Assembly (NCBI GenBank): GCA_951406725.2
Contig: OX597821.1
Coordinates: forward strand, 51,336,001-51,400,000
Direction: 5' to 3'
Source: Octopus vulgaris
Taxonomy: Eukaryota
DNA length: 64,000 bases
Part shown: piece by piece, positions 1-64,000 of the stretch
How the letters are laid out: each line of letters opens with the position of its first letter
Position numbering within the stretch: position 1 is the stretch's first letter
The notes under the pieces: model-generated
Seen by the model: the letters and a program-made list of their open reading frames with translations, nothing else
Databases searched by the model: none
What the model was told of the DNA's origin: nothing
Translations under genes and position numbers: made by a program

Positions 1-170
1 AAGTTTAATTCGTATCCTGCAGTTGTTTTCCAACGAATGCTCTTCTAGAGGAACAAGTCTTCTTTTCCTATGTGTCTTGAAATTGCACGGGATTGTTCGT
101 CCAGATATAATTGTCTCTTTGAGTGACACAAACACTTTTCTTATGAGGCATTATTTTAGATACTCTAGTT
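1..170 (-). pseudogene. Degenerate Penelope-like GIY-YIG endonuclease remnant
   Basis: Minus strand, with frameshifts, reads RVSKI..C.C..NYI/GRT..CNFKTHRK...LEEHSLENN. This resembles the PLE pattern GVYxI.C..C..YIGxT.RNFxTR..EH...LAEH.LE.NH. Truncated by the window edge. Confidence 0.45.
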
Positions 171-450
171 AGATAGGCCTACTATTTTGAAAAACAGTCA
201 ATATAGTCAGACTTTTTAGCGTCATAGAAATAAAAAGGAGAGGAAGAGGATATTTCCTAAAGCAGGGCCTAAGTAGTAATAAATTGAAAACTCTATAATT
301 CCTAAACTGCTTAAATTTAAATGCTGAAATTAGAGATATACTGCTTCTGTATTGCATTAAGTCAGCACACCAAGTTTGGTATAGGCAGTATGAACCCCAC
401 TAGAATCTTGCATGATTTGGATCAAAAGTAGTGTTAGATTTCTTCTGTTA

Positions 451-478
451 GTGGTGGTGGTGGTGGTGGTGGTGGTGG
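451..478. repeat. (GTG)n microsatellite
   Basis: Direct reading. Confidence 0.95.
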
Positions 479-627
479 GGAAAGTTTTTGTAAAAATATA
501 CTTAGAATAAAAGAATATTTTCCATATTTATGTGATTCTTCATCGACTTTTAATATAGGAAATTGTTTACTGCCAAAAAGATCGAAGCCTAATGTATATA
601 TATACACAGAGAGAGAGAGAGAGGGAG

Positions 628-853
628 GCTAAGCCGGCGAGCAGGTAATAGCGTTAGTGGGTCGCATGTAATGCTTGATGGCATTTCGTTCAATTCTTTA
701 CGTTCTGGGCGCAAATTCCGTCGAGGTCGACTTTGTCTTTTATTTATTCTTTCGGTGTCGATAAAATATGTAACAGTTAAACATTGGGGACGATGTAATC
801 ACTTGACGTCTTCCTTGAAGTTACTGACCTTGTGCCAAAGATTGAAACCATTA
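628..853 (+). mobile_element. SINE family A copy (tRNA-like head GGCGGCGAGCTGGCAGAATCGTTAG.., central GCCTTTCATCCTTTCGGGGTCGATAAAATAAGTACC, tail TTGTGCCAAAATTTGAAACC)
   Basis: Aligns by eye to the copies at 18724, 52268 and 57660. Confidence 0.85.
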
Positions 854-2673
854 TATATGAACGTTGGCAAAAACAGATTATTTACTAGTGTTTTCTCATT
901 GACGTAAATCTCAATGGACTATTCCAACCTTGAAATCGCAAAGAGATGCATATTACGATTGTATAGTACATTCATAATTGAATTATGAGTCACTCTTTTG
1001 TCAATTTGTAATGATGAGATCAAATTACAAGATGTTTTCAATAAAATTCCAGCAAAAAATAATATATATCTGTGTGTGTATGTGGATGTGTGTGCGTGTG
1101 TGTATCCACACACATCCACACACACACACACACACGCACACACACACGCACACACACACGCACACGCATATAACATACGTAATCAAATATTAATTGCAAA
1201 ATACACAATTTTATTGAGAATGATGCAGAAAGCTAATCATCAATGCCATGATGGTTAGTCATAGAGTTCTTCAGAAAAAATATCTTATTATTCCTTGCAA
1301 TTCTCTAAAAGTTATAAGAATTTTTTCAAGACAAAGTATTCTTAAAATTACTAAAATATTGTAAAACTCTTCAAACAAAGAGTATGATCCGTGTTATTGT
1401 AGAGTAGGGTGTTAAAAATAAATAATCTTTCAGTAGTGAATTAACTTTTTATTCGTTTGATAATAGAATTTTTCATGGGAAAGTTTAATGCAAAACAAAT
1501 GTCCACTTGGGGAATTTTCTATAGTAAAAAATTGGTTTTTAGTATTTTCGTTCAATATCTAATTTTTCTTCTTTATGTTGCCTTTCAAAACTTATATTCA
1601 GTCAATTGATTAGCTCTCTTTTCTCTCTCTTTCCGATATTTTATTCCTTCTAAGGATGCTCTTGCGGGAAATCATATGAAATGTAACAAATTTCTCCTGC
1701 TGACATTTACCTTCCGTTGAGTAAATCTCCAAAGAGATAAATTATATGTAACTGCTTTAAGAAATCGCAGGCGTTAAAGAAATCATCAAACAAACAATAT
1801 TTCTGCTATGATTGAATAGCCTAAAAGCTGATTGCCAGTCCTATGATTTCTCATGTTTATTTGGTGATTACAGTTAAAACAATTGTTTATTAATAACTCC
1901 AAAAACTATATTGATATTAAGTCTTTATTTATTTTAAAAGTACAATTTTTGTATTGTTTTATTTTCATTTGGTTCCATAACGCTTTATTTGTGGTTGTAC
2001 GGTGAGAAAAAATATGGCGTGAAAACGAACGAAAATAAACATTAAATTCCGACTAAAAGAAATTGCTAAATCTATGGTTTTCCTTCTGGAAATTAAATTT
2101 CAACAAAATGAAAGAAATAACATTTCTAAGACACATCCATAGAGAATTCATACACGTGCCTCTCACTGCCGGGAGAGTGAGAGAGAGAGAGAAAGAGAGG
2201 GGGAGAGGGAGAGAGAGAAAATAAAGAGAGAGAGAGAGTGAGAACATAAACTGACTGCTATATTTATTATCATATAGCGATGATGCTTACACTGATGATA
2301 AATATACTCAGGAGGTGCGAATTAACTTACAGCGTCTTCTATGTTCCCTTCTAAATATTCTTAATGTATCTATATAAATCAGCTGCACACAATTTATTTT
2401 CCGGGTGTTATTTGTTCCTAGGTCACGTTGATCGACCGACTCTAAATTCAATGGTGCTTGATATATAATCAATATATATTATGTATATCAGAGAATTATT
2501 TAGCCAATGTGTTCTTCCAGTTTTGAAGACTGTGAAGTGTGATTTGAAAGCTGCTTTTACTAACAGGTCAAATTACTACATAGAGCCGCACGTGAATGAC
2601 ATATTCATATTCATATAATCACACTACATAATAAAACCAGTCGCTTCTTCCTGTATTATAGTCATAACTAGAA

Positions 2674-2888
2674 GGCAACAAGATGGTAGAAATGGTAGCA
2701 CGCCGGACAAAACACTTAGCGGTATTTCTTCGGGATTTCTATTCCGATTTCTAACGCCACCGAAGATGAGTTTGTCTTTCTTCCTTTCGCAGTCGATAAA
2801 ATAAGTACCGGTCAGATACTGGGATTGAGACAACCGACTACCCAATATCGATAAATTCCAGGCCTTTACCTATATCAGAAAGCATTAT
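2674..2888 (+). mobile_element. SINE family A copy
   Basis: Contains gcacgccggacaaaacacttagcggtatttc and gtcgataaaataagtacc. Confidence 0.8.
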
Positions 2889-3032
2889 TTTTATAAATAT
2901 TTGAAATATTATCAAGATATGCCGAACTGCAAGGTTCTCTCCTTATGTAATTCCGTATATTTATCGACTGGTACACGCACACACGCACGCAAGTACGCAC
3001 GCATACACACATCTGAATGTATGTACACGTGC

Positions 3033-3033
<1 letters not shown>

Positions 3034-3091
<58 letters not shown>

Positions 3092-3172
3092 TATATACGT
3101 ATATATATATATATACGTACATATATATATACGTACATATATATATATATATATACACGTATATATATATAT
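3034..3172. repeat. (TA)n-based compound microsatellite
   Basis: Direct reading; source of YIYI ORFs. Confidence 0.95.
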
Positions 3173-3199
3173 AAGTGTATATAAGTATATATATTTTAT

Positions 3200-3420
3200 G
3201 TGTGTGTGTGTGTTTGTGCTTTTCCCCAATCACCACTTGATAACTGCTGTTGGCTTGTGCATATCGCTTCAACTTAACTGTTAACCAAGAGAGAACTCCG
3301 GAATCAATACCATGGTTTAAAAATAAATCAATACGGGGCTGTATCCTTTCCATTAAGACCCTTCAAAAGCGGTGCCCCAGTAAGACCGTGACCAAAGACT
3401 AAGAGATGTAAGAGGTAGAA
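3200..3420 (+). mobile_element. SINE family B, degenerate 3' half
   Basis: ttgataactgctgttgg..aacttaactgtt..aaagcggtgccccag matches the 3' half of the copy at 45090. Confidence 0.6.
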
Positions 3421-3450
3421 GATAAATGCTAAAGTATACACCACGATAAG

Positions 3451-3483
<33 letters not shown>

Positions 3484-3490
3484 ACATATA

Positions 3491-3724
3491 TGAAAAAACA
3501 AGTCAAGATAGAAAATGCTAAAATAATTTTATAAAGAACATCTCAGTACCGGTTTCAGTCATTTGAGACCTTTTAAACTGTAAAGATTAAATAATGAAAT
3601 TTAGAAAAATTAAAAGAAAAGTTTTTTTTAAATAATATGTGTATAGTGTTCAAATATAAGTGGCATTTTCCTTGTTTCTGCCTTTCTTTGTCTCTCTTGT
3701 TTACACTTGTGGGTTCGAGGTCGT

Positions 3725-3730
<6 letters not shown>
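3491..3730 (-). mobile_element. Small element between (TA)n tracts carrying a decayed hammerhead-like motif
   Basis: Bounded by TA runs; first ~55 nt recur at 11762-11816; HHR-like motif at 3544-3580. Confidence 0.6.
3544..3580 (-). ncRNA. Decayed type I hammerhead (U3-A8 variant, G5 mutated)
   Basis: Minus strand: cag UUUAAAA gguc-ucaaau-gacu GAAAC CG GUA cug. Confidence 0.45.
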
Positions 3731-3766
<36 letters not shown>

Positions 3767-3845
3767 CATATTATATAAGTGTAAATATATTTTTTTTATA
3801 AACGTACATATACACACATACAGACACGCACACACATATACACAC

Positions 3846-5044
3846 ACAGTGTCCGTTGAATAAATGGTCGTCTAAATTATGCAAAAATGAAAATGACATT
3901 GACATCTCATTTTCACAGATATATTTACCAAAGGCGCATAAAAATATCTTGAAATACGGCCTTCAGAAGACTTCAGAATCTCTTGCATCTCTTCTGGACG
4001 ATCTACGTGTTTAAGTTGGTGAATGCTGCCATAAATCTTGCCTTCAGTTAGTCTTTGATGTTACAAGCAATTTGGTCTCTCGCTCCACTGCGTCCCTCAC
4101 ATAATAATCAAGGGAGTTGCAGTCTGGGGAGTTAGGTGGGCAGATGTTAAGGGTGATGTGGTCGCAGTAATTGTCTGACAGCCATGACTGAGTTCTCCTG
4201 CTTGTGTGGCATGGTGCAGAGTCCCGTTGCCAGACATAAGGTCTTCCAGTAGCCACCCTCTTCACCCGGTGTAGCAATGCCTCCTCCAGACACTTGATGT
4301 AGGCCTCCGTGTTGAGTCTGAGAGCGCGTGGGAAGATAAATGGAGGCATAACGTCACCATCACTAGTGATCACTCCAAACATCATGATGTTGATTGGATG
4401 TTTGATATTTATTACTCTCGGTAATTGCATTGGGGACACCGAAAGCCAATGGTTGTTCTGTGTTTCTCGTCTGAGGAAAACCACAAAATATTTGGTTGGA
4501 GGGGATGCTGGAGTTTGTTCAAAAGCTCCGAAGCGCGGTCTCTCCTGTTGTCCTTGATGGCTTGGGATAAAAATTGGCCCTTTCTCATCTTGAATATGGA
4601 ATATACCGAATGTCTCCATGCACTACCTGCCATATTAGAAACTCAGACACTCCCATGTTCCTGGCGATAGACGTGATTGATTTGGATGGACCTGATTGTC
4701 AATCATGCCCTGGATCTCACCAACAAATTCAGGAGTTCTTTTCTTATCAGAACGATGACGGTGAGGTTTCGTAATTACCATTAGATTCATCAAACTCTTT
4801 CCGGATCCTCTGTACTGTTCTCAGACTGACACCAAAAATCTCAGAAATGTTCGTATTGGAGCTTCCAGCGCAAATGCCCAGCAGTACAGCTTGTTTCCAA
4901 ATTTCTGGCAAAGTTGCATCATGGTGCTGTTTTTTTCGCAGACGGTGCCCAACTGACCTCACTATACGACAAAATCAAAAACAAAGACTATGCATGCGCG
5001 AAATAGAAATATCAAATTGCGACAAGTTACCCATATACACTTAT
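3846..5044 (-). mobile_element. Tc1/mariner transposon, DD37D (maT/Bmmar1-like), frameshifted
   Basis: HTH-like ISEIFGVSLRTVQRIRK (ORF 4747-4962), WFSSDEK (ORF 4412-4633), and WQRDSAPCHT..PPNSPDCNSLDYY (ORF 4044-4619) with 37 residues between the 2nd and 3rd D; termini only weakly inverted. Confidence 0.9.
3930..4925 (-). pseudogene. DD37D transposase pseudogene
   Basis: Catalytic and HTH motifs split across three ORFs by frameshifts. Confidence 0.85.
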
Positions 5045-6088
5045 ACAATATATATATATATATATATATACATAGTCGAAATATATGGAAAATTGGAAAT
5101 AATACGAGGAGCATTTAGAAGACACATATCATCAGTTCGTCACTTTTATAATTGCGTATTCTGAACAGCTTACTAATGCGATTCTATTACAAACGCTAAC
5201 TAGACCTATTGTTGCAGGCAATGGTTTTATATATATTTCCGTCATTGACTATCTCTGTCATTTCATTATCTTATTCCGTCTTGATCGCTATTGCTTTTCC
5301 TCTTTCTGTTTATAAAACAATTTTTCATTGTCTCCTATTTATATCATTGCAGATAAAAAATACATACATATATATATATGTGTGTGTGTGTGTGTATGTG
5401 TATGTATACATATATACATACCATAAGAATGATATGATATATAATATATTAAAAGTATGTCATTATGTTAGCATGTGTTTATGTGTGTGTGTATATGTGT
5501 GTGTATGTATATATTTGAGTGTATATGATATCAATGACTTTGCAGAGATTTTTATTTTCTGTCATTAGACGTGAGTAAATATATATATACTGTGTATATC
5601 GAACTTTTAAGCTGTTTTTGTTAAACCTAAGTATGGCACTTTTATACCCTACTTTTATGAGTGCATGTATTCACAGAACTGCACACACACATATCTGATT
5701 CTCTCTTAAATGGATTTAAAAAGCAATGGCTTATGGTTAACATAGCCTGTAGTACTCTTGATGATTTACAATAAAAAAATGCTTTCAATTAATTTAGTAA
5801 AAATCATTTCTATTGGTCAGCTATATAACTTACTTGATTATTGAATTAATTACGTGTACTCCCCACGAAACGGTTGTAGGAATTCATTAAGCTATAAACA
5901 ATCTGTAACGTCTATGCTTTTCTACATTTTAGACTCTCTCTTTTCTTTTTACCTTTCTCTTTCTTTCTCTCTCTATATATATGTATGTATGTATATATAT
6001 CTATCCATCATTCTATCTATCTCTCTCTCTCTCTCTCTCTCTTTCCCTTACTCTCTCTCTCTCTATGTATATATACATATATATATGT

Positions 6089-6137
<49 letters not shown>

Positions 6138-7094
6138 TGCTAATATATGTGTACATATGTGTAAATATATATGAACTCAAATGAACTCACAAAAATTAAG
6201 AAGATAATTTTTCACTGATAAGCACATAATTTCCCTCCACATATCAGACAGATACACTAAATCCTTAACAGGAACTCCTCAAAATTCTGTACTGTTGTTG
6301 ACATATCTTAAGCTCCTGACTATCTCAATGCAAATAAATACGTAGGAGTACCAATCCTCAACATTACAAATTCACCTGCCAAAGCATATACACAACAATT
6401 CTTTCAAAGGAAAATTCCCACTAATGTGATAGTGTACAGAACTTACGTAAGAAACTGGAGATAATATAAAAATGCCATATTCAGGTTTAACAGAAACAGT
6501 TTAAATGTTCGATAAACAATATATTTATTTATTCCCTTCTGATGACAAATTGACTTGTAAATCATTGATATAATATACAAGTTGTTGCAAAATCGTAGGA
6601 ATCAATGATCTTTGTGGAAAATGGAATATAGTTGTGAATGATAATTGATGTAATATGGGGTGCAATATATGGATATTACAAATTGCCGAGAAGTACATCA
6701 ATATTTTAGACAGAAAACAAATCTTTCTCAACGTACATTCAATGAAGACAATTAGGCCTTTTATCTTTTAAACATATCCCTTTTATGGATTTTATCATTT
6801 TGAGTGGGTGTAAATATTTCTCGTAAGATGATGTGAATGTTTCAGTTAGTTGCTATCCACTGTAAGCATTTATATTGTGTATCACCTTCAAAGTTTAGTC
6901 TTTGTGTATATATAGGGTTCCAAATTTGTTTTAAATGTTAGTATGTGTGCATTCTGAAGTTGTGTAATTGGTAACTTGATGAAAGCTGTCCTGCTTTAAG
7001 GCAGGCTTTTTGCAAACAGTTGATTTGGAAAGGAGCTAGAAATAAGTACAACTGTATAGTAGTAAAAGTAAACTTCCTTCCCGAGTTATATAGA

Positions 7095-7296
7095 CTCATA
7101 GGGCCGGTTTTCCGATTCCCATGGCGTATATATTTCCCACATTGACGGAACACCGGTTCGTCGCAGGATTACTCATTTTTTCTAGCTGAGTGAACTGGAG
7201 CAACGTGAAAGGAAAAAACACAATTCGTCGCCCGGTCCGGTAATCGAAACCACCATCATGAGTTCAACACCCTACCAAATAAGCCATGCGCCTCCA
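7095..7296 (-). mobile_element. SINE family C-related copy (tRNA head, V-domain-like core)
   Basis: Minus strand ggaggcgcatggcttat..ggtttcgattaccggaccgggcg..tcctgcgacgaaccggtgttccgtc..aaaccggccctatgag; related to 32591-32909. Confidence 0.7.
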
Positions 7297-8239
7297 TCTG
7301 TATACAGTTTTGAAATATATGGAGAGATTTTGTTCTACATTTTCCACGCATTAATTTGTGGATCGATTCTGTAGATCATGTACTGCATTTTATCCTTTAA
7401 CAAAGTTCTTCATTTTACGTTGATTACCTCCAGTCAAGCAAAAAGGTGTACCATGGGCAGTCGGGATTTAATTCTGGGACGGAATTGGCGCCCCTTTCAA
7501 AGAGAAGAGTTCGGCTAAATCTGGATAATGTCCAGTGGCATGTTCCCGCATGTTCAAGTCAGAGTTGTTAAAACTAGGGTTGTACGAGAAAGATGTAATA
7601 ACCACTTAGTTCAGCTGTCCAAATTTGTGGCATATTTTCGTAGATGTTCCATATCAGTTATTAAATAATTCTTTTATATAACTATTATTTCGTACCCAAA
7701 TGTCAGATTTTGTCTGTTTCTAGGATTTTATTTTCAAATCAAAGTATGTGTGTATGTGTGTGTGTGCCTTACTGCATGTGTGTTACTCTGTGTGTGTGTG
7801 CGTGCGTGCGTGCATAGCGACCAGACTCCCTTGTTGCAGCGACTCTCTTTTTTGCTTAAATTCAGCGGAGTAATCTTCAAAATAAATAGACTCAGCAGCT
7901 GATGTAGTTCTAGAGACAGCATATACAAAAACAAAGCATGGTGTCTTTAATAGATCATGTTACCTGAGACAAATTAACAACAGTGATAGCATACACAGAA
8001 AGAGAACACGCAAATACAATCTGTAGCAAACTCACTAGCAATATCAGAAGTAGTCATGTGCGGAAAACATTGACAGCCGTTGATGTGCTGAATTTCCTGA
8101 GATGAAAAGGCTCCTGCAAAGGCATTCCATCTGTGACTACTCCGGGTATATTCTATCCGAAATATAATAGCGCTTCAATTAAGGCAGTGGAGTATGATTT
8201 TAAGGAAATTTGGCTATTGTTTCTAACAGAGGGAAGAAA

Positions 8240-8392
8240 CACAATGTTAGCGGAAAAGGCATTCCGGGATTTGTTCTGGCTCTTTACGTTCCGAATTAAA
8301 TTCCTGCCGATGATAAATTTGCTTTTCTTCAATCTAATAACTCCCCTGCCACCACCAAATTTATGGCCTTGTGCCTAAATAAGAAGCCGTTA
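8240..8392 (+). mobile_element. SINE family A, degenerate and internally deleted
   Basis: ctctttacgttccgaattaaattcc..ggccttgtgcctaaat. Confidence 0.55.
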
Positions 8393-9517
8393 CGCTTGAG
8401 ATATTATGCTTCGGGGTATGACGTGGTGTAACTGCGAGTGTATGGGATGAAGGCTGTTTATATATGCGATTGTGCTTGAAGAACATAGTTTTGTACTTGT
8501 GTAAATATTAGTCTGTATGCATGTGTGATGTGTGTGTGTGTGCGTATGAATGGAAGTTACTTTAATCATTGAACTGTTATAATTACTCTGTTAAGTGAAA
8601 GATATTATCAAATTCTGTTCAATTGTCGCATGAAACCTTCTAAGGAACTTCAATTATTAAGCACCATTAATTATTTAGTGCTATCAGCAACGGACGACTA
8701 TCAGTGGTTAAGGATGGCAAATTATTTAAGATGATTAATCAGTAAAGAGCATCAAATATTATGGACTGTCATCTAATTAAGACCATCGAATATTATGGGC
8801 CACCATATATTTAGGATCATCTTATATTTATAATCATCAGATATTTAGGAGCTGCAAATTTGGAGGTTCATACAAGCAGAAATACACAATTTTTTATTGA
8901 ATTATTTCCTAATATGTTATATATTTTCATCAAGCTCTGATTTAGTTACGATAATGATATTCCGGAACCTTTGTTTCCAGAGCCTTACCGAATTAGTGAT
9001 TCTCCCAAAACAGGGGTGATTACTATGGTCCATACACCCTAAATGATTAAATTTTGTGAAATAATTACATGAAATATAGATACCTGTACATTAGTATAAA
9101 TTATACACGTTTATTTATACATTCAGTGTCAGATGCCAGTAAACTAGTCTGGCGACCGCGTGAATTTATTTTTCCTGTTCCTAAATTAGGGCAAATTGTA
9201 AAAATATCCGAACTATTAGTGTCCAGAAAGACGGCGTTGTACCTGTATTTGTTGAATGAACTACAAACTGTATCAGTATTTAGAATATATATAAGTACAT
9301 CATTACGTTGTAATCAAACGCTAAACAGCAGCTGAAAAGTCAATCTATTACTAGCTAGCAACTTTAGTTTGAAAAAAAGTTATTATGAACTGCCCATCAA
9401 ACTAGGGTTTAATATGTATGGTATAATTATGAAATTTAATCTGGGGGGCCAGAAGGGTTGTACAACAGAGATACACAGATACACACAAACACACACAGAC
9501 ACACGCAGAAACACACA

Positions 9518-9551
<34 letters not shown>

Positions 9552-9692
9552 TCTATGAAATCCACTTACAAAGTTTTGGTCGTCTCGGGCCTGTAGTAGA
9601 AGACACTTGCTCAAGGTAATACACTGTGGAACCGAACACGGAACCATGTGGGTTGGAAGCAAGCTTCATATCAAACAGCCACGTATGTGCCT
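9552..9692 (-). mobile_element. SINE family B, 5' part
   Basis: Reverse complement of ggctgt..aagcttgcttccaacccacatggttccg..cttgagcaagtgtcttctac. Confidence 0.75.
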
Positions 9693-11064
9693 ATTTTCAA
9701 TTATTTATGTATTATTTCAATTATTTATGTATTAATTGGCTTGATTAGAACAATCAGAATTTTACAGTGAAAAAAATTGCTCTACATATTGAATATGTCT
9801 TCGAGTAATTTGATCAAACTATAAAATTAATAGATATTTATCGTATCCAAATTGCATTTCAATATCTTTCAGATAATATTTGTAATGATATTAAATTTGT
9901 TAAAATATGATTTAGGTGTAAGCAATTTGTTTGAACACAATATATTTTGCAGTCATCGTATTACAATATAGCTGCCTTATACAACATCTAAAGCGCTATA
10001 TAGCTTACATATAACCGAGACTTTTTGTAATGAATTTACAACCTGTATATGATCGGAACTAAAATGTTATGTTATAGAAATACTGGTAATTCGGTGCAGT
10101 GTAATTGAAAAACGAGGAGCAGTTATAGATGTGATGTGCAGAGATTCACTTTATAATGAAATAGCTCTCATTTCGACATAAGTACGCAGTATTTTAGTGA
10201 AGTATCTTCTACTCAGAGCTACCTCGACCTGGTGAGAGGATTTATGTAGGCGGAAGAAGTTATCACTTTAGGATTATGTTTTCTCTCTAGATTAAACATA
10301 CTATGATTAAGTATAGTGTAAGGATTCTTCCGGAAAGGAATGTAATTAGCTTGGCACTCCTTAGTACATGGTCGCTACGTATTTTATTGATCTGTGAATG
10401 AGAAGCTAAAATGACATCTGTTCTGAACAGAAGTCAATTTAGCTTCTCCGTACGTAAATTAGAAGCTCTGTACAAGTGTTTTAGGCACATGACAGTCTTA
10501 CATTAAAATATAATTAATATATATTTTACTGTCACAATTCTTCACCCTTTGATGGTGGATATAGTCGATTAATTGTTAATATATTTCTGATAATTAACTT
10601 ATTATATAGTTCTGAAGAGACAAATTACAAATTCAACTTTGAAAAAGTTTGATCTCACAATATGAAGACCTGCTACTAAACAAAGCAATTCAACTTTATC
10701 CGAAGTTTTGTTGGTTTTGCAAATCTATATTAATTGTTTTAACTAATGGGTTGATTTCTTGTAGAGAAATGAATTTATTTGTTATTATTTCTATTGGATT
10801 TTAATTGTAGTTTAATAGTTCGGGTTGTTATTTTGCAATACATTATATAAATGATCTTGCAGTGAGCATCTCTAAGTGGTTGCTCGTTCTGACAATATAT
10901 ATATAACCTGAAAATTGCTCTCATATCCGGTACAAACAACTGATAAATGTGCATTATATAAGGAATTCCCGAATAGGCAATATCTATGAGATGAAACTCG
11001 TAGCTCTAACACCTTTGATCTTATATTTGTTGATACTGAGAAATAAACTGTATCAAAGATAACA

Positions 11065-11286
11065 TATTGGTTTCAAGTTTAGTCACAAGGCCAGCAATTT
11101 CGGGAGGAGATAAGTCGATTATATCGCCCTCAGTGCTCAATTGACGCTTATTTTATCGACTTCGAAAGGATGGAATGTAAAGTCAACAAAGCCTACAACG
11201 GCGGCATTTGATCTTACAATGTAAAATCAGAAGAAAGGTCGCCATGTATTTTGTCCGGCGTGGTAACGATTCTACCAGATCGCCGA
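11065..11286 (-). mobile_element. SINE family A copy
   Basis: Full-length reverse-complement match to family A. Confidence 0.85.
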
Positions 11287-11723
11287 CACACCAACAGCAA
11301 CATATTATCATAAATCTCATACAATTTTGTTCAAAGATACCTCCTATAATGGACCTAGTTGTATTTCCTTTCCTAAAGAATTGATAATCTGAACTCGTCT
11401 CTAAATTACATTCAAGCTTTCAACCTAGAATTGTATTTTATACACCAAGCTAGGAGAAACAATAATTGTCTGAATCATATCCAGCGTTGCCTTCCCTTGT
11501 TACCAAAATCATATGCGAAGTTCTATTCTTAATTACTTTTAGTTGAAAATTTTGGAGGGGCCTCTTAATTTGAACTAATAGATAAAACTAACAATTATGT
11601 CTCATTTTACGTATGCAATACGAATTAATTAAAACTCCTTGTTACATTATTTAATCTATTACAATATCTTAATTTTTCCATGAAATCTAGTACCAATTAA
11701 TCAAAACTCCTTGGTTTTTATTG

Positions 11724-11765
<42 letters not shown>

Positions 11766-11816
11766 AAACAAGTCAAAATAGAAAATGCTAAAATAATTTT
11801 ATAAAGAACATTTCAG

Positions 11817-12183
<367 letters not shown>

Positions 12184-12631
12184 AAGTCTTCCATATAAAG
12201 TATTGACAACATACGTGTATTAATGAAAACCACAAACCCTCGTAACACTCATTCTAACTGAATAGACTCTGAGCAAATAGATTTTCGTGATAACTAACTT
12301 GAGGATACTCTATGACATCAATATCGTATTAAGAATTCTTGCAACTGATATATACAATTATCGAAAGCGAGAGTCATAATATCTGTTTCTCTGAGGAATT
12401 AAAACTATTAGACAATCAATACAGCTACTTAGGTAGAAAGTAGGTAAGACACGAAGATAGCCGAAGTTAAATAAAATACACAACCACACAAATATGAACA
12501 TATACAAAGAAACGTATACATACATACATGCACACACACGTATATCAATACATACCTACAATCATATATATATGTATGCATATATATATACGCATGTATA
12601 CGTATACACACACAAACACACACACTATATG

Positions 12632-12674
<43 letters not shown>

Positions 12675-12907
12675 TAGATGAAAGCAGGAAAAGATTGATT
12701 TGTGAAATTAAAGTTACGTTAACAATGTAGCTGTGAGTTATATTGAGTTATATATTCTATCTTTAATTATAATATAGCTTGTTGAAAAATGGAATGTGAG
12801 AATGAGATATCAACACAAAATCACTATCGCAGAAAGAGGAAGTCAAATATATTTATTTATTTATGAATATTCACATTTGCGCCTGTCTTATGTTTACACA
12901 GAGATAG

Positions 12908-13010
<103 letters not shown>

Positions 13011-13466
13011 AAAATGATAACGGTACCTCAATCCTTTTATCTTTTTACATATACACAAATAGGTACAGATATACAATAATAAGCATGCACACACACACAC
13101 ACACACATATATGTAATCACTTTTGCAATTGAATTTGATTTTCTAAGACTGGTCGTGTTAACCATTTAATATTTGAACATGGCGACATGAAAGACATCAC
13201 TGAAAGTTTCCTTTATTTGTTGTCTTAAGAAACAAATGTCTATAAACAATCAATGCCAATAGTCAGGATCCTGCAAGGCATTTAAGTGAGAAGAGACACG
13301 TTCACGTAAAATCTGTCACTCATCAGCTAGGCCAGCAAGATATATTCGCTTTACAATTCCTTAACGTACATTCGTCATACGCATTGTTTAAACGATACAC
13401 CCATCATCTCTTTCTCTCTTTACACACACACACACACACATAGAATAGCAGTACGAGCATGTAGGA

Positions 13467-13521
13467 ATATATATATATACATTTATATATATATGTATAT
13501 ATATATATATATATGTATATC

Positions 13522-13582
<61 letters not shown>

Positions 13583-13675
13583 ATATGTATATATATATAT
13601 ATGTCTATATGTATATATATATATATGTATATGTATATATGTATATATATATGTATATATATATGTGTGTGTATA

Positions 13676-13710
<35 letters not shown>

Positions 13711-13807
13711 GTATATATGTATATATATATATGTGTATATATATGTATATATATGTATATATATATATATATGTGTATATATATATATGTATATATATAT
13801 ATATTTG

Positions 13808-13857
<50 letters not shown>
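13467..13857. repeat. Compound (TA)n/(TATATG)/(TG)n microsatellite
   Basis: Direct reading. Confidence 0.95.
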
Positions 13858-13858
<1 letters not shown>

Positions 13859-14138
13859 AATTTTCAACCTCCTTACTATAAGAATATTTTTCATTGTAAG
13901 TGAAACAAGAGTAATTTTATAAAGTTTAAAGTTATAATTCTGATGTTAAATGTGTATTGTCCTCACACGCTCATACTGCACCCTGTAGGTGCGTTTACTT
14001 GTTAGTTGATATCAAGAGAATGTAAGTACCACTTCATTGTTTAGAGGATGGGAATGGAAACTAAAAGTCTGAAGTGCCTTCAGGCTTTTTCATAGTAACC
14101 CTGTTGAGGACTTAGCATATCATATTTTTTTATTTAAT

Positions 14139-14148
14139 TATCTATCTG

Positions 14149-14233
<85 letters not shown>

Positions 14234-14265
14234 CTATCTACCTACCTACCTACCTATCTGTCTAT
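14139..14265. repeat. (TATC)n/(TACC)n microsatellite
   Basis: Direct reading. Confidence 0.95.
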
Positions 14266-14333
14266 TTATCCATCTTCCTGACTATCCATATATGTGCGTG
14301 TCCATGTGCATGCATGAAAATACGTATGATATA

Positions 14334-14793
14334 TTAGGCCGTCAACTATGAAATTTGTAGAGAAGAAAAAAGTTTGCTAATGTTTTATAAATACAAGGAA
14401 TAGTTGTATTCATCAAAGTATGCACCCATATTGTCAATACACTTTTGCCATTTCAGCGGTATCTTGTCCAGCCCGGAACTGTAAAAGCCTGGCAATCTAT
14501 AGTCAATAAAATCTTGGAAGGCCTGTTTTACAGCATTGTCGGAATTAAGTTTTTTTCCTATCATAAAGTTAGCCAAATTCTGGAAGAAGTGGTAGTCAGT
14601 GGGAGCAAAATCAGGTGTGAATGGTGGATGATGGAGAACTTCCAATCCAAATCCTGTAGTTTCGTCTTGTCTTACAATAAAATAGGAGTGGAACTAAGTT
14701 TCTACATCATTTGGCCAAGTTGGCTGCTGTATATTTCGGCTGTGATTGATGAGCCAGGTTTAATGAAATCATAATGAAACACACCTGCGCCAG

Positions 14794-14795
<2 letters not shown>
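14334..14795 (-). mobile_element. mariner transposon 3' fragment with one TIR, internally deleted
   Basis: EVLHHPPFTPDFAPTDYHFF..KWQKCIDNMGAYFDE (YSPDLAP-type motif) and [19 protein letters not shown]; terminal ttaggccgtcaactatgaaat follows TA. Confidence 0.9.
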
Positions 14796-14830
<35 letters not shown>

Positions 14831-14980
14831 CATATAAATATATATGTATATATATATGTATATATATGTGTGTGTTTGTGTCTGTGTATGTATATCTATG
14901 TATTTATATATGTAAATATGTAAATATATCTGTTTATATATATGTGTATATATATGTATATATATAATATATAACATATA

Positions 14981-15017
<37 letters not shown>

Positions 15018-15029
15018 TTGCAGGCGGAA

Positions 15030-15465
15030 TGTAAAAAGAAACAAAGAAAATACACACTGGGTATACTTACAAATAAATGATTTGAGGGCAATTAAGAAGT
15101 ATAAACATCATTATAATGAGTCAATTTAGAAAGTCATACCGGTTTCACCATCGCTGTTCACTGACTTTGAATCAACAACATATCTTATAGTGCCTGAGTG
15201 AAAAGATTTCATGCATGGGAGGTGAGCAGTTCTGAATGTCATGCAGTTAAATTAATATGATTAATAGAGGATGAATGGTATATGGGATGTCTGAGAATTA
15301 GTAGGATTATTGGCATTAGTAAGGATAGTAGTGTCCTGTATAAAATTGTGTGTTCATGTTAAGCTGTGGCTGATCATTTATTTGTATATACATACCTTTG
15401 TTTTTTATTAAAAAAGCGTTTACTTTTATTCTTAGTGTGCATTTTCATTCTTTCCTTTTACTTTA
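15030..15465 (-). mobile_element. Small inverted-repeat element with an internal hammerhead, between (TA)n tracts
   Basis: Left gtaaaaagaaacaaagaaaatacacact-gggtatacttacaaataaatga is imperfectly complementary to right tcatttatttgtatatacatacc..agtgtgcattttcattctttccttttac. Confidence 0.6.
15130..15168 (-). ncRNA. Minimal type I hammerhead ribozyme, G3-C8 core variant
   Basis: aaaguca GUGAACA gc-gaug-gu GAAAC CG GUA ugacuuu: perfect 7-bp helix I, 2-bp helix II, palindromic ACCGGU helix III. Confidence 0.7.
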
Positions 15466-15532
15466 CCAAGTGTAGTCTTTTTTCTATTAAATATATGTCT
15501 GTATATATATATATATAATATCTATCTATCTA

Positions 15533-15534
<2 letters not shown>

Positions 15535-15595
<61 letters not shown>

Positions 15596-15672
15596 GTATA
15601 TATGTATATGTATATATATGTATATATATATGTATATATATGTGTGTGTGTATGTATGTATGTATGTGTGTG
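15535..15672. repeat. (TA)n/(TG)n compound microsatellite
   Basis: Direct reading. Confidence 0.95.
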
Positions 15673-17414
15673 TTTTTGTCTGTGTGTACGTATCTGCCAT
15701 TAAATATCAGTTTTCTACTAAGTCTATTAATTTCAAACTCATTTGCCACAACGAATTTCCTTATTATTTCCCAGTATCATTTATGAACTCCCTTCTAAAC
15801 CTGCCTTATCAAATTGCATTTAATTCACTATGCTTTATACTATTGGTTTACACTGTCTAGCATAACAATATGAGAGTCAAGCACTGATGTGTTTTGCAGA
15901 AACTACTTATAACAGCTAATATAATATCCAAGGAATGTTTTTTTTAAAAATAGACGAAATCCTTGAAAGAAATTATTTGTGAATTTTTAAAAATATATAT
16001 TTCTTATCTATTACATTAAACCGAAAATGATATTGAATTGCTCTTTTAAAATGGTCCTTTATACACCTTCTTTATGATGGTAGATTATAAACGTGCTGAA
16101 AGAAATCACCTTCAGATAAACAGCTGTTGTGATTTTAACAGACTTTTTTTTTTCAAGGTCAATGAATCCTCAACAAAATATGTTTTATTTTGTTATCCTT
16201 ATCTTTGTTTGCGTTATAAACATACTGTCTTCAGTCTCATTACTTGTCTCTGATAGTTGTCGATTAAACATTTCAAACATACAGAATGAGGTTCCTCCTG
16301 TTAAATAGTACACTAATTTATGTGTGCTTTCAATTCATTTATCTCTACTCGTATGATAAGTACAGACAGAGGAGTCTCTATTTTCCATTTGTTTGTCAAT
16401 GACAACAACAGATGATCGTCAGTCATTGAATCTCGAGTGTGATTCTCCTTCAAGTCTATATTAATGGGTGATAGCTTGTTATCGGTTGGATAGTGCTGTG
16501 CAGGCAGTAAACACGTGGTTGTTAGCAAATAAATATCTTAGTTGGAACGTATGTTCTCAACACTAACAGTAAGAGAGAACCGTTACGACTGATAATTCCG
16601 AACTCATATCTATATGTGTCTCATTCTATTTTCCTACGAAAAGTACAATATATTAAAAATTTACATAGTTGTTCTTTCGTCACTACCTTACAACTACATG
16701 TTTCGCTAATACAAGGAGAATAAAACCGAAACATGAATATATTTGTCTTTCGTACTTGATGAAATATATAAATTATATAAAAGAGTATTTAGCATTGATT
16801 AAAAATTATTCCTTCGCCGCATAATTATTTCCCAATAGATTTCTTTTCGTCACACTTGCAGTTAACACTAATATTAAATATGTCAAGCAGAATTGACAGT
16901 TCTACAAAATTGACATAACTATTATATGCAGCCCTGTATTGCTAAAATAAGTTAGTTATATTCTATAAAATTATGGATTGCGTCCTTTATCTTTAAATCA
17001 TAATATATTTTACAATATGCTAAATTAGTCATACTAAACAATTTTCTCTTTATTTTCTATAAATCTCGATAGATTTATGAACGCAAGTTTATTCAAAAAT
17101 CGGCCGTGATGAGTAATTAATATGTTCAATATTCGTTATATTTCAATGTCATTCATTTAAATTTGACTTCGTACACTTGGTGAGAATGAAAAATCAGATG
17201 TGTTACAGAGTCTCGTTTTTTGTATGCCTACCTTTCTATTTCCACAAATCTTGAAATAGAAGAGATTTCTAAGCCATGGGAATTCCATTTATGCTTAAAG
17301 AAGGAAAGAGGATATAGATATATAGACATGTATTTGATTTTTAATCCATCGATCTCTACGTATATGCTTATATGTGTGTGTAATAATATATCTTTCGTTT
17401 ATAATTGTTTTTGT

Positions 17415-18014
17415 AATGTAACTGCGGCCTTGCAGGGCATTGCCTTGAATTTATTGGGACGAATCGTCTCCAGTACTTCTATATTTAAAGCTTGGTACTT
17501 ATTCTATCGGTCTGTTTGTTGCCGAACCACAAGCTTACGGGGACGTAAATACATCAACACCGGCAGGCAAGCGAGGTGGGGGACAAACACAGCCACATAA
17601 ACACACTACACACATACTCTCTCTCTCTCTCTCTCTCTCTCTCGCTCTTTCTCACTCTCACACTCACTCACATACACACAAACACTTACACACACACACA
17701 CTCACATACATATGCTTATTCTGTGTAAGCCTAGAATTTATTCTATCGGTGTCTTTTGCTGAACCGCTAAGTTACGGGGACGTAAACGCACCAGCATCCG
17801 TTGTCAAATGATGTTGGAGGGACAAACCCGGACACACAAACACACACATATACGACGGGCTTCTTCCAGATTCCGTCTACCAAATCCATTCACAACGCTT
17901 TGGTCGGCCCGAGGCTATAGTAGAAACACTTGTCCAAGGTGCCACGCAGTGGGACAGAACCCATGACCATGTGGTTAGTAAGCAAGCTACTTACCACACA
18001 GCCACTCCCGTGCC
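17415..18014 (-). mobile_element. SINE family B, two overlapping or tandem pieces separated by (CT)n/(CA)n
   Basis: ttattctatcggt..gaacc..ttacggggacgtaaa occurs twice (~17499 and ~17738); head at 17860-18014. Confidence 0.85.
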
Positions 18015-18501
18015 CTTGTTGATGTGAAGCAAAGAGAAGTAAACTTGACGCAGTTAATTTGCTCCAGTCGAGATTATCGAGAGTATCTCCGTCTCCCATA
18101 ATTTCTGACAAAGCTTTACGACAAATAAAATCGCTTTAACTAGAATATCATAAGAACCGACAAAAATATAATAAAAATTTGATTTATTAACTGACATACA
18201 ATAATGTATTTCAATTTTGTGTTCCCTTAGTCTTCATAACTTTCAAAGGATAATTTCATTATTTCAACGCATTTCAACTAAAGGATAAATTTAATACTTT
18301 AAGTTTACAAGTCAAAGGTAAATTCAGTTATTAATCATGAAAGAATATTCGAATTCCTCCCGGCTTTTAACTGTTAACACAGTTAGAATATTTTTCCTAG
18401 CGAAGGTAGCGGAATCGTGTGAGAGAAATTTAATAAAGTTCTTATTTGACACACGTTGAAGAAAATCGTTATAATCAGTAACATATTGTTTATAACAAAT
18501 T

Positions 18502-18545
<44 letters not shown>

Positions 18546-18608
18546 GCTGCTGCTACTACTACTACTGATGCTGCTGCTGCTACTACTACTACTACTACTA
18601 CTACTACA
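18502..18608. repeat. (CTA)n/(CTG)n compound microsatellite
   Basis: Direct reading; explains the poly-Ser ORF. Confidence 0.95.
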
Positions 18609-18619
18609 TAGAAGAGGAC

Positions 18620-18927
18620 GACGATAAAACAAGTACCAGTTAATCACTAGGGTTGATGTAATCCTCCCCTAAATTTCAGGCCTTGTGCCACGAGTAGAAA
18701 TGATTATTATTATTGTTGTTGTCAAGGCGGTGAGGTGGCAGAATCGTTAGCACGCCGAGCAAACTGCTTAGCGGCATTTTGTTATGAATTCAAATTCCAC
18801 TCAGGGCAAATTTGCCATTTATCCCTATCGGGGTTGATAACATATATACCAGTAGAGTCGATGTAATTGGCTTACCATCACCTCCAAACTTGCTGGGGTT
18901 GTGTCAAAATTTGAAACCATTATTATT
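18620..18927 (+). mobile_element. SINE family A, a 3' half followed head-to-tail by a full copy
   Basis: cgataaaacaagtaccag..ggccttgtgcc..(att)n, then aaggcggtgaggtggcagaatcgttagcacgcc..tttgaaaccattattatt. Confidence 0.85.
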
Positions 18928-20816
18928 AATTTTGTTTATTAATTTTATTGTTATTAGAAAGATTGACACCATATGTCAGATCCATTAAATGCTTAATATC
19001 AACCACTAACAATTTTTATCATAATACCTCTATAAGATATAAAGGCATACACACATATACTAATTACACAAGCATAAAATATTTATGTGTATGTGTTTAT
19101 ATGTAGCACACATTAATGCATACATAAATACATACATATATACATATCCAGACACATTCATACCTGCCTATATACGCACATACACCAATACATACGTGCA
19201 TTCAAATTATGAAAAATGCATTACGCATACACATATATATATGTTCATTCACATACACAGCAGCCTTAGCGCTCACACGCCCTCTCACACATCAAATATT
19301 TTATTGGCAATGGTTTATTAGTGTGGAACGTAGCTTTTTTTTATTCTTTGAAAATCCGTTTCCAAATATCGGAAGCCTTCAGTTTATAAATCAATTGTCC
19401 CTCATACATTTCCTCGGAGGAACAATATGACTTCAATATTCCATTTATGATAAATATTCATGAAATAAGAAAGAAATCAAAAGTAATAACGCCACCACCA
19501 CCTCCACGACCAGCACTACCACCAACAGCATTTTACTTTTCTATAAATGTGAGATTTTGCTTCTCTCTGAAGACAAGTTTCTTAATGTTCGCTACTGGTA
19601 AATTATTGGTGTGCCTTTGTCGTTATTAATACTGAAGATAATATGGTGCGCTAACCAAACTGCGCCTTTATATGATATTTCTTGTTTGATTTTCTTTCAC
19701 ATTGAACATACTTATGCTCAGTAGATAGATTTCTCGGCGTGATAGTGCTTATCTAGAAATATATGTTTCCTGAATATTTTCCAGTGTGCCGTATTTTCCC
19801 AACGAATGTTTCTTTTGCTTCATATTGTTTCAATGATGAGTCATAAAAATGATATATGCTGCTGTTTGTTAGGCTTCGTGGGTGGGAGGATCTTAAAGAA
19901 AATCAAATACTGCACCAGCATGGCCATAGCCTCTGGTTAAAACCGATAATAAAATAATGGAATAATTATGTAAGTTCTTTCCTCATAATTCAGAGAAGAA
20001 TACCTTTCTAACTATTGATAAGCGAAGACGCAAAAAACGCGATGCATATTGTTTGTGCTCTTGCTACTGCTGTTGTTATTATTATTTGTAGTCTATACTC
20101 ATTCTTGATTCACAAAATATGGCCTATCGTTGGTAATCACCTATAACAATTTTTAGAAATTACGTAAGAAGTCCTTTAATTTCTTTAAGACGGATGGCTA
20201 TTTGGCTATAATTTTCAGCAACTTAAGACGATAGAACCATACCGAAGTGCTGTGAACAGTTGCCTTATACTCGCCTCTATGCGGTGCGTTGTTCTATTTC
20301 GTTATTTCAGTTTTATTATGCTGGGATATGGAATACATTTAAGGACAAAATTTCTACAAAGCAATGATTCTAAAGATCCTTTACAGTCGAGAAAAAAAAT
20401 TCTACCAATACCACTAAGAACAATATAATCAATATTATTGATTCCAGAGAAAATACTTCCTGATGTCTAATATATATTTTATCTTATATTCGTAGCAAAC
20501 ATTCTTAATACACTTATCAGCAAACAGCAAATAGTCTTCATACTACATGTTAAAGTATATAATGTAGGATATAGAACAAGAAATGTTTGTGTACATACGA
20601 TTTTGATGCTATATGATAATATACAGATATGTTATATTTCGGATCGGTGACACTTGAAGCGTATAAAGGTATATATGGTGGTGTATAAATATTGGGTTAA
20701 AAGACTCTTGAGTAGGAAAAAGGTATAGAAAGCTACTCTGGGATTCAACCCTGATCCCCTGTGAGCATGACAGATGTTATATATGTATATTTATTCATAT
20801 GTGAATTATGTATATT

Positions 20817-20960
<144 letters not shown>

Positions 20961-21004
20961 GAAATGCATACATGCATACATACTCACATATGTTTCTTAT
21001 TGTG

Positions 21005-21183
21005 AGCAGTGGATCTCGAAGCGCAGGCAAAAAGCTGTAAATAAATAAATATTGCTTTGAAAAACACTGTTGGACTGTATAATCAAAGGCTGTTTGTATA
21101 CAAACCAATATTTCCTGGTCCACGAGCAGCTTTCTTAACCGAGTATTTACATGCTATTTTGATGTGCTTCGACGTCCACTGTT
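21005..21183. mobile_element. MITE-like element with ~40-bp imperfect inverted ends
   Basis: agcagtggatctcgaagcgca..agctgtaaata versus tatttacatgct..tgtgcttcgacgtccactgtt. Confidence 0.55.
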
Positions 21184-21472
21184 TTAAAAGCGAATTCTCT
21201 CGTAAGTTTAGGAATCCTTATAACCTCAATATGTGGCTGTGCTCATGTGTATGTAATATTTTAATTTACATTTATGAACGTATACGATTCTCTCTAACAT
21301 GAATTCTAACTCGTGCTCACATCGATTCATTCTATTGCATTGGTTACATGAAAATGTTAGTCATAAAATGTAAAAGTTCTCATAAAACATAATCTGTATA
21401 CTGGAATGTGATTTTATAACCGTTATATGAGCAGACATGCTTACTTGCCTACCTATATACACGTACATTGAT

Positions 21473-21503
<31 letters not shown>

Positions 21504-21807
21504 CACGCATATACACACACATATACTCTTTATATTTTTATAGATGCAGTTTAAAGGAATTTCGCGAGAGACATAAAGCCATCTCATAGTAAAGGTGCAG
21601 AACGCAATGAAATGTTTTCATACTGGCAACTTAGTTTCCATGTCACGTAAGAAATATATACAATACATACAGTAGCAAAATGTTATATGAATAGCAATCT
21701 CTTCTTATGAGTTATAAGGAGATTGCTGTTTAGGTAATACATGTACATTTTACGAAAACCTGAGTGGATATCCGCTGAAGTCCGTTTCAGAATATGTCTG
21801 TTCGACG

Positions 21808-21868
21808 TGGCTGGTCATGGCTGAAGATGGCTGGACATGGCTGGGCGTGGCTGGACCTGACTGGACAT
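21808..21868. repeat. 10-bp minisatellite (TGGCTGGACA-like), about 6 units
   Basis: tggctggtca tggctgaaga tggctggaca tggctgggcg tggctggacc tgactggaca. Confidence 0.9.
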
Positions 21869-22521
21869 TACACTCCATCGAACATCACTGTACAAAAGAA
21901 GCTGTGTGCTGCTCTTACTTCTGTAAAGAGCCAAGTTGGAACAATATATTACCAATATTTCTGACAAATTATGGCAGGGTGAATGTTAATATTTATTGCA
22001 CCTGGTCTCAAACCAAGGATTGTTAAGGGATGAAAAGCATTACGCTTGGTATTGTCCAGCAATTCATTATTTCAGATCATTTGTTCCTTAAAGTTTAATA
22101 CTTCCTAAAATGAATTATAGGCTACAGCGTCTGAGGACGGTCGCTGAGATCAATCCCTTGATAGTAAAATACACTCTCCCTTTGTGATACATGAATTCAT
22201 ATATGAAAACCAACCTATTGACTAAAGGGAAATAATTATGAAGATATACGCTTTACTAATTTCGCCATTTCACCGCTTGCTGTTACATTATAATGCTGTC
22301 TGTTAACTAATTGCTTCTCTCTTCTCCACTAAATGTTCGCATCTTATCTTTCCCTGATGAAAAAAGGATAAAATCTGTTTGAATCCTTCCTGAAATTATT
22401 AATGCTAGTTTACTCATACCTGCTTCTGTTCCATGCTCAAGTCCCATCGGCGTAGAATTTGTCATTCCTTCTTGGATGTACAGGAGTTGATAAAATCTTT
22501 AAAATTTTCTCTTCTAAATAT

Positions 22522-23185
22522 CGTGCCTGTGAATTGGAAGAATCGTTAGAATCGCGGGGTAAATGCTTTGCTTCTTTAGGTTCTCGGTTCGAATCGCAAC
22601 GAGATCACCTTTGCCTTTCATTTTTCCAACTAGATAAGCTAAAGTATTGTTCAAATGATGGTGTTCATGATATCGAGTACTTCTATTCCTATCAAAATTG
22701 CCGGACTTAGACCTGAATCAGACACCATTGTTTTTTTATTATCCTTCAGGCCTTGTGCCTATAGTAGAAAGTGTTATTTTCTGAGTTGGACAAACTACAT
22801 AGGTGCTAATTCTTCCGGTTCTACTTTTAGAGTTCAAAATCCTCCGGAGGTGACTTGGCCTTTTATCCTTTCGGAGTCGATAAAATATGTACTAGTAGTG
22901 TACTGAAGTCGATGCAATCGACTGGTCTCTCCAGCTAAAATGTCAGGTCATTGTACCTTTAGTAGCAAAAAATAAATAGGATTATTATATTAAATAATTA
23001 AGGCGGCAAGCTAGCAGAATCGTTAGTGCGTTGGATGATAATATTTAGCGGCATTTTTTTCGAATTCCTTACGCCCTTGGTTAAAAATGCGCAGCGGATG
23101 GGTTTTCCTTTCATTCTTTGGGAGCAATGAATTAAGTAGCAGTTGATTGCTGGGATGTATGTAATCGAGTATCGGACCTACCAGT
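22522..23185 (+). mobile_element. Tandem cluster of 3-4 degenerate SINE family A copies
   Basis: Repeated agaatcgttag heads (22540, 23016), ctttgcctttca/ggccttttatcctttcggagtcgataaaat cores and ggccttgtgcc-type tails. Confidence 0.75.
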
Positions 23186-23960
23186 AGATTGATTGATTGA
23201 TTCTAGTTTCAGCTTATGAGCTGTGGCCATGCTGGGGCACCGCCATTATTATTATTAATAAGAAAGAATTATTATTAATATTTTTTCTCATTGTTGTTTT
23301 CCTCGATATATTAGCTTATTCCTTTTCCACAGGATCAAAGCGTCTGTCCTTGCGTCGTAACATTCCCCAAATTTAATCTTCTAACAGGAACTCATTTGCA
23401 AAGCTTTTAGATTCTCACAAACTTTACGACACATAAAATATATGTTACCACTTTTATTACGTAGAAACCAGTCTGCTCGTCAAGTGTTTCATATCAGATT
23501 CTAATTTGCAAAATGAAAAAGACAGGATAAGCACACAGGAAAAATTAATCTAGCTGCTTGATTGAAACTGAAATTATTATAGATTGAAATAATTACAAAA
23601 CCGCAGTGTATGATGGAAGTACAGGTTTGGTCATTTCCCGCCATGTATTCATATTGAATAGAATTTAATAAAAATAAATATATAAATCATATATTAAAAG
23701 AGTGGCATAAGTTATTGATAATGTATAATAGGAGAAAATTGCTATTTATATAGGATATTGCAAAATCTATGATTCTTTCCCAACCGTCAAGAAGATCAAA
23801 GTTGTTTTAGAATGCTACCTTCACAGCATATTGGCTTTCCAAATGATATTGCTTCCATGCCTGATAAAAATCATTCACGCATGGCAAGAGAGCTATTATA
23901 CATTCATAGCTATCCATACCCTCTATTTCATAATACATCCATACATACACACACAAAACC

Positions 23961-24263
<303 letters not shown>

Positions 24264-24319
24264 CAGATAGATAGGTGGACAGATAGATAAATATAGATAT
24301 ATATGTAGGTATATATTGA

Positions 24320-24515
24320 ATGCAGATGACTGTCATAATCGTTAGAGCGTCGGAGGAAATGCTTTGCGGTATTTGCTTTGGTTGTGACAGTCTTAGATCA
24401 AATCAGGCTGCGATCAATTATATTTTTCCCACTTCCGGGATAGATGAAAAACAGAACCAGTGAAGTGCTGTGGTAGTTCTAATCTGCTATAACCCTTCAC
24501 CTAAAAATGGTGGTT
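24320..24515 (+). mobile_element. SINE family A, very degenerate
   Basis: aatcgttagagcgtcgg..aaatgctttgcggtattt. Confidence 0.5.
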
Positions 24516-24584
24516 TTTCCCTAATTTAAAAACAATGTTGTGTGCCCGTGTGTGTGTGTGCATCTGTGTTTGTGCGAGAGAGAG

Positions 24585-24626
<42 letters not shown>

Positions 24627-25558
24627 TGCGTGTGCCTGTCTGTCTGTGTTTTCGTGCATATGTATGTGGTTTGGCAGTGAATGTAACTTTCCTGTTTTGT
24701 AAAAGCCGTGAATTCGATGTTTTCTGATGCCGACACATGAAGGAGAATTACACTTTGCACCAGATATCGAGCACGTTCTTTCTTATTCGTTGCAACTCGC
24801 TTGAAACAATCTGCATATAAATACATACATGCACAGATAAATACATACATGCACACACACACACACACACATATGTATGTATATATGCATATTTATGTTT
24901 GTATATGAGTACATATATACATAGAAATATACGCACATATGCATGTATATATATATATATGTATATACATACATACACACACACACACATGATTGCATAT
25001 GCATATGTATTGCCAGACTGATTTAGCTTGTGCTAAAACTACTTTTATCACCTGCCATACTTTTTCTGAAATCAAAGTGATACATGCCTAGAGGACGGAT
25101 TATAAATTATATGATCGCGAATCGATTACAAGTATTATTATATGGTGCATACGGTCACAATAAGACAACACCCACTCTCTGGGAGACATATTATTAATGA
25201 AGAGTCAATACCTCATCAATAACTTATTAAACTTCTATTTGTTATCGATCACATTTGTAACATTTATCGTGTTATGAAGAACACGTTTATATTTAATGTT
25301 CAATAAATTCAGCGAACTCAATTATATGGGTTCGTAGAGATCGTTAAAACGGCAGACCAGATGGCTTGTGGCGATATAGCCAGATGTTTTAGCTCTGACT
25401 TGTTTCAACTCTCACCAAAGTCAACATTGGATTTCGTTCTACACGGTCGATAAACAAAGTATCAACCAAGTATAGGATCGATTTAATTGCCTACAATTCT
25501 CTTAATTCCTGGCTATTCGTCTATTTTAGTAACATTAAAATATGTACACACACACATA

Positions 25559-25964
25559 GGCGTAGGAGTGGCTGTGTGGTAAGTAGCTTGCTTACGAATC
25601 ACGTGGTTCCGGGTTCAGTCCCACTGCGTGGTACCTTGGGCAAGTGTCTTCTACTATAGCCTCGGGCCGACCAAAGACTTGTGAGTGGATTTGGTAAATG
25701 GAAACTGAAAGAAGCCCGTCGTATATATGTATATGTATGTGTGTGTGTTTGTGTGTCTGTGTTTGTCCCCCCTAACATCGCTTGACAATCGATGCTGGTT
25801 TGTTTACGTCCCCGTAACTTAGCGGTTCGGCATAAGAGCCCGATAGAATAAGTACTAGGCTTACAAAAAAATAAGTCCTGGGGTCGATTTGCTCGACTAT
25901 AGGCGGTGCTCCAGATTGGCCACAGTGAAATGACTGAAGCAAGTAAAAGAGTAAAGAGTAAAGG
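25559..25964 (+). mobile_element. SINE family B, full length (tRNA-like head, CORE-like ccttgggcaagtg, internal TA/TG repeat, GTAAAAGA tail)
   Basis: ggcgtaggagtggctgtgtggtaag..gggttcagtccc (A/B box-like); closely similar to 45090-45490. Confidence 0.92.
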
Positions 25965-25970
25965 GTATAG

Positions 25971-26008
<38 letters not shown>

Positions 26009-26020
26009 ATACCAGCGTTC

Positions 26021-26098
26021 AGGCGTATGGCTCAGTGTTCTGAATGTCGGGTTCACAAACATGAGGCAGCGTGTTCGATTCCTGAAACTGGCTGTGAG
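26021..26098 (+). mobile_element. Isolated tRNA-like SINE head
   Basis: ggcgtatggctcagtg (A box-like) and gttcgattcc (B box-like); no acceptor-stem pairing. Confidence 0.55.
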
Positions 26099-27147
26099 TA
26101 GCCATCAAAGGATTAAAGGAAACAAGACATCGACTTGAATGCTCCTTTCTTAAATCTAGGAAATTATTCAGTTCGTTATTTACGAGAAATTATTAATTAG
26201 CTAATTTTCGTAACAAACACATACAACTAAAATGTAATTTGTTCATTTCACAACCACCAATCCAGTTAATTTATTGCTAATACCTCACAAATGTATTTCA
26301 GAATGTATTAATAATTATATAGAGCATTATATCAGTTGATGTTCTTGTCGATATTTAGTCACAAACCCTAAGTCAAACTATTTTAAGAGAACCTAAGGTC
26401 TCAGAAACTCTTCACGTGACCACCTCACTCTTTTCTTTAGAAATAGTGTAAGCTGGATAGAGTACTTTAGAGAATATACCATAGTTCTCCAATGCAATAA
26501 TAGTATGTAGTTTGAGAGTGAGTTAGCTGCTGTTTCAAATTGAGCGAGCAAAGACGTACATAAAGCAGGCATGGACACCTCTTTCGAGAAGTGGGCCACA
26601 TAAGACATTGATTAGTTTTTCTTTAAGCGGGCCATTCCTTAGACGGGCCTCAGGTTGCTCGTGACTATGGTTCAGTACCCCTTGATTAAACCGTTCACCT
26701 TCAAAACTATTAGTCTAAAGGAGAAGAAATAAGGTTTCAGTATATCCCAAGTATGAGAGGATAATTGATTCCACCGGGTCTGAAATAAGATGGGGTTTGA
26801 CCCTTATCATTTTTTCTCCGGTGTTTAAATATGATCGATATTCTATTGTTTTTCACGGCTATCATATCAAGTTTCGTTTTGACAGTCACACCTAAAAGCT
26901 TCAGTGACGGTATTACTATGTCTATGTGAATGTTTTCTACGACCTTTCAATTCCGATTCAGTATATTTGATAAGGAAAATATTATTTTGTTTCGCTTGTC
27001 AGGATGCTCACTACAGAATGGATGCCAGGTACCCAATCGTAACTGGTTAATGAAAGAATCTTTACGTGGTTAGTCGAGCTCCTTGATGTAGCAGTGTAAT
27101 GTCCCTCGTATTGCACTCCAACATCTTAATACCCAGCAACAGAAAAG

Positions 27148-27302
27148 CAGGCGTTGCTATGTGATTAAGAATTTTACTTCTCAACGACAGTCTTCCCGGT
27201 TCAATTCCACAGAGTGGTACCTTGGGCAGGTGTTTTCTTCTGTAGCCTTTGGCCGATCATGACCTTTTCATTGGATTTCGTGGACGGAAATTAAAAGAAG
27301 CA
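27148..27302 (+). mobile_element. SINE family B, degenerate 5' part
   Basis: ggttcaattccac..ggtaccttgggcaggtg..gacggaaattaaaagaagc. Confidence 0.7.
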
Positions 27303-27304
27303 TA

Positions 27305-27363
<59 letters not shown>

Positions 27364-27371
27364 ATGTAATA

Positions 27372-27435
<64 letters not shown>

Positions 27436-28084
27436 TACAATCATATAATGTGGTGCTAAAAAGTTCCTGGGTTTGCGTAAAAGAAAATATTGGAGGATCA
27501 GTTCCAGTTTTTGTAAGCATTGTAAAAGAAACTCCGAAGGTTGGGTCTGAAACCAAGCCTTTCGCGACACTCGAATATGCATGGTGTTATTTCTATAATG
27601 TAAGTATTATTTCAACAACTAAGCAGACGGGCCTAAATAATATATCGATTTAAAAGTTAAACCTAACAAATCTCTTATCAAATTACGCTGTCTACTGTAA
27701 AGCCGGCAACGCTATCTCAGTTCCAATTAGATTCTTCTTGTTAGACATTTATCTTAATATATTTGGTTTTTAATTTTGCATTACATTAATTTAAATAGAA
27801 AGCAGCCATCTTTAAATCATTAAAAGCTTTCTAGGAGACATTTACTTATAGGTGAAAATTATTGGCAGTTTGTGAAATATAAGAGCATATATTTTACTTC
27901 TATGTTTGGAGAGAATAATTTTTGTTAGCAACGAAGTCGTAGAATGAATATTTCGTTGTTTTTCACTCTCACGAATTTCTTTCATTTCAGCTTTTAAGTT
28001 GATTAGTTGAAGCATTAGGGAAATCAATTTTTAGAAGCATTAATTTTAATCACGAACGAGGCCCGAGCGAAATGAACAAATGTA

Positions 28085-28085
<1 letters not shown>

Positions 28086-28159
<74 letters not shown>
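28086..28159. repeat. (AAT)n microsatellite
   Basis: Direct reading. Confidence 0.97.
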
Positions 28160-28273
28160 TAGAATTTCGTAACAATAACAGCAACAATAATATTAATATT
28201 AAAAATAATAACTTAATAAGATAAAAATTAATTAAAACAGTGACAATATGGAAAAACACGTATCTAACGGACA

Positions 28274-28337
<64 letters not shown>

Positions 28338-28451
28338 TACACGCACACACGCACACACACACACACACATACACATATATATATATAGGGATGGTATTAT
28401 TAAAATACCATCACAAGTGGTAAGCGAATTATCAGCCGTACATGCAAATTG

Positions 28452-28492
<41 letters not shown>

Positions 28493-28562
28493 AACCAATG
28501 TACACCACATAGTTCTGATGGATTGTCCAGTCAATTCCTGATATAATAATAATAATAGTAAA

Positions 28563-28740
<178 letters not shown>

Positions 28741-29356
28741 ATCTTCATTATTTTGCTATAGTGGCATCTTGTCAATTAGTGAAAATACGTGCGTAAATGA
28801 TTTCGACATTCTCATTACATGTCAAATATATCCTTCATGGGGGTATAGCAAACTGATATTTTTAACATCAATTTGTTTAATTTTAGCACAGAAAAGCTAC
28901 AATGTGGAGTATATCTAGAGCAGCAAACATACAACTGGCCTTCATTAACAACTAAAATTCATTGGAATATGACTTTCTCTAAATTTTGAATTATAAATCA
29001 ACTTTACTTGTTTTGTTTTTCTCTAATAGTTTCCTTTCAATCAAATTATAATTTCTTGACCTCCGAGATATTACAGTTCTTCTTCCGCTGATATCCCCTA
29101 CGCCGCCATTTCTATCTACTGTTGCAAAGCACATATACAGACATGACAGCTGTAAATTCGTTCACTCATAATAATAACTCAATCTAGTAAAAAGGTCGTA
29201 TATACTAAAATATATGGCCATCTTTAGATTATATTAAAATATCACATTTATTTTTAAACAGTACATATTACGTCAGATATGTACTCCGTTATGTATCACT
29301 TAAAATTGGTTTCCACCCTTTACCCAGTCCATGAAATATATATGATTTCGCACACT

Positions 29357-29411
<55 letters not shown>

Positions 29412-29433
29412 GCATAGACGTTCATTCACACAC

Positions 29434-29488
<55 letters not shown>

Positions 29489-29498
29489 TATATATATA

Positions 29499-29682
29499 GA
29501 TGAGTGTATTTTACCTTGTTAACAATTAACACGGATAAAAGAATGAATAGTTACCAGGGCAGCAAAAATCTCACAAGTAAAGATGTTGTAACTCCTTGTT
29601 TATAAAGGTTGAAACTTCGTATTTACGTTGAATATTTGAATAATATGAATAAAAAATGGAGTTAACGCAGGTTTAAACAAGT
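29499..29682. mobile_element. Small non-coding insert within a (TA)n tract, with weak inverted ends
   Basis: Bounded by TA runs; cttgttaacaattaac versus gttaacgcaggtttaaacaag. Confidence 0.5.
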
Positions 29683-30590
29683 ATATATATATATATGGGA
29701 ACATGCACGTATGCATGTGTGTGTATATATGTCTCTATACATGTTTTCCTATGTATAAATCAGTATTACAATCCGTATTTGAATGCATTTTTATTTGTAA
29801 GAGAAATACATGTGTACACACACACACACGCATATATATATATATATATATATATACATACTCCTCAGTTTTTGACAACGAAAAATCTAAGTCTTTGTTT
29901 AACTGAATTAATATCCGATGATACCCTTAGCGTAATTATCGGGCAGAATCAACAGCAGTTGCTTTTGGCTGGCCTTTCCACTAACCATTTCAGACCATCC
30001 AATGAATTTTCTCAACTCTATGCGTCTAACAAACTGCATTTACAAGATATGGTTTGCCCTCGTTTGGTGTTAAAGATAGTCTCTGAAGATGGATGCTAGG
30101 CAAATCGCATGGAATCAATGATCCCATGAATACAACATGAAATGCTTCTAAGATCATAGAAAAAAACATAAAAACAAAAATGCCTATACCCGTAGACGTG
30201 TCCATAACGTACACATCATGTAATAGAATTTGACATTGAAAATATAAAAAAAACTTCATCGAACCATTCACTAATCGGTCTATCAATTGCACATAAAAAG
30301 ACTTCCTCGTCTAGTTAGATATAGCAGACTTAACAACTCGAAACGGATGTAAAGCATACTGGTGTATATAATTCAATATGCCGTTCATCTGTTTGTGTGA
30401 GATAAAATTTGTGTGGAAAAATAACAACAAGACGGTTAGAGAATGAACGTTTCTGATCATGGATTGGTTTTGGAATAACTTGTGACAAAATAACAAGTAA
30501 GCTCCTATTTCCCTCTTTGAATATCTAGTCCTTTACTATTCCCTTCCTTCTCTCCCTTTCTGGCTTTTCCCTCACTTTGAGCTCTGTGTG

Positions 30591-30634
<44 letters not shown>

Positions 30635-31109
30635 ATTTCACAGCTGCATAACAGCCAACACTGCTTCTGTGGTTGTTGATATGTGAAGTCTGTTTCATCA
30701 CTGTTCAGTCAATGGAACTTAAGCCAATAAACACGATCTCTCTGTGAAATCTCAGTTCATATGCTCTTAAAACTACATGCATCAATAAGACATCATCTCA
30801 GTCCATTACACGCTGGTGCGTAGTTAGATAATTATCATTTAAATTCATATTTGCGTAGTTAACTTCAACTACGTGAAAATTCACGCTTTTACATACATAT
30901 GTGCATAAACATAGACGTATGCTAACACACACACACATGAGTGCACAAACACAAAGATATATGCATATACATAGATAACTGCATATACACACGCATGTAT
31001 ACATATACCAACAAGGTCTTAACATCTGTCTATAATATACAGTGATGGCTGATATCAATTTTGAAAACAAGACATTATTAATGTGCCTGTATATGCATGT
31101 GTATGTATA

Positions 31110-31157
<48 letters not shown>

Positions 31158-31371
31158 TGTATGCACATCTACACACACATAATATTCATATATTTCTGTG
31201 TGCGTGAGTAATATTAATAAAAAATGATGGTGCAATTAATCTTCCCTTCTTAATATTTTTGGCATCAACAGAACGGATATTTACGAATGTCCACATGTAT
31301 ATTCTATGACGGGATAGGTCCTGCTGCATGATAGCATTCAGTAGCCAATGCCTGTAAAAGGACTTTCGAAA

Positions 31372-31498
31372 TATGTACATATATATATGTATATGAGTGT
31401 GTGTGTATGAGTATATGTATGTTTACACATATATATATGGATATATATGTATATATATATGCATATATATATGTATATATATATCTTATGTACGTATT

Positions 31499-31565
<67 letters not shown>

Positions 31566-31752
31566 ATATGTGTATATATGTATATATATATATATGTATA
31601 TGTTTATATATATATATATATATATATATATGCATGCATGTATATATACATCTATGTATATATTTATATGTATATATTTATATGTATATACGTACTTATC
31701 GATGTTTATATATGTGTGTGTGTATATACATATTTATATATGTAAATATATA
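31372..31752. repeat. Degenerate (TA)n/(TG)n microsatellite
   Basis: Direct reading. Confidence 0.93.
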
Positions 31753-31968
31753 GGTGCAGGAGTGGCTATGTGGTAAGTAGCATGCTTACCAACCACATGG
31801 TTCTGGGTTCAGTCCCACTGCATGGCACCTTGGGCAAGTGTCTTCTAATATAGCATCGGGCTGACCAAAGCCTTGTGAGTGGATTTGGTAGACCGAAAGT
31901 GAAAGAAGCTCGCCGTATATATGTATATGTATATATGTGTTTGTGTGTCTGTGTTTGTCTCCCCAACG

Positions 31969-31971
<3 letters not shown>
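31753..31971 (+). mobile_element. SINE family B, 5' half ending at (TA)n
   Basis: Close match to the first half of the copy at 25559. Confidence 0.9.
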
Positions 31972-32003
<32 letters not shown>

Positions 32004-32590
32004 ATAGATATATATATATATATACAAGAATAGGCTGTCAGCGTTTTGTTTGAAAGTGAAACCTGTTCAGTATTATAAACTATATCTATGAATTTCAGCT
32101 CGTAATATATGTAAGCACGTTACATGTGTGCGTGCGTATTTCTGTATTTAGCGTGCTTCTATGTTAGAGCATGTGTACGTACGTGACGGCTCCTGTAATT
32201 AAATGTCGCTGCATGTATGTTACGTATATGCATGTGAGTTTTGATACAGAATTCTGAATTCATTTACGACACACGTACCGAAATGCTAGCGAGCAATGGG
32301 CTGCGAAGACATTTCAATGGACGTGTAAACTGAGATTTCGCAGGCAATATTTATTGGTTTAAGTTCCGCTTGCTAAACAGTGATGGAACAATCTTCACAC
32401 TTCAATGACCACTGAATTAGTGTTGGTTGTGAAGCAACTGAAAAGAGAGAGATGAAGAGATTTAAACAGAGTAGATAGAGAAAACGGAAAGATGAGAGAA
32501 ATGTTAGCTGTAGACACACATAGGCGGATAAGAGTATAGTTGTTTTCATTTTATGCCAGTTTAAACAGACCTATTTTGAAAGAAGTTCCT

Positions 32591-32909
32591 TCCTCTTTAC
32601 TTCTTTCGCTCTTTTCAAGCCTTGCCAGGCTCATGGGTCCGGTTTCCCGGTTTCTGTGGCATATGTGTTCCTCCCAGCTGGACGGGACGCCAGTCCATTA
32701 AAGCGTTACTTAAGAAGCAGGAAGAGAGAGTGAGAGAAAGTAGTGGCGAAAGAGTAGAACAGCGGTCACCACCACACCCTGCCGAAGCCTCGTAGAGCTC
32801 TTAGGTGTTTTCGTTCAATAAACACTCACAACGCCCGGTCTGGGAATCGAAACCGCGATCCTCCGACCGCGAGTCCGCTGCCCTAACCACTGGACCATTG
32901 CACCTCCAC
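32591..32909 (-). mobile_element. SINE family C, full length, with 13-bp TSD
   Basis: tRNA-like head gtggaggtgcaatggtccagtggttagggcagcggactcgcgg..ggtttcgattccc; V-domain-like atggactggcgtcccgtccag; flanking direct repeat gaaagaagttcct at 32578-32590 and 32910-32922. Confidence 0.9.
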
Positions 32910-34298
32910 GAAAGAAGTTCCTGCTTTGAATAAATTTCTGTCTTGTCTTTTTTGCTGTTATATTTTATCCCATAACACATGATCCAGTGCGTGTAAAGTT
33001 TTTCTAAGAGACGAATATTTATTTGATAGACATTTGGCTGCTATTTCTAGGATTTTGATTAACGTACTTGGCGGGATAATGACAAATTTATTGCAGATTA
33101 TGTATATGGTTCTGTGTACTCAATTTGCCCTTAAATTCGCGCTCAAACATACACTGTGTATCTATGAATAAAGCTATAAGCATATGAATGTTGTTTATGT
33201 ATGTATGCATGTCTATGTTTGTGTGTATGAATTTTAATAATTCACTTCGTAATCACGATTTATAAAGAGTTGTGTTCAGTCTTCAGAAGTGTCTTTTACC
33301 AATGGTTCGGATCTCGAGTCAGGCTTGTCAAATCCGCCCTTTGCAAACTTTGCAGAGACCAGACAGATTGATTGTCCCTGTAAGCCATTGTTGAAATGTT
33401 GATACTTTCTCATCGTTTGAACGTGTATTTGCAACACAGAGCAAGATACAAAGTACACAAAATGAAATTAGGCAGATAGAGATTAGCTGACAGCATTACT
33501 ATTATTTAAAGAATTCCGTAAAAATGAGAAAAATAACTATGAATGCTTTACTACTAGAAAACAAAAACTAAAATGAATACGAAGTTCTAGCACATGCAAC
33601 ATAATTCATTACATATACCATGACTACTTTTTGGATACTTTTAAATCTGTATCCAACACTTACGAACATTTACCCGATTTAATGCAAAGTGTTCAAACAG
33701 CACAAAATACTATTATCATTCATTCTGATGATGTGACTGAGAAGGTCTTAACAAACAATGAAGCAATGAAATTAGTAACGCTATTTTTCTAAAGTAAACA
33801 TATAGGAGTAACAAGCATATTAGGTTGAGTCAAAATCAAAATGTATTTACAAGAATAAAAAGCATATGTGTATCAAAATACATCCCATCATATTCTATTA
33901 CCTGTTACTATCTTTGTGCCAGAAGCTCAAATCCGCGATTATACCATTTGACTGGCTTAGAGACAACAAAACTCTCAGCACCTGTTCACAACTTCATTCA
34001 AATTGTTGAACCTCCGTCCGTGCAGGAATCGATCCATGGTTCGGAAAATGTCGTAATCTGATGTTTAAAACTACTCCTCAAGTTTCTCAAGTTATCACTT
34101 AGTCTTCTTGACATTGTATGGTTAGGCATTGTGATATTGTAGGAGTGTAGCATCCACATCGAAATTCCACCAAATCTACAATTTGACAGAAAAGAAGTAC
34201 TGATTACGCTTATTAGGGTTAGGAAAGTAGATGTATTTTTCTTATCCAGTTACAATCAGATGCCAAAAATATAAACCTCGAAGATTTACAAGCAGTAG

Positions 34299-34300
<2 letters not shown>

Positions 34301-34376
<76 letters not shown>

Positions 34377-34404
34377 ACACACACTCATATATATGTATAT
34401 GCAT

Positions 34405-34463
<59 letters not shown>

Positions 34464-34530
34464 TATATATACACACATATATATACATCTACATATATAT
34501 ACATGTGTGTGTGAGTGTTTGTGTCTGTGT
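34301..34530. repeat. (CA)n/(TA)n compound microsatellite
   Basis: Direct reading. Confidence 0.95.
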
Positions 34531-34651
34531 GTGTTACTACGTTCTTTATCTGAACACGTGCGCGCATTCACACAGTCACACACACGCTAACACACACATG
34601 TATATACATGTATGTCTGTAGAATCATATATATAATATAAAATAATGCATA

Positions 34652-34708
<57 letters not shown>

Positions 34709-37700
34709 ATTCGCATATACACACACATACACATACGCACGCATGCACATACCTGTATATATGCAAATGCGTGTGGCCCTGCAGTTAGAGCGTTTGCACT
34801 CACAACTGCAAAGATAAAATTTCAATTATCAGACAATGTCGTGCATTGTGTTAGGCAAAACATCTCATTTTGACGTTACTCTGCAATCCCTCAGCATATG
34901 ATGTGTAGCACACCGAGCATCTACGTAGGCAATGTCTATTTAATGGAAGGGGTGAACTAATTTACAACACAAATATGATCACTCTAAACAAACCATCTCC
35001 GGAGGTTGTTCAACAAGAAATTGCAGAAACGTCTTCCCTTGTCTAGAAAGGGAAATTCCACCACATGTGCACACACACACACACACATATAGACTCAAAT
35101 ACACGTATACTAAGACATTATCATAGAGACCCTTTCCATAACTTTCAGGAAATATTTATTACATCATTGAATAAACTGTAGGTTCTAAATATCCATTGTT
35201 TTGCCAGTGAGCGTTTGTTTATTATGGGCTTTAAAATACATGCAGAAACAATTTTGTGTTCCAATATTTTGACATAAATTATAACTTCCGATGAGACATT
35301 GTTGACGTTTATGTTAGCAGGTGCAATAATACTATATCCGGTCTTAGTTTGAGCAATACTTTCCAACTGCAATACGAAGTGAGAAACCGAGAGCAGGAAG
35401 TTCCATACAGTTTATTTATGTGTTTGAAATGCCATTCTGTAAAGTGTTTGGTTTAATCTAAGAAACAGTGACAACTGACAAACAGTTCAGGAAATGATAC
35501 TCTAAATATATTACCAAAAGAAAAATGCGCGCAGAGAACACGACTCACACACGCGTGCAGGCATTGATATACACGTACACACACACGCACACACATACAC
35601 TCACTTGCACATGCACGCACACACAAACCACACATTTTTGTTGATTAATCCGATTCCATAATGAAATATACCTATAAACATAAGCATTCAAATCGTGACC
35701 CCCCCATCTATTTAGACGCATATTATATATAACATTACATTATCTAATGTAAAATATCTTTTATTTTATCCATTAAGAGTAGCTATAAGTAAAATTTGGT
35801 TTTACAAATTTATAGGATTTCAAACATCAATCACTGAAAGTTTCCAATAATTTCTTTCAGTTATCAATGAATCTCTTTGTATTGGTAAAATATGTTTTAT
35901 TGCGAGCCCTGTGCAAATATTTGAAGTTTGCTATTACATGAACAATAATGAAGAAGTTGCTCTGGACCGCTTTATTTGAAATTAAGTTTAGTCGTAATCA
36001 TTTAACATAATAATTTCCTCGACAGTTAATTGCCCTATTTCTATGTTTAAAATTTTTTATCCAAACATTTATTGCAACATCAAATGATGTTTGCTGGAGA
36101 ATATGTCACAATATTTGTTAAAAAATATTTGTGTTTTGTAATTATCCTTATTTCAAGCAGTTTTCTTTATGACAGCTGCAATGGATTTTAAAACATGCAA
36201 CAACAATGTTCTATACGTTTATTCCAACGAAATTTATTTAAGATATTTCTACTTTTGTTGACAATTGCCAGAGCAAATTACATGAAAATATAGCCTATTT
36301 TTACGTAAATATATTCTTCTTGTTCGGTCGATCCTTTGTTATTATTAAACGAAATATGTCTTCTGGCTATCAGATGATAGATAGTTGAACAATTGAAAAT
36401 TGTGTTACTACAATTCTCATACACGTGGGGAATAAAGGAATGCAAATATAGTTTACCAATGTCAAGGATCATGCATAAAACATGACAAAAAACTCGAAGT
36501 TTACATGAAACGAGAAGTTAGTGTTTTAATCGACAGCATTTTTTTATTTGGACTAAGAAGAGACAACAAAGTGATTGGGAACATAATGTGGAATCTATTT
36601 TCTATAACTACATTTCCAAAGAAAGGCTAAGGCATAAAATCACTCACTGATACAGACTTGCCTTAGTCCAACTCTCTGTCGTTCTTCCTCCCTTTCGCTT
36701 TCTTTATCTACCTTTTCTATCATTCTACAAAGGGCTCTGTTTCTCAGAGCTGGATCTTCTCGTGTTGCCTCCACTCAGGATGACAGAAAAATATCTTAAA
36801 TATCTCTGTCTTCTTTAATAAATAAAAACTGAACAGATGTAAACATTTTCATATAACAATGTACTTTATTTGAATTGTGAAAGACATCTTAATATGAAAA
36901 GAATTTCCTGCACATATTTTAGATTTTTTACCGGTCATTCCTGACATAGTTATAACTTGCGGAGGGGGAGCGCTAAGCAGTGATGTGTATAAATACAATG
37001 TTACTACCAATTTGAATATGCTAGTTATTATTATCGTACTAGTTAGTACTAATATTTACACCAGATCATCTCTGCACAAAGGAGTTGTGATCAAAGACAT
37101 TGTTATCACAACCTCACTATATTGTATTTCAATGTATATTTATTTAAGATATGAATGTCTCTGGGGTCAAAGCAGCTCGTACAGGGATACTTCTACTCAA
37201 GAGTAACACTAAGACAGTCCTTATAGTGAACGAGTAAAAGAAACAGACTGGGGACTCACTACATACCGTTAATTTGTTTATCATTGCCTATGAAATTCTT
37301 AGCAAGTATGTTTGTGAATAAGATCTTTCAGAGGAATGAATCCTACTCCCTAATGACTAGAAGTGATGTAATAGCAAGAGGAACTGGTAAGATGGATCAA
37401 TTACAAAATAGTATATCATACGATCCATCATTCTTGGATTTTGAACACACTCAAAATGTTTAGTATCGCAAAATCATCCCTGAGCGGATACATGTTACGA
37501 TGGGAAATTAGAAGGAAATAATCGCAGCACGAACCCCAATTATATAAGAGAAAAATAAGTTGTGGTAGTGTTTCCATGTTAATAGCCTGTCGCTCTTTCT
37601 GTTTTTCCATTGCTTTTATACTGTCCCTTGAACAGAGACAGGTAAGCGCTAGGTATAGTATAGGCATAGACTAGAAGGTAGTTACCCATTTGCTATTCAT

Positions 37701-39994
37701 GGAGAACCTAAATATATGGCAGGACAGAAAGGGGATTGGATACCCTAGCCACAACTTTGGGCGTGCTTAGCAGTGATATCTCTGTTAAACTCCCTCAATT
37801 AGAATAACAAGTACATATCATGAGATAACTTGTTTTCCAAATGGTGAGCGCCGATTGAATGATGTTATCTGCTCTAAGATGCCTACTCCTATATTGGCTG
37901 AGACCACCACCTTTTTGGAGATAGGTGGCATATAGTTGAAGACGACACTGTTTTTCCTCACTAGTCACTGAGTTACAGAACATCTAAGAATGTAATTAAT
38001 CAAATGTGTAAATGTGCGTCAGACATAATTACCATTAATCAGAACAAAGTTAAATTGTTGTCAACGTGTAATTATAAAAATAAATCGACTCTTCCCCTCC
38101 CCCTCCCTTCCATTCTTCCTCCTCCTTCTTCTTCCTCATCATCATCATCGTTGTCATTGTCATCACCATCATCATGCACGATTATTTGATTTCATTTGTG
38201 CTTCACAATTAGGTTCATCGTTCGACAGTGGAAACAGGCAGAAATCAGCGTCAGTGTGTATGTGATACCTCCATTATTTACAAACACTGTTCATATACAA
38301 CGCTAAATGCCATGATAATTGACACAAGCGGTAAATGAATTGAAAGGCACATGGCATCGATCACCATTCCTATTAACACGGACAGAAAGTTAGGCTATCT
38401 ATGAAGCAAGACATGTGTGTATGTTTTAGCGCAGAAGTGTCATTTGATAATTATATATGTACTTCCAAAAGTTAAGAAGCTTTCTCAGTATTGTTTGTGA
38501 TCAAATTTGCCTAAGATTTGCATTGGAAATTTTAATGAAAACTTCATCAGGAGCTCTCAGTAGATTTTTAACTTTCTGAAAGCTTTGAAAATATTGATAA
38601 TGAAAATGGAAATCTATGTTGTTATATAAATCACTCAGAGGAGAAACATATATATTAATAAATGGCTAGGAACAACCATCTGTCATTTGAAATATGTGAG
38701 AGCCGTAAGGGGGATAGAGGTGAATCGCTTTATATATTTAATGGAGACATGCTGTATTAGAAGTTCGTAGAGGTTCGATGTTTAACCACGCCTTTCCTTA
38801 TTCAATCATACGCCGTGGCACCTCAGCAATTTGTCATAACGTTGCCCCAGATTTACTAACAACTTGTGAATGTATATTAAAAACAGCGAGAAAAACCACC
38901 TGAAAATCACCGATACCCGGTTTTTACATTACAATTTGGTTTCTCAGTGCTTTTACTGGAGTAAATTCTGCTGCAATATAATCTTTTTTCTGCCTTTAGT
39001 CCCGTTTTTTCCCTCACAAAAATGTCATGGATGTATTTTATCCTTTCACTACAAGAAGGATTTTCTAAAGAAAAAATGGAATATTAATATATCAGATATC
39101 ATCTTTTAAGAGAATGCTTGCCAAAGAATGTTGAATAATAACTGCAATAAATGAATAAGTCACATGTTATTCCGCATAAATAAATTCATGTACAGTATAT
39201 GAAAAAGGTTTTAGCATTATATTTACACCTATCAATACATAGTGTGTATGTGCGAGGTGCTAACAACTGTGTATACATACAGTTGTTACAGGGTATTTAC
39301 ATCTGTCTATATATACTTGAATGTTAGTACAGTGGAATTAAATATTCAGTGTAACAAATATACAGTGTAATTATATATTCAGAGTTGGTCTATTCCATAA
39401 GGTTGATAAAGTCCACACCTGTATACAGTGTTGGTACAAAGTGTTGGCATCTGTTTTTTCAGAGTGATGAATGTAAACACATCCACGATTTAGTATAAAA
39501 ACGAAGAATGTGACTTCTTTTAACTTTCCAATACAGTAAAACGTATTATCTTCGCTGGGTTTTTTCCCCAGTAGGAAAATCTACTTACATCTGCGAATGT
39601 TATTGACCTTCAAGTTATCATCTGAATGTAACATTTGCAAGATTAGTTCATTCATAACGAAACAGTACATTATCTTTCTTTTCTTATATAATGTCTATCA
39701 AAATATACAGACTACATCGCATGGTATATAAATGATATAGTAAGAACTCTGTCCTTGAAATATCTCGAATGAATTACAGCAAACATTATTGTTGATATAT
39801 ATTCTTCAATTGCACTGAACATTGCAGATATAGTTTATATATGAAAGAAGTAATCAATACAACTTTTAGAAATATAGTTCGAATGCTAGAAATAAATTTT
39901 TCATCTCAAAAGTTAGCAAAACAAATTTGGATTTTTAAAAAAATTACAGTGAATGGTTATAGAGGTCAAGTAAAGTAAAACATGTTATTTTGAA

Positions 39995-40036
39995 CTCAAA
40001 GGTGTTCATGTTGGAAAAAATGTTTAAGAACCACTG
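39995..40036 (-). mobile_element. Possible hAT-type terminal sequence (CAGTGGTTCTTAAAC)
   Basis: gtttaagaaccactg is the reverse complement of a CAGTGGTTC-type TIR; partner end not found. Confidence 0.35.
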
Positions 40037-40319
40037 TAAACTTCAGACTGTAATGCTAGGGAATTCTGATAGTTATTTATATCAAGTTAGCTACGCTAAA
40101 CTCTTTTGTTGCTTTGGTCGAAGATAAAAGAGATGCATCCAAAACAGTGGCAGAAATATGATTAAGTAGTAATCCACATTGTTTTGCTATATCAATACAT
40201 TAAAAATCCAAAGAGATATGACAACAAGCATTCGTTGAGTTGCTCACTTCTAAAACATGTAGCTCCAGGCTTGATAATACAATGGGAAAACTTGTATAAA
40301 TGCTGAGTAAAAGCATGCC

Positions 40320-40468
<149 letters not shown>

Positions 40469-40761
40469 AGTTTATCAGTCTATTGTTCGATCGATTGGTC
40501 GTTTAGAATTCCAGTATGGTCGAAAAGTTAACAAATTCTTTACGAAGCTATGATGGTCTGGGTTTGATCCTACAGTGTGGCACATTTAGCAAATATTGGT
40601 TTCTATATCTTTGGGTTGACCTATAGCCTGTGATAGAAACAGAGTAGACGGAAAATGCAAAGACGCTCTGAATTGGGTTGCACCTGCAGTTTAAAATAGT
40701 ACAAATATGTCACACAATACGATATATTGGTTCTAGTTGAATATTAGGTGAAAAGAGGAAG

Positions 40762-40812
<51 letters not shown>

Positions 40813-40819
<7 letters not shown>

Positions 40820-41400
40820 AAAAAGATGGGAAAAACTACAGAAGGCTTGTGTTATATGGTCAAAGAATGTATTTAAGCCGTTATGTCAGAAAAATGTTAT
40901 AAAATGTTGTGTATAGTAACATAGTTTTCGGAGAAATAGCCGGTTTCGTATTTTCTTTTCAAAATTCTTTACCTACATCGTGTCATGTCTTCGCTATGTT
41001 GAAAAATATGGAGTTCCAGGCAGGAGAAGGTAATCAGAGATTCCTCTGGGTATAAGGGAGATAATCAAATATGTTGGGAATGTCTAATTAAACAGGATTT
41101 GGTTTAGAAGGAATAGAAGGAATAGAATGTTACAAGTGGTTAGGTTTTGTTTTAAATTTTTTTCAATAAGGTGAGTTTCCTTATTTAAAAATGTTAGAAG
41201 TGGTTAAGTTTTGGCTTATATTTTTCAATGAAGAAGGTTTCCTTATTTAATCTAACTTGTGTTGGTGTTCGAATGGCACATTGATAGAATGGAAAGATTA
41301 TAAATTGTGGTAGTAGTTGCTTTGCGCATTTCTCAATATGTTCACTAAAGGGTATCATTCTGAGAAAGCAATCTGCTGTCGATGCAGAGTGCATCTGAGT
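40813..41400 (-). mobile_element. 5'-truncated Penelope-like element: GIY-YIG C-terminus plus 3' non-coding region with HHR-like motif, ending at (TA)n
   Basis: ORF 41194-41394 IPFSEHIEKCAK..FIIFPFYQC..RLNKETFFIEKYKPKLN resembles the PLE endonuclease end; HHR-like motif lies downstream at 40932-40968. Confidence 0.8.
40932..40968 (-). ncRNA. Minimal hammerhead, U3-A8 variant, cleavage triplet mutated
   Basis: agaauu UUGAAAA g-aaaaua-c GAAAC CG GCU auuucu (helix I 5 of 6 pairs). Confidence 0.5.
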
Positions 41401-42574
41401 CTGAGCGATAACGCCGTGGACCTAATGTAGTTTTGGTGACAGCACACATACACACACACTCACTCTCCCCCCTCTCTCTCTCAAACACACATACAGGCAG
41501 TGTGCCAGTGATGGATAGTTTCATGCATTATAGAAAGTACTTTTTCAACAGGCACAAAGAGTGATAGAGATTAGGACAAAGGATTTACAAAGCTCCCTTC
41601 ACCACACGGCCGCGTGTTTACCCCAACATTATATCATTTATTTCCTTTTGTGTTTTCTTCGAAGAATGTCCAGATATTGTCTTCTCAAAATTACTGATAA
41701 AAACTCAATTATTGCTTCATATTTCTCTACAATTTCTCACTGTGCGCTATTAATTGACATATCAAAGATTCACTGCGTTTAATCTAATATTTGTGATTAA
41801 ATTAGATTTTAAACAATTACTTTGTGTCAAACTGTGCTAATGGATATTAATATATTCTACATAATAGCAACTTCCATAGCAGACGAAGAACTATTCTGAA
41901 TATTTATCGATTTATTTATTACAAAAAATAAGAAAAATTGTTTACACTTTTACTAGTTGAGGTCATTGTTCTGTGGCCATAATCAGCATTACATTCTCAG
42001 ATTTTTGTTAGTGACCCCAGTACATCTTCAACTCTGAGTGATTTTTCATTGTGTAATAGTTTACCGAGTCGCTCATTTAAAATTTGAACTTGATATCAGT
42101 CTTATTAAATCTGGTGGTTGTGTTTGAAATATACAACATATGAGAATAACTACACCCCACACACTTGCATACATGTAGACATATTTACGTATACGTTATT
42201 TATATTATACAACAGTAATACATTGGAATGCGTGTGAAAATATACATACGTACACACACACATACACACACACACACTCACACACATTATATATAGTTAA
42301 TTTGAGAAAGTCATATCCTCATAAGGGATTATATAATCCAAAATATTTCACTGGTTTAATCCCTATCATATAATGCGAAAGTCATTGGTATATATTCGGG
42401 ATATTTGAAATGGGTGGGGAACCAGAAGAAAATGGAGAAGAAATGGATGTAATTAATAATTTATTTGTACGTCGCAAAAAGATGACAGTTATTATTTTAA
42501 ATATCTATCATTAATTTACTAAAGTGAACATTCTATCTGAAAATTAGATAACTCTTAGAACCTGAATTTATATT

Positions 42575-43312
42575 CATAAACATTATCCGCTATTCTTTTG
42601 CTGTTTCTTCTCACTATAGTCAACTAGCGTATACTTCATAACTGTTTTAGTTATTTTTGTATCTATATATCCAAACCGGTGTTTATTCTAAATTGTTCAA
42701 ATGTATCTCAGTAACCTATCGGCCTAAATTCTCAAATATAAATATTTCAAGTATATTATAGTATATTTCTCTGTCTGTTGCATTTTCACTCTCGCTATTC
42801 TTGCATTTTGCTATCGCTTTAATTTTTATTTTTAATCTTCATTAACCGTTTAATAACGCTATAAATACGAATATCACAGTTAACAGATCTCAATATAAAT
42901 GTATATCGAACGGAGGCAAACAAAATAAAAATACCATAATACAACCTAAAAAATAGAACCAATACCAATACTTATACTAACAATAACAGAACATAACAAA
43001 CATACACATCACACACACTAAGAATAGTAAACAGATACCTAGTTATGACAATAATCATAAAACTTATCCGCTAATCTTTTACTAGTTTTCCTCACTAGAG
43101 TCAACTTGCGTATATTTAACTGTTTTACTTATTTTTGTATTTATATATTCTAACCGGTGCTCAGACTAAATATTTCTGATGTATCTCAGTAAGCTATCGG
43201 CCTAAATTCTCAAATATAAATACATTAAGTATATTATCGTATATTTCTTTTTCTATTTCTTTATGACTCTCGCTATTACTGCATTTTAATTCCACTTTTA
43301 TTTTTTATTTAC
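42575..43312. repeat. Diverged direct repeat, ~255-bp unit twice (42575-42832 and 43056-43312)
   Basis: Shared blocks ttatccgcta, agtcaact.gcgtata, aaccggtg, tgtatctcagtaa.ctatcggcctaaattctcaaatataaata, actctcgctatt. Confidence 0.85.
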
Positions 43313-44307
43313 TTTTTAGTTGACGTTATTTTATATTTTTATTCTATTTTTTTTATTTTACGTTTTTTTTTTGTTTAGGTGTATATATGCATATATTTAT
43401 GTATATCCACTCATATATAAGCGTATATGTGTGCGTGGGCATATGCATATTTAGGTGCATGCATATGCTCAATGAGACACGTAAGGGTCACTATGTAATC
43501 AATGTTTATCGTCCCGACGTCCTATTACTTTAATCTAAAATTTGCATTCAAATATGCATTTAAGTTCGATAAGTAAGTTTTACTAAATATGCATCGTAAA
43601 GGTTATTTTTCAAATTTTCATCCATCTTCCATCATCATCATATCAAATATGAATCTCTCACTAAACCAATAAGAATAATCCATAGATTTTATTTTTAGTC
43701 TATTTTATTTCATTTTATATTTTATTTCATGTTATTTATTTTATGTTCTACTGTATTTACTATCATTTTTATTTTATCTTAACTTTACCTTGATCTTAAT
43801 GTTAATTTATCTATTTATATATTTATCTGTTTTCAAATTATGATATATAGTATACGGTATATTCACAAACATATATAAAAAGTATTAATCAAATACACTT
43901 TCAATATTGAGCTTTTAACTTTTATGCTACTAACTTCCTTCAAAAGAAAAAATGATTGCCTAACATCCACGAGCTCTATATTAACCCTGAAGAAGTTGTA
44001 CCACCATATATGTAGAATATGGTAACTTTCTTAGCATTAAACCAAATGATTCGAAATTCCCGTCAACTGGATGTTAGGACTGAAATATATATGTTGGCTC
44101 CTTATTTTAATTTATTTTTTTAGCTTTCAACCTGTAAATCAATTTCTAGCTACGTTTTTTTAAAGAAAATTAATTTTTTGTAACAATCAAATAAATTGTA
44201 ACATACAATAAATAGATAAAGTGTAATATACCAATAGATACGTAGATATATAGATAGATAGAGGGACGGATGAATGGCTAGATCTATCTATATCTCTCTC
44301 GCTCTCG

Positions 44308-44352
<45 letters not shown>

Positions 44353-45089
44353 CGATAGTAGATAGGTAGATACATGGAAGATAGATAGATAAATAGATAT
44401 TACACGCTCATATATTTCTGTAAATGTACATTCGTTAAATCTGCTGTCAAAAAACTTAATGAAGAAACCACAACATTAAGATTATATATCTGTAATATAC
44501 GAAGATTTTATCATAATCGTTAATCATTATACTGTATAGTTTTAAAGACGAAAAAATGTACTAAACACATTCTAGTTATTATAATAGTTCTGCTATCAAT
44601 ATACATTGTCTAGCGTAAACAAATATCGTTTCATTTAGATATCTAATGAATCTTCACACTATGTGAGAGACTTTTATTGTTTTATTGCCTTTTATTCTGT
44701 TCTTCAATATCGTCCGTCATACAAATCATAGACACATAATTAATTGAGCTGATTTAAGGAAAGGTTAATAGACGCATTTAAATCTAGCAAAAATAATATT
44801 GTTAAATTTAATTACATGATAAACTCTTTGGAAATATATTGCAAATTACGTAAGCTTCATTTCAGGATGTATTGTAAAATCTAGTAAATATGTACTATAG
44901 ATTCAGAAATTTTCAGCTTATATAATTACACACACCTATACACACACCTACACACAGAGAAACAGAGACACAGACACAGACACACCCACACACCCCTAGA
45001 CATACAAACAAATACGCATCGCTCACATACACACACATATACTGCTTATATACGTGCACACGTGTCTGTACGATAAATTTACATATATA

Positions 45090-45490
45090 GGCGCAGGAGT
45101 GGCTGTGTGGTAAGTAGCTTGCTTACCAACCACATGGTTCCGGGTTCAGTCCCACTGCGTGGCATCTTGGGCAAGTGTCTTCTGCTATAGCCTCGGGCCG
45201 ACCAATGCCTCGTGAGTGGATTTGGTAGATGGAAACTGAAAGAAGCCTGTCGTATATATGTATATATATATGTGTGTGTATATGTTTGTGTGTCTGTGTT
45301 CGACCCCCTAGCATTGCTTGACAACAGATGCTGGTGTGTTTAGGTCCCCGTCACTTAGCGTCACAGAGACCGATAGAATAAGTACTGGGCTTACAAAGAA
45401 TAAGTCCCGGGGTCGATTTGCTCGACTAAAGGCGGTGCTCCAGCATGGTCGCAGTCAAATGACTGAAACTAGTAAAAGAGTAAAAGAGTA
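45090..45490 (+). mobile_element. SINE family B, full length
   Basis: Head ggcgcaggagtggctgtgtggtaag through tail gtaaaagagtaaaagagt. Confidence 0.93.
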
Positions 45491-45785
45491 ATAGAGGCAC
45501 TCGTATATTTGACAAAAGAATGGGTGTATTATTCAAATACACAGTATTATAGATCAATTACAATCGATCTTATCAATCGTTTTTACATCAGATATTAGAT
45601 AACTGGACGGTTAGTTAATACCCGTGCTCTTCAGAGCAATATACTGTCGAACGCTATTCTGTTGAACACCATTTTGTTGAAATCATTTTGAAGAATACAA
45701 TTCTATATTTAAGAGGTGAGGAATTATGTACATTATTTACATTATTTACATTTGATGGATATTTGTCCTCATCTTCTTTGTTGTT

Positions 45786-45831
45786 AACACGACGTTTCGG
45801 CTGATATACCTTCCAGCCTTCTTCAGATGTC
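45786..45831 (-). ncRNA. Type I hammerhead ribozyme
   Basis: gacau CUGAAGA a ggcug-gaagguauau-cagcc GAAAC GUC guguu. Confidence 0.8.
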
Positions 45832-45919
45832 TTGGGGAAATTTCGAACCTGGGTTCTCATTCTCTAAGGTATTTTTCGATGTTGTTAATATTATTATTCA
45901 GGTCACTTCCTGGAATCGA

Positions 45920-46000
<81 letters not shown>

Positions 46001-46177
46001 TACAACAACAACAACAACAATAATAATAATAATAATTACAACAACAACAACAATAATAATAATAATAATAATTACAACAACAACAACAACAACAACAATA
46101 ATAATAATAATAATAATTACAACAACAACATAAAAAAAACCTTACGAATGAGAACACAGGTTCGAAATTTCCCCCAA

Positions 46178-46223
46178 GACACCTGATGAAGGCTGGATTG
46201 TATATCAGCTGAAACGCTGTGTT
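46178..46223 (+). ncRNA. Type I hammerhead, triplet mutated to GCU
   Basis: gacac CUGAUGA a ggcug-gauuguauau-cagcu GAAAC GCU guguu. Confidence 0.65.
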
Positions 46224-47504
46224 GACAACAAAAAGATGAGGGCAAATATCCGTCACATGTAAATAACGTAAATAATGCATTTTGAAGAATATTTTCTTAA
46301 AAGATAGTACAGAAACATAAGGTTATGTAGTGTGACAAGAAAATGGCAACATCACTGTTAGAATTTCTCTGAACTTATATATATTTTTAATAATGTTAAG
46401 CCACGATCAAAGAACAACAATAACAGCATCAGTATATATATATCCGTCATAATTGCCATGAGTAAAGTAGAGTCTGATTCTTAATGTCATTAATGATTGG
46501 TTTTAATCGAGCAGTGATTTAGACATGGGATACAAACTGCTAATGGAAATTGTTCTACCAAACTACTTCTAGTCCCATTACTTAGCGCCAACTTCTTACC
46601 AGGAATTTCGTATCTCTCAAGTTGAAGACATCTCGAACTGTATCAAATTTCTTTTGGATTGAACACTAAACATCAGACTTCATGCGTTAAAGCAGCAGTG
46701 CATCGCTTTATTGACATATACTACAGTTATTTAGAGTTATTTGGAATGGACAAGTATCGTAGCTGTTACTACAATATAACTACATAATATCTAAAAATCG
46801 AGATGACCATGCCTCTGTTTTTGGCCATATCAATTTATCCACCTGTAACTACAACAGCAGAAATAAGAGAAAATACGAGGCGTTCATGGCGATATCTAAC
46901 ATCTCAACTCTTGCCTGTTTTCAAATACGATGAGATAATAAAGTAACATTAACGAAACGATATGCAAGTTTTGCTTTTTAAAAAATCATATTACAAAAAA
47001 TCGAAACCAAATTTATCAAATTGTTATGAGAGAGTTAATAATATCAAAAAAATAATAAAGTGAATTCAAAATTTACTTTATATTTTTCCACCAATTTTAT
47101 TTTTATTTATAAAATTGTATTTTCACAACCGTCCAATGTTGTCCCTCACAATGTTTCTCTAATTATCATTTTTGTTAATTTAAATTTCTTGTTTGAAATT
47201 CAAATTCTTCTTTTTTCATATTATATTAACCTGAGCATTTCTATACTGATTTATTCTGTTATTTTAATTTTACGAGATAAAATAGCCAAGGTCTGCTAAC
47301 TGATTGATAGTAGTGTTAAAATTAAATCGGAATTTTTTTAAATTAAAGTTACTCGTTATTTTGTTTTCTTTGCTGTAATCAAGAAATATTTTTTCAAAGT
47401 ATCTGGCGTGATATTCAGCTTCACTTTTAATACTAGGCGACACCAAATAATGATTGAACAATTTCGTTTATTGTATGTTTTCATTCCATTAGTTTTATTA
47501 CTGC

Positions 47505-47527
47505 TGTTGGTACTGCTGCCGCTACTG

Positions 47528-47610
<83 letters not shown>

Positions 47611-47631
47611 ACTACTACTACTACTACTACA

Positions 47632-47685
<54 letters not shown>
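47505..47685. repeat. (CTA)n/(CTG)n/(TTA)n compound microsatellite
   Basis: Direct reading; explains the poly-Leu ORF. Confidence 0.96.
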
Positions 47686-47687
47686 TC

Positions 47688-47827
47688 ACTGGTACTTAAT
47701 TTATCAACCCGGAAAAGATGAAACTCAAAGTAGACATCGGTGGAATTTCAACTAAGAAAGTAAGTGCGGACGAAATACCGCTTAGCATTTTGCCGGCGTG
47801 CTAATGATTCTGCCAACGCACCGCATT
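47688..47827 (-). mobile_element. SINE family A, 5' two-thirds
   Basis: actggtacttaattttatc..gcgtgctaatgattctgcca. Confidence 0.8.
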
Positions 47828-47829
47828 AA

Positions 47830-48720
47830 TAAGCTCCACTGTGAAACCAACAAATTAAAAGTCCATGAAGCATCGTGGAGGTAGCTCAACAAGGGTGACC
47901 TAAAGAAAAATACTGAAAGCCTAATTATCGCGGCCCAGGACCAGGCATTGAATACCTACTCAGCGAAAAAGAATATATACCCTCAAGTGAATCGAACCTC
48001 TGCAGAATGTGTGGGAAGAAAGTCGAAAGTGTGACACATATTGTTAGTGATTGTAAAAGTCTTGCGCAGCAAGCGTACAAGCGTAGACACGACTAAGTAG
48101 CAAAAAACATCCACGGGATACTATGCCGTAAGTATGGATATGTGGTTACGAGTGCTTGGTACCAACACACACTGGAGAAGGTGATAGACGAAAGGGAGAA
48201 GGCAGAAATCTTCTGGGACTTTGCTTTTCAGACAAACAAGGTATTAGAGCAGCGAAGGCCTGATATATTAACCTTTAGGAGAGACAAACAAGAGTGCCTA
48301 ATATTCGACGTAGCAGTGCCAGGAGATCAACATATCATCATGAAGGAAAGAGAAAAAGTTGATAACTATGGAGAGCTGAGAACTGAGCTTCGCTAAGATG
48401 TGGCAGCTACGAGATTCAAATATAAAGGTTATCCCTATTGTCATCGGAGTATTGGGTTCATTGGCACCCAATCTGAAAAAAAATCTGGAATCCATAGAGA
48501 TATAGTACAATCTAGAAATATTGCAAAAGTCAGTATTAATTGGATCTGCCCGCTTATTCCGTAAAGTATTGTCTGTCCGAGGTCCTTGTTGTGACTAGAC
48601 AAACAGTACAAACCCTCGGTAGACACAATATCTTCAGTGAACAAGGTCACAACATAGTATACTATGCGATGTCTATAATAATAATAATAATAATAATATT
48701 AATAATAATAATAATAATAA
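47830..48720 (+). mobile_element. 5'-truncated R4/Dong-clade non-LTR retrotransposon (CCHC knuckle and REL endonuclease) ending in (AAT)n
   Basis: TESLIIAAQDQAL..CRMCGKKVESVTHIVSDC..YKRRHD..IFWDF..RRPDI..LIFDVAVP..EREKVDNY..VIPIVIGVLG..LQKSVLIGSARLFRKVL, with stops and frameshifts; short 3'UTR then TAA repeats. Confidence 0.92.
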
Positions 48721-48852
48721 CAACAATAACAATAATGATGATGACTATCATCATAAAAAATAATAAAGTTAACGCTTTCTTTATTAATAAGTAGTATTAA
48801 CTAAAAGATTGTGGCCCTACAGTGAGAGATTCTATGTAAAAAAAGACGCTCC

Positions 48853-48855
<3 letters not shown>

Positions 48856-48917
<62 letters not shown>
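48856..48917. repeat. (GA)n microsatellite
   Basis: Direct reading. Confidence 0.97.
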
Positions 48918-48918
<1 letters not shown>

Positions 48919-49079
48919 TCTGTGGTCTGCGGGTGCAACTTTCAACTAAGTAACGGTAGGTTTGACCTCTAAGCAATGTGTCATCTTCCATCTGTCCTCC
49001 AATCTACAGATGCACACTCACTGCAGTTATGTTGACTCCGACCATGCTCATCACTCTCACTCACCTCGATTTCAAAAGC

Positions 49080-49300
49080 GGCCGACGTCAACTTTCGGGG
49101 TCGGTAAAATATGTACCGCTGAAGTAATGGACCCGGTGTAATCAACTAGTCCTCAACCCTCAAATTTGAAACCATAATGCATCGAGCTAGTAGAATCGTT
49201 AGCGCGTTCAACAAAGTGCTTTGCAGCATTTCTTCCGATTCTTAGCCATCAGAGTTCGAATCCCACCAAAGTCAGCCTTGTTTTTCGTCTTTTTGGATAT
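49080..49300 (+). mobile_element. SINE family A, a 3' half followed by a 5' half
   Basis: ctttcggggtcggtaaaatatgtacc..aaatttgaaaccat, then cgagctagtagaatcgttagcgcg. Confidence 0.75.
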
Positions 49301-49739
49301 AATTACATTGATTTAAGAAAATACACCTTGAAGTGTCCAATGGAACACGCCTCAATGTTTTGAAGTGTAACCGGGTTCTTAAATGGAGGACACATGGGAA
49401 TCATACATTTAAAATATAACACAGATGTGTAAGGAATAAACACGTTAAGAACTACATCAAAATATTTTATGTTCACAGATGTGGTGTGAAAATTTCCACA
49501 TGTATATTGTACTTATTCTGATATGTGTCTATCTCTGTAGGTACCTTACCAATACGCAACGAATATTATTTTCTTCACATTGAAGGTTGTGAAGGATTCC
49601 ATTTGTAAAAATCACAGTTAAGGCTCTTAGTATTTTAAATTCAATTTTAAGTCCTTACCTTTGCAGCTCACTTTTTGCCATCACTGCAGTTATTTAGCAC
49701 TGCTAGTTCGATAATTCGATAATTATTGTTTTCGTTTTG

Positions 49740-51540
49740 GACAATGATGTTTGTTATGTTACATGCCGATCTGTCAGTATACTAAATTTCCATAGTATTA
49801 ACAGATTTTCATTTTCTAAGAGATGTGGAGTTTCAGGATTATTAGAAATCTTCTAGAAGCTGTTGAGGTTTTATAGGGCAGGGCTGTATTGCTATATTAC
49901 TGGTTGTTAATTTTGCTGAATATATTTTCATAAAGTATGTTTTGTCTGAATTGTATTACTGTATGAGGTTGTTATCTGCGTGTTCTGTATCAAGAGTGTG
50001 TACTATTTGATTGTGCAGACACGTGCAACACCTTGAGCATTTTGCATAAATGTGTGGTGTAAATAACAGAGTAGTATTTTGGACAGTGCGAAATATGAGC
50101 CGTGGTAGGGCTGCTTCGTTATTCTGCAGTTATGTGCTTCAGTTAAAACTGGCTTTGCTTATACTTTCACATTCATGACGCACTGTTGTTTTAGATAGAA
50201 ACAACAATGGCAATGTTTTAGATAGAAGAGGGTCGAGATATTGATTAGGGTATAATAAGTTCGGTTTCTTTCATTTATTATATCTGAATAATTCGAAAGG
50301 ATCTATTTGGTAGTCTCAACAAGTATGTTTCAAATGATTGTCATCAAGACCATGTCATCAACTGTATCTGATTGCTTGTTCGAAGTATCGACGTATTATC
50401 CAGCTGACAGAGTTATCGACTGAAAAGCTAAATGTTTTGCGGTCAGCTGTTTCATTGTATTGATTGCATAGTCTGTATTTGTTACAATCTTTTTCATCAT
50501 TTTTTAGTTTTGTATTGGTCCGTTGCAGCTAAAATTAGACCGATTGTTTCTGCTTTTAGCTTTTTCAGCTTTCTTAGCTTTCACTCTTTCTTATATTCTC
50601 TACAGAACAGTCTTACAGAGTATTGACCAAGTAATGATATTTCTATCCGTTTTTTCTTGGGAGTATTTTGGAATGCTGTATTGATTTTTACTTTTGTTTA
50701 CATTTAAAACTTTCTGTTGTTCTATCTTTATGTAATTTCTTCCTCAGTGTAATTAGTTTCTAGTTTGAACTTAATTGCTTCCCTGTAAAGACAAACTCTG
50801 TTTTATTTCTGTTTATTTTTTACGCTAATCAGTTTCTCTTTGTTTGATTCTAAGGACGTTTATACTTCGATTGTATTATATTATAGTGGTTTTCTATGTG
50901 TATCAGAAGATCTCTTTCTTGCAGTATATTCCCTCTATATCCGCTTTGCCTTGGGAGTTATCGAACGCTGTTAAAATTTTTCTGTTTTTATGATCGACTA
51001 ATTCAATTTATTTGACTTTTATCTATTATGTTAAATGTGTACTTTATAACTAGAATGGTTTGTTTCTTTGTATATAACTTATTTCTTTTAACAACCGCTG
51101 TTTTAATATAAGTTTGACTCTTTTCTAATTTTATCATTTATTCATGTGCTTTGTAAGTTACCAGATAATTTATATGGGCTGTTTTGGTGTAACGCCCTAA
51201 TTTCGTTTTCTGAGTCTGATTTAATATCTTCATTTCAGTAAATGAGGATATCAAAGTATCTGTAGCATTGGGGTTTGTAACTAACTACTTTAGTGTGCTA
51301 ATTTGAGAAGCTTTTGAAAACCAGAAAGAGAATCAGAGATGGAAACCAGAATGGAAACAAGCGTAGTATCGGCAGATTTTGCATTAGCTCAGCATGATAT
51401 TTACTTTACATTTCTCTTTAACATTACGTTAAAATCTGCTGAATGCTAAATTCCTACTTCAACGCTCACATTCTTTTGATCAAGTTAGATAGTCCCTTTT
51501 AAATATAATTTAGAGACGTTTTCATAGAAACATTACTTCA
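49740..51540 (-). pseudogene. Heavily degraded Penelope-like RT plus GIY-YIG coding remnant
   Basis: Minus-strand motifs in the expected order: KPQCYRYFDILIY* (decayed YxDD, ~51230-51280), RNIITW..CKTV, NFSC, HNCR..HG..C..SVIYT, A.PYK, ENLL..RH..K; many stops. Confidence 0.65.
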
Positions 51541-51814
51541 ATATTCTTTTATATTAAGTGTGATAATGCCCCCACCCTTACTGTATATTCTTGTAGTCTA
51601 ATCTCCAGATGTATCGTAATGTGAGTTAACAAATACATCATGCCTCAAGTAAATAAAGCTTTAATGGCATTTTCGAATTTTTGTGGGTGCCAGCTTAGGT
51701 GTTAATTCCACAATTTCCATCGGCTGTTACAACTATGTCTTTTACCTACATTGTTTTCCCTATCTGTGCATAAGTTATTTCGTTATTTTTTATACCTCGA
51801 TTACAAAAGTATAT

Positions 51815-51890
51815 AATACTAGAGTTGATAATGTGCATTTGCACGTTGTGCCAGATTCCTGCTTCATTAAGTACACTGGCTCCAATAATT
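51815..51890 (+). repeat. Left arm of a ~76-bp inverted repeat (partner 53806-53881)
   Basis: gataatgtgcatttgcacgttgtgccagattcctgcttcattaagtacactggctccaataatt matches the reverse complement of 53806-53881 with a handful of mismatches. Confidence 0.9.
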
Positions 51891-52258
51891 CAAATTGAGC
51901 GCGAATTTAGCATTTGTTTGCCCCAAATAGATTAAATATGTCATCTCGGTCAGCATTTCAAGACAGTCTATCAATAAACGGGAAACCTTTCATCTGATAT
52001 CCTGCTGCTGTAGAACTGTGCATGTATTCTTGGTCATCATTCAGTAAATTCTTTGTGAGGAATTCTTTGCCAACTCTCATGATGTTATTTTTATCATGTA
52101 TGCAGACTAATCTTTGGATAAACCTTGACGTTTGATGAAAAGTAGGTGGTGAAGTGTTATAATACATTTGAACTTTTTCTATGTTTAAAACATTTGAACT
52201 GTTTCTATGTTGACATGTGCTATATATATGTATATAATGTACATGTCTACAATATATA

Positions 52259-52856
52259 GGCGTGGGTGTGTGGCAAGCTGGCAGAAACGTTAGCGTGCCG
52301 GGCGAAATGCTTAGCGGTATTTCGTCTGCCGCTACGTTCTGAGTTCAAATTCCGCCGAGGTCGACTTTGCCTTTCATCCTTTCGGGATCGATTAAATAAG
52401 TACCAGTTACGCACTGGGGTCGATATAATCGACTTAATCCGTTTGTCTGCCCTTGTTTGTCCTCTTTGAGTTTAGCCCCTTGTGGGTAGTAAAGAAATAG
52501 GTATTTCGTCTGACGTTACGTTCTGAGTTCAAATTCCGCCGAGGTCGACTTTGCTTTCATCCTCGATAAATTAAGTATCAGTTCCGCACTGGAGTTGATG
52601 TAATCGACATTTTTCTGTCCTTGTTTGTCCTCTCTATGTTTAGCCCCTTGTGGGCAATAAAGAAATAAGCAGCTTACTTCTCAACCGCATGATTCCGGAT
52701 CCCATCCCACTCCGTGGCACCTCGAGCAAGTTAATTCTACTATAGCCACGAGCCGACCAGAGCTTACTGGGTGGATTTGGTAGACGGAAACTGCAAGAAG
52801 TGCGACACATATATATGTGTGTGCGTGTGTGTGTCTATATGTGTGTGTGTATTTAT

Positions 52857-52889
<33 letters not shown>

Positions 52890-53135
52890 CATATAAATAT
52901 GCATATATGTGTGTATGCGCGCGCGTGTGTGCGTGTGTGCCTATTTATCCACCACTACCGCTCTAAAACAGGTCGCGGGTGTTTACATCCCCGTACCGTA
53001 GCGGTCGGCAACTGTCCGATAGAATAAGTGAAAAGCTTAAAAATTTAAAATATTGAGGTCGATTCATTCGACTAAAATTTCTTTAAGCCGCTGCCCCATG
53101 TTGGCCGCAGACTAATGACTGAAACAAGTGAATGA
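52259..53135 (+). mobile_element. SINE family B interrupted in its head by a SINE family A copy that has an internal tandem duplication
   Basis: B head taggcgtgggtgtgtgg; A copy 52270-52668 with 52317-52499 repeated at 52500-52668; B resumes aagcagcttacttctcaaccgcatg..gactgaaacaagt. Confidence 0.85.
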
Positions 53136-53172
53136 TAAAACATAATAGATATAGGACATGGATTTGTGTGTG

Positions 53173-53257
<85 letters not shown>

Positions 53258-53805
53258 TGTGTGTGTATGTGTTTGCGTGTGTAAAACATCTTTCTGCAGA
53301 TAGTGAGTTTGCATAACATAAGTGCACGCAAATGCATAAACATGCTCGTGTGTATATGTATGTATATCTATCTGTGTGCATACATGTGCAAGTGTTTTAT
53401 TAACAATTCTTCATCTGTGTAAGCAGGAATGAGGAATTCTCATTGCATTTATTCTATCATATTTCTATTTATTGATTCTGAATTAATTATTTCCCTTTAT
53501 TTTACGTATTTTAAATCCGACGCACACATGAGAGCGCGTACACGCACAAATACACACAGACACACACAAGCACACACACATATATCTTGTCTTCATTATA
53601 AAACTATGATGACATTTTAAATGGTAATTAATGAAACAAAATATTTAATTAACTTCCAGAGAAAATTGGTGAAATTAACCAAGAAATATCATTTGATTAA
53701 GAACAGAGAAAGAAAAAAACTACAAGGGAAAAATCCAAAAATGAAATACCAATAATTTTTCAGAGACAGTTCAAAGGATTTTTTAAAATACATATTCTGC
53801 TTAAT

Positions 53806-53881
53806 AATTATTGGAGCCAGTGTAATTAATGAAGGAAGAATCTGGCACAACGTGCAAATGCCCATTATCGACTGCAGTATT
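53806..53881 (-). repeat. Right arm of the ~76-bp inverted repeat
   Basis: See 51815-51890. Confidence 0.9.
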
Positions 53882-54689
53882 CAGATTGCTCCACCATCAT
53901 TCTTAATGAAGCTCAAATATTATTGTCCCAATCTATGATATAATGATATCCAAGCAAGGTCCTGATCTTTTGACTTCATTAGTTTAACATGCCTATCGTC
54001 TCCTCTGTTTTGCTTTGTACTAATTATCTCTGAAACAGTCAGCAGTTTGTATTATTATACGGGATATAATTATCTCAATCAATCAGGACAATTCCTGACC
54101 CATCATTCGACATTTATTTTAAATTTTCCAACATTACTAGCTAATTTAATTAAACTAGAAACTTTATCAGTGTGAATCACACAAATATATCCCCTTTTCA
54201 CAAGGCAACCCTTGTAACTTTGTATCCTCTGGCAGCACAGATATTTTATTACGTATTACAGCGTAAAGGAAACGTACCGAATACCATCGTTGCAAAATAA
54301 GTTTTATATGAAGGAAACTTAAAGTAGAACAGCTTAAACATCAACAACAATAAAACGTCCACAAGGTCACTCCATGCCCAAGGAGAAGGAGATAGAACTC
54401 CACCAAATTTAATGAAGGACGATACGGTGGATAGTGATATCACTGATGTATAGAGTGGTTATGATTTTAACCTGCTTGATCATACATTTATGAATTACTA
54501 AGTACTAGGGGTTAAACGTCAACGTCAAACATATCAGTCATGATTAAACACTCGACGTTACACTTATGCATTTATATACATACACACGCACGGACTTTGA
54601 CACACCTACACACTCACAAATACACAAGCTCGCGAGCAAAAACACACATAGACCCACACATACAGGAAGCGTCAAATGGTTAAGAACAT

Positions 54690-54786
54690 AGCATATTATA
54701 AGAAAAAAAGCTATTTTTTAACAAAGCATATTATAAGAAAAAAAAGTTATTTTTTAACAAAGCATATGATAAGAAAAAAGTTATTT
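54690..54786. repeat. ~35-bp tandem repeat, about 2.7 units
   Basis: agcatattataagaaaaaaag.tattttttaacaa repeated. Confidence 0.9.
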
Positions 54787-55871
54787 CTTTGTACCCCGTT
54801 CTTTATCATTTTCCCATAAGAACAGTACAGAGGAATATCGTAAACTTCCTGGATCCCTAAATATTACTCCGCAAAACTGCGAAAATATATTTATTCCTAG
54901 ATCGGAAAAAAACTTTCCATATAGAAATCGACGGAAACAAAATTACAGGGTAGTACTACATTGAAACTGTTGAAATATGGGAAACATAGAGAATCAATTT
55001 AGCGATTTCAAAGAGAAAGGCAAAATTCTAATGATCTTTGGTGTCCAATATTACTTTGTATCGGAATAATATTAAAACGGCGGATGTAATCGATCTTGCA
55101 GTTTAAATCCAAAACTTGACCTTAGTGTATGGACTCCAATCATCTAAGAAGAACTACACCGCTAATTAGATTTTCAGCCCCTACAGTGTTAGCGTATGAG
55201 TTCCTTACCTTAGTAAGCTATAATAAAATAAGATGAAAGTTATAACTCTGCAACTTAATTTCTTTTTTCAGTTCTAGTTAAAGCAGCAAATGAGTCAGAA
55301 ATATAGTTAACTAGCATGAAGTGTATAGCAATATATGTTACTATTTAAGAGAGTACAGAGCAATTTGAGGGAGGGTGGCTTGTACCTCGCCGAGCACAGA
55401 ATATCGTCTTTTCATTTTATTCATATAACTCGCATTTGATAAGTCCACTGGCGTCTATGTATATTATGTAATGTGAATGTATATGCATGAGTGCACGTGT
55501 GTATTTCTTCTATAATATGTGGTTGCGACAGGAATATTTAGTAAAAGTCCTTCTACGGGAATATTGTACGTGACGGTTTTTTCTGTCGATGCCCATAACT
55601 CTTTAAGATGCAGTATCCAAAGTAAGAAGAAATAACAACAACGTATTGGTTATCATCCAATAAGATACACACACACACACACAAACACGCGCGCGCGCGT
55701 ACTTATGTATACGTTTACGAATTTGTGTTGCAAGATTCCTGATCTGAAACCGTGTGTTGAAACAGATATTGTTGTATTTCGAGAAGGTCATTTGTTTTAA
55801 CCAAATAAACGTACGCACTATATGTTCATTCTTCACTCGTTTATTACCCTTCTTATTTCAACTCACGTATA

Positions 55872-56916
<1,045 letters not shown>

Positions 56917-57660
56917 CTGCATGTGTGGGATAAACATTCAGTTTCGCTAAACCAAATAATCTGCATGTCTTGAAAGCTCCGTCGTTCGTTTGTTATAATT
57001 ATCTTTTGAACATACATTTACACACCCATACACACAAGCACTCACACGCACGCGCGCACACTTACATATATACACTCATACACATAGACATACTGACTGA
57101 GAAACATACACGTATCGATAGATATGTATGAGCATATATTTGCCATAGACGCCAATAAAACAGCATGGTAGCATATAAATCGAAACATATATTCTCGGGA
57201 ACATTTAACCAGTGATTGTTATCGATATACGGAATTAGATATATTGATATGATTTATGATAATTTGTACAAAATGGCGTCAGTCAGATATACAACTCATA
57301 CAAATTCATTGGTATTCTGAGATATTGTTTTCATTCCTTTAAATCTTAAATATTTTCGGCCTGATAAAGATGGATAGGCAAATGTTGCCACACTTATTAA
57401 CAGCGAGATAGAGGTAATATATTAAAATATCGTTTCGAAAAATATTATTTGTATGTGTGTAATTCTATGTGTGTATACATGTGTGTTTCTACGAACCATT
57501 CCACATCACAGTACATACAAGCACATTCAAACACGCCCACTAATATGTATGTATGTGTTTGTGTGTATATACATATATGTAAACATGTGTGAGTTCTGCG
57601 GGAACTGGGAAATGCTGGCGCGTGAAGGTTTTGTAAATAGAATTATATGCTTTTACATAT

Positions 57661-57878
57661 AATGGTTTCAAATTTTGGCACAAGGCCAGCATGTTTAGAG
57701 GAAGTTTGAAGTCGACTACATCAACCCCAGTGCTCAGCTGGTACTTATTTTATTGACTCCGAAAGGATGAAAGGCAAAGTCGACCTTGTGGGAATTTGAA
57801 CTCAGAAAATAAAGATGGATAAAGTGACGCTAAAAATTTGGCCCAGCGTGCTAACGATTCTGCCAGCTCGCCGCCTTA
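57661..57878 (-). mobile_element. SINE family A, full length
   Basis: ggtttcaaattttggcacaaggccagc..gaaaggatgaaaggcaaagtcgacc..gctaacgattctgccagctcgccgcctt. Confidence 0.92.
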
Positions 57879-58630
57879 ATTTTAGGGGTATAATGATTAT
57901 AAAAATAAATTAATATTAGGGTATATAACTACCCACCCCCATAATGGACCTGCGTGGAAGTAGATTCTCACGCGTACTAATTAACATAACTTACATTTTG
58001 ATTATGTCTGGTTTATATGCCCTAATATGAAAAAAAAATTAAAATCTACAAAAATTTATATGAATAAAATTGATGAAATTACGCGATGGAGTTGCGATAA
58101 TAATAAAAAAAATCACAAATAAACATACATACATTCATACATACAGTCACATGGCGTAGTATCTTAGGCTTAGAGGTACGTAGAAATAGAACTCAATATT
58201 CAAAAACATCTACATTTATAATTAACTATACATTGGCATAATTGACTAAAAAACCAGGTGTTTTACGCGTTGAAATTACAAAGCTTTAAAGGTTTAGTGC
58301 ATGAAAAGTTCAGCGTCTAAAACACAAATATAGGGCTACACACACGCACACATACATGCACAGGGGATACAGAGAGAGAGAGAGAGAATGTGTGTGTCTG
58401 TGTGTTACAGAAGAGAACTATGACGTTCCTGTACTCTTTTACCCTTTCCTTCCTTTTTCTTTCCTTTTTCCTTTCTGTTTCCTCCTTTTTTCTTTCCTTT
58501 TCTCCTCTTTGGGTTATATAAATCAAAGAACGAACGCGCTAATAATAATGAAGTAATAAAGGTTTTTTTTTTTTCCAAAATTCTGACGACTTTTTTTCTC
58601 AATATTCAATTCTGTACATCACACCTAATG

Positions 58631-58659
58631 CTCTCTTTCTCTCTCTCTCTTTCTCTCTT

Positions 58660-58738
<79 letters not shown>
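58631..58738. repeat. (CT)n then (TA)n microsatellite
   Basis: Direct reading. Confidence 0.95.
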
Positions 58739-58741
<3 letters not shown>

Positions 58742-59289
58742 TGTGTGTTCGTTCAATTGGCTTACTGTCTACATTTGCTTATGGCAGAAACAGCTCTTAA
58801 CTCATAAAGGGGAATACGTACTCCTGTTTCTTTTTTTTTTTATCAATCATTTGTATGTGTGTGTGTGTGAGAGAGTTTGTGTATGTGTGTGAGTATGTGC
58901 ATGCATGTGTGTGTTTGTGTGTGTGTGTGTGTGCGCGCGCGCTAGTGTATTTATATAACTTATAACAACTGTTACTGAAGGGATACCACATGTTTTCGAC
59001 TAGAAATACAATTTATGCAGCTGAAGGCACATGGAAGGTGAAACGTAGGTAGGAGCAGTTGTGTTTCTCTGTTCTTTTGTATGAATACGTTCGTTGCTGG
59101 ATTGCTATATGGATGAAGTCATTAATTCCATTGAACACTAGAGGAAGAGGATAATAACTCTGAGCATTTTCTATTTCTATTATCTTTCTCTTGTTTAATA
59201 TGTTTTTGCAGTTAGAGATTCATTAGGTTTGACTGGCAAAATACCATACAATATACAAATGCTCTCTCTATATTATATATATAATTTTA

Positions 59290-59505
59290 AGAAAAACGAA
59301 GAAAAACTACAATATACAAGAAAAAAAACAACAACGCGAGTACGTGGTACATGCAAAATATTAAAAGATGCCCAGAGAAGGAAAGAGAGGTCGTTTAACG
59401 TTTCAAGCAAAGCTCTTCTTCAGAAACAAGAGACAGAGGAATGTCAAAGAGAAAAGGAAGACGGAGTAAAAAACTTGCCAACAATCCACGTGCTGTTACA
59501 TTATA
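59290..59505 (-). mobile_element. Solo PLE terminal-repeat-like fragment hosting the 59391 HHR
   Basis: Strongly purine-biased segment between short TA runs and containing the HHR; boundaries approximate. Confidence 0.5.
59391..59429 (-). ncRNA. Minimal type I hammerhead ribozyme
   Basis: uuguuu CUGAAGA a gagc-uuu-gcuu GAAAC GUU aaacga; all core positions canonical. Confidence 0.8.
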
Positions 59506-60178
59506 TACCTGCGTGTGTATGTGTGCGTGTATGTATGTATGTACATAAATATAATGAGAGAGAGAGAGTGGGGAGTGATAAATAAGTAGATAGATAAGTG
59601 CACAGAAACACAACCATTTATATAATTTGTTTTGTAAAATACCTTTAACTTTATTTAAAAGTCTGAATTATTTTTCTTCCTGCTTGATTAATATTGACAT
59701 CCACTCCTTATCACCGCGAATAGATAAATTAATTGAGAAAGCGAGGAAGTCTGCGTACTGTAAAATGCTGTATTACACGATTGCAACTTAGGATTCTTTG
59801 TTTACCAAATTTTCTCATATTCTTCTAAGTAAAGTTTTCTTAGGAACTGTTTTATGGATTGAAACGTAGAGTTAATACAAAACAATCCGGTGTGCGGCTA
59901 ATTACATTACTCACATTTCTTCATAGCATAACTGACAGAGCACCTAAAGAAAATTAAATTAATAGTATTTCCAGTATGCTATGACAGGCGAAAAAAAAAA
60001 TATATACATGTGCATGCGTGTGCGTGTGCATGTGTGCGCGCGTGTGTGAAGTAGGTATAGCTCTGTGGTTAAGAATTCCGTTCTTTTACACGTGTTTTCG
60101 GGTTCAGCCTCACTGTACGCAGCTAGCTATCTATACATCTATCTATTATTCCTTATTATGCTATTTCACTCTTATTTG

Positions 60179-60209
<31 letters not shown>

Positions 60210-60251
60210 CGTGCGCGCGCGCATCTATGTACATATATGCATACATACACT

Positions 60252-60290
<39 letters not shown>

Positions 60291-61570
60291 ATAATATAGT
60301 AGTTTACTGTTGATTGTGTTGCGTTTATATTTTCAGAATTTTTGTTTATTACACCTGTTTATTAAAATTAAGGTTCGGGCCCAGTCGTTGAGAATTCTTG
60401 CTTAGTCCCATGAGGGTTGGCTTAGTTGTACACCACCACAAAATCACCAAAGCCATTTACACATAACTAAATACAGAACTTTTCAATTTTATTCTTATAA
60501 TAGCTTTTAACATTTACGTATTTTCCCACATAACTCAAAATTACATGTTATCAGGTTGTTCGGTCTTAGTCACATATAATCAGTGAATATTGCTTATAAT
60601 GCAGCTGAACATAAACGTGAAGTTGTGACAAATATCATAAATATTTTGGTCATATTTCTGAATAATTCACTATCCCCCCACAAAAAAAAAACAAGAATTC
60701 ATTGATTTTAATTCGTTTTAACATATGGAGCATTTCTATTCGTTTAGAATCTTGAAAAATTTAGTTTCCATAATTGAATGGGGATTTAAAGTACGTTGGA
60801 GCATATTTAATGATATTCAACAGTAACTACAACAACAACAACAATAATATAACCTGATCTTTGGGATCAAATAAATACGAATTATTCTCTGCAGGTGTTG
60901 ATTAGGTAACTGGATGCATAGAAATGTTTTTTCTTTTAATAGAGCTTAAAGCCTCAATTGCTGAAAAACTGTTATATTACACCTAATCATCAATTAAGAC
61001 CTTATTAAAAGGAATTTGGACCAACATCAGTTAGCTTCGGGTGCTAATGCTCTTGAAAAAAAAATGGTATAAAAAAAACAATCAGAATTCCATTTCTCTG
61101 GAAAATATAATTTGGTCAGATTAAAAAAAAACAAAACAATGTTAATGTTATTTGAAATGGAATTTAAATCGTTAAAAGAATACAATTAAATGACAAAAGA
61201 AATATTGATTGATACATTTATTTCTGAGTATGTTTTCTTTATATTTGAGTGTATGTAATTCTGAGTTCGGTACCATTTCAAGATAACTCGTACATGTGTC
61301 TGGTAGTATAGATTCAGGTTGGCTCAAAACTTTGTGAGCGAAATAAAGAAACTACTAAGAGATTACGCTGCTTTCTGAATGAGAATGACAATACATAACT
61401 TTAATTAGAATAATTATTATTATAATTTTTTCTTACATATTTGTATTGTCTTTTGAAACGTTCGCATGTATTAAATCCAATTTTGATTTTAACATCGTTT
61501 CTCCATTTTTATACTTATTTTTGGTATCTTTATACCTATAACGAACTTTTTCAATATGTATATATGTGTG

Positions 61571-61626
<56 letters not shown>

Positions 61627-61629
61627 CAA

Positions 61630-61958
61630 ATATAAGAGGGATGGCCACTAAGTAATAATTCTACCAATTACATTTGGAGTAGAACTTTATACATGCTCAA
61701 TCTCATGCGGACGTCTCGTGTATAGTTCTGAAAATCATATTTTGCTATGACGATCACACTGATGAGTGATTACGTAAGTGGTAGCAACGAAACTGGTCTG
61801 TGATTAATCTGTATATTTTCTATATTTTCATTTGTCTTGCTCGCCGACGTTCTGACGTTTGCTAAATTTTCTTGAGAATATTCCTTTCTTAGTGGTAAGA
61901 CCATAGGGTGGCTACTTCTAGTCTATAGATATCCACTTAGTGGTCATCCCTCTTATAT
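61630..61958 (+). mobile_element. ~330-bp element with 24-bp inverted ends and a central hammerhead
   Basis: atataagagggatggccactaagt (61630-61653) versus acttagtggtcatccctcttatat (61935-61958), one mismatch; adjacent to (TA)n. Confidence 0.8.
61752..61805 (+). ncRNA. Type I hammerhead ribozyme
   Basis: gaucaca CUGAUGA gugauuac-guaagug-guagcaac GAAAC UG GUC ugugauu; predicted cleavage after C61798. Confidence 0.8.
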
Positions 61959-62197
61959 GTATGTAATACAATTTTTCTGAATCTTCAGACTTTTCTATAT
62001 GCTAGATCACTGGTTTTAAATTGATATTAATCAAATTAATATTCAATTTTTCACCATTATTATTTTAAATATATATATATATATATAAAGAGCAAATATT
62101 CAGAAATGAGTACTTAAATACCGTGTCATTATTGGTGGTTTAAATGAGGGTCATAACTGTTACCTCTAGCAATCAGACGCATGTGTATGCCCTTATG

Positions 62198-62241
<44 letters not shown>

Positions 62242-62246
<5 letters not shown>

Positions 62247-62604
62247 TATAAACGGCAAAATGTCTGCCTCTGTGTGTGTGTATCTTTTATATAAATCCAC
62301 AATTTTTCAGTTAGAGGGTTCGTACTTTCTATGGTCATTTAAAACCGTCCAAGGATGGTCGTGCACATCTTTACATTTCCCCAGTGACCCCGCAAAGCCA
62401 TTAGAAATCAATAGAAGTGACTTTCTTGTGAATTTTCTATCCAAAACCCAATCAAAATGCCCGAAACTTGATACGCCAATTGAATGCCAGCTAACTGTAT
62501 GTGATTGGTGGGAGATTTGGACAGTACTCGCGTGTATGTGCGCACGCAGCTGTATATGCATGCACTAGCACTATGACCCGGCAACGCCGGGTCATAGTGC
62601 TAGT
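62242..62604 (+). mobile_element. Non-autonomous Helitron-like element
   Basis: 5' tatatataaacggcaaaatgtctg followed by (TG)n; 3' GC-rich hairpin gacccggc-aac-gccgggtc ending in CTAG|T. Confidence 0.75.
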
Positions 62605-63043
62605 ACATATATATTCCTCTGTAAATTTTGGGTTTAAGATATGGATTCAGAGAATCATGTGCCTATCACAGAAAGCTTATGTAAACGACTTGGATAACAG
62701 AGCACATTATAACCCAGTGGTATTACACAAAATACCCATATTGCTGAAATCCAATATATCCGATCGATATAAATACATCATGGGGTGTGTTTATTAATCA
62801 AAAAATGTCAGGAAGTAAGAAATATGAATATATTTATTAAACAAGTTTAAATCCCTATGGGTACGCCGATTAGCAGACTCCTTCATTTAGTAACAATTCC
62901 ACTGTTTACATGTCTGTATAAGCATGCATGATATTATACAATACATTTGTAAATCCACAAATCATCGCAAATAAATGAAGCTAGTAGATCAGATTACTAG
63001 GGCATCAGGGTTACACTAACAATTGAACTCAACCTCCGGTTAG

Positions 63044-63075
<32 letters not shown>

Positions 63076-63095
63076 CACACACATACATATATATG

Positions 63096-63153
<58 letters not shown>

Positions 63154-63918
63154 TGCACGTAGACATACACACTCACACAGACGCGCATATATATTAATGC
63201 GGCTCTGTGTATCTTAAATAGGATTGTATAGGAACAATCCTGTTGAAATTCGTAATGCATTTGACTATACAGTCACTCGATCAGAACTTAGCCTACAGTA
63301 AACAGCGAGACAATAACAGCAGCAGCAACAGCAGCAGCAACAACAAATGTAGCCTGTAGCTTGAAGCATCAAAGCGGGAATTAATTTGTGTTTGGATTTG
63401 TTTTACTGGTAAAACGACTCTAATAGCTGTCCCTGCATAATGTTTATTTGTAAACTACTTTAAAATAGCTTCACTGAGCAGGAATCTTGTCAAAATCATT
63501 GTGATTATGACCAGCCCGTCGGTTTGTGTATCTTGAACAGGTTTGTCAATTTTCAGATTCAGTGAGGCATAGAACAGACGATTCTCCGCCACTATACCCT
63601 CTGAATTCATATACTAATCAGTCAAATTTCCTTTACAAAATTTTTGCAATTCATATAATACCACGCACCGTTTCTTAAACTTTCCTCCCTTTCTTCCTCC
63701 TCTCTCTCTTTGCAGCTAACTGTCTCTCTGTTATACTGTCTGTTTGCCTGAGGAAACTGTTTTAGTAAGACCAGGGGGTATTTCACTCTACTATGTCTGA
63801 AAATGTGCAAGACATGTCATATACCATGACGTTAAAAAAATAAAGTTGGAAAAAATCATAAGAGTATATTTTAGAGAATGGTTTTGATGTTTTTGTTACA
63901 GTGAAAGATTTAAAATAT

Positions 63919-63947
63919 AACCGGTTTCGATGTATCCATCTCTTTAC
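63919..63947 (-). ncRNA. Hammerhead remnant cut off at the core by a SINE tail
   Basis: ..AAGA gaug-gaua-cauc GAAAC CG GUU; the 5' core and helix I strand are replaced by the SINE B tail. Confidence 0.5.
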
Positions 63948-64000
63948 TCTTTTCTCTTTTACTCTTTTACTTGTTTCAATCATGGGACTGTGGCCATGCT
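63941..64000 (-). mobile_element. SINE family B 3' tail, running off the window
   Basis: ctcttttactcttttacttgtttca..actgtggccatgct is the reverse complement of the B tail. Confidence 0.85.

Follow-up and report, generated by a model that had tools for sequence, protein, structure and literature searches.

A candidate minimal hammerhead with a G3-C8 core in a Penelope-like retroelement of Octopus vulgaris, and paired changes at positions 3 and 8 among its relatives

INTRODUCTION

Can a hammerhead ribozyme carry, as its natural state, a core pair of inverted polarity, with G at position 3 and C at position 8? The catalytically active fold of the hammerhead includes the 3-8 pair, which was reportedly seen there by Martick and Scott in 2006; all four 3-8 pairs are said to have been tolerated in the work of Przybilski and Hammann in 2007, and the variants collected by Lunse and colleagues in 2017 reportedly number about 150,000. 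The question is raised by a locus in a 64,000-nt stretch of the Octopus vulgaris genome (hereafter the window), in which an initial annotation, made from the letters alone, proposed a compact hammerhead with the core GUGAACA.

Cervera and de la Pena (2014; PMC4209133) described minimal type I hammerheads carried by the pLTRs of Penelope-like elements, and these hammerheads are thought to act as dimers (PMC4209133; review PMC6765202). In this study, we analyzed the motif, the element around it and its relatives in the host genome, an AT-rich assembly of 2.8 Gb in 227 contigs.

RESULTS

A hammerhead-like motif on the minus strand

Reading the minus strand from 15168 to 15130, the 5΄ strand of helix I (AAAGUCA) is followed by the core GUGAACA, in which G3 lies at 15161 and C8 at 15156, then by GC-GAUG-GU, GAAAC, CG and GUA, with A17 at 15137, and finally by the 3΄ strand of helix I (UGACUUU). 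Helix I is a perfect 7 bp, the palindrome ACCGGU occupies 15143-15138, and the cleavage site is predicted between 15137 and 15136. These observations agree with the 39-nt motif, the perfect 7-bp helix I, the core and the GAAAC-CG-GUA order given in the initial annotation, which named no strand. The plus-strand reading of 15130-15168 has no hammerhead core and was rejected.

We searched the window using a relaxed hammerhead descriptor that accepts any Watson-Crick 3-8 pair and specifies a 7-bp helix I. The site at 15130-15168 was the only match, and 60 random 64-kb sequences of matched dinucleotide make-up yielded none. The literal CUGANGA consensus is absent, the core being GUGAACA; because the published consensus already allows U3-A8, the missing literal match lowers the case for 'canonical', not for 'hammerhead'. 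Rfam returned no hammerhead match, either for the whole window at the gathering threshold or for 14900-15600 at E 10, and single-strand folding of the motif gave an ordinary energy (z = -0.14) and thus no signal. These null results, together with the inverted ends of the surrounding element, would suit a small inverted-repeat (MITE-like) element in which the motif is a look-alike produced by chance. However, the descriptor found nothing in the random windows, the relatives continue into an RT/GIY-YIG open reading frame (ORF), the inverted arm derives from the 3΄ end of the element itself, and the covariation described below is strong; we consider a chance look-alike extremely improbable.

The region 59393-59427 (minus strand) has a canonical C3-G8 minimal layout with a 4-bp helix I, an extra A after A9 and a 4-bp helix II, and without a helix III loop. 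No Penelope protein match lies nearby, and 4-bp matches arise in 5 of 60 random windows.

Table 1. Features of the locus (positions in the window)
Feature	Positions	Strand	Evidence
Main arm: 5΄-truncated 3΄ end of a Penelope-like element	15022..15382	-	79-82% identity to longer copies L003, L009, L030
Minimal type I hammerhead motif (candidate), G3-C8 core	15130..15168	-	Sequence, family alignment, covariation
3΄ end of the element, copied in inverted orientation, tail included, without hammerhead	15373..~15485	+	Opposite-strand match of query 24-118 to the 3΄ ends of other copies; blast
TA-rich microsatellite, left flank	14797..15015	.	Sequence
TA-rich microsatellite, right flank	15496..15680	.	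Sequence

The surrounding element and its relatives

The motif lies in an element of ~465 bp (Table 1). Its main arm holds the last ~17 codons of an RT/GIY-YIG ORF and the 3΄ untranslated part with the hammerhead; the upstream hairpin is deleted and the last ~30-nt tail is absent. The three longer copies in Table 1 run into the linker and GIY-YIG coding sequence. The inverted part spans ~110 nt; owing to a deletion in the main arm, pairing is still visible over only ~50 nt. A ~435-bp element with imperfect ~50-nt inverted ends, flanked by TA tracts, had been proposed for this locus: the inverted arms are real and the TA tracts are present on both sides, but the element is longer, and its arms represent a 5΄ inversion of greater extent, not terminal repeats. 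Such an inverted structure is usual for Penelope-like elements. A MITE or other terminal-inverted-repeat element was considered and rejected: relatives extend into the RT/EN ORF, their ends are varied, the inversion is specific to the window copy, and no family-wide terminal inverted repeats were found. The left TA tract is the likely insertion target; beside it, 14400-14790 resembles what we take to be a fragment of a mariner-type transposase gene. Endonuclease-bearing Penelope-like elements favor microsatellite targets (PMC8557442).

A DNA search of the genome with the 474-base element gave 315 candidates, 40 of which were scored, at 75-85% identity. At least 13 copies of family A share flanks of >1.6 kb (G000:C17, 44.7-80.0 Mb; L008, L011-L014, L018, L019, L021-L023, L026, L028, L029), which suggests that they multiplied inside a larger duplicated unit; in the tallies, these copies were collapsed to one.

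The family translations contain the linker CGRPNCGTC and the segment NLIYVITC..HYIGQT with both His residues, i.e. a CX4CxxC linker and a GIY-YIG domain with CCHH. Pfam RT and GIY-YIG matches were obtained in the nearest intact relatives, above the cut-off in P0002 and P0003 and just below it in P0001, and two of the family's own fragments gave no Pfam match. Many of the 60 stretches retrieved around pattern matches carry the same endonuclease 150-700 bases upstream. The retrieved copies of the G3-C8 families were broken, and a search for longer proteins gave one match. A metagenome scan for relatives with P0001 produced 109 pattern matches, none of which was confirmed, so that the scan revealed no hammerheads in related elements from other animals.

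By the definitions in PMC8557442, the element is an endonuclease-bearing (EN+) Penelope-like element of the Neptune/Nematis type, which it resembles in its C-terminal GIY-YIG domain with CCHH, its CX2-5CxxC linker, the 5΄ inversion, the one-sided tail and the microsatellite targets. This assignment follows the published definitions and covers both types, the tree being built without named reference elements.

Elsewhere in the window, at 40940-41394 (minus strand), lies another truncated Penelope-like copy belonging to this clade. Its endonuclease end (41191-41394) is 59% identical to P0138; a decayed U3-A8 hammerhead comes after it, at about 40940-40962 (minus strand), and the copy ends in a TA tract.

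G3-C8 as the state of the family

We selected family copies solely on sequence 3΄ of the cut site, and 26 of the 30 copies so chosen still cover the core (five of these 26 cores were read by eye where the script pattern failed). G3 was present in all 26 and C8 in 24, the other two copies being G3-G8 and G3-U8; C3 occurred in none. When the pattern placed no constraint on positions 3 and 8, G3 was found in 39 of 40 exact matches. The expectation that other copies would conserve G3 and C8 was therefore borne out, G3-C8 being the family state in 24 of 26 informative copies. Likewise, the earlier argument that two compensating departures from CUGANGA are not random decay holds up, both in these copies chosen without regard to the core and in the joint change of positions 3 and 8 across families. 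The alignments indicate that the swap arose in the master lineage of a Penelope-like retroelement, not in the window copy.

The G3-C8 families are old, with median identities of 87-95% to consensus and with copies in C3 that are 83-93% alike. Across at least five subfamilies, which differ by 11-26% in their endonuclease DNA, G3-C8 has been retained, and N7, helix I and helix II changed meanwhile. At the family level, A17 is found in all G3-C8 subfamilies.

The window copy differs from its family in helix II (GCGAUGGU versus GCGAUGAC). The family sequence GCGAUGAC forms one G10.1-C11.1 pair plus a C-A mismatch, whereas the window copy forms a G-U pair (G10.1 at 15154, U11.1 at 15147) plus a C-G pair. 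The 2-bp helix II of the initial annotation is thus present in the window copy, but it is derived and not the family state, and the G10.1-U11.1 pair looks like decay. The window copy has also lost part of the hairpin preceding helix I, no second hammerhead adjoins it, and its identity to relatives is 76-85%. Old, solitary and damaged, it is probably inactive.

Positions 3 and 8 change together across sister families

A search for sister family C gave 1,817 candidates, and the 30 retrieved comprised 17 G3-C8, 10 A3-U8 and 3 other copies (position 3 against position 8, Fisher P = 1.2e-7). A further diagnostic site is common to the A3-U8 copies and marks them as a subfamily. When family C copies were instead chosen on post-cut sequence and read by eye (n = 30, three copies being local duplicates), we counted 22 A3-U8, 4 G3-C8, 2 G3-U8, 1 A3-A8 and 1 truncated copy; the two G3-U8 copies could be wobble intermediates or back-mutations. 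Both versions of family C occur in public contigs under four organism labels, where the two changes, with positions counted separately, have like depths (e.g. 132/132 and 123/132 in X19, 579/963 and 502/988 in X6). None of the runs listed is on record as RNA. Contigs of two public runs, which we guess to be RNA and which may hold DNA, cover the motif, but such contigs carry no information on RNA ends, expression or cutting. In family D, all 29 aligned copies (30 retrieved) are A3-U8.

Across the genome, the A/U pattern gave 4,433 matches, compared with 2 in the reversed control. Among the first 100 matches listed (one contig, by eye), 98 were paired (67 U3-A8 and 31 A3-U8), 2 were A-A and none was U-U. 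The G/C pattern gave 307 matches, compared with 86 in the reversed control, and the first 100 listed comprised 51 C3-G8, 35 G3-C8, 11 G-G and 3 C-C. The C3-G8 matches among these come mostly from a 359-bp tandem repeat. Several of the G3-G8 rows were rejected as family D sequences out of register, whose true core is A3-U8. This ~359-bp tandem, retrozyme-like repeat with a C3-G8 hammerhead also has dispersed relatives in sequence that carry U3-A8 (L074, G000:C1:20001500-20005500, and L165-L168), another compensated switch in a separate family.

We aligned 13 representatives. Positions 3 and 8 are paired in 13 of 13 with three pair types (G-C, A-U and U-A), U4, G5, A6, A9, G12, A13, A14, A15.1 and U16.1 are invariant, as is ACCGGU, and N7 varies. 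Double changes occur at all seven pairs of helix I. Helix cells are paired in 94% of cases, compared with 66% after shuffling and 27-42% in slid controls; because the 13 rows, like the consensus rows of the families, share ancestry, the shuffle count does not amount to a probability. G10.1-C11.1 is present in 12 of the 13 rows, the window copy having G-U. In most families helix II is 1-2 bp long; it has 1 bp in the family of the window copy and reaches 4 bp in family C. Among 17 representatives, no family-level 3-8 mismatch was found, and N17 is A, C or U in every one, never G. A further rule, that N17 never pairs with N3, was dropped: it is true for the G3 and A3 families but is broken by U3-A8 families with A17, and, since G3 arose once, it is a hint at most.

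History of the switches

Because a per-copy protein tree was too noisy, we relied instead on family-level trees built from the linker and endonuclease; the DNA tree was built without families U3 and E (low coverage). The G3-C8 clade has support of 98/99 in the protein tree and 100/99 in the DNA tree, and the A3-U8 subfamily C2 is nested inside it. A second A3-U8 group, the pair D+F, is separate from C2 and stands beside a U3-A8 element, and a further clade is U3-A8. A single origin of A3-U8 was rejected (p-AU 4.8e-7). A G3-C8-only clade (p-AU 0.12) and a U3-A8-only clade (P = 0.076) were not rejected, so that the trees favor, and do not prove, an ancestral state and a direction for the family C switch. 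On these trees, at least three double changes at positions 3 and 8 are required, corresponding to about three independent switches, a small number, and G3-C8 arose once.

The single origin and the age of the G3-C8 families would also fit a drifted, crippled state, in which two changes in a declining lineage happen to pair, as would the partial rescue obtained with an engineered G3-C8 core (PMC11167929). We regard such drift as very unlikely: G3-C8 lasted through the five or more diverged subfamilies described above, a later change hit both sides to give A3-U8, and family-level mismatches occur in 0 of 17 representatives.

Copies of the U3-A8 sister family are 99% alike, and the G3-C8 families are older. 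This suggests that the clade still moves with a non-C3-G8 core. The same very young U3-A8 Penelope-like family (L150-L153) is the best source for a functional element of the clade.

5΄ Ends of copies and possible cleavage

We tallied the 5΄ ends of 57 copies, i.e. 60 chosen on post-cut sequence minus two query copies and one reference copy. Two ends fall within 5 nt of the cut site, 3 inside the core, 21 at 27-67 nt upstream, 4 in the 41 bases beyond those and 27 further up. The genomic 5΄ ends therefore show no cut-site footprint (2 of 57), suggesting that the templates were mostly uncut. The pile-up upstream may reflect the start of transcription, or reverse transcription halting at the hairpin. 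In the short copies among L202-L260, the 5΄ ends piled 27-67 bases upstream are often accompanied by a fold-back inverted copy joined at helix I. The ACCGGU self-duplex has a computed energy of -8.3 kcal/mol, and two-copy co-folds give an intermolecular helix III.

The excess of upstream ends over cut-site ends (21 versus 2, n = 57) could mean that the fold is kept for a non-catalytic job, such as binding of an element protein, RNA dimerization or a reverse-transcription signal, and that useful cutting has been lost. The reduction of helix II to 1-2 bp in most families points the same way, as do hammerhead mutants of the anole element, which leave insertion in vitro unaffected (PMC11167929), and the poor cutting of minimal forms in vitro (PMC4209133). 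However, the 3-8 pair belongs to the catalytically active fold, G12 is invariant, and N17 is never G among the 17 representatives. The retention of all three makes selection on cleavage the best explanation, and we consider a purely non-catalytic role unlikely, though less so than drift.

DISCUSSION

Taken together, the alignments and trees make it probable, in our judgment, that the 3΄ repeat of a Penelope-like element in the window carries a minimal type I hammerhead whose family has G3-C8 as its normal state, with likely slow cutting in an ancestor, dependent on a dimer or a protein, and a window copy that is probably inactive. We infer that selection in the master lineage would maintain a Watson-Crick 3-8 pair: the active fold would need the pair and the ribose at position 8, not particular bases, so that the pair could be maintained while its letters change. 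Two copies would pair through ACCGGU and form helix III, cleavage would take place 3΄ of A17, and an active ancestor would have cut the element RNA slowly, in a dimer- or protein-dependent manner. Cutting would be leaky or late, because most inserted copies come from uncut RNA.

The octopus elements resemble the hammerheads of PMC4209133 in their position behind the RT-EN ORF, type I topology, short palindromic helix III, G10.1-C11.1 pair, many solitary truncated copies and predicted dimer action. They differ in the core, since the rows of Fig. S3 in PMC4209133 (supplement parts 1-2) have C3-G8 or U3-A8 and the octopus families discussed here have G3-C8 and A3-U8. They also differ in shape: in PMC4209133 most hammerheads have 4-8 bp in helix II and an additional base following A9, whereas here helix II is 1-4 bp with no additional base, and helix I is 6-7 bp. 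Dimeric hammerhead variants with a diminished stem III were reported by Lunse, Weinberg and Breaker (2017; via review PMC6765202), and the association with Penelope elements and the palindromic minimal stem III are shared features; the alignments of that study may already hold G3-C8 or A3-U8.

A natural U3-A8 core has been published (Perreault et al. 2011, PMC3088659), and another is known from Cercyon of S. mansoni (PMC4209133). Like the octopus switches, the U3-A8 of PMC3088659 is a compensated 3-8 change, and U3-A8 is also the commonest state in the octopus genome. However, it keeps a pyrimidine at 3 and a purine at 8, and G3-C8 and A3-U8 invert this polarity. In the anole Poseidon element, a single C3G or G8C change abolishes cutting and the double C3G/G8C change partly restores it; a protein is needed, and cleavage is dispensable for insertion in vitro (PMC11167929). 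That engineered construct has the same 3-8 core and cuts at a reduced rate, but it is a laboratory product, whereas G3-C8 is the natural state of several subfamilies here. G3-C8 is also said to work less well with C17, in a remark whose data are not given there (PMC3884650). The A17 of the G3-C8 subfamilies fits this remark, but as a hint only, because G3 arose once and U3-A17 occurs.

In the literature examined, G3-C8 appears only as an engineered rescue. Our literature search found natural G3-C8 or A3-U8 unreported, although cores of these kinds may already be listed in Lunse 2017, Przybilski and Hammann 2007 or Arkhipova 2017. Six such cores were also sought in the supplements of Perreault 2011 and gave no match, the control for this search reaching the oligonucleotide table only and not the alignments. 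The available parts of PMC7229834 and PMC6155905 contain nothing on natural G3-C8 or A3-U8, and those of a 2026 octopus repeat paper (PMC13282606) mention Penelope elements and no hammerhead. We give about even chances to the broader proposal that G3-C8 and A3-U8 cores, in about a thousand copies, work in one animal-genome radiation, previously unreported from nature and reached through at least three switches; if the tandem repeat with C3-G8 is included, a single genome would then hold every one of the four Watson-Crick pairs.

The value of these observations lies in the family and not in the window copy: three core pairs in one retroelement clade. They would provide natural phylogenetic support for the 3-8 pair in a polarity known from engineered mutants, and suggest that a retroelement lineage can spread with a pair of inverted polarity as its standing state. 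They also argue for selection on cleavage chemistry in Penelope elements, where cleavage is weak and dispensable in vitro. The matched natural series G3-C8, A3-U8 and U3-A8, with differing N17 and helix II, suits kinetic comparison. Finally, descriptors fixed on CUGANGA would undercount hammerheads. Naiad elements have been reported without hammerheads on the basis of descriptors that included the string cuganga (PMC8557442), and that search could be repeated with any 3-8 pair. If the present reading is true, some elements said to be without hammerheads may carry G3-C8 or A3-U8 cores that CUGANGA searches have missed.

Follow-up and report, generated by a model that had tools for sequence, protein, structure and literature searches.

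A probable decayed head-to-head pair of Penelope-like element 3' ends in Octopus vulgaris, from a coding family with a tRNA-like head in its terminal repeat

What is the fold-back sequence with a hammerhead motif in each arm that lies at positions 45684-46291 of a 64,000-nucleotide stretch of the Octopus vulgaris genome (contig OX597821.1; hereafter, the window), and from what kind of element does it derive? An earlier note on this DNA described it as a single insertion and a complete, protein-free derivative of a Penelope-like element (PLE). The outline given there holds: the 14-bp target site duplication (TSD) is exact, with the sequence at 45684-45697 recurring at 46278-46291 and just these two copies in the window; the two copies enclose 580 bp; and 33 additional nucleotides (45698-45730) are present on the left arm only. 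The inverted arms (45731-45886 and 46120-46277) are identical at 137 of 153 aligned positions, and each contains the motif CUGANGA...GAAA once, on opposite strands and both reading outward. The long hairpin that had also been claimed is strongly predicted, i.e. the insert folds in silico into a single long hairpin of -220 kcal/mol (z -25.8), and 0 of 100 shuffled sequences were equally stable.

On the minus strand, the left arm comprises, from its outer end inward, the 33-nt PLE tail (45698-45730), which is the 3' end of the arm and in long copies continues into the open reading frame (ORF); the core of the pseudo-LTR (pLTR; 45731-45880) in which the PLE ORF starts, with an in-frame ATG at 45860 and a peptide that is also found at the beginning of P0019, a relative of 847 aa; a short (AAT/AAC)n tract (45881-45898); and, beyond this tract, a 21-nt remnant of the 3' end of a 75-nt tRNA-like head (45899-45919), which marks the 5' truncation point of this arm. 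On the plus strand, the right arm starts with the final 3 nt of the head followed by an expanded (AAT/AAC)n tract (45920-46129), and its pLTR core (46130-46277) finishes at the tail-less end point of the family. The two arms meet head to head at 45919/45920. Because head remnants flank this joint, the former spacer is better described as two internal microsatellites, a short version in the left arm and a long version in the right arm, that meet at the truncation joint; thus, the earlier description stands for the inverted arms, while the (AAT/AAC)n tract belongs to the pLTR and there is no separate spacer. An empty allele was not found: one contig from a second individual reaches from the left flank 9 nt into the tail, too little to qualify as bridging, and three other runs lack coverage of the site.

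In other copies, the family unit has the order 75-nt head, (AAT/AAC)n tract, hammerhead segment and tail. The first lead to a parent element was one head-to-head copy found behind an endonuclease-like frame. A genome search with the endonuclease protein gave 4440 candidates, of which 150 were scored and 30 loci retrieved. The hammerhead segment was found directly after the ORF stop codon in 27 of these 30 loci, the query locus included; in the remaining three, the palindrome or the head was present, followed by a break inside (AAT)n. These loci bear out the proposed Penelope origin. They do not support the description as a complete protein-free derivative, since they place the unit at the 3' end of a protein-coding PLE; in the window copy, moreover, the head is nearly gone from both arms.

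In long copies the tail continues into a frame for reverse transcriptase (RT) and endonuclease (EN). In one of them (L181), the tail is joined to an ORF that has a C-terminal EN as well as a DKG motif and RT motifs, the latter matched by Pfam RVT_1 at E 5.8e-8; Pfam did not score the EN directly in the family ORF, and the EN region matches P0066, which bears PF01541, with a pairwise E of 2e-13. The majority sequence of 74 loci mapped on L181 is one open frame of 803 aa that is 57% identical to the 847-aa P0019. The family ORF contains the DKG motif and CCHH in the EN and has no CX2-5CxxC (Zn-finger) linker. Because of the CCHH and the lack of this linker, the criteria in the accessible text of PMC8557442 mean that the parent, as judged from its predicted protein, is of the Penelope/Poseidon type. 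Moreover, the family and the Zn-linker PLEs of this genome fall into separate groups in trees of related loci, which included no named reference PLEs. The pLTR is present on both sides of the ORF, insertions are both tandem and inverted, and the tail is present on one end.

Compared with Poseidon of Anolis carolinensis (PMC11167929) and Penelope of D. virilis (PMC2377424, PMC8557442), insofar as the accessible parts of these papers describe them, the octopus family is alike in its RT with a C-terminal GIY-YIG EN and no Zn-finger linker, in a pLTR hammerhead that overlaps the ORF start, in its inverted 5'-truncated copies and AT-rich targets, and in a tail of 30-40 nt at one end, a segment bounded in Poseidon by two RT start sites. 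It differs in that a tRNA-like A/B-box head and (AAT/AAC)n start the pLTR, in that 5' ends pile up at this head, and in that the sense strand has no run of four T (T4).

The family is abundant. Searched with one extra A/T condition each, a 15-mer from the tail had 5108 exact matches in the genome (control 9) and a 15-mer from the head 1503 (control 0); as a rough estimate, tailed ends may total about 20,000 once decay is allowed for. The 5' part of the ORF gave 404 genome candidates. Family arms differ from the majority sequence by 5.6%, a value biased downward by selection, and ORF pieces by about 10%. The family repeat was also present in thousands of contigs in runs of two other organisms. 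In total, we consider it probable that the decayed window element pairs, head to head, two 3' ends (pLTRs) of a coding Penelope/Poseidon-type PLE, each truncated at its 5' side, and that it likely stems from a single insertion and is likely immobile now. On this view the locus is unremarkable, a dead copy among at least 5108 tailed ends.

The dominant intact PLE of the same genome, with a 781-aa protein, was considered as a partner and rejected, since 30 loci and 15 longer stretches showed no common hammerhead or tail, with the exceptions of one nearby copy of the window family and one 18-nt match. This young PLE (L076, L077, L079) has many open 781-aa frames with a Zn-finger linker, and a second open frame of 330-380 aa precedes the 781-aa frame. 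Separately, the (AAT)n tract of four family copies (L008, L025, L040 and L149) contains fragments of another LINE, which we take to be Dong/R4-like.

The family head aligns in register to a tRNA-Arg of the same genome (z 7.8; best of 27 distinct sequences of few isotypes, from 30 tRNA loci), and it carries A and B boxes at tRNA spacing, as judged from the general box consensus. ARAGORN called no tRNA in five heads nor in 18 of the 56 related loci. Among arms that reach the head, 35 of 51 end within -8 to +7 of it (6% expected), and everywhere outside this interval the rate of 5' loss is about 0.004 per nt. In one-sided cases, in which one arm ends at the head, the partner arm ends at least 60 nt short in 17 of 22; because the partner ends so far from the head, pairing at the local palindrome explains the pile-up in part at most. 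A second sample, selected by the head, gave a similar picture: 26 of 38 heads start a copy, and the hammerhead segment follows the head in 30 of 38, while the other eight look cut or interrupted, which makes a standalone SINE of head plus (AAT)n less probable.

The coding strand of the family has a second peculiarity. Three near-full copies have 0, 1 and 1 T4 runs in the sense strand, and the 2708-nt majority sequence has none (shuffle mean 4.9, P 0.0085). In codon-aware tests on the majority sequence, P was 0.057 with its own codon usage and 0.022 with that of other PLEs, i.e. the T4 deficit is modest when amino acids and codon use are fixed. A synonymous-site test gave 0 of 15 versus 165 of 359, with sites that are non-independent, and its P was set aside. 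G4 runs are likewise absent from the majority sequence (expected 1.2), and low Phe is common to the family and its nearest relatives. As controls, we used 21 ORFs, i.e. 18 from the 56 related loci (frames of at least 350 aa, one perhaps not a PLE) and three from the same genome. None of the 21 lacked T4, and 18 were above their own shuffle mean. What is unusual in the window family is, in sum, that copies stop at a tRNA-like start and that the coding strand is without T4.

One distant PLE pairs similar features. L293 has an A/B-box head at the same position as the window family, and this head is the sole A/B-box match in 71 scanned loci, with a chance expectation of 0.23 per 202-kb set. It has two T4 runs per 2791-nt unit versus 6.0 expected (P 0.05, borderline), both within the first 230 nt after the hammerhead. 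Its RT core is 44% identical to that of the window family, with which it was not grouped with support in a tree without three short rows. The counter-case is L298, whose ORF is likewise poor in T4 runs and which lacks a head. L293 itself is an intact, 100% identical tandem PLE on a metagenome contig, with a head at 2821-2907, a hammerhead near 2987 and an open frame at 2845-5547. Between its stop codon and hammerhead, it carries the tRNA-like A/B-box head plus AATAATAAT.

The pile-up and the A/B-box head suggest, with about even likelihood in our estimate, that the template RNA starts at the tRNA-like head, i.e. at a promoter of Pol III type. Copying from the 5' pLTR would then reach the end of the template after about 300 nt, and short fold-backs would flood the genome. 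It is possible, more tentatively, that Pol III transcribes the whole 2.7-kb unit with the ORF included. Equally tentative is the general reading in which some autonomous PLEs would carry a tRNA-derived Pol III promoter in the pLTR, with a coding strand purged of T-run terminators and strong-stop-like short cDNAs that end up as fold-back pairs, in two distant lineages, i.e. the window family and L293.

If true, this would break the usual split in which Pol III serves short non-coding elements and Pol II autonomous ones; a Pol III-made coding retrotransposon of 2.7 kb would need cap-independent translation; and hammerhead repeats with a tRNA head, Sm-alpha among them, could be derived from PLEs by such a route. 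In the accessible text of PMC10886601, Pol III is argued to limit element length. That paper describes the TRIMp3 elements Cassandra, Helenus and Ajax, which, as far as this text goes, are alike in a small-RNA-derived Pol III promoter inside a retroelement terminal repeat; however, they are short non-autonomous LTR elements whose autonomous partners are expected to use Pol II, whereas the octopus head lies in the repeat of a coding PLE itself. Our searches of the open literature found no coding PLE with a promoter of tRNA type in its pLTR. Because octopus repeat libraries list many Penelope families, according to the accessible portions of PMC13282606 and PMC8967140, the window family may already be catalogued.

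A serious competitor, which we rate at somewhat less than even, is that the head is a passenger, i.e. an old tRNA plus (AAT)n insert in the pLTR at which Pol II starts or RT stalls, with the lack of T4 as a by-product of an A-rich and Phe-poor ORF and with the same mechanism of insertion. It fits with the PLE start sites known in the pLTR and with the Penelope promoter, which is LINE-like and has an intron in the accessible text of PMC2377424 and PMC8557442, as well as with the range of the codon-aware T4 test (P 0.02-0.06) and the parallel absence of G4. Moreover, there is a short palindrome near the head, at the pile-up, and it is used by 111 exact head-to-head centres (control 0). Against it, copies end at tRNA position +1 even if the partner arm ends far off, the control PLE ORFs mostly exceed their shuffle expectation for T4, and in the distant L293, too, a head in this position goes together with few T4 runs.

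It is improbable, in our view, that the short copies form a separate non-autonomous and tRNA-headed family, SINE-like and similar in kind to Sm-alpha, that makes use of the PLE enzyme. Short copies do far outnumber ORF-bearing ones, as judged from the matches of the tail 15-mer and the ORF 5' candidates, and most heads in the second sample start a copy. However, the same head is found inside the coding element, after the stop codon; two copies (L348, L349) extend from the head, where they begin, past the tail and into the ORF; and the majority sequence has no T-run after the tail able to end a short Pol III RNA. The position of the head inside a coding element is also why a tRNA-derived SINE, as a non-coding unit apart from its autonomous partner, was rejected. 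The window copy itself is cut too short for assignment to either a SINE-like family or a coding PLE. In the accessible text of PMC2770079, Sm-alpha and Sj-alpha of schistosomes are likewise high-copy repeats in which a hammerhead and tRNA-derived sequence occur together; they differ in being non-coding and SINE-like, whereas the octopus unit is part of a coding PLE, namely its pLTR, and inserts as tailed inverted pairs.

Returning to the window copy as a truncated pair of PLE 3' ends, we examined its hammerheads. At 45786-45831 (minus strand), the left arm contains a minimal type I hammerhead with an intact core, the extra base 9/10.1, the G10.1-C11.1 pair, a palindromic helix III and an NUH triplet (GUC), and its predicted cut is after 45791; as in the family, it overlaps the start of the PLE ORF. 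The motif in the right arm at 46178-46223 (plus strand) is degenerate (C11.1->U and U16.1->C); it failed the core test, with the G10.1-C11.1 pair and U16.1 lost, and is likely inactive as judged from these changes. Among the 74 family arms that cover the core, 37 passed this test and the other 37 are broken. Rfam at its gathering scores matched nothing in the window, and neither a hammerhead nor a tRNA in four loci, one head and L293/L298. As monomers, both hammerhead regions fold no better than shuffled sequences (z -0.35 and -0.16).

By their sequence, both window hammerheads are minimal, dimer-type motifs on opposite strands. They resemble the minimal hammerheads of metazoan PLEs in the accessible text of PMC4209133 in the short helix I and long helix II, the extra base 9/10.1 and the palindromic helix III, and the ribozyme itself shows no difference from these except for the degenerate copy in the right arm. 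According to the same text, minimal PLE hammerheads show no monomer cleavage and low dimer cleavage, and a same-sense partner is reportedly needed; it also already calls opposite-strand hammerhead pairs 100-700 bp apart probable truncated PLEs. Any single transcript of the window copy would have just one sense hammerhead motif, which the predicted hairpin would bury. The claim that both strands encode a hammerhead is thus right for the sequence and has to be qualified for function, because the core in the right arm is degenerate and both motifs belong to the minimal type.

These observations leave the view of the earlier note, i.e. a complete protein-free fold-back with two working ribozymes that is kept for, or acts via, its dsRNA hairpin, as very unlikely. 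The very stable predicted hairpin and the intact left core with its GUC triplet would suit it. Nevertheless, the arms are both cut, within the head or shortly past it, where random truncation would typically fall; the core of the right hammerhead is damaged, as in half of the family arms that cover it; the arms are ~10% apart without a compensating pattern; and the Anolis Poseidon protein requires ORF sequence past the RT start sites (PMC11167929, accessible text), which is absent from the window copy. Because just 21 and 3 nt of the head remain, the window copy has no promoter, and a hairpin RNA from it would need read-through from outside; given such read-through, editing or the formation of siRNAs is plausible.

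To see how often copies with the same architecture occur, we took a census of 90 tailed copies in chromosome order (L151-L180, L199-L258). Before the final counts, spurious inverted calls in L218 and L252 were removed and one end of L179 was corrected by hand. An inverted second arm was present in 59 of the 90 copies, and in 48 of these 59 the second arm ended 25-35 nt before the tail end. A TSD score of at least 9 was found for 37 of the 59 inverted copies, no solo copies and 2 of 270 control places; TSD length in the family is variable, about 9-17 bp. Moreover, derived changes common to both arms occurred at 0.0090 per site within elements versus 0.0034 between elements (2.7-fold; 39 pairs; 0 of 2000 permutations); these common changes could instead stem from later gene conversion. 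With one TSD around both window arms and the same build in most copies, the census supports the single insertion event that had been proposed. It is scarcely credible that the arms inserted independently of each other or that they are the terminal inverted repeats of a MITE-like DNA element: the window arms have no derived change in common (0 in 130 sites), as this reading would have it, but one exact TSD encloses both arms, the asymmetric build recurs in the census, TSD length varies, and the arms are unequal and correspond to the 3' end of an RT-coding element.

Asymmetric ends, variable TSD and RT-linked sequence also led us to reject a MITE or fold-back DNA transposon as a class. Animal non-LTR retrozymes, as the accessible text of PMC7229834 and bioRxiv 10.64898/2026.07.22.740005 describes them, are similar in being short hammerhead sequences related to PLE pLTRs; this class was rejected as well, since retrozymes are head-to-tail tandems with same-strand hammerheads, whereas the window element is head-to-head with motifs on opposite strands.

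The shape of the insertion is already published for PLEs and is not new. Inverted copies and a one-sided tail of 30-40 nt are described in the accessible text of PMC8557442 and PMC11167929, which confirms the statement that inverted pseudo-LTRs with a short one-sided extension are a PLE feature, and for Anolis Poseidon in vitro the tail is the gap that separates two RT start sites (PMC11167929, same limitation). By analogy with Anolis Poseidon, the enzyme would nick the target at two places 14 bp apart, each nick would prime one cDNA, one at the outer and one at the inner RT start site, and the two cDNAs would be joined at their truncated ends. The proposed distance of 33 nt between the outer and inner start sites would account for the one-sided tail. 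The census traces the TSD, the inverted partner and the tail on one side back to a single event, in agreement with two-site priming in vitro. A TAT directly follows 40 of the 90 tails and is also the element's own next sequence, and the window TSD agrees with the element's own next sequence for 4 nt; microhomology at priming or a variable start is possible.

Among the window ORFs of at least 110 aa, inspection by eye, which short exons escape, recognised no host exon. An open stretch at 4044-4622 (minus strand) looks, again by eye, like a fragment of a Tc1/mariner transposase. An unrelated minimal type I hammerhead-like motif with a GUC triplet lies at 61752-61806 (plus strand) in another repeat family, which has 327 genome candidates and no match to PLE loci L046-L090. 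Finally, 200 bp to the left of the fold-back element, at about 45093-45480, there is a SINE of common tRNA type, presumably octopus-like.

Follow-up and report, generated by a model that had tools for sequence, protein, structure and literature searches.

Insertions of Penelope-like elements (PLEs) are described in PMC8557442, PMC3846280 and PMC8969392 as 5'-truncated copies that often adjoin an inverted copy, so that inverted repeats come to lie around the unit. The same sources give them a one-sided tail of 30-40 bp and a hammerhead ribozyme in a pseudo-LTR (pLTR), and several clades favor (TA)n. For the PLE of Anolis, the purified protein is reported to cut and extend both strands of AT-rich DNA and to start reverse transcription at two internal RNA sites bounding the tail; the hammerhead of this element is protein-dependent, and in vitro insertion does not require the ribozyme (PMC11167929). 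Where helix III is minimal or absent, metazoan PLE hammerheads are described as cleaving poorly and as dimers (PMC4209133). In Octopus vulgaris, PLEs are reported as a sizeable and partly recent class (PMC13282606).

We analyzed a locus within a 64,000-nt stretch of O. vulgaris DNA, referred to as the window, which a preliminary description had classified as a MITE of 61630-61958 with 24-bp inverted ends and a hammerhead ribozyme. MITEs of the kind considered here are Tc1/mariner-derived and have TA as their target. Our results indicate, with high probability, that 61621-62069 is one dead insertion of a high-copy Penelope-like retrotransposon in (TA)n, consisting of a 5'-truncated direct copy and a short inverted 3' copy arranged head to head (Table 1). 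The inverted pair is likely to merely mimic terminal inverted repeats, and the locus is likely to be ordinary genomic debris and not a DNA-transposon MITE with a ribozyme.

Table 1. Features of the locus (positions are those of the window)
Feature	Position	Strand	Basis or remark
Left-hand (TA)24 microsatellite	61575..61622	.	Likely target side; sequence
Inverted copy of the family 3' segment ("left TIR")	61621..61653	-	Equals about 61935-61968 of the direct copy, 30/34 match
5-base filler between the two inverted pieces	61654..61658	.	Sequence
Second inverted piece, 19 bases, fold-back at the 5' junction	61659..61677	-	Compared by eye with loose-end consensus
Direct 5'-truncated repeat body	61679..61968	+	Likely 3' UTR and pseudo-LTR of a Penelope-like element; contigs
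TAG, putative stop of the parent ORF	61680..61682	+	Putative GIY-YIG-like end motif before TAG in other copies; by eye
Type I hammerhead motif, predicted cut 3' of C61798	61752..61805	+	Helix II likely shortened by deletion
"Right TIR", an internal part of the family and not its end	61935..61958	+	Bridged by 10/32 listed contig pieces
One-sided 3' extension (tail), about 100 bases, AT-rich, hairpin at about 62019-62047	61969..62069	+	Contigs, fold
Right-hand (TA)9 microsatellite	62070..62087	.	Likely target side; sequence

Extent of the unit and origin of its inverted arms

The 24-nt inverted ends are present as previously described: 61630-61653 agrees with the reverse complement of 61935-61958 in 23 of 24 bases, and the arms lengthen to 29 nt at 90% (61625/61963). 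Such a pair arose in none of 2000 mononucleotide shuffles of 61625-62066, and the arm sequence, with up to three mismatches allowed, occurs at two sites only in the 64-kb window. Two 3' hairpins are predicted (61905-61950 and 62019-62047); the fold of the whole unit (z -5.43) is driven by the two arms and is uninformative on the ribozyme. No second copy of the body or the tail was found in the window by in-window blast and arm search, weak matches at 2269-2298 and 39072-39088 being due to chance on inspection. Pattern scans for copies in viral contigs, metagenome contigs (twice) and prokaryote genome contigs returned nothing. The terminal module thought to be shared with a motif at 33036 comes down to an 11-base match, and the likeness is attributable to chance (best local score 17, equalled by 81.5% of 1000 random 200-nt stretches).

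We subsequently used four public DNA runs (X1, X2, X3, X5), which represent three samples of two organisms from two studies, and aligned their contigs to 61624-62062 with a likeness threshold of 80%. At least six DNA runs share words with the window, two of them with 0.13 of the sampled words; no RNA run was among those listed, which carries no information on expression. The aligned runs contain at most 0.13 of the sampled window words and probably derive from another species, so they describe the family in related genomes. Overall, 3705, 3162, 2298 and 292 contigs were placed in the four runs, most of them 90-99% alike. Therefore, the family is very abundant in related genomes, summed contig depth not being equal to copy number. 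The statements below draw on the 40 of 87 differences, 15 of 34 joints and 32 of 9624 pieces that were listed, and none of the contigs listed spans the locus. The end of the right arm at 61958 is bridged, with at least 31 letters on each side, by 10 of the 32 pieces listed (of 9624), which reach as far as 62042-62062, and cover remains high beyond it. On the left, cover collapses in front of 61679: from 16,269 (61684-98) to 108 (61654-68) in X1, and from 24,793 to 13 over the same step in X2. The left inverted copy has a cover of 41-69 in X1-X3 and 0 in X5, compared with values between the tens and the hundreds of thousands within the element in X1-X3. Since an arm-only contig would align to the better-fitting right arm, low left-arm cover alone is little proof; the argument is based on the loose ends and the inner junction. 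A total of 48 contigs (29 in X1, 15 in X3 and 4 in X5) carry other sequence before 61679, with one shared alternative, none of the 32 pieces listed (of 9624) reaches left of this position, and the left arm together with the inner junction has single-locus cover or none in all four runs. The copies collected in related genomes thus have the right arm within family sequence, but the left arm lies outside the family's usual 5' sequence. Both the limits of 61630-61958 and the MITE class were wrong: the element extends to about 62069, its right arm lies inside a repeat family of greater length, and its left arm is a locus-specific inverted copy.

These data bear directly on the possibility of a true MITE, in which a PLE-born fold-back unit (61630-61958) was taken up by a Tc1/mariner-type (DDE) transposase and spread by cut and paste in this lineage only, with the hammerhead as cargo. 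The 23/24 arms and the TA, even TATA, outside both of them would suit such a unit, as would the weak DDE remnants in the window (Pfam DDE_3, E 0.00087; Transposase_1, E 0.00021; both below cut-off), and spread restricted to this lineage would not show in sequenced runs that may come from another species. However, the letters to the right of the right arm are family sequence and not target; the TA/TATA there belongs to the family, and the left one is its inverted copy. Single-locus cover or none of the left arm and inner junction in four runs, and the lack of a second copy in 64 kb, also speak against this reading, which we consider very improbable.

A cut-and-paste element would show flat cover stopping at both arms. 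Instead, mean cover in X1, an indirect measure taken from contig depth, climbs from 5' to 3' (47k 5' of the hammerhead, then 194k, 295k and 613k in the tail), with a Spearman coefficient for this trend of 0.81 in X1 and 0.61 in X2. Cover along the body varies more than tenfold, and the copies are not uniformly full-length. The 15 of 34 joints listed comprise five strand changes at internal positions, nine skips and one go-back, with another go-back in a further table. The two go-back joints were each found in one X2 contig (61982 to 61801; 61964 to 61858). Among the five strand changes, three lie close together (61863-69 to 61915-32) and one occurs in both organisms, and these joints may not be independent. 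Taken together, rising cover and strand changes fit 5'-truncated retrotransposition with head-to-head inversions and partial tandems.

The left part of the locus can be derived from the family as well. The family sequence around 61679, beginning 13 bases before this point and ending 6 bases after it, recurs exactly in reverse complement at positions 61659-61677. From this fold-back match it follows that the left part consists of two inverted family pieces, one from the truncation point and one from the 3' segment, plus a 5-base filler. The inverted 3' segment stops at about family position 61968 and then blends into (TA)24; in X3, 14 contigs stop at the same 61968 and continue into TA repeats. 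The direct copy stops at about 62069 in (TA)9, and there may be a third 3' end near 62042-62049. Both flanks are (TA)n, and a target site duplication (TSD) is indistinguishable inside TA. As a separate observation, the AT-rich tail hairpin (62014-62043) is covered three to five times more deeply than the remainder of the family in X1 and X2, which corresponds either to very many tail-only stubs or to a module common to other families.

The 19-base fold-back copies the direct copy's own truncation point and therefore indicates that both pieces come from one event. This counts against two separate, side-by-side insertions of the family in one TA run, even though such a run might attract repeated insertions. 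The other version of this alternative, a rolling-circle repeat of the Helentron/HINE type that has subterminal inverted repeats and a stem-loop at its 3' end, could draw on the two predicted 3' hairpins and, like the two-insertion version, on the microsatellite context. But the left arm lies outside the usual 5' sequence of the family, the hammerhead core is kept, and the papers listed by a literature search for hammerheads combined with Helitrons were general ones. We regard either version as extremely improbable.

Under the preferred reading as a single PLE insertion, the following course of events is suggested by PLE biology. The GIY-YIG nuclease of the element would nick the AT-rich target on both strands, and the element RNA would be reverse-transcribed from two internal start sites, one near family position 61968 and one at about 62070. 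One cDNA would extend back to 61679 and the other only to 61935, and the two 5' ends would then be joined with a small fold-back and filler. The hammerhead would be part of the pseudo-LTR.

The hammerhead motif in this copy and in the family

The layout of the motif is as initially described: a 7-bp helix I (61752-58/61799-805, including one G-U pair), CUGAUGA at 61759-65, and GAAAC-UG-GUC. The core comprises, besides CUGAUGA, the pair G10.1-C11.1, GAAA at 61789-92 and GUC at 61796-98. Helix III has 2 bp and a UG loop; it is palindromic and could pair with a second copy. The hammerhead can be classified as canonical type I with a weak palindromic helix III. A type I descriptor, written after the motif had been seen, recovered this one site in the window, whereas 200 shuffled windows gave no match. 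The locus contains a single hammerhead motif and no tandem unit. Helix II, however, has only 2-3 pairs adjoining the core, the MFE structure of 61748-61810 retains helix I and not the ribozyme fold (z -0.69), and Rfam gave no hammerhead at gathering (0 matches) and none among the 14 matches at E<=10. "Well-formed" overstates this hammerhead. The accompanying notion that a hammerhead implies an RNA intermediate agrees with our reading as a retroelement.

Among the 40 of 87 rows listed for family copies, no differences occur in CUGAUGA or GAAAC. The cut-site C61798 is replaced by U in 91, 72, 94 and 59% of the depth in the four runs. Most family copies carry GUU at this position. This triplet is given as cleavable in PMC3138052, and U at the cut site is found in Hydra-clade PLE hammerheads in File S2 of PMC8557442.

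In each of the four runs, cover drops over helix II, and three of the listed pieces spanning this helix exceed the window sequence by 7, 8 and 15 letters. In X5, the insertions of one contig and three loose ends after 61767 pair, as judged by eye, with the otherwise unpaired 3' strand to give a 4-bp helix II. Based on the longer pieces and these pairing letters, which come from few contigs, a stretch of 7-15 bases has probably been lost from helix II in this copy. A ribozyme with a 2-bp palindromic helix III would cut only as a dimer or with the help of protein.

Several other elements were observed in the window. Positions 45684-46291 represent a textbook inverted PLE insertion of another family, with 14-bp direct repeats (TSD) at both ends, a 33-bp tail confined to the left side, inverted arms that are each about 165 bp long and 86% alike, a minimal hammerhead in each arm and (AAT)n/(AAC)n between them. 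On the minus strand at about 59300-59440, a short repeat ending near a TA run contains a minimal hammerhead-like motif, with a CUGAAGA core at 59423 and GUU after GAAAC; it is probably a third PLE family. A hairpin at 62554-62614 (29-nt arms, 3-nt loop, end CTAG-T), preceded by a repeat-like stretch from about 62250, presumably resembles the 3' end of a non-autonomous Helitron. Matches to Pfam DDE_3 and Transposase_1 below the curated cut-off at 4044-4622 (-) and 14702-15091 (-) are likely decayed Tc1/mariner remnants. Inverted pairs of 76-160 bp, 73-91% alike and 1-2 kb apart, are found at 51815-53881, 5520-6579 and 30599-32481.

Putative coding trace upstream of the body and the parent element

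The loose ends before 61679 give a 30-letter consensus which by eye reads L-L-K-Y-N-P-K-C-N-W in one frame, followed by the TAG at 61680-82, while the remaining two frames run into stops. The last four codons are also contained in the inverted piece of the window. According to Fig. S2 of PMC8557442, the nuclease cores of Perere, Poseidon and Nematis end in E-x3-hydrophobic-x4-P-x2-N; P-x-G-L-N is found in those of Neptune and Naiad, and that of Hydra lacks a Pro at this point. The upstream codons fit the hydrophobic-x4-P-x2-N spacing; this pattern, picked after the fact for 10 residues with the conserved Glu outside the visible letters, recurs in 64 of 42,646 window stretches (0.15%). The ten codons read like the C-terminal motif of a GIY-YIG nuclease from a PLE, closed by its stop codon. 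As a weak lead, the parent would probably be an autonomous PLE with a C-terminal nuclease of the Penelope/Poseidon or Nematis type.

Among the 29 ORFs scanned of the 51 window ORFs of at least 110 aa, Pfam gave no match to RT or GIY-YIG. Ten window-derived motifs were without match in the Naiad, Chlamys and Hydra consensi of PMC8557442, bar chance hits in the Chlamys files, and gave no named parent. The Naiad "HHR_half_core" families, which have a long helix II spacer and prefer (TA)n, were considered and rejected, as their consensi differ. By eye, the 3' ends of Naiad_Obim, Ovul and Omin also differ from the family, as does the Hydra-1_oBim hammerhead. Five peptide terms were absent from the supplement of PMC8557442, whose protein rows show the first 400 letters. 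By these motif and visual comparisons the family matches none of the published Naiad, Chlamys and Hydra consensi; it may already be catalogued.

The putative coding trace is also relevant to a further interpretation, according to which the family is a short non-coding PLE satellite (non-LTR retrozyme-like or SINE-like) that is mobilized in trans, has no ORF of its own and uses its hammerhead to free unit-length or circular RNA. A "canonical" metazoan hammerhead with a 7-bp helix I and a 2-bp palindromic helix III, as described in PMC4209133 and PMC7229834, would fit this interpretation, and animal retrozymes are stated to derive from pLTRs (10.64898/2026.07.22.740005). Consistent with it, the sequence 3' of the hammerhead showed no ORF start, a joint in X2 leads back to 61801, two bases past the predicted cut, and cover is three to four times higher 3' of the cut. 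But this cover step is confounded by indels at the hammerhead, and the upstream codons resemble a nuclease end. Furthermore, there is a single hammerhead with no tandem unit at the locus and no second copy in the window, and head-to-tail units of 170-400 bp are absent at the locus. Overall, we consider a non-coding satellite unlikely and retain the dead PLE insertion as our reading.

Significance and comparison with known systems

As read here, the locus is one more dead PLE stub and in itself matters little. It illustrates that PLE fold-back insertions can pass for MITEs in structure-based finders. If the tail of about 100 bp holds, the distance between the two internal start sites of reverse transcription would greatly exceed that in the Anolis element, and with its very high copy number the family would be good material for testing 5'-end pile-up at the hammerhead cut. 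A hammerhead-bearing MITE, if true, would have been a new hybrid of two transposon classes and a switch from class I to class II; among the titles and abstract starts covered by our literature search, none was found.

The locus shares with MITEs a span of about 330 bp bounded by 24-bp inverted repeats, with TA beyond them. In contrast to MITEs, its arms are not the family ends, 5' truncation is variable, and the left arm was made afresh at the locus. With non-LTR retrozymes, as described in PMC7229834 and 10.64898/2026.07.22.740005, it shares a canonical type I hammerhead, a length of a few hundred bases, low G+C and a link to pLTRs. It differs from them in the absence of tandem units at the locus and in upstream sequence that looks coding, and it is known here from DNA alone.

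The CUGAUGA/GAAA core of the hammerhead corresponds to that of D. virilis Penelope and the rotifer, shrimp and mosquito elements (PMC4209133) as well as the Hydra and Chlamys PLEs (File S2 of PMC8557442). Like those PLE hammerheads with a small palindromic helix III, it has a 2-bp helix III and a 2-nt loop, is compatible with dimers and carries C or U at the cut. Unlike them, it has a 7-bp helix I and no extra base between A9 and G10.1, and helix II of this copy is short and probably deleted.

Compared to described EN+ PLE units (Penelope/Poseidon, Nematis, Neptune, Hydra), helix II is longer and variable in the family, and the parent ORF is known here from 10 codons alone. Described pLTRs often include the ORF start, whereas none was seen here. 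The tail, one-sided and about 100 bp in length with two 3' limits (61968 and about 62070), contrasts with the 30-40 bp of described PLE tails. The overall architecture agrees with these EN+ units as given in PMC8557442 and PMC3846280: a 5' truncation, an adjoining inverted copy, a one-sided 3' extension, candidate partial tandems (the two go-back joints in X2), a type I hammerhead on the sense strand 170-270 bases from the 3' end, and a (TA)n target.
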